The notes under the pieces were generated by a model. The model did not search any database. It was not told the DNA's origin and worked only from the letters and a program-made list of their open reading frames with translations. 8,390 nt of DNA from Candidatus Njordarchaeota archaeon. GTDB lineage: Archaea; Asgardarchaeota; Njordarchaeia; Njordarchaeales; Panguiarchaeaceae. The position numbers were made by a program, and so were the translations under genes. Below are positions 1 through 8,390 of this stretch, piece after piece. The stretch is from NCBI GenBank assembly GCA_030587585.2, contig JAUQYS020000294.1, positions 1 through 8,390 on the forward strand, in the 5' to 3' direction. The first letter of the stretch is position 1. Every line of letters begins with the position of its first letter.

Positions 1-1
1 T

Positions 2-397
2 GTGGGTTTAAGCTGGGAGGAGTTTATTAAAAAAGGAGGTTACTATATAAGACATATGTATGGACTTGAGGGCTCAAAAAAAGACTATAATTCACCTAAG
101 TGTGATACCATAATATCAAAATATTTTTGTCCATTTGCTAGAATGGATTTTTCAGATCTTAGAAAAGCCCTAAAAAAAATTAATCCTAAAATTAAAGATG
201 AGGAAATAGAAGAGATTCATAATTTATGCCTGTTAAGAAATTATCGAAAAGCCTGTGGAGTTTTTTTAAGGTCTATTGGAGGCTCAAAAATAAGGATAAA
301 TATTGTTTCGCATCCTGTTCAATATGTTAGGGCTTTATGGAAGATTATGGGTAAGAGGCGAAAGAAAAGTGAGGACGAGGCGAAAAATATATCCTAA
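2..397 (+). CDS. priL: DNA primase large subunit (PriL), C-terminal Fe-S domain; 5' end lies outside the window
   Basis: The translation contains YYIRHMYGLEGSKKDYNSPKCDTIISKYFCPF, then RKACGVF, then SHPVQYV. From memory this matches the eukaryotic/archaeal PriL/PRIM2 C-terminal pattern Y-x-IRH-x-(F/Y)G-x-EG...Y-x(3)-C...CPF...AC...HP-x-Q(F/Y), which carries three of the four Fe-S cysteines. The ORF is open to the window edge and stops with TAA at 395-397. Confidence 0.7.
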   Translation: MGLSWEEFIKKGGYYIRHMYGLEGSKKDYNSPKCDTIISKYFCPFARMDFSDLRKALKKINPKIKDEEIEEIHNLCLLRNYRKACGVFLRSIGGSKIRINIVSHPVQYVRALWKIMGKRRKKSEDEAKNIS

Positions 398-1160
398 GAT
401 TTTTCTGAGAACACATATTACTGGATATGACCCATATTTGTTGAGGGATAAAGTTGTTTCTATATTTGGTGTTGGTGGGATAGGAGCTGTTTTAGCGGAG
501 ATTCTTGTTAGAGTAGGTGTTGGAAACATAGTAATAGTGGATAAAGACATTGTCGAAGAAGAAAATCTAAATAGGTTAGGATACTATGTTGGTGATATAG
601 GAAAACCGAAAGTAGATGTCCTTAGCGAGCGGCTCTTAGCGTTTAGGAGAATTATGGGCAAAAATTTTGATGTTAAAATCGAGAAATATTACGCAAACAT
701 CTTCGATTTTCCTGAAATAGATGATATAATAAAAAGATCTGATTGCGTTCTTGCGGCTCTGGATGATATTGATGCTAGACTGGAAGTGAATAGATACGCT
801 ATAAGACATAGAAAGGTCTTAATAGACGGGGGGGCATCAACAAATGGTTTAAGAGGAAGAGTTACTGTTGTAAAACCATTTATTTGGCCATGTCTTGCAT
901 GTTACTACATGCCAGACACTATGATAGAACAGGGGGATTTATCGAATTTAACGTGTAATGTTAGTCTGCCTACGACAATGTGTATAATTGCTGCTATTCA
1001 AGCTGATCAATGCCTGAAATATCTGCTTAAAAAAAGTGGTTTGAAACCACTAACATTAATATCGTTAGAAGAGGGAATTAAAATAAGTCAAATAGAAACA
1101 ATAAAACGTAGACCAGATTGTCCATATTGCGCTGGTGAGATAGTTGACCAAGAAAATTGA
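324..1160 (+). CDS. ThiF/MoeB/UbaA-family E1-like adenylyltransferase (no rhodanese domain)
   Basis: It has a Rossmann motif VSIFGVGGIGAVLAE and the motif VDKDIVEEENLNRL (family pattern D-x-D-x-V-x(2)-s-N-L-n-R). LIDGGASTNGLRGRVTVV is followed by two CxxC pairs, WPCLACYY and RPDCPYC, which form the Zn site typical of MoeB/ThiF/archaeal E1-like enzymes. The start is uncertain: candidates are TTG 303, ATG 324 and GTG 369, and all overlap the priL 3' end. The stop is TGA at 1158-1160. Confidence 0.85.
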   Translation: MLGLYGRLWVRGERKVRTRRKIYPKIFLRTHITGYDPYLLRDKVVSIFGVGGIGAVLAEILVRVGVGNIVIVDKDIVEEENLNRLGYYVGDIGKPKVDVLSERLLAFRRIMGKNFDVKIEKYYANIFDFPEIDDIIKRSDCVLAALDDIDARLEVNRYAIRHRKVLIDGGASTNGLRGRVTVVKPFIWPCLACYYMPDTMIEQGDLSNLTCNVSLPTTMCIIAAIQADQCLKYLLKKSGLKPLTLISLEEGIKISQIETIKRRPDCPYCAGEIVDQEN

Positions 1161-1530
1161 AAAAAATGATAATCGAGAGCATAATAGCGAGATAATAAAA
1201 ATAGAGGTTGAGGCTATCGAGACGCCAAGGGGGCTTGTTCCTACAATCTCTAGTGTAACTAGTATAGTACAAGCTTTAAACAAAGTTTTGGAGTCGATAG
1301 CTAAGATGATAACTGAGATCGTTGAGGAGCTGAGGAAAAATACGGAAGCTATGGAGAAGGTAGCGAATAGTATCCGCTCGTTGGACGCAAAAATGGATGT
1401 TTTGCAATCATTGCTAACAGAGATAAAAATTAATATGGAGCGAAATACTACCGATTCAAGCACAAAAAAGTTTGCAGAAAATAGAAGGAGAGATGTTAAA
1501 AAAGATCTTTTTAACCTTCTGAAAGAATAA
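1144..1530 (+). CDS. Hypothetical K/E-rich coiled-coil protein
   Basis: It is co-oriented with the E1-like gene and overlaps its 3' end by 17 nt, and it ends 5 nt before the next ATG. A heptad-like stretch runs IVQALNKVLESIAKMITEIVEELRKNTEAMEKVANSIRSLDAKMDVLQSLLTEIK. The composition resembles the other proteins here, whereas the antisense ORF 1065-1544 is F/L/S-rich shadow. The start codon is TTG at 1144 and the first ATG is at 1306, so the N-terminus is uncertain. I recognise no family. Confidence 0.45.
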   Translation: MTKKIEKNDNREHNSEIIKIEVEAIETPRGLVPTISSVTSIVQALNKVLESIAKMITEIVEELRKNTEAMEKVANSIRSLDAKMDVLQSLLTEIKINMERNTTDSSTKKFAENRRRDVKKDLFNLLKE

Positions 1531-1535
1531 AAACT

Positions 1536-2222
1536 ATGTTCCATTATTTCTCCAGTGAAAGTAAAATAGAGAAAGAGCAGATAAGCAAAATGAAGAGCGA
1601 AAAGATAAGCATAACTAAGAAAGTGGAAATAATGAAAAGAATAGTTGAGAGGCTATATATGTATAGAAGCGTAGAACGTGCTTTAATAGAGAATATTGAC
1701 GGTATTTCTATTTTTGATTTTACTACCGATCTTGATAATGCATGGAAGAAGGCTTTTAAATTCTTTAAAGATAGCTTGTTCTTAAGCAGTATATTATTGC
1801 TACTAAAATATTCTGAGCGAAGCTTAGGAGATATTCTTAGTTTTTTTAGAGAAATATTTCCACTAGCCCAAGCAGAGGCTAATATGAAATATAAATGTGA
1901 ATCGGTAGCGAGGAAGGTAGTCTTTAGACTTAATTTGCTATCCGCAATAGGAGGGTTGTCCGTCGGGATAATTATAGGACTATTTTTTATTTTCGGTGCA
2001 TTTCAAAATATAGTTAACCAATTTTCATGGATATATGGCATTTTTCTTCTTGTTTTAATAATAACAAGTATTGCTCTAGGAGCCTACAAATTAGACATTA
2101 TGGTAACTCTCATAGTATTGAATGACACATTATCGGATAAGGTTAGAATAAGACCTATACTGTTAGCCTTATGTTTTTCCTTACTAGCTTTTGTGTTGGT
2201 TTTTTCTTTGCTGATGTATTAG
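1536..2222 (+). CDS. Hypothetical membrane protein (soluble N-terminal half, about three C-terminal TM helices)
   Basis: The ATG at 1536 lies 5 nt after the previous stop. Hydrophobic segments are LSAIGGLSVGIIIGLFFIFGAF, IYGIFLLVLIITSIALGAY and ILLALCFSLLAFVLVFSLLMY. I recognise no family. Confidence 0.55.
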   Translation: MFHYFSSESKIEKEQISKMKSEKISITKKVEIMKRIVERLYMYRSVERALIENIDGISIFDFTTDLDNAWKKAFKFFKDSLFLSSILLLLKYSERSLGDILSFFREIFPLAQAEANMKYKCESVARKVVFRLNLLSAIGGLSVGIIIGLFFIFGAFQNIVNQFSWIYGIFLLVLIITSIALGAYKLDIMVTLIVLNDTLSDKVRIRPILLALCFSLLAFVLVFSLLMY

Positions 2223-2287
2223 ACTATTAGTAGTATTGAACAATAGCGATCGATAACAGCATTAATAAATCCATTTAATCAATATGA

Positions 2288-2298
2288 TTTTTATTAAA
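2288..2298 (+). promoter_or_regulatory. Putative TATA-box-like element upstream of the EF-2-like gene
   Basis: TTTTTATTAAA lies about 50-60 nt upstream of ATG 2347. A GGTG Shine-Dalgarno-like motif at 2335-2338 lies 8 nt upstream of the ATG. This call rests on position and sequence only. Confidence 0.3.
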
Positions 2299-2346
2299 TT
2301 CCTTAGTTAAAGATAAGAAGCATTTAGAAAATATGGTGTTAGCAAA

Positions 2347-4599
2347 ATGGTAAAAATCAAAGGCGCCGAAGAAATAAGACAACTAATAAAGAAGTTACCA
2401 TTAGAACAAAAAAGAATATTCAGCATTGTGGCGCATATAGATCATGGAAAGAGCACAATGTGCGACTACTTACTTGCCCGTGCGGGACTTATGTCAGAAG
2501 AGCTAGCGGGAGAAAAAAGAATGACAGACTATGACGAAGAAGAACAGAAAAGAATAATAACGATATTCACAACCGTAGTTAATTTGCTTTATAAATACAA
2601 AGACAAGGAATATCTAATTCAACTTAACGATACTCCTGGGCATATATCATTCACAGGAGAGGTATCCCGAGCCATACGTGCAAGTGATGGAATAATATTA
2701 CTTGTTGACGCTGTAGAAGGCGTAATGACGCAGACTATAACAAATCTCAAACTGGCCCTAAAGGAAGGCTGCAAACCCGTATTATACATAAACAAGGTAG
2801 ATAGGCTTATCTCAGAATTGAGACTTAGCCCGCAAGAAGTTGTATCAAAAATAGACAACATAATTCGAGAAGTAAACAAACTCATAGAAAATTACGCCCC
2901 CGAGGGATACAAGAAAAAATGGAAAGTAAATTTTGCAGACGGTAGCGTGGCAGTAGGCTCAGCAAAAGATGGCTGGGGCTTTACGTTTGACATATTGAAG
3001 AAAAAGTTTCCAGACCCAAAGGAGGGGTACATAAAAATATTCAAAAAATATGAGGAAGGAGACTTAGACTGGCTAAGAGAAAACTTGCCTCTCGATGAAG
3101 CAATATTGGAGATGGTTATAAAGCATCTACCTAATCCCAAAGAAGCCCAAAAATATAAAATAGAATCAATCTGGAGAGGACGAAAAGACATAGACGCGTA
3201 TGAAGCACTAATAAATGTAGACCAAAAAGGTCCCCTAATAGGCATGATAACAAAAATCTTTGTCCACCCAAAAACATTTCAAACGGCACTCATAGGCAGG
3301 ATATGGTCAGGTGTGCTTTCCAGTGATACCGAACTATACCTACTAAGCAAAGGAACAACAGCACGCCCTCACAGATTGGGAGTAATGGAAATAACAGACA
3401 TACTAGATGTAGACAAAATACCAGCAGGAAATCTCTTCGCAATGACGGGATTCCTCGTTCCAGCAGGAGAAAGCTTTATAAGCTCCGAGACATACGAGGA
3501 ATATAAAGATCTTATCGAGACCGGAGAATTTGGCTTTGAACCAATACCCTACGCAAGCGAACCAGTAGTTTCGAGAGCAATAAGACCAAAAGACCCAAAT
3601 GAGCTAGATACACTGGCCAAAGTAGCTGAGATGTGGGTTGCGGCCGACCCAACAGCAAAGTTTTATTTGGATAGAGAATCTAACCAATACATCCTAGCGG
3701 GAATAGACCCATTGCAGCTAGAGATTCTAATAAAAAGAATAAACATGAAGGTCTCAGTAGAAGTTGATGAACCGATCATAGTATATAGAGAGAGAATAGA
3801 AAAGAAAGGAATCGAAATAACAACAAAGTCCCCTAACGCTCTTAATAGACTAACTCTCTATGTCGAACCACTAGAAGAAGGCGTAGCCGACGCCATAAGA
3901 AAAGGTATAATAAAAGAAGAACAAGAACCCAAAGCCCGAGCGAGAATACTCAGAGAAAACTTCGGATGGGAAACACACCTAGCGAAAAACATAATAGCAA
4001 TGGAAGAAACAAACGTACTAATAAACGCAACAATAGGAGTACAAAGATTCGACAGAGTGAGAGACTACATAATAGCAACATTCAAGGACTTCTGCAGAGG
4101 CGGGCCTATAGCAAAAGAACCAGTCCAAAACCTCAAAGTCGTTATAACTGACGCAATAGTACACGAAGACCCTGTCCATACACAGATGGGCCAAATATTC
4201 CCAATGACATATGCGGCGTTAGCAGTATCATTCCTAACAGGAAATCCAGCATTATACGAACCAGTTCTCAGAGTAGATATAAAAGCACCTCAAAGATTTA
4301 TGGGACCGCTAATAACACTATTATCACAACGCAGAGGCAGAATATACGAAACAACGATCGAAGGAGAAGACGTCCACATAGTAGCCCATGTACCAGTCCC
4401 AGAAACCTTAGATCTTGCAGAAAAACTCAGATCGATCTCCAGCGGAAGAGCATTCTTTGGGTATCAATTCGAAACATGGTGGAAAGTCCCAGAAAGCATG
4501 AGCGAAGACCTAATCAAACAAATAAGAAAACGCAAAAAACTAAAAGAGGAACCACCAACAGTAAAAGACTTCGAAAGATTTATTTATCAGCGCACCTGA
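2347..4599 (+). CDS. Elongation factor 2 (aEF-2/EF-G) family translational GTPase, divergent (possible aEF-2 paralog)
   Basis: The 750-aa ORF is collinear with aEF-2. It has G1 AHIDHGKST, G3 DTPGH, G4 NKVD and GSAKDGWGF, and a domain IV/V-like C-terminus ending KEEPPTVKDF (canonical P-N-PPT-x-KD). Functionally critical loops deviate and are described in the findings. Confidence 0.93.
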   Translation: MVKIKGAEEIRQLIKKLPLEQKRIFSIVAHIDHGKSTMCDYLLARAGLMSEELAGEKRMTDYDEEEQKRIITIFTTVVNLLYKYKDKEYLIQLNDTPGHISFTGEVSRAIRASDGIILLVDAVEGVMTQTITNLKLALKEGCKPVLYINKVDRLISELRLSPQEVVSKIDNIIREVNKLIENYAPEGYKKKWKVNFADGSVAVGSAKDGWGFTFDILKKKFPDPKEGYIKIFKKYEEGDLDWLRENLPLDEAILEMVIKHLPNPKEAQKYKIESIWRGRKDIDAYEALINVDQKGPLIGMITKIFVHPKTFQTALIGRIWSGVLSSDTELYLLSKGTTARPHRLGVMEITDILDVDKIPAGNLFAMTGFLVPAGESFISSETYEEYKDLIETGEFGFEPIPYASEPVVSRAIRPKDPNELDTLAKVAEMWVAADPTAKFYLDRESNQYILAGIDPLQLEILIKRINMKVSVEVDEPIIVYRERIEKKGIEITTKSPNALNRLTLYVEPLEEGVADAIRKGIIKEEQEPKARARILRENFGWETHLAKNIIAMEETNVLINATIGVQRFDRVRDYIIATFKDFCRGGPIAKEPVQNLKVVITDAIVHEDPVHTQMGQIFPMTYAALAVSFLTGNPALYEPVLRVDIKAPQRFMGPLITLLSQRRGRIYETTIEGEDVHIVAHVPVPETLDLAEKLRSISSGRAFFGYQFETWWKVPESMSEDLIKQIRKRKKLKEEPPTVKDFERFIYQRT

Positions 4600-4615
4600 A
4601 GCCAAGACAGGTGCA

Positions 4616-4633
4616 TTTTTTTAAATGTTTTTT
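4616..4633 (+). terminator. Putative oligo-T terminator after the EF-2-like gene
   Basis: A T7 run at 4616-4622 and a T6 run at 4628-4633 begin 17 nt after the stop at 4599. Archaeal termination commonly uses oligo-T tracts. Confidence 0.35.
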
Positions 4634-4744
4634 GTTCTTCGAAAACCTCGTCGCAATTTATCCTATCTACTCTTGTATTAATTTTTATGGCAAAAACATT
4701 CTTTGTCGTATAGATATTCTTTTTCAGAAAGTCACTAAATGTCG

Positions 4745-4856
4745 TATCCATTGTCAGGAAAACTATCCATTCGCTAATTGTGGTTTTGTATAGCAAATTG
4801 TTTTTTGGTTTACATACTGAACATTATACAAAAGTATCCACATATTATCCAGATAT
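4745..4856 (+). repeat. Cluster of four TATCCA-core direct repeats in an intergenic region
   Basis: TATCCATT occurs at 4745-4752 and 4764-4771. Two abutting 11-mers are TATCCACATAT at 4835-4845 and TATCCAGATAT at 4846-4856. Confidence 0.5.
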
Positions 4857-4877
4857 TGCTATACTTTGAAAAACATT

Positions 4878-4896
4878 CCTTGAATAGTATTCAAGG
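4878..4896. promoter_or_regulatory. Perfect 9-1-9 palindrome, operator-like, just upstream of the 276-aa ORF
   Basis: The sequence is CCTTGAATA-g-TATTCAAGG, and it ends 8 nt before ATG 4905. Confidence 0.4.
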
Positions 4897-4904
4897 GAAA
4901 AAGT

Positions 4905-5735
4905 ATGCCCATTAATACTGAGTATAATTCGATGAGCAATCTCGTAAATATACTATCTTACATTGAGTACATACTCTCCGAAATAGACTATCTCTATTTG
5001 CGAGTTTTATTTTTTCGCAACAACAAGCTTCTGCTAAAAAATAAAATTGATAAAAACATACTAAAACTCTACGAGCAGCTGCTCGGCACATATGAGCGAT
5101 TAATTAACTCAATAATAAAAAGAAAGCTCAACCTCCAAAAACAAATTAGATCATGCAGTACTACTATAGCCGAAAACACTGTGAAACCTCCCAAGGATAC
5201 AATCGATAAATTCGCATCGACCATAAATTCCCGCATTATATCGAATCTTCAACAAATAGAGGAAAAAATAAATATCCTAAGAAAGCATTTATCATCGCTT
5301 AATAGAGTCTATGAATATCTAACGGGACTTGATATACTTGATAATCTTGAACATAATGAACACGTACTATACATGTTAGCTTTTGATAACCAAAGAATTA
5401 TCATCACTAACATCAGGATATTCGTCCACGACGCGTCTAAAGGAACCGTCAATTTTTTCTATATTACGGATATCGAAAAGATACTATTAAAAAACTCATT
5501 ATTCTTTAAAGGTTGCATAATTAAGCTCATAGACAAAAGCAAAATAAAAATACCTCTATCTCTGCGTAAATCTAAGCATTTAAAAAGAATACTCACTAAA
5601 GTTATCAATCTAAACAAAAACTCACTGAAATATTCTCCTAAAAAAATTATCGACGAAAGATCTCTTATTCGCCCAAATATAAAAACACTAAAAACCGAAT
5701 TATTAAGATGCATTCTAGACAACCACACAAGGTAG
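4905..5735 (+). CDS. Hypothetical protein: N-terminal coiled-coil region plus a possible PH-like C-terminal domain
   Basis: It is a long ATG-initiated ORF with the same I/K/N/L-rich composition as its neighbours. The C-terminal segment EHVLYMLAFDNQRIIITNIRIFVHDASKGTVNFFYITDIEKILLK loosely resembles the bacterial/archaeal PH (bPH/GRAM-like) pattern E-x-V-l...l-x-l-T-n-x-R-i. This is a weak assignment from memory. Confidence 0.55.
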   Translation: MPINTEYNSMSNLVNILSYIEYILSEIDYLYLRVLFFRNNKLLLKNKIDKNILKLYEQLLGTYERLINSIIKRKLNLQKQIRSCSTTIAENTVKPPKDTIDKFASTINSRIISNLQQIEEKINILRKHLSSLNRVYEYLTGLDILDNLEHNEHVLYMLAFDNQRIIITNIRIFVHDASKGTVNFFYITDIEKILLKNSLFFKGCIIKLIDKSKIKIPLSLRKSKHLKRILTKVINLNKNSLKYSPKKIIDERSLIRPNIKTLKTELLRCILDNHTR

Positions 5736-5807
5736 AAAATTCATCCATTATTATGCATTTAAATCAAAGCACATCTAGAAATAACTAAAGAATTTCTAAT
5801 TGAAGAA

Positions 5808-5964
5808 TAGCGTGGGGGTTTCCGAGTTCGAAATGGGTTCGGGCGTGACCCGCACCCTATGGCCGTCCACTCAAAAGAGCGGACAGCACCGCCCTTTCGC
5901 CTGGGGTCCCCCACCAGACTACTCAGGCAGGCGTGGCGCGGCTTAGCTTTCGGCCCCCACACTA
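5808..5964 (-). other. Leader/trailer processing stem with BHB-like motif enclosing the permuted 5S rRNA
   Basis: Leader UAGUGUGGGGG (5964-5954) pairs with trailer CCCCCACGCUA (5818-5808), giving 11 bp with one G-U. Adjacent to it is a 4-bp helix CCGA (5953-5950) / UCGG (5825-5822), flanked by 3-nt unpaired AAG (5949-5947) and AAA (5821-5819) on opposite strands. Confidence 0.6.
5820..5947 (-). rRNA. 5S rRNA, circularly permuted gene (3' half, UUUU-capped helix I, then 5' half)
   Basis: The minus-strand RNA is GCUAAGCCGCGCCACGCCUGCCUGAGUAGUCUGGUGGGGGACCCCAGGCGAAAGGGCGGUGCUGUCCGCUCUUUUGAGUGGACGGCCAUAGGGUGCGGGUCACGCCCGAACCCAUUUCGAACUCGGAA (128 nt). All 5S hallmarks are present: GGCCAUAG loop A, helix II GGUGCGG/CCGCGCC, helix III GCCCGA/UCGG-AA-GC, loop C CCCAUUUCGAAC, GCUAAGCC, a loop-E-type AGUA/GAA motif, a helix IV hairpin, and helix I GUGGACGG/CUGUCCGC. 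Their order is permuted. Removing the 8-nt cap and rejoining the ends gives a 120-nt canonical 5S. Confidence 0.85.
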
Positions 5965-6001
5965 CCACAATAACCATTTATTTTTTCAACACTATCTCTG
6001 A

Positions 6002-6009
6002 TTTAAAAA
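6002..6009 (-). promoter_or_regulatory. Putative TATA box for the 5S rRNA transcript
   Basis: The minus strand reads TTTTTAAA, about 40 nt upstream of the start of the leader stem (5964). That placement would give a transcript start roughly 10-15 nt before the stem. This call rests on sequence and position only. Confidence 0.3.
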
Positions 6010-6019
6010 GTTTATTAAT

Positions 6020-6025
6020 AAAAAA
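6020..6025 (-). terminator. Putative oligo-T terminator after the tRNA-Val/tRNA-Gly pair
   Basis: A minus-strand T6 run lies 17-22 nt downstream of the tRNA-Gly 3' end. Confidence 0.3.
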
Positions 6026-6041
6026 CACTATCTAAAACAGA

Positions 6042-6127
6042 TGCGCCGGGCGGGACTCGAACCCGCGTCACCAGCTTGGGAGGCTGGCTTTAGGAGATGT
6101 ATTATCCTACCGCTAGACCACCGGCGC
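6042..6127 (-). tRNA. tRNA-Gly(CCC) with a 15-nt intron at non-canonical position 25/26; CCA not encoded
   Basis: I folded it by hand. The acceptor is GCGCCGG/CCGGCGC, the D arm is GUCU-AGCGGUA-GGAU, and the anticodon arm is CCAGC-CUCCCAA-GCUGG (anticodon CCC). The variable region is UGAC, the T arm is GCGGG-UUCGAGU-CCCGC, and the discriminator is A. It is 86 nt as encoded and 71 nt after removal of AAUACAUCUCCUAAA. Confidence 0.9.
6089..6103 (-). other. tRNA-Gly intron between the D stem and nucleotide 26
   Basis: Fifteen extra nt (AAUACAUCUCCUAAA) sit between GGAU (22-25) and G26-CCAGC. Intron CCUA pairs with exon UAGG (20-23) as a 4-bp central helix with 3-nt bulges AUA and AAG. Cutting 2 nt into each bulge restores the canonical GGAU-G-CCAGC. 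Confidence 0.75.
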
Positions 6128-6135
6128 GCTGGAAG

Positions 6136-6208
6136 TGGGCCGGGGCGGACTCGAACCGCCGACCTTCCCGTCGTAAGCGGGACGCCATAGCCACTAGGCC
6201 ACCGGCCC
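6136..6208 (-). tRNA. tRNA-Val(UAC), intron-less; CCA not encoded
   Basis: I folded it by hand. The acceptor is GGGCCGG/CCGGCCC, the D arm is GCCU-AGUGGCUA-UGGC, and nucleotide 26 is G. The anticodon arm is UCCCG-CUUACGA-CGGGA (anticodon UAC), the variable region is AGGUC, the T arm is GGCGG-UUCGAGU-CCGCC, and the discriminator is A. It is 73 nt long. Confidence 0.9.
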
Positions 6209-6227
6209 AAAAAACCAACTATATTGG

Positions 6228-6238
6228 TTTTATACTAT
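6228..6238 (-). promoter_or_regulatory. Putative TATA box for the tRNA-Val/tRNA-Gly transcript
   Basis: The minus strand reads ATAGTATAAAA, spanning about -30 to -20 relative to tRNA-Val nucleotide 1 (6208). That implies initiation at or within a few nt of the mature 5' end. Confidence 0.35.
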
Positions 6239-6363
6239 TTTCTATTTTTTGGTATCTACTCATCTCTATACTAAAGGATAATACTATTATTTACGTTTTT
6301 ATTTTTGGGTTTTTTATATCTATAATTAGTTTAAGATTTTTTAACTGTCTGGGGGATCTAGAT

Positions 6364-6552
6364 ATGACGCATGGATCGTTGGATAAGGCTGGTAAAGTTA
6401 GGAGGGCTACTCTAGAAGCCTTAAGAATGCTTGGTATAACTCCGCGGGAGCATCATACTCCTTCGCCTCGAGTAGCAAAAAGGGAGGCATATTGGAAAAG
6501 ATTTATTAAGAATTATAGAATAGGACAACCACCAAAAAGAAGGCGTTTATAA
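6364..6552 (+). CDS. rps30e: Ribosomal protein eS30 (S30e)
   Basis: The 62-aa protein is MTHGSLDKAGKVRRAT...PRVAKREAYWKRF...PPKRRRL. The N-terminal HGSL-x-KAGKVR motif and the basic tail are characteristic of eS30. The ATG at 6364 is preceded by GGGGGAT, a Shine-Dalgarno-like motif. The longer track ORF from 6097 runs through the tRNA genes and is rejected. Confidence 0.8.
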   Translation: MTHGSLDKAGKVRRATLEALRMLGITPREHHTPSPRVAKREAYWKRFIKNYRIGQPPKRRRL

Positions 6553-6554
6553 TT

Positions 6555-7091
6555 CTATTCCATCATTTTTCTATAATACCTTGCTATTCTATATTCCTCA
6601 ATTTTTTTCATAACTCTGTTAATTTTACTACCTCTACAGATAGATAATACAGCCTCCTTTGCTACCATAACATCGTCATATCTTCCAATTATTGCTACGT
6701 ACTTATCGTAGATAGATATCCTAACACTAAGTTCATCTTCAAACTTCATTCGAATTTTTCCTCCGCGGCCTATTAGCCGCGATTTTATCCTCGATATATC
6801 CCTCCTGTTCCTAGCATAATCACTTATATCTACAACCTCGAAAATATATTCTGGATTTTCAATCAAAATGAAAGCATTCGCCGGAGAAAAACCATATGAA
6901 ATCGCGGTTATTACCATTTTGGCTCTAAGAACATTATCTATGTTACCCCTAGACGCTATTATAATTATTTCACCTCGATTAGCATTAATTTTAATTTCTA
7001 CTCCTAATTTCTGTTCTATTTTCTTTTTTACATCTTGTTTGGAGCCAATAATTACGCCTACACGGCCATAATCTATTGGAACCACAACCAT
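6555..7091 (-). CDS. KH-domain RNA-binding protein, Dim2/Pno1-like (archaeal aDim2)
   Basis: It has two KH-like modules: VVVPIDYGRVGVIIGSKQDVKKKIEQKLGVEI, and RIKSRLIGRGGKIRMKFEDELSVRISIYDKYVAIIG (GxxG motif GRGG). It also has AISYGFSPANAF (family pattern A-i-x-r-G-F-s-p-x-x-A). I prefer the ATG at 7091. An alternative GTG at 7133 would overlap the upstream gene by 11 nt. Confidence 0.85.
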   Translation of the reverse strand: MVVVPIDYGRVGVIIGSKQDVKKKIEQKLGVEIKINANRGEIIIIASRGNIDNVLRAKMVITAISYGFSPANAFILIENPEYIFEVVDISDYARNRRDISRIKSRLIGRGGKIRMKFEDELSVRISIYDKYVAIIGRYDDVMVAKEAVLSICRGSKINRVMKKIEEYRIARYYRKMME

Positions 7092-7122
7092 TATTTTTCC
7101 TGAATTCTGCACCACTGACCCC

Positions 7123-7809
7123 CTAAATCTCACCCTCTAAGTTTTTTAATATGCTTCTAAACATTAATAGTAAGCTTCTTTTTATTTTAAGCTGCATGTC
7201 AGCAGTTAGTTCTCTTGACCTTAGAGACCCCAAGAGCTTATCTATGTACTCTGTAAATATGTTAAGTGACTTTGTGTTCATATTACTGAGATAAAATTTG
7301 ACCTTGGAAAGACTAGCTATCAAGTTTTCTTTATCGCCAATACTTAGGCTCTTTCTAGCTTCAAGAATTTCTTTCTTTAATAATTCGACAATTTCTGACT
7401 TGGATATAGAACTAGCACCATCGAGAACTGATTTTATATCTCGAAGAGTCTCAATTATTAGGGATAGAGGAATATTGGATTTTGGGGGATAAACACTTGT
7501 TACTGATAGACCTCTGTATCCCAAATAGACACAATCCATATCGTCAATCCTGAATCTGACTTGTATAATGGGTATATTATCGCAACGGAGGCTGATGTTA
7601 TATTTTGACTTGAGATCCATCATAAATTCCATTTCTAGTTTATATAGCAACCACGTTCTTATAGATGGTAATATTATCAGAACATTTCTAAATTTTTCGT
7701 CTCCCACAAAACATATTTCAAAGCCATCCAAGTCAGAGATATAAACGGCTTTTGCGCCTGCTTCAATAAGCCTGCTAGCTATTTGGTTTATCTGCTCTAT
7801 GCCACTCAT
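7123..7809 (-). CDS. Roadblock/LC7 (MglB-like) domain protein with a helical C-terminal extension
   Basis: The N-terminal roughly 110 aa are INQIASRLIEAGAKAVYISDLDGFEICFVGDE...ISLRCDNIPIIQVRFRIDDMDCVYLGY. They fit the Roadblock/LC7 pattern (l..l...gv.ga.lv..dG..ia ... e.g.i.i..i.d..L.v). The gene lies immediately downstream of, and is co-oriented with, an MglA-type GTPase. I prefer the ATG at 7809; the track start at 7854 is a TTG. Confidence 0.55.
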   Translation of the reverse strand: MSGIEQINQIASRLIEAGAKAVYISDLDGFEICFVGDEKFRNVLIILPSIRTWLLYKLEMEFMMDLKSKYNISLRCDNIPIIQVRFRIDDMDCVYLGYRGLSVTSVYPPKSNIPLSLIIETLRDIKSVLDGASSISKSEIVELLKKEILEARKSLSIGDKENLIASLSKVKFYLSNMNTKSLNIFTEYIDKLLGSLRSRELTADMQLKIKRSLLLMFRSILKNLEGEI

Positions 7810-7818
7810 GATGAGCCC

Positions 7819-7899
7819 GATATCGAATAAATAATCAAAAGTATACCTATACAAAAATTCAAAACAACTAAAAATTAGGAAATATCATTATTCGATATC
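7819..7899. repeat. 12-nt perfect inverted repeat pair flanking a 57-nt spacer upstream of the Roadblock-like gene
   Basis: GATATCGAATAA (7819-7830) is the reverse complement of TTATTCGATATC (7888-7899). Confidence 0.4.
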
Positions 7900-7937
7900 T
7901 CTATATGTAGATAACAATTAAAAAATATCATCAATTT

Positions 7938-8390
7938 TTAGGGCAATTCCCTTATCATAGAAGACAGTATCTCGATAAATCTCTCCTTCGCATCTGGAGA
8001 TACTGCTACCATAGGGTACGAAGGAAAACCCGTAAGCTCTTCTATTACCGATGCGGGCAATCTATTACCCAAGTCCTGTTTATTAGCTATTAACGTAAAC
8101 CTAGAATACGGCGTTATTTTCATCAAGTATGGAAGAATTTCTTTTTGCAATCTTTCAACGTCTTCTCTAGATGAATCCGTGACAAGTACTACAAAGTCAG
8201 ATCCTTCCGTTGTCAGCATCCAAGTTCGCCAATATTCGGGCTGTCCCGCAACAGTGAACAACGTGACTTTAAATGGTTCTATTCCCTCAATTGCGAGCTC
8301 CTCAACATCTGCAAGAATAGTAGGAATATGTTTCGTCACGGTTTCACCTTTAGCAACAAGCTTTACAATAGTCGTCTTTCCGACACCGCC
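7938..8390 (-). CDS. MglA-family Ras-like small GTPase; 5' end lies outside the window
   Basis: The frame is open to the window edge and begins with the P-loop GGVGKTT upstream of the track's GTG start. G3 is TVAGQ, with Thr in place of the usual Asp as in Myxococcus MglA (TVPGQ). G4 is NKQD and G5-like is AVSP. The overall match to MglA includes VTLFTVAGQPEYW versus FHLYTVPGQVFY, and FVVLVTDSS versus GVVFVADSQ. Confidence 0.8.
   Translation of the reverse strand, partial: GGVGKTTIVKLVAKGETVTKHIPTILADVEELAIEGIEPFKVTLFTVAGQPEYWRTWMLTTEGSDFVVLVTDSSREDVERLQKEILPYLMKITPYSRFTLIANKQDLGNRLPASVIEELTGFPSYPMVAVSPDAKERFIEILSSMIRELP

What the first reader, a model, noticed from the sequence alone, without database searches (positions are those of the whole stretch)
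5808..5964. Circularly permuted 5S rRNA gene
The only G+C-rich block between the 276-aa ORF and the tRNAs encodes every element of a 5S rRNA on the minus strand, but in the wrong order. The first 69 nt (5947-5879) are a canonical 3' portion: GCUAAGCC with helix II return strand CCGCGCC, helix V CC(U)GCCU/GGGCGG, a loop-E-type AGUA...GAA, a helix IV hairpin CUGG(U)GG-GGGA-CCCCAG, and helix I 3' strand CUGUCCGC. The last 51 nt (5870-5820) are a canonical 5' portion: helix I 5' strand GUGGACGG, CCAUAG, helix II GGUGCGG, helix III GCCCGA, loop C ACCCAUUUCGAAC, then UCGGAA. Joining the 3' end to the 5' end gives CGGAA-GCUAAGCC, close to the conserved CGGAAGUUAAGCC of normal 5S. The un-permuted length is 120 nt. 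The flanks are AT-rich non-rRNA sequence, so this is not two truncated tandem copies. Permuted tRNA genes (Cyanidioschyzon, Thermofilum), permuted SRP RNA (Thermoproteus) and permuted mitochondrial 5S are established. I am not aware of a described permuted 5S rRNA gene in an archaeal chromosome.
Basis: partly seen in the sequence, partly recalled or inferred. Interest (0 to 1): 0.93.

Follow-up and report, generated by a model that had tools for sequence, protein, structure and literature searches.

The report
Circularly permuted 5S rRNA gene
A heat-loving Njordarchaeota-like (Asgard) archaeon encodes its 5S ribosomal RNA with the back part before the front part, flanked by a tRNA-splicing-type signal that should cut the RNA out and join it into a circle; this has not been described for 5S rRNA, and standard annotation tools miss the gene.

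Summary

**What is there.** On the minus strand, 5947-5877 is the 3' part of a 5S rRNA (Rfam positions 52-120). A UUUU tetraloop follows at 5876-5873. Then 5872-5820 is the 5' part (positions 1-51).

**Model tests.**
- Rfam's 5S model gives only two sub-threshold partial hits, in reversed order.
- A covariance model built only from nine conventional archaeal 5S sequences, permuted in silico, hits 5947-5820 full length (71.9 bits, E 3e-13).

**Independent support.**
- The identical locus occurs in four other assemblies.
- Homologous permuted genes occur in four further related lineages, including a Candidatus Njordarchaeota MAG.
- Compensatory changes occur in helices I, II, IV and V, including pairs that link the two halves.

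A 13-bp leader/trailer helix (5966-5954 with 5818-5806) has double compensatory changes at 7 of 13 pairs. It adjoins a bulge-helix-bulge core (CCGA-AAG / UCGG-AAA). The canonical cut sites of that core join ...CUCGGAA to GCUAAGCC..., which is the normal 5S sequence. Helix I is closed by a tetraloop (UUCG in three of the seven sequences).

**Best reading.** The tRNA splicing endonuclease excises a 128-nt RNA, which is ligated into a circular 5S rRNA, as for the permuted SRP RNA of Thermoproteus.

**Open points.** There is no RNA evidence. Whether a conventional 5S gene also exists in this genome is unresolved.

The parts
6001..6009 (-). Possible archaeal TATA box (TTTTTAAAT), about 35 nt upstream of the leader helix. 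It would give a leader of roughly 30 nt. Low confidence.
   Evidence: Read from the sequence. L004 has a similar element (TTTTTATA) 33 nt upstream of its leader helix. The conventional 5S genes have the same kind of box 20-35 nt (mostly 20-26) before their 5' ends. Not tested.
5954..5966 (-). Leader strand of the outer processing helix (GGUAGUGUGGGGG), which pairs with the trailer at 5818-5806.
   Evidence: The helix has 13 bp, and 7 pairs show changes on both sides across 7 sequences. It is predicted independently by RNAalifold and by RNAfold MFE in all 7 sequences.
5950..5953 (-). Leader CCGA: the 5' strand of the 4-bp central helix of the bulge-helix-bulge motif. It pairs with UCGG at 5825-5822 and mimics the CCGA strand of 5S helix III.
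   Evidence: 100% paired in 7 sequences; the only change, A to G in L056/L058, keeps a G-U pair. It is present in the MFE fold of the window precursor.
5947..5949 (-). 5' bulge AAG. The predicted endonuclease cut is between A5948 and G5947; G5947 becomes 5S position 52.
   Evidence: The geometry is read from the sequence. The rule that the cut falls after the second bulge nucleotide is established knowledge recalled from memory, and it also reproduces the splice sites of the neighbouring tRNA-Gly intron. No flanking inner helix forms, so this is a relaxed site.
5877..5947 (-). 5S rRNA 3' part (Rfam positions 52-120): the return strand of helix II, helix V, loop E, the helix IV hairpin, and the helix I 3' strand (5886-5877).
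   Evidence: Rfam partial alignment, R1 full-length hit, and covariation in helices II, IV, V and I.
5873..5876 (-). UUUU tetraloop closing helix I, where a normal 5S has its free ends.
   Evidence: Alignment A2. The loop is UUUU in the window, L056 and L058, UUUG in L004, and C(UUCG)G in L006, L059 and L061. The closing pairs covary.
5820..5872 (-). 5S rRNA 5' part (positions 1-51): the helix I 5' strand (5872-5863), loop A CCAUAG, helix II, loop B, helix III and loop C, ending in CUCGGAA.
   Evidence: Rfam partial alignment, R1 hit and nhmmer.
5822..5825 (-). UCGG: the 3' strand of 5S helix III in the mature fold and of the BHB central helix in the precursor. The two pairings exclude each other.
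5819..5821 (-). 3' bulge AAA, flanked by the central and outer helices in the canonical way. The predicted cut is between A5820 and A5819.
   Evidence: The MFE fold shows the 4-bp helix, the 3-nt bulge and the outer helix in the window, L058, L059 and L061. The bulge is invariant in all 7 sequences.
5806..5818 (-). Trailer strand of the outer processing helix (CCCCCACGCUAUU).
   Evidence: In L004, L059 and L061 a T5 run follows the trailer strand directly.
6042..6127 (-). tRNA-Gly(CCC) with a 15-nt intron at a non-canonical site. It lies directly upstream of the permuted 5S in every lineage and shows that relaxed BHB splicing operates in this organism.
   Evidence: Rfam tRNA hit with a 17-nt insertion, and comparison with the intron-less orthologues in L004 and L006.

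Best explanation
This is a functional, circularly permuted 5S rRNA gene of a thermophilic Njordarchaeota-like (Asgard) archaeon.

**Proposed pathway**
1. The gene is transcribed on the minus strand as leader, 5S positions 52-120, tetraloop, 5S positions 1-51, trailer.
2. Leader and trailer pair into a 13-bp helix. This helix sits next to a 4-bp helix (leader CCGA with 5S UCGG) flanked by two 3-nt bulges, which together make a bulge-helix-bulge motif.
3. The tRNA splicing endonuclease cuts after the second nucleotide of each bulge (5948|5947 and 5820|5819).
4. An RtcB-type ligase joins the two ends of the excised 128-nt piece. This restores the normal ...CUCGGAA-GCUAAGCC... continuity between helix III and loop B.
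5. UCGG then switches partner from the leader to the helix III strand.
6. Helix I is closed by a tetraloop, so the product is most likely a covalently closed circular 5S rRNA that enters the ribosome as such.

**Shown:** the gene order, 5S identity, conservation, covariation of all helices including the leader/trailer helix, and BHB geometry whose cut sites give the canonical sequence.

**Inferred:** cleavage by EndA, ligation, the circular final form and incorporation into ribosomes.
For: **5S identity and permutation**
- Rfam gives two reversed partial hits and no gathering-score hit.
- R1, the permuted model built only from conventional 5S genes, gives a full-length hit at 71.9 bits, E 2.9e-13, at 5947-5820.
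- The reciprocal control works: nine conventional genes score 72-84 bits with Rfam, while none of the seven permuted metagenome loci scanned reaches threshold.

**The locus is real and conserved**
- The identical locus is in four other assemblies.
- Permuted homologues with the same breakpoint occur in L004/L051, L006/L047 (Ca. Njordarchaeota B13_G17), L056/L058 and L059/L061.

**Structure**
- 96.2% of cells pair, against 31-47% when partners are slid by 1-3 columns.
- 12 pairs show double changes, 7 of them in the leader/trailer helix.
- Helix II pair 41-126 (G-U, G-C, A-U) and helix I pairs 99-110 and 100-109 link the two halves.
- RNAalifold finds the same helices without any structure being supplied.

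**Bulge-helix-bulge motif**
- MFE folding of the window precursor produces the outer helix, the 4-bp helix and the 3-nt bulge without constraints. The 128-nt circle folds into the canonical 5S shape at 80 C.
- The leader CCGAAAG is conserved while the adjacent helix varies freely. Its one variant, CCGGAGG, keeps both the pairing and the junction G.
- The neighbouring tRNA-Gly has an intron whose splice sites fit the same rule: a 4-bp helix with bulges cut AU|A and AA|G, and one site in a loop.

**Precedents**
- In Thermoproteus a permuted SRP RNA gene is cut at a leader/trailer BHB by the splicing endonuclease and exists as a circle (PMC4731332).
- E. coli ribosomes work with a 5S whose native ends are linked by a 4-nt connector (PMC7283268).
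Against: - There are no RNA data, so no junction reads, no ends and no expression evidence.
- Only the 3' cut site is a textbook bulge. The 5' site (AA|G) has no inner flanking helix and lies in a multiloop, so it needs an endonuclease that accepts relaxed motifs. The endonuclease type of this organism was not examined.
- The BHB central helix competes with 5S helix III for UCGG.
- In 3 of the 7 relatives the MFE fold keeps the outer helix but not the 4-bp helix.
- One low-coverage contig of the same species (L001) replaces everything upstream of 5843 with a conventional-looking 5S 5' part that has its own TATA box. A conventional 5S gene in the same genome therefore cannot be excluded.
I could not search them for a normal 5S.
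Confidence: 0.72

Rival explanations
1. Circular intermediate, linear end product. The RNA is excised and circularised as described, but the circle is then opened in the helix I loop to give a conventional linear 5S with normal ends, as happens for the permuted tRNA genes of Cyanidioschyzon merolae.
For: All known cytoplasmic 5S rRNAs are linear with their ends in helix I. Permuted tRNAs mature through a circular intermediate in this way (cited in PMC4267664). The window's loop UUUU is not an especially stable tetraloop.
Against: Only 4 nt separate the two helix I strands. Helix I is extended by 1-2 covarying pairs up to the loop, and three of the seven sequences carry the hyperstable C(UUCG)G form. 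This looks like selection for a closed hairpin rather than for a processing site. No archaeal nuclease is known to open such a loop in 5S (my own knowledge). The closest analogue, the Thermoproteus SRP RNA, stays circular (PMC4731332).
Confidence: 0.15
2. Permuted linear 5S. The precursor is trimmed or cut at the flanks but not ligated, so the mature RNA has its ends between helix III and loop B and works with a nick there.
For: Brown-algal mitochondrial 5S rRNAs are permuted in the final product (PMC4267664). The linear unligated fold is energetically fine.
Against: A conserved, covarying leader/trailer helix with exact BHB spacing would then serve no purpose. BHB cleavage products in archaea are typically ligated, as with circular pre-16S and pre-23S rRNA and tRNA introns (PMC3326292, PMC12918454). 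In the Thermoproteus SRP case, lack of circularisation impaired protein binding (PMC4731332).
Confidence: 0.08
3. Accessory copy. The permuted gene is real and expressed, but the genome also carries a conventional 5S gene that supplies most ribosomes. The permuted copy would be a paralogue with a minor or specialised role.
For: Contig L001 is 99.9% identical to the window up to position 5843. Beyond that it carries a conventional-type 5S 5' part (49/52 identical to the normal 5S of L060, 42/52 to the window's own 5' part) with a TATA box about 25 nt upstream.
Against: The L001 arrangement appears in one SPAdes contig of 6.7x coverage. The break lies at a 24-nt stretch shared with conventional 5S genes. 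A second contig of the same assembly (L064) also conflicts with other assemblies nearby. The metagenome pattern scan would have matched this 5' part, but found no such contig, and no conventional 5S in any sample that held a permuted one. The permuted gene is under strong purifying selection in five lineages.
Confidence: 0.2
4. Artefact or relic: an assembly chimera, two truncated tandem 5S copies, or a decaying pseudogene.
For: Rfam finds no full 5S here.
Against: Four other independent assemblies carry the identical sequence. Four further lineages keep the same breakpoint with compensatory changes. The halves complement each other exactly. G+C is 65% in a genome of about 33% G+C.
Confidence: 0.02

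Closest known systems
Permuted, circular SRP RNA of Thermoproteus tenax and T. uzoniensis (Plagens et al., eLife 2015, PMC4731332)
   Same: - A universal structured RNA whose gene is permuted at the DNA level.
- A short leader and a trailer pair into a BHB motif at the junction.
- The predicted cut and ligation restore a functionally important internal region.
- The original ends are covalently continuous in the gene, so the product is a circle.
- The host is a thermophilic archaeon with tRNA introns at non-canonical sites.
- Standard searches miss the gene.
   Different: - The RNA here is 5S rRNA, a ribosome component, not SRP RNA.
- The lineage is Njordarchaeota-like (Asgard), not Thermoproteales.
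- Cleavage, ligation and circularity were shown experimentally for the SRP RNA. Here they are only inferred.
Circularly permuted tRNA genes (Cyanidioschyzon merolae; also reported in some archaea)
   Same: The 3' half lies upstream of the 5' half. A BHB formed by the flanks is processed, and the RNA is ligated into a circle.
   Different: In tRNAs the circle is re-opened at the acceptor-stem linker by RNase P and tRNase Z (my own knowledge). Here the linker is only a tetraloop capping an extended helix I, and no opening activity is known.
Circular and circularly permuted 16S and 23S rRNA processing in archaea (Pyrococcus and Thermococcus 23S; circular 23S in ribosomes; PMC7758197, PMC12918454)
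   Same: An rRNA is excised at a BHB in a processing stem and circularised. In some species the circular or permuted form is the one found in the ribosome.
   Different: Those genes are in normal order, and any permutation arises after transcription. PMC12918454 states that processing of archaeal 5S rRNA, unlike that of 16S and 23S, does not involve excision and circularisation. Only low-level 5S circles of unclear meaning were seen in Sulfolobus and Halobacterium (PMC3326292).
Permuted mitochondrial 5S rRNA of brown algae (Rfam mtPerm-5S; PMC4267664)
   Same: A 5S rRNA whose helix I is a closed hairpin rather than the meeting point of the two ends.
   Different: In the algal RNA the ends lie at the three-way junction between domains alpha and gamma. 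There is no BHB and no ligation, and the final RNA is linear and permuted. The genome is organellar. Here the break is between positions 51 and 52 in the beta domain and is predicted to be resealed.
Engineered cp5S rRNA in E. coli (PMC7283268)
   Same: The native 5S ends are joined by a 4-nt connector, and the ribosomes are functional.
   Different: It is artificial, opened in loop C or D, and tethered into the 23S rRNA.

Membership tests
5S rRNA (Rfam RF00001) | Full-length match to the covariance model at or above the gathering score (38 bits) in genomic order | tested here: not met
   There is no gathering-score hit. There are two partial hits of 23.4 and 17.7 bits, in reversed order. This failure is what a permutation predicts.
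5S rRNA (Rfam RF00001) | All elements present once and in register after circular re-permutation: helices I-V, loop A CCAUAG, loop C, the loop E AGUA...GAA motif, and the CGGAAG(Y)UAAGC junction | tested here: met
   The permuted model R1, built only from conventional 5S genes, matches 5947-5820 over positions 1-118 at 71.9 bits, E 2.9e-13. nhmmer aligns the re-permuted sequence through the join. The circular fold at 80 C gives the canonical three-helix-arm shape.
5S rRNA (Rfam RF00001) | Base pairs maintained by compensatory change | tested here: met
   Double changes are seen in helix II (41-126), helix IV (61-77), helix V (51-86) and helix I (99-110, 100-109) across 7 sequences.
BHB-processed permuted non-coding RNA genes (permuted tRNA, Thermoproteus SRP RNA) | The 3' part of the RNA is encoded upstream of the 5' part on one strand, in one transcription unit | tested here: met
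   Only 4 unpaired nucleotides separate the parts, which leaves no room for a second promoter.
BHB-processed permuted non-coding RNA genes (permuted tRNA, Thermoproteus SRP RNA) | Leader and trailer pair to form a bulge-helix-bulge motif: a 4-bp central helix and two 3-nt bulges on opposite strands, with flanking helices | tested here: inconclusive
   The outer helix (13 bp, 7 covarying pairs), the 4-bp central helix and both 3-nt bulges in the correct 3-4-3 register are present and conserved. The inner flanking helix next to the 5' bulge is absent. This makes the motif a relaxed hBH-type, not the strict hBHBh' form.
BHB-processed permuted non-coding RNA genes (permuted tRNA, Thermoproteus SRP RNA) | Cutting at the canonical bulge positions and ligating restores the functional sequence | tested here: met
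   Cuts at 5948|5947 and 5820|5819 give CUCGGAA+GCUAAGCC, which matches the CGGAAG(U/C)UAAGC of conventional 5S. The rule that the cut falls after the second bulge nucleotide is recalled from memory and reproduced on the tRNA-Gly intron.
BHB-processed permuted non-coding RNA genes (permuted tRNA, Thermoproteus SRP RNA) | Circular RNA with the predicted junction exists in cells, and the splicing endonuclease cleaves the motif | not testable with these tools
BHB-processed permuted non-coding RNA genes (permuted tRNA, Thermoproteus SRP RNA) | The genome encodes a splicing endonuclease able to cut relaxed motifs, and an RtcB ligase | not tested
   Neither gene is in the window. There is indirect support only: the adjacent tRNA-Gly intron sits at a non-canonical site and has one splice site in a loop.
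Permuted mitochondrial 5S (Rfam mtPerm-5S type) | Helix I replaced by a 5' hairpin, ends at the alpha/gamma junction, linear permuted product | tested here: not met
   The break here is at position 51|52 in the beta domain. The window region shows no hit to that family, although only the best family of a clan is listed.

The most novel reading that the evidence does not exclude
In this group of Njordarchaeota-like archaea, the permuted locus is the only 5S gene. The ribosome would then contain a covalently closed, 128-nt circular 5S rRNA made by the tRNA splicing machinery. That would be the first natural circular 5S rRNA and the first rRNA gene permuted at the DNA level in a cellular, non-organellar genome.
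Probability: 0.45. Interest if true: 0.92.

Novelty: new variant of a known kind. Interest (0 to 1): 0.85.

Why it matters
- **A first for 5S rRNA.** It is regarded as the one archaeal rRNA that is not matured through BHB excision and circularisation (PMC12918454). No permuted 5S gene of a cellular genome turned up in five full-text searches.
[quoted passage not shown] It does so in a lineage filed with the Asgard archaea.
- **A testable prediction.** It predicts a circular RNA inside the central protuberance of the ribosome. This can be tested by circRNA-seq, Northern blots or cryo-EM.
- **A practical consequence.** Rfam-based annotation will report these genomes as lacking 5S rRNA. By the usual MAG quality standards (my own knowledge), that lowers their quality class.
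- **An evolutionary case.** The permuted model made here finds the gene easily. The conserved breakpoint in five lineages gives a dated case for studying how RNA genes become permuted and how a BHB is recruited.

Tried and rejected
**Routes that led nowhere**
1. *Tracing the L001 variant through its aIF2-gamma fragment.* A protein search with the 48-residue N-terminus returned only short fragments from unrelated archaea. Three contig look-ups showed unrelated contexts.
2. *Exact look-ups of the window's 276-aa and KH proteins.* They found nothing because the window's alleles differ by a residue. The S30e look-up worked.
I replaced it with the mirror test (the permuted model R1 built from normal genes) and with nhmmer.
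4. *Searching other Asgard loci* (Odin, Baldr, Thor, Hermod) near EF-2 with R1. There were no hits, so this says nothing about their 5S genes.
5. *Checking a paper supplement on Njordarchaeota rRNA organisation.* It lists only 16S and 23S.

**Readings rejected**
- *Two truncated tandem copies.* The halves complement each other exactly and covary across the halves.
- *A split gene with two promoters.* Only a tetraloop separates the halves.
- *A strict hBHBh' motif.* No inner helix can form between CUAAG and CGAAC.
- *Pairing G52-C26 and Y53-A25 as in Rfam.* In these sequences G5947-C and C5946-G pair two positions further on (alignment columns 31-137 and 32-136), invariant in all seven sequences.
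Full report
**1. The observation**

The window is AT-rich (about 30-40% G+C). It has a sharp G+C-rich block at roughly 5800-6210. Two tRNA genes lie at 6208-6135 and 6127-6042 on the minus strand.

Rfam finds no 5S rRNA at its gathering score. With E-value reporting, the 5S model gives two minus-strand partial matches in the wrong order:
- 5975-5878 (23.4 bits), where only model positions about 52-120 align with high posterior probability.
- 5870-5766 (17.7 bits), where only positions 1-51 align well.

**2. A direct test of the permutation**

I could not feed an edited sequence to Rfam, so I ran the mirror experiment.

- A degenerate pattern from the 5' part retrieved 16 metagenome contigs. 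Nine carry conventional 5S genes with a TATA box and a T-rich terminator.
- Rfam scores those nine at 72-84 bits. It finds no 5S in the seven permuted contigs.
- I cut the nine conventional sequences in silico between A51 and G52, joined end to start, aligned them (A1), and took the RNAalifold structure, which is the canonical 5S in permuted order. From this I built model R1.

R1 contains no information from the window or its relatives. It matches window 5947-5820 (-) end to end at 71.9 bits, E 2.9e-13. Conventional genes now score only 28-50 bits, as half matches. A sequence-only HMM of the normal genes aligns the re-permuted window sequence straight through the join. In native order it aligns only positions 3-52.

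**3. Not an artefact**

The EF-2 protein of the window is encoded on contigs from other assemblies.
- L002 (JGI 3300005099) and L003 (Logan SRR6301444) are identical to the window across the 5S region. Over their whole overlap with the window they differ at only 8 and 2 positions.
- L053 (JGI Ga0164318) and L066 (ENA ERZ27227322) are 100% identical across the locus.

That makes four other independent assemblies, produced with different assemblers.

**4. The organism and its relatives**

The closest EF-2 genes in the species-representative genome collection are these:
- Two MAGs at 88% identity, labelled 'Nitrososphaerota'.
- Candidatus Njordarchaeota B13_G17 at 86%.
- Odin-, Baldr- and Thorarchaeota at 51-57%.

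NCBI places Njordarchaeota in the Asgard kingdom Promethearchaeati. The window also encodes an Arf-family GTPase, a ThiF/E1-like protein, S30e and a KH/Dim2-like protein.

Permuted 5S genes with the same breakpoint occur in four further lineages:
- L004/L051.
- L006/L047, the Njordarchaeota MAG and a 151-kb metagenome contig.
- L056/L058.
- L059/L061.

In each case the gene lies just downstream of tRNA-Gly(CCC). Together with the window's own lineage, this gives five lineages and seven distinct sequences.

**5. Structure and covariation**

I aligned the seven distinct sequences with 30-nt flanks (A2) and scored a structure I wrote by hand.

- 96.2% of cells form standard pairs, against 31-47% when the 3' partners are slid by 1-3 columns.
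- 12 pairs show changes on both sides.
- The helix II pair at columns 41-126 is G-U, G-C or A-U. It joins the 3' part to the 5' part.
- Helix IV pair 61-77 switches between C-G and G-C. Helix V pair 51-86 switches between C-G and U-A. Helix I pairs 99-110 and 100-109 also covary.

The two parts therefore work together in one folded molecule under selection. RNAalifold, given no structure, recovers the same helices.

**6.

Immediately outside the 5S sequence, 5966-5954 (GGUAGUGUGGGGG) pairs with 5818-5806 (CCCCCACGCUAUU). This helix differs in sequence between lineages, for example AAUGGCACGGGGG/CUCCCGUGCCAUU in L004 and CCGCAUCGGGG/CCCCGAUGCGG in L006. Seven of its 13 pairs show double compensatory changes.

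Between this helix and the 5S lies a conserved core.
- On the leader side it reads CCGA (5953-5950) then AAG (5949-5947).
- On the trailer side it reads UCGG (5825-5822) then AAA (5821-5819).
- CCGA pairs with UCGG, and each 4-nt strand is followed on its 3' side by a 3-nt bulge. This is the 3-4-3 register of the archaeal bulge-helix-bulge (BHB) motif.

I recall from memory that the endonuclease cuts after the second bulge nucleotide. Applying that rule gives ...CUCGGAA and GCUAAGCC.... Joined, these read CGGAAGCUAAGCC, which is the conventional 5S sequence at that position (compare).

Further points:
- The only variation in the core, CCGGAGG in L056/L058, keeps a G-U pair and the junction G.
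- Unconstrained MFE folding of the window precursor yields the outer helix, the 4-bp helix and the AAA bulge. The same is seen in three of the six relatives, and all seven sequences form the outer helix.
- The motif is relaxed. No inner helix flanks the AAG bulge, and the leader CCGA competes with the helix III strand CCGA for UCGG, so a conformational switch after ligation is implied.

**7. Helix I is closed**

- Helix I is 10 bp in the window (GAGUGGACGG/CUGUCCGCUC) with loop UUUU.
- L004 has loop UUUG.
- L006, L059 and L061 have the hyperstable C(UUCG)G.
- The closing pairs covary.

This looks like a permanent cap, not a processing site. E. coli ribosomes tolerate a 5S whose native ends are joined by a 4-nt connector (PMC7283268). 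The excised and ligated product would be a 128-nt circle. Folded as a circle at 80 C, it adopts the canonical 5S secondary structure.

**8. Supporting context**

The adjacent tRNA-Gly(CCC) carries a 15-nt intron between the D stem and the anticodon stem. The orthologues in L004 and L006 lack it, and L056 instead has an intron at the canonical 37/38 site.

Its splice sites fit a 4-bp helix (UAGG/CCUA) with bulges cut AU|A and AA|G, and an 8-nt loop stands in place of the inner helix. The same organism must therefore already cleave relaxed BHB motifs, one of them with the same AA|G site.

**9. Comparison with what is known**

- **Closest precedent.** The permuted SRP RNA gene of Thermoproteus has a leader/trailer BHB, is cleaved by the splicing endonuclease, and matures as a circle (PMC4731332).
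- **Permuted tRNA genes** use a circular intermediate that is re-opened.
- **Archaeal 16S and 23S rRNAs** are excised at BHBs and circularised. The 23S can remain circular or become permuted (PMC7758197, PMC12918454). Those genes are in normal order, and the same paper states that 5S rRNA processing does not involve circularisation.
- **Low-level 5S circles** of unclear meaning were seen in Sulfolobus and Halobacterium (PMC3326292).
- **Brown-algal mitochondrial 5S** is permuted in a different place and stays linear (PMC4267664).

Five full-text searches found no report of a permuted 5S gene in an archaeon or any cellular genome. The library is incomplete, so this is absence of evidence only.

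**10. Open problem**

Contig L001 (ENA ERZ2433807, 69 kb, 6.7x coverage) is 99.9% identical to the window up to 5843. Beyond that point it carries a conventional-type 5S 5' part. That part is 49/52 identical to the normal 5S of L060 but only 42/52 to the window's own. It has a TATA box about 25 nt upstream and a divergently oriented aIF2-gamma gene.

The break sits at a 24-nt stretch shared between the permuted gene and the conventional-type 5S sequence carried by L001. A second contig of that assembly (L064) also departs from the other assemblies at about 6262, whereas a Logan contig of the same strain type (L065) does not. No such contig exists in the JGI metagenomes.

I read L001 as a probable k-mer chimera. 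The alternative is that this species also has a conventional 5S gene.

**11. Verdict**

- The permuted 5S gene is real, conserved and under structural selection (confidence about 0.95).
- Maturation by BHB excision and ligation is well supported by sequence geometry, covariation and precedent, but is unproven (about 0.75).
- A circular mature 5S rRNA is the most likely end state (about 0.55-0.6).
- Whether it is the only 5S gene is unknown.

This is a new variant of a known kind of system, applied to an RNA for which it has not been described.

Noticed in passing
window 6042-6127 (-): tRNA-Gly(CCC) carries a 15-nt intron at a non-canonical site between the D stem and the anticodon stem (AGGAU|AAUACAUCUCCUAAA|GCC). 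ARAGORN miscalls the gene as tRNA-Val(tac). The orthologues in L004 and L006 have no intron, and L056 has a 14-nt intron at the canonical 37/38 site instead. Introns are therefore being gained and lost quickly in this lineage.
   Followed up: partly
L001 13474-13862 (corresponds to window 5844 onward): One ENA contig of the same species replaces the 5S 3' part and both tRNAs with a conventional-looking 5S 5' part, a TATA box and an aIF2-gamma gene. It is either an assembly chimera at a shared 24-mer or a hint of a second, conventional 5S gene.
   Followed up: partly
L064 1-1136 compared with window 6262-6363: A second contig of the same ENA assembly (ERZ2433807) departs from the window just upstream of S30e and continues into a G+C-richer metallo-beta-lactamase-fold gene. 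A Logan contig of the same strain type (L065) keeps tRNA-Val there. That assembly looks unreliable around the tRNA-5S cluster.
   Followed up: no
window 6097-6552 (+): The 151-aa ORF listed here runs antisense over both tRNA genes and is spurious. The real gene is ribosomal protein S30e at 6364-6552, whose 62-aa product is identical in six contigs.
   Followed up: yes
L004 17543-17572; L059 and L061 downstream of the trailer strand: A run of five T follows the trailer strand directly in L004, L059 and L061 (four T in L006). This fits transcription ending right after the processing helix. The window, L056 and L058 lack such a run.
   Followed up: no
window 4905-5735 (+): The 276-aa ORF next to the 5S gene has no Pfam match. 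It is kept, with one or two substitutions, in all assemblies of this species. Its function is unknown.
   Followed up: no
L005 13250-13760: A MAG whose EF-2 is equally close (88%) has the two tRNA genes but no 5S after them. The tRNA-5S linkage is therefore not universal in the group, and its 5S gene, permuted or not, lies elsewhere.
   Followed up: no
window 7938-8390 (-) and 303-1160 (+): An Arf-family small GTPase and a ThiF/E1-like protein are encoded here. This gene content fits an Asgard-type archaeon.
   Followed up: no

What the first reader, a model, noticed from the sequence alone, without database searches (positions are those of the whole stretch)
5808..5964. Leader-trailer stem and BHB-like motif predict endonuclease/ligase circularisation that restores the 5S junction
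Leader UAGUGUGGGGG (5964-5954) and trailer CCCCCACGCUA (5818-5808) form an uninterrupted 11-bp helix. Next to it, leader CCGA (5953-5950) can pair with UCGG (5825-5822), the 3' strand of 5S helix III, to form a 4-bp helix. Each strand then carries three unpaired nt 3' of that helix: AAG (5949-5947) and AAA (5821-5819), on opposite strands. This is the helix-bulge(3)-helix(4)-bulge(3) geometry recognised by the archaeal tRNA splicing endonuclease. Cleavage 2 nt into each bulge, as I recall for canonical introns, gives ...UCGGAA-3' and 5'-GCUAAGCC.... Ligation of these ends, by an RtcB-type ligase, reconstitutes the canonical helix III/loop B junction. The leader CCGAA copies the genuine helix III strand (GCCCGAAC), so it looks like a decoy that presents the site to the enzyme. 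The third (inner) helix is not evident, so the motif is relaxed, as at non-canonical introns in Thermoproteota. The neighbouring tRNA-Gly carries such a non-canonical intron, so the required relaxed-specificity enzyme is presumably present.
Basis: partly seen in the sequence, partly recalled or inferred. Interest (0 to 1): 0.88.

Follow-up and report, generated by a model that had tools for sequence, protein, structure and literature searches.

The report
Rearranged 5S rRNA gene, likely circularised
This archaeon (labelled Candidatus Njordarchaeota) and at least 23 related sequences encode 5S ribosomal RNA with its two halves in swapped order, flanked by a conserved folding signal of the kind cut by the tRNA-splicing enzyme, so the working 5S RNA is most likely a closed circle, which I found no report of for 5S rRNA.

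Summary
Window 5947-5820 (minus strand) is a circularly permuted 5S rRNA gene. The 3' half comes first, helix I is capped by a UUUU loop, and the 5' half follows. Rfam sees only two sub-threshold half-matches.

Leader 5964-5954 and trailer 5818-5808 form an 11-bp helix. Next to it lies a 4-bp helix (CCGA/UCGG) with a 3-nt unpaired stretch 3' of each strand, as in a bulge-helix-bulge (BHB) motif. There is no inner helix.

Cutting 2 nt into each stretch and joining the ends gives CGGAA|GCUAAGCC, the canonical 5S junction. The same cutting rule reproduces the exact boundaries of the 15-nt intron in the adjacent tRNA-Gly.

Pattern scans that did not specify the stem or the leader motif found the same architecture in 32 loci (24 distinct sequences, 19 different stem sequences). 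All 14 stem pairs show compensatory changes.

A separate lineage has a normal-order 5S gene with a BHB-type insert within 1 nt of this site.

No RNA data exist, so cleavage, ligation and circularity are inferred. I found no prior report of a permuted 5S gene in archaea.

The parts
6002..6009 (-). TATA-box-like element TTTTTAAA about 40 nt upstream of the leader helix. It suggests the pre-5S RNA has its own promoter.
   Evidence: Read. Comparable A/T boxes lie 45-60 nt upstream of the CCGR element in most related loci. This is inferred from the archaeal promoter consensus, not tested.
5954..5964 (-). Leader strand of the outer helix (H1a), UAGUGUGGGGG. Two G.U pairs extend it to 5966.
   Evidence: Covariation in alignment columns 1-14 paired with 154-167.
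5950..5953 (-). Leader CCGA, one strand of the central 4-bp helix (H2a). It pairs with UCGG 5825-5822 in place of the genuine helix III strand at 5842-5839.
   Evidence: In the minimum-energy fold. The element is CCGR or CUGG in all 24 distinct relatives.
5947..5949 (-). 5' unpaired triplet AAG. The predicted cut is between A5948 and G5947, making G5947 the first mature nucleotide.
   Evidence: A[A/G]G in all sequences. The cut position is inferred from the BHB rule calibrated on the tRNA-Gly intron.
5820..5947 (-). Mature permuted 5S rRNA, 128 nt. The order is loop B/helix II 3' strand, helices V and IV, helix I 3' strand, cap loop, helix I 5' strand, helix II 5' strand, helix III/loop C.
   Evidence: Rfam half-matches. 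Canonical helices are 96.1% paired and 25 of 39 pairs carry double changes. Collinearity after un-permuting is shown.
5877..5947 (-). The 3' half of canonical 5S (GCUAAGCC ... GCUGUCCGCUC), encoded first.
   Evidence: Aligns to Rfam model positions of about 52-120.
5873..5876 (-). UUUU loop capping helix I (GAGUGGACGGC 5872-5862 paired with GCUGUCCGCUC 5887-5877). It joins what are the free 3' and 5' ends in an ordinary 5S rRNA.
   Evidence: In relatives the cap is often a stable tetraloop: UUCG in 5 distinct sequences, GUAA and GCAA once each.
5820..5872 (-). The 5' half of canonical 5S (helix I 5' strand, CCAUAG, helix II, helix III/loop C, ending ...CUCGGAA), encoded second.
   Evidence: Aligns to Rfam model positions 1 to about 51.
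5822..5825 (-). UCGG. In the precursor it is the second strand of the central 4-bp helix (H2b). In the mature RNA it is the 3' strand of helix III, pairing with CCGA 5842-5839.
5819..5821 (-). 3' bulge AAA between the central and outer helices. The predicted cut is between A5820 and A5819, making A5820 the last mature nucleotide.
   Evidence: The bulge is AAA in 23 of 24 distinct sequences and AAU in one. The search pattern fixed the first two A and excluded only G at the third position.
5808..5818 (-). Trailer strand of the outer helix (H1b), CCCCCACGCUA. Two G.U pairs extend it to 5806. T-rich sequence follows.
   Evidence: T-runs follow the stem in several relatives.
6042..6127 (-). tRNA-Gly(CCC) with a 15-nt intron (6103-6089) between positions 25 and 26. 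A 4-bp helix UAGG/CCUA has cuts 2 nt 3' of each strand. This is a relaxed bulge-helix-loop type.
   Evidence: Rfam alignment with a 17-nt insertion. The intron-less orthologue in L011 fixes the boundaries, and ARAGORN calls tRNA-Gly genes of intron-less length in L006 and L015. Fold. ARAGORN's call of tRNA-Val for the window gene is wrong.
6136..6208 (-). tRNA-Val(TAC), the first gene of the co-oriented tRNA-Val / tRNA-Gly / 5S cluster.
   Evidence: The same three-gene synteny is in L004, L005 and L011.

Best explanation
Window 5966-5806 (minus strand) is a functional, circularly permuted 5S rRNA gene.

The transcript starts a few nucleotides upstream of the leader. It carries the 3' half of 5S, then a 4-nt loop closing helix I, then the 5' half.

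The leader and trailer pair over 11-13 bp. The leader CCGA temporarily replaces the genuine 5' strand of helix III and pairs with UCGG. This builds a relaxed bulge-helix-bulge motif: outer helix, 3-nt bulge AAA, 4-bp helix, then 3 unpaired nt AAG with no inner helix.

The archaeal tRNA-splicing endonuclease (EndA) cuts 2 nt into each unpaired triplet, after A5948 and after A5820. An RtcB-type ligase joins the 2',3'-cyclic phosphate end at A5820 to the 5'-OH at G5947. That restores the canonical ...CUCGGAA-GCUAAGCC... junction.

Because helix I is already closed by a loop, the product is a 128-nt covalently closed circular 5S rRNA. It refolds with the genuine helix III and enters the large ribosomal subunit.

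Shown here: the permuted gene order, the structures, their conservation and covariation, and the exact fit of the predicted junction.

Inferred: transcription start, cleavage by EndA, ligation, and persistence of the circle.
For: - Rfam matches 5S only as two swapped halves.
- All canonical 5S helices are 96.1% paired across 14 sequences, and 25 of 39 pairs carry double changes. No shuffle of 500 reaches this, and slid controls give 33-48%.
- Leader-trailer helix: all 14 pairs carry compensatory changes, covariation score 0.736 against 0.214 in shuffles, 0 of 500. RNAalifold recovers this helix unaided.
- The minimum-energy fold of the window precursor contains outer helix, AAA bulge and CCGA/UCGG.
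- Scans whose pattern specified neither the stem nor the leader motif returned 11 of 11 genome loci and 12 of 18 metagenome loci with the full architecture.
- Synteny-based fetches added L004, L005, L017, L019, L020 and L022.
- In total there are 32 loci, 24 distinct sequences and 19 distinct stem sequences.
- The fourth pair of the 4-bp helix switches A-U to G-C together with the 5S sequence.
- Cutting rule calibrated in the same locus: the tRNA-Gly intron boundaries, fixed by the intron-less orthologue in L011, lie exactly 2 nt 3' of each strand of a 4-bp helix.
- Five loci from another lineage have a normal-order 5S gene with a BHB-type insert within 1 nt of the same junction. Removing it by the same rule restores CGGAAGUUAAGC.
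- Helix-I caps are often UUCG or GNRA tetraloops. That argues the cap is kept in the final RNA.
- Precedent: the permuted SRP RNA of Thermoproteus is cut at a leader-trailer BHB by EndA and is circular when mature (PMC4731332).
- The four Asgard genomes surveyed in 2018 have the (alpha-beta)2 EndA with the L1 loop, the enzyme type that cuts relaxed motifs (PMC5829648).
Against: - There is no RNA evidence of any kind: no mapped ends and no junction reads.
- The inner helix of the motif is missing, so the 5' cut site lies in an open junction rather than a closed bulge.
- In 10 of 24 distinct sequences the fourth pair of the 4-bp helix is a purine.A mismatch.
- RNAalifold prefers other local pairings to the 4-bp helix.
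- One assembly of the same population (L001) shows a different 5S 5' half fused at loop C. A second 5S gene or a variant arrangement therefore cannot be excluded.
- A nicked, unligated permuted 5S might fold and function too.
Confidence: 0.7

Rival explanations
1. The permuted gene gives a permuted linear product. The leader-trailer structure is cut (by EndA or another nuclease) but the ends are not ligated. The ribosome then carries a 5S RNA with helix I capped and a nick at the helix III/loop B junction, as in brown-algal mitochondria where the final 5S stays permuted.
For: Helix III/loop C is a self-contained hairpin. The new 5' end is held by the conserved pairs at columns 21-22 with 128-129, so a nicked molecule could still fold. 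Brown-algal mitochondrial 5S is permuted in the final product (PMC4267664). No junction reads are available.
Against: The motif places both cuts so that the ends reconstitute the canonical junction to the nucleotide in all 24 distinct sequences. That precision is not needed for a nicked molecule. Known EndA products with neighbouring ends are ligated: tRNA exons, intron circles, pre-16S/23S circles and Thermoproteus SRP RNA.
Confidence: 0.17
2. The circle is only an intermediate. After ligation, the helix-I cap loop is opened by another nuclease to give a conventional linear 5S with normal ends, as happens for permuted tRNA genes.
For: Permuted tRNA transcripts are circularised and then re-linearised to restore normal ends (summarised in PMC7758197).
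Against: The cap is only 3-5 nt and is not conserved in sequence. It is repeatedly a hyper-stable UUCG or GNRA tetraloop, the opposite of what a processing site would look like. No second BHB or other conserved signal sits there. tRNA ends are made by RNase P and RNase Z, which have no equivalent for 5S.
Confidence: 0.08
3. The locus is a non-functional relic or an assembly artefact, for example a collapsed tandem 5S repeat, and the real 5S gene lies elsewhere in the genome.
For: L001, another assembly of the same population, carries a different 5S 5' half joined at loop C. That could stem from a second 5S gene. Whole genomes could not be scanned.
Against: The same arrangement occurs in four independent assemblies of this species (window, L002, L003, L030) and in 23 other distinct sequences. 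Compensatory changes occur in every helix, including the cap-closed helix I and the leader-trailer stem. A relic would decay, not covary. No contiguous normal-order junction of this clade exists in the JGI metagenome contigs (0 hits).
Confidence: 0.03

Closest known systems
Permuted, circular SRP RNA of Thermoproteus tenax / T. uzoniensis (Plagens et al. 2015, PMC4731332)
   Same: A single-copy structural RNA gene has its halves swapped. The leader and trailer fold into a BHB at the new termini. The motif is cut by the tRNA-splicing endonuclease and the ends are presumably joined by RtcB. The mature RNA is a stable circle. The authors proposed an origin from an ancestral BHB intron, which matches the 5S insert seen here in another lineage.
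   Different: The RNA is different (5S rRNA, a ribosome component) and so is the lineage (Njordarchaeota-labelled and related MAGs rather than Thermoproteales). The arrangement is conserved across at least 24 distinct sequences rather than two species. Here part of the mature RNA (helix III 3' strand) is borrowed for the central helix. Nothing has been tested experimentally.
Circularly permuted tRNA genes (Cyanidioschyzon merolae and other algae; one archaeon), as summarised in PMC7758197 and PMC5829648
   Same: The 3' half is encoded upstream of the 5' half in one transcript. A BHB-type motif forms from leader and trailer, and a circular RNA forms by endonuclease plus ligase.
   Different: tRNA circles are re-opened at the acceptor-stem linker to give normal ends. 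Here the helix-I cap is a 3-5 nt stable loop with no evident processing signal, so the circle is probably final.
BHB-dependent circular pre-16S/pre-23S rRNA, circular 23S in ribosomes (PMC12918454), and circularly permuted 23S of Pyrococcus furiosus (PMC7758197)
   Same: A leader-trailer processing stem carries a BHB, EndA cuts it, and the rRNA is circularised. Circular rRNA can reside in ribosomes.
   Different: Those genes are in normal order. The literature states that this pathway applies to 16S and 23S 'but not 5S' (PMC12918454). Here circularisation is needed to restore continuity inside the molecule, not just to join its natural ends.
Permuted mitochondrial 5S rRNA of brown algae (Valach et al. 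2014, PMC4267664)
   Same: 5S rRNA with helix I replaced or closed by a hairpin and new termini elsewhere. It is missed by standard 5S models.
   Different: The break lies at the junction of two domains rather than at helix III/loop B. There is no BHB and no ligation, the final product stays permuted, and the setting is an organelle.
Low-level circular 5S species in Sulfolobus solfataricus and Halobacterium salinarum (Danan et al. 2012, PMC3326292)
   Same: Evidence that 5S RNA can be circular in archaeal cells.
   Different: Those are minor end-to-end circles of a normal gene product. They were not validated by RT-PCR and may be degradation intermediates. No permuted gene and no BHB are involved.

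Membership tests
5S rRNA (Rfam RF00001) | Score at or above the curated gathering threshold (38 bits) for the covariance model | tested here: not met
   No hit at gathering in the window or in 13 related loci. There are two half-hits of 23.4 and 17.7 bits. The failure is explained by the swapped order, not by divergence.
5S rRNA (Rfam RF00001) | Helices I-V in a three-way junction, with the conserved loop C and loop E sequence motifs | tested here: met
   All helices are 96.1% paired with 25 of 39 covarying pairs. CCCAUUUCGAACUCGGAAG|CUAAGCC and GAGUAG...GCGAAAG are present. The un-permuted sequence aligns collinearly with ordinary 5S genes.
Bulge-helix-bulge (BHB) substrate of archaeal splicing endonuclease | Central helix of exactly 4 bp | tested here: met
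   In the window CCGA/UCGG is 4 Watson-Crick pairs and is in the minimum-energy fold. Across relatives, three pairs are almost invariant. The fourth is A-U or G-C in 14 of 24 distinct sequences and a purine.A mismatch in 10 of 24.
Bulge-helix-bulge (BHB) substrate of archaeal splicing endonuclease | At least one 3-nt bulge flanking the central helix, with the two unpaired triplets on opposite strands, each 3' of its helix strand | tested here: met
   AAA 5821-5819 is a true bulge between the two helices. AAG 5949-5947 is unpaired 3' of CCGA. The definition is taken from PMC4731332.
Bulge-helix-bulge (BHB) substrate of archaeal splicing endonuclease | Both flanking helices (h and h') present, i.e. 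the strict hBHBh' form | tested here: not met
   The outer helix is present (11-13 bp, covarying). No inner helix can be drawn next to AAG. The motif is therefore the relaxed hBH / bulge-helix-loop type described in PMC5829648.
Bulge-helix-bulge (BHB) substrate of archaeal splicing endonuclease | Actual cleavage by EndA at the two sites | not testable with these tools
   This needs an enzyme assay or RNA end mapping. Indirect support: the same rule gives the exact boundaries of the neighbouring tRNA-Gly intron.
Bulge-helix-bulge (BHB) substrate of archaeal splicing endonuclease | Host encodes a broad-specificity EndA ((alpha-beta)2 with L1 loop, or epsilon2) and RtcB | not tested
   These genes are not in the window or the fetched loci. 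The literature reports (alpha-beta)2 with the L1 loop in the four Asgard genomes surveyed in 2018 (PMC5829648). Njordarchaeota were not among them.
Permuted non-coding RNA genes rescued by the tRNA-splicing machinery (permuted tRNA, Thermoproteus SRP RNA) | 3' part encoded upstream of 5' part on one strand in one unit, with the original termini joined by a short linker | tested here: met
   The cap loop is 3-5 nt. A single TATA-like box lies upstream, with no internal one.
Permuted non-coding RNA genes rescued by the tRNA-splicing machinery (permuted tRNA, Thermoproteus SRP RNA) | Leader and trailer form the BHB, and the predicted ligation restores the canonical sequence | tested here: met
   CGGAA|G(C/U)UAAG(C/U)(C/U) in all 24 distinct sequences equals the Rfam consensus CggAAguUAAGc.
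Permuted non-coding RNA genes rescued by the tRNA-splicing machinery (permuted tRNA, Thermoproteus SRP RNA) | Junction-spanning RNA reads or a circular RNA demonstrated | not testable with these tools
   No transcriptome data are accessible. The junction 45-mer is absent from JGI metagenome DNA contigs, as expected if it exists only in RNA.

The most novel reading that the evidence does not exclude
A whole archaeal clade builds its ribosomes with a covalently circular 5S rRNA. The clade comprises MAGs labelled Candidatus Njordarchaeota plus at least two related, unnamed lineages. The circle is produced from a permuted gene by the tRNA-splicing endonuclease and ligase. The permutation arose from a BHB intron at the helix III/loop B junction, a type of 5S intron still present in another lineage (L028 group). 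One population may even carry a split 5S gene whose halves are joined in trans (L001).
Probability: 0.55. Interest if true: 0.88.

Novelty: new variant of a known kind. Interest (0 to 1): 0.82.

Why it matters
5S rRNA is universal, and recent literature treats it as the one archaeal rRNA not matured through BHB cleavage and circularisation (PMC12918454).

A permuted 5S gene whose product must be re-joined by the tRNA-splicing machinery would extend 'gene scrambling rescued by EndA/RtcB' from tRNA and SRP RNA to a core ribosomal RNA. It would also predict a ribosome with a circular 5S rRNA.

The lineage is an Asgard-affiliated group that features in debates on eukaryote origins, so its RNA-processing repertoire is of wider interest.

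There is a practical consequence. Standard tools (Rfam at its gathering score, as tested here) do not call these genes. MAGs of this clade will therefore be scored as lacking 5S rRNA, which is one of the criteria for 'high-quality' draft genomes.

A BHB-type insert at the same site in another lineage gives a testable route (intron, then permutation, then possibly split) for how such genes arise.

Tried and rejected
(1) Lineage of the divergent loci L007 and L014. Two protein searches and an exact-cluster look-up gave no organism names. For L007, the nearest named relatives of the neighbouring DHH phosphoesterase are Asgard MAGs at only 33-34% identity, which is suggestive and not decisive.

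(2) Junction search. A 45-nt sequence spanning the predicted ligated junction of the window clade has 0 matches in JGI metagenome contigs. So I found no normal-order gene of this clade and no assembled transcript there.

(3) RNAalifold on 14 precursors recovers the outer helix and 5S helices I, II, IV and V. It does not recover the 4-bp central helix. It draws a local UUCCG/CGGAA hairpin from invariant bases instead. I kept the central helix on the strength of the conserved leader CCGR element and the partial covariation of its fourth pair.

(4) I looked for an inner (h') helix next to AAG and found none. The only candidates are the two loop-B pairs (columns 21-22 with 128-129). Those would shorten the bulge to 2 nt and are separated from the central helix by 17 nt on the other strand.

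(5) Assembly artefact or tandem-repeat collapse was rejected, because 32 independent loci show compensatory changes.

(6) The leader as a decayed relic of the old junction (CGGAAG) was considered. A relic would not stay CCGR in every lineage, nor track the 5S base opposite it.

(7) ARAGORN's call of the second tRNA as tRNA-Val was rejected in favour of tRNA-Gly(CCC) with an intron.

(8) The sigma-70 promoter/terminator scanner was not used, because the organism is an archaeon.
Full report
**1. What is in the window**

On the minus strand the RNA reads:
...UGG-UAGUGUGGGGG-CCGA-AAG-CUAAGCCGCGCC...GCUGUCCGCUC-UUUU-GAGUGGACGGCCAUAGGGUGCGGG...CCCGAACCCAUUUCGAAC-UCGG-AAA-CCCCCACGCUA-UUC...

Rfam reports no 5S rRNA at its gathering score. 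With a permissive threshold it finds two adjacent sub-threshold matches to RF00001.
- 5975-5878 aligns well only to the model's 3' half (UAAGC through helices V/IV to the helix I 3' strand).
- 5870-5820 aligns to its 5' half (helix I 5' strand, CCAUAG, helix II, helix III/loop C).

The gene is therefore a circular permutation of 5S rRNA. Helix I (11 bp) is closed by UUUU, and the new ends lie at the helix III/loop B junction. After re-ordering the halves, the sequence aligns end to end with ordinary 5S genes, scoring 59 and 69 against 22 and 26 in gene order.

**2. The leader-trailer structure**

- Leader 5964-5954 pairs with trailer 5818-5808 over 11 bp (one U.G), extendable by two G.U pairs.
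- CCGA 5953-5950 can pair with UCGG 5825-5822.
- AAA 5821-5819 then bulges between the two helices.
- AAG 5949-5947 is unpaired 3' of CCGA.

RNAfold puts all of this in the minimum-energy structure (-86.8 kcal/mol, z = -3.9).

I checked the topology against the logic of a canonical tRNA intron. There, each 3-nt bulge lies 3' of its strand of the 4-bp helix and is cut after its second nucleotide. This rests on established knowledge of the archaeal BHB motif. [quoted passage not shown] The window matches that topology.

There is no inner helix. The motif is the relaxed hBH / bulge-helix-loop kind described in PMC5829648.

Cutting after A5948 and A5820 and joining the ends gives ...ACUCGGAA-GCUAAGCC.... 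This equals the Rfam consensus ...ACuCggAAguUAAGc... with no base gained or lost.

**3. An internal calibration of the cutting rule**

The next gene upstream is tRNA-Gly(CCC), 6127-6042, and it carries a 15-nt insertion. ARAGORN miscalls this gene.

A relative (L011) has the same gene without the insertion. ARAGORN also calls tRNA-Gly genes of intron-less length in L006 and L015. The L011 sequence fixes the intron at 6103-6089, between tRNA positions 25 and 26.

The intron folds into a 4-bp helix UAGG/CCUA. Both boundaries lie exactly 2 nt 3' of each helix strand (AU|A and AA|G). The 5' site sits in a hairpin loop, so this is the same relaxed geometry as in the 5S precursor.

This organism must therefore process such sites if this tRNA gene is to yield a functional tRNA. 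That conclusion is an inference.

**4. Relatives**

The neighbouring protein is named by NCBI as coming from a 'Candidatus Njordarchaeota archaeon' MAG.

Two contigs whose neighbour protein is only 61-62% identical (L004, L005) keep the tRNA-Val / tRNA-Gly / permuted-5S order. They have leader AAUAAUGUGGGGG-CCGA-AAG and trailer UCGG-AAA-CCCCCACAUUAUU. Compared with the window, that is a G-C to A-U exchange and a U.G to U-A exchange in the stem.

I then scanned one genome per GTDB species. The pattern specified only 5S-internal motifs in permuted order, plus 'not G' after CGGAA.
- It returned 11 loci, all from archaeal MAGs.
- Three are labelled Njordarchaeota. The others are labelled Promethearchaeati, 'Crenarchaeota', 'Nitrososphaerota' or simply archaeon.
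- All 11 have complementary leader and trailer segments directly abutting CCGR-A(A/G)G and NCGG-AAA.

The same pattern on JGI metagenomes gave 18 loci, 12 of them of this type. Synteny look-ups added L017/L019, L020 and L022.

In total there are 32 loci, 24 distinct sequences and 19 different 10-nt stem sequences. Contiguous stems run 4-16 bp, mostly 10-15 bp. In the L007/L017/L020 group the inner stem is only 4-5 bp, but a second outer helix follows after a trailer hairpin.

**5. Covariation**

On a 14-sequence alignment (A1):

| Structure | Cells paired | Shuffled | Slid controls | Pairs with double changes |
|---|---|---|---|---|
| Outer helix + 4-bp helix | 88.9% | 62% (0/500 reach it) | 27-46% | 15 of 18 (all 14 outer-helix pairs) |
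| Mature 5S fold, including loop-closed helix I and genuine helix III | 96.1% | 75% (0/500 reach it) | 33-48% | 25 of 39 |

The covariation score for the outer and 4-bp helices is 0.736 against 0.214 in shuffles.

The 4-bp helix has three near-invariant pairs. Its fourth pair is A-U (7), G-C (2) or G.A (5) in A1. One metagenome sequence (L024) has A.A. Across the 24 distinct sequences this pair is standard in 14 and a purine.A mismatch in 10.

So the leader base follows the 5S base when that base is U or C, but stays a purine when it is A. This weakens the claim of a strict 4-bp helix in that subgroup without removing it. RNAalifold alone does not choose this helix.

**6. Fate of the product**

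The helix-I cap is 3-5 nt and unconserved in sequence. It is often a hyper-stable tetraloop: UUCG in five distinct sequences, GUAA and GCAA once each.

That pattern fits a structural cap that stays in the mature RNA. It does not fit a processing site. With the cap retained and the BHB ends ligated, the product is a 128-nt circle.

EndA products with adjacent ends are ligated in every documented archaeal case: tRNA exons, intron circles, pre-16S/23S and Thermoproteus SRP RNA. I therefore rate the outcomes as follows:
- circle: about 0.7
- nicked linear permuted 5S: about 0.17
- re-opening at the cap: about 0.08
- relic or artefact: about 0.03

**7. Comparison with what is known**

The closest system is the permuted, circular SRP RNA of Thermoproteus (PMC4731332). 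Permuted tRNA genes and BHB-dependent circular pre-16S/23S rRNAs are related.

Full-text searches for 'permuted 5S' (with and without 'archaea'), 'circular 5S', '5S rRNA intron', and Njordarchaeales plus 'permuted' found only the organellar study of Valach et al. 2014. There the product stays permuted, with no BHB.

A 2026 paper states that circularisation applies to archaeal 16S and 23S 'but not 5S rRNAs'. Danan et al. 2012 saw minor, unvalidated end-to-end circles of normal 5S.

Within the limits of the open-access library, a permuted 5S gene with a BHB in archaea appears undescribed. The mechanism itself is a known kind, so I rate this as a new variant of a known kind.

**8. Loose ends**

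(a) Five metagenome loci (the L028 group) are normal-order 5S genes. L028 and L035 were scanned with Rfam and scored 47.9 and 47.7 bits. These loci carry a 22- or 32-nt insert at the same junction:
...CACG-GA|A-hairpin-CGUG-AA|A-GUUAAGC...
Removing it by the same rule restores CGGAAGUUAAGC. This looks like a BHB intron in 5S rRNA. It supports the view that EndA can act at this site, and it fits the intron-first origin proposed for the permuted SRP RNA.

(b) L001 is another assembly of the window's population. It matches the window up to loop C, then switches to a different 5S 5' half preceded by a TATA-like box. This is either a chimera through a second 5S gene or a real 5'-half-plus-trailer (split) gene. 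I could not resolve it.

(c) L022 has a 30-nt copy of the 5S end plus trailer about 3.1 kb downstream of its permuted 5S. It resembles an attachment-site repeat or a relic of rearrangement.

(d) The endA and rtcB genes of this organism were not examined.

Noticed in passing
L028 1226-1362(-), L036 ~7837-7958(+), L035 5236-5381(-), L037, L040 (JGI metagenome contigs): These are normal-order 5S rRNA genes; L028 and L035 were scanned and scored 47.9 and 47.7 bits with Rfam. They carry a 22- or 32-nt insert within 1 nt of the window's permutation break: CACG-GA|A-(hairpin)-CGUG-AA|A-GUUAAGC. This is a 4-bp helix with 3-nt bulges and an inner hairpin. Removing the insert restores the canonical junction, and the hairpin differs between the two sequence types while staying paired. 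It looks like a BHB intron in 5S rRNA, for which a literature search found nothing.
   Followed up: partly
L001 13503-13560(-), same population as the window (ENA ERZ2433807 NODE_290): This contig is identical to the window from the 276-aa gene through the trailer and the 5S loop C. Upstream it carries a different 5S 5' half (GUUGGACGGUCAAAGCGACGUGGUCACA) preceded by TTTATAAAT, and an aIF2-gamma-like gene start. It has no 3' half and no leader. It is either an assembly chimera through a second 5S gene or a real 5'-half-plus-BHB-trailer (split 5S) gene.
   Followed up: partly
L022 ~6110-6140(+) versus its permuted 5S at ~2830-2990(+): A 30-nt partial copy of the 5S end plus trailer (CAUUCCGAACCCGGAAACAGGAUCCCC) lies about 3.1 kb downstream of the gene. 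The two copies bracket a 681-aa ORF with no Pfam match. This resembles the direct repeats left by an integrated element or a rearrangement relic.
   Followed up: no
window 6089-6103(-) within tRNA-Gly 6042-6127; also L004 and L005: A 15-nt intron lies at tRNA position 25/26 (D-arm) of tRNA-Gly(CCC). It is present in the window species and in L004/L005 but absent from the orthologue in L011 (and, by gene length, L006 and L015). This indicates recent gain or loss. ARAGORN mislabels the gene as tRNA-Val or tRNA-Leu.
   Followed up: yes
window and loci L004-L016: Rfam at its gathering thresholds calls no 5S rRNA in any of these loci. MAGs of this clade will therefore be annotated as lacking 5S rRNA.
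   Followed up: yes
L007 4609-4800(+), L017 3354-3521(-), L020 3402-3569(-): In this divergent subgroup the stem next to the bulge is only 4-5 bp (GGGUG/CACCC, GGCG/CGCC). It is followed in the trailer by a conserved hairpin (GGUUGCGACC-like) and, in L007, by a second leader-trailer helix (GAGACGCGUG/CACGCGUCUC). One member has AAU instead of AAA as the 3' bulge.
   Followed up: partly
window 7938-8339(-) and 6364-6552(+) (by homology with L002 gene calls): An Arf/Ras-family small GTPase and a eukaryote-type ribosomal protein eS30 (faint Pfam hit) flank the RNA cluster. This fits the Asgard label of the MAG.
   Followed up: no
L028 1448-1562(-), L035 5469-5584(-): The tRNA immediately upstream of each insert-bearing 5S gene has a 46-47-nt insertion in the anticodon-loop region. 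That lineage too is rich in introns within RNA genes.
   Followed up: no

Follow-up and report, generated by a model that had tools for sequence, protein, structure and literature searches.

A circularly permuted 5S rRNA gene in a Candidatus Njordarchaeota archaeon, predicted to give a probably circular 5S rRNA

The analysis of an 8390-nt stretch of DNA of a Candidatus Njordarchaeota archaeon (contig JAUQYS020000294.1, assembly GCA_030587585.2, positions 1 to 8,390, hereafter the window) revealed a circularly permuted 5S rRNA gene on the minus strand (about 5967-5806). The gene consists of a leader, 5S positions 52-120, an 8-nt linker, 5S positions 1-51 and a trailer, so that the two usual ends of the molecule are joined by a small hairpin loop, whereas the new ends carry a relaxed bulge-helix-bulge (BHB)-like splicing motif. 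Such an arrangement predicts a covalently closed 5S rRNA with a capped helix I, which was considered the most likely mature form, although in the absence of RNA data the topology is inferred from the sequence. No archaeal permuted or BHB-circularised 5S was found in the literature that could be searched.

The earlier note had claimed that the 3' and 5' ends of 5S are joined in a continuous 10-bp hairpin with two G-U pairs and a UUUU loop, without bulges or a second BHB. This observation was confirmed. On the minus strand, the sequence reads CUGUCCGCUC (5886-5877), UUUU (5876-5873) and GAGUGGACGG (5872-5863), with G-U pairs at G5880-U5869 and U5885-G5864, but one more pair, G5887-C5862, extends the helix to 11 bp. 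Folding of 5888-5861 with ViennaRNA gave a single perfect hairpin (-20.5 kcal/mol, 99% of the ensemble, z = -7.15) and none of 200 shuffles folded as well.

To check if the arms are indeed the two strands of 5S helix I, the window was searched with Rfam models. At the gathering threshold only two tRNAs were found and no contiguous match to RF00001 reached the gathering score of 38 bits. In E-value mode, RF00001 aligned 5975-5878(-) to the 3' part of the model (23.4 bits) and 5870-5766(-) to the 5' part (17.7 bits), with the motifs CCCAUUUCGAACUCGGAA, UAAGCC and GAGUAG aligned to the model. With the order restored and the linker removed, the sequence was exactly 120 nt long and 81/120 identical to the Rfam consensus line. 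The failure at the gathering threshold is due to gene order, not to sequence. The coordinates of the identified features are collected in Table 1.

Table 1. Features of the permuted 5S rRNA locus and its surroundings in the window. G5947 is both the last AAG base and 5S position 52, and A5821-A5820 are both the first two AAA bases and 5S positions 50-51.
Feature	Coordinates	Strand	Remarks
TATA-like box TTTTTAAAT	6001-6009	-	Putative promoter of the permuted 5S gene, about 35-40 nt before the leader helix; inferred from the sequence
Leader	5954-5967	-	5966-5954 (GGUAGUGUGGGGG) is the 5' strand of the outer leader/trailer helix and pairs with 5818-5806
CCGA	5950-5953	-	Leader strand of the 4-bp central helix of the BHB-like motif; pairs with UCGG at 5825-5822
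AAG bulge	5947-5949	-	Predicted 5' cleavage between 5948 and 5947
5S rRNA 3' part (about positions 52-120)	5879-5947	-	Helix II 3' strand, helices V/IV with loops E and D, helix I 3' strand (5887-5879)
Linker UCUUUUGA	5871-5878	-	Two extra base pairs (5878-5877 with 5872-5871) and the UUUU loop
Capped helix I hairpin	5862-5887	-	11 bp plus tetraloop
5S rRNA 5' part (positions 1-51)	5820-5870	-	Helix I 5' strand (5870-5862), loop A, helix II 5' strand, helix III and loop C
AAA bulge	5819-5821	-	Predicted 3' cleavage between 5820 and 5819
Trailer CCCCCACGCUAUU	5806-5818	-	3' strand of the outer helix
T-rich stretch (CUUCAAUUAGAAAUUCUUUAG...)	5781-5805	-	Possible transcription stop; inferred from the sequence
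T-run	6017-6028	-	Follows tRNA-Gly
tRNA-Gly(CCC)	6042-6127	-	15-nt non-canonical intron (AAUACAUCUCCUAAA) between positions 25 and 26
tRNA-Val(UAC)	6136-6208	-	Upstream of the 5S gene
Open reading frame, 72 codons	5759-5977	-	Almost certainly spurious; runs through G+C-rich RNA genes
Open reading frame, 151 codons	6097-6552	+	Almost certainly spurious; only the last 62 codons match S30e
EF-2-like translational GTPase	2347-4599	+	750 aa
KH/PNO1-like protein	6555-7133	-	
Arf-family small GTPase	7938-8339	-	90% identical in L012/L013

The minimum-free-energy fold of the precursor paired leader and trailer over 13 bp, left AAA as a 3-nt bulge and paired the CCGA of the leader with UCGG, the 3' strand of helix III, in four Watson-Crick pairs. 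The AAG bulge is followed by a multiloop rather than by a helix. The outer helix h is present but the inner helix h' of the strict hBHBh' motif is absent, which corresponds to the relaxed hBH/BHL form in the classification reviewed in PMC3978253. Cutting after the second base of each bulge, as in the standard BHB rule, would give a 5' end at G5947 and a 3' end at A5820. Joining of these ends gives the junction CGGAA|GCUAAGC (...CUCGGAA|GCUAAGCC... or ...CGAACUCGGAA-GCUAAGCC...), which equals the Rfam consensus CggAAguUAAGc with nothing added or lost, in a circle of 128 nt. A circle would have the junction ...CGAACUCGGAA|GCUAAGCCGCG... and be continuous across GUCCGCUCUUUUGAGUGGAC, with no ends at the cap.

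The same window supplied a control for the cutting rule. The gene at 6127-6042(-), called as tRNA-Val(tac) by ARAGORN, became a canonical 71-nt tRNA-Gly(CCC) after removal of its intron, which sits in a relaxed BHB (UAGG/CCUA helix, AA|G bulge) obeying the same rule. This suggests that the organism processes relaxed motifs of this type.

To identify other genes of this kind, a pattern demanding the permuted order (UAAGCC ... AGUA ... loop C) was used, which matched once in the window and in 0 of 200 shuffles. In one representative genome per prokaryotic species it hit 17 loci (loci and contigs recovered in this work are designated by L numbers). Eight of them (L004, L007-9, L014, L016, L017 and L019) were ordinary bacterial 23S-5S spacers matching by chance, and nine were archaeal genomes assembled from metagenomes (MAGs) with the same architecture. 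A variant of the pattern excluding the canonical junction hit 18 JGI metagenome contigs, all of them permuted and all genomic, with flanking DNA. Together with the window this gave 21 distinct sequences. A model of the permuted gene scored family members at 90-178 bits and the bacterial hits at only 19-34 bits. RF00001 at its gathering score detected none of the permuted genes in the window and the 20 related loci, hence automated annotation and MIMAG-style quality checks will report these genomes as lacking 5S rRNA.

The alignment of the 21 sequences showed 93.5% of structure cells paired, against 68.4% in shuffles (0/500 as high), with compensatory changes in 42 of 51 pairs, and sliding the partners dropped pairing to 34-53%. 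RNAalifold on the raw MAFFT alignment mis-drew helix III and paired the leader CG with the helix III 5' strand, therefore the Rfam-derived helix III was used and the BHB pairing was tested separately. A covariance-model realignment gave 94.8% of cells paired and compensatory changes in 43 of 53 pairs (shuffles 68-69%). Compensatory changes occurred in every helix. The leader/trailer helix covaried at all 14 positions, and helix I at 8 of 10 positions, with 97-99% of cells paired. The CCG of the leader was (nearly) invariant although it is not part of 5S, and its pairing with the invariant CGG is the most economical explanation. The bulges were AAA in 20 of 21 members (AAU in one) and RRG in 21 of 21. 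However, the fourth pair of the central helix was A-U, G-C or G-U in 11 of 21 members and G.A or A.A in 10, whereas the native helix III pair 32:46, which competes for the same UCGG strand, was Watson-Crick in 20/20 sequences, in three pair types. The leader base opposite position 46 tracks it only partly, A with U, G with C, but G or A with A (columns 18/153 of alignment A1 and 140/155 of alignment A3). One member, L033 (5692-5846, +; UUCG cap, good 5S covariation), lacks any leader/trailer helix and has a T6 run starting 8 nt after the AAA. TATA-like boxes of the TTTAAAAA/TTTATAAA type lay 35-47 nt upstream of the leader helix in most family members and T-rich tracts followed the trailer in most relatives.

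In all 21 members helix I was an unbroken hairpin of 7-13 bp closed by a loop, although a few carried a single bulged base. The loops were UUUU, UAGA, UUCG (eight members), GUAA, GCAA, GUUA, UUAAA, CUUUAU and similar. No cap carried a BHB, a tRNA-like element or a conserved sequence, and stem length differed by up to 6 bp. This pattern is expected for a retained, solvent-exposed terminal stem-loop and not for a site where a nuclease must regenerate defined ends.

The contig of the window recurred in ENA, JGI and Logan assemblies. Four independent assemblies gave the same permuted gene, the flanks are non-5S leader/trailer and AT-rich DNA, and twenty other distinct sequences share the order, hence a collapsed tandem 5S repeat or an assembly artefact was rejected. 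One assembly diverged inside the gene. The 69-kb ENA contig L001 (13473-13862, equivalent to window 5844 onwards) is identical to the window up to 5843 and then switches to a different 5S 5' half (UGGACGGUCAAAGCGACGUGGUCACA...) directly preceded by the TATA-like TTTATAAA, followed by an eIF2-gamma start at the contig end. The end fragment had no match by blastn or tblastn against the other loci. This is probably a chimera formed through the conserved loop C segment, but a real canonical/split variant is not excluded.

The genes flanking the 5S, including those for the KH/PNO1-like protein, S30e, the Arf-family GTPase and two unnamed proteins, were syntenic with L012, L013, L034, L018 and L005. 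A tRNA cluster lies directly upstream of the 5S in the window, L005, L012, L018 and L034, and in the window the T-run after tRNA-Gly and the TATA-like box suggest a separate promoter. L018 and L020 are deposited as Candidatus Njordarchaeota and L010 as Promethearchaeati, the Asgard kingdom in NCBI taxonomy, while others are labelled Crenarchaeota or Nitrososphaerota, a spread which matches the disputed placement (Asgard or Korarchaeota) of Njordarchaeia/Panguiarchaeum (PMC12411855). Three contigs of about 30% G+C from estuarine or sediment metagenomes, L026 (2580-2737), L036 (about 1232-1389) and L037, carry a permuted 5S with only 43% G+C, and L036 also encodes two Ras-family small GTPases, aIF-1A and Spt5. 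The permuted 5S of L033 has 48% G+C. The arrangement is therefore also present in an apparently mesophilic, Asgard-like lineage, which weakens the suggestion of the earlier note that the topology has implications for exonuclease resistance and assembly in a thermophile, and it looks like a lineage trait rather than a heat adaptation.

The gene does not encode free helix I termini, and the only processing signal is the leader/trailer motif at the helix II/III junction. The two options proposed in the earlier note, a covalent circle or a linear RNA with ends at the helix III/loop B junction, are therefore supported as the right ones. In the favoured reading, considered somewhat more likely than not, the tRNA splicing endonuclease cuts after the second base of each bulge and RtcB joins A51 to G52, restoring the canonical loop B/helix III sequence and yielding a 128-nt closed 5S rRNA built into the large subunit with its cap retained. 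Cleavage, ligation, cap retention and incorporation into the ribosome are inferred. Viewed from the other side, the same BHB would be an intron at 51/52 of a collinear gene, which is the accepted route to permuted tRNA and SRP RNA genes and predicts that some relative still has such an intron.

A less likely possibility is that cleavage occurs without ligation, leaving a linear permuted RNA with its 5' end at G52 and its 3' end at A51. The fold needs no covalent bond at this site, as helix III is a self-contained hairpin and helix II together with the capped helix I holds the two parts, and brown-algal mitochondrial 5S works as a linear molecule with a closed helix I and relocated ends (PMC4267664). 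However, known BHB products in archaea (introns, pre-16S/23S, SRP RNA) are ligated by RtcB (PMC4731332, PMC10515664), and trimming alone would not explain why the cuts restore the canonical sequence so precisely. Almost equally unlikely is a circular intermediate re-opened at the cap by an unknown nuclease, akin to permuted pre-tRNAs, which are matured by RNase P and tRNase Z (PMC3978253). The caps are only 3-5 nt loops on stems of variable length without an A/U-rich motif or any other recognised signal, the frequent UUCG and GNRA loops look like retained structural caps, and joined native ends are tolerated in engineered ribosomes (PMC7283268). Termination at the UUUU of the cap, where the helix I 3' strand followed by UCUUUU looks like a normal 5S gene end and oligo-U tracts terminate archaeal RNA polymerase, or a decaying or artefactual copy accompanied by a canonical 5S elsewhere, for which the L001 contig might speak, is very unlikely in view of relatives with caps lacking U-runs, the continued covariation between the two parts, the four concordant assemblies and the absence of a canonical 5S in about 200 kb of related archaeal contigs, although whole genomes were not scanned and such a gene is not excluded.

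It is about as likely as not that a whole archaeal lineage, comprising Njordarchaeota-type MAGs from vents and hot springs, including this organism, and at least one AT-rich lineage rich in Ras-family GTPases (Asgard-like), uses a closed circular 5S rRNA made by the tRNA splicing machinery as its only 5S. The permutation would then also be a rare genomic change, which could help to place the contested Njordarchaeia/Panguiarchaeum clade, and would explain 'missing' 5S genes in the assemblies. 5S rRNA is treated as a universal, free, linear molecule whose ends meet in helix I. A conserved gene unable to produce these ends would give the first ribosome predicted to contain a circular 5S, extend the moonlighting role of the endonuclease and RtcB to a third class of essential RNA and offer a natural test of why 5S needs, or does not need, free ends and autonomy. 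A 2023 list of natural circular permutations cites only the brown-algal mitochondrial 5S (PMC10085705, PMC4267664), and a 2023 study counts three archaeal 5S maturation pathways, none involving a BHB (PMC10515664). A permuted RNA gene repaired by the splicing machinery is a known mechanism, whereas its application to 5S rRNA and the predicted circular 5S in ribosomes are new.

The closest analogue is the permuted SRP RNA gene of Thermoproteus tenax/uzoniensis (Plagens et al. 2015, PMC4731332). The common features, partly predicted for the 5S gene, are the 3' part encoded upstream of the 5' part in one transcript, a leader/trailer BHB cut by the tRNA splicing endonuclease, ligation restoring a conserved functional element, a circular mature RNA with the conventional ends closed, invisibility to standard covariance models and a host with many non-canonical tRNA introns. 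The 5S gene differs in the RNA, a ribosome component, in the lineage (Njordarchaeota-type and related MAGs rather than Thermoproteales) and in the junction in loop B/helix III, and its processing is so far only predicted. Circularly permuted tRNA genes of Cyanidioschyzon merolae and Thermofilum pendens (PMC3978253) share the gene-level permutation, a BHB or relaxed BHB at the leader/trailer junction, a circular RNA formed by the splicing machinery, an upstream TATA-like box and a downstream T-stretch, but in the 5S gene the intervening sequence is only a hairpin loop with no recognisable processing signal.

Circular pre-16S/pre-23S rRNA and circular or permuted mature 23S rRNA in archaea (PMC7758197, PMC12918454, PMC10515664) also involve BHB-dependent excision and RtcB circularisation, and circular 23S rRNA was reported inside mature archaeal ribosomes (PMC12918454). 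Those genes are collinear, not permuted, and the 2026 paper states that this processing concerns 16S and 23S 'but not 5S' (PMC12918454). Low-abundance circular forms of canonical 5S rRNA in Sulfolobus and Halobacterium (PMC12558985, citing Danan 2012) also contain 5S sequence, but they come from normal genes, have heterogeneous junctions and no BHB, and are interpreted as linked to degradation. In the permuted mitochondrial 5S rRNA of brown algae (Valach et al. 2014, PMC4267664; Rfam mtPerm-5S), helix I is likewise replaced by a closed hairpin and the classical termini are absent, but this RNA is organellar and linear, its ends lie at the open three-way junction between domains alpha and gamma rather than at A51/G52, it has no BHB and no ligation is implied. 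The engineered cp5S rRNA of E. coli (Huang et al. 2020, PMC7283268) is artificial, opened in loop C or D and fused into 23S rRNA, yet its native ends are joined by a 4-nt connector and the ribosomes are active, which shows that the cap is structurally tolerated.
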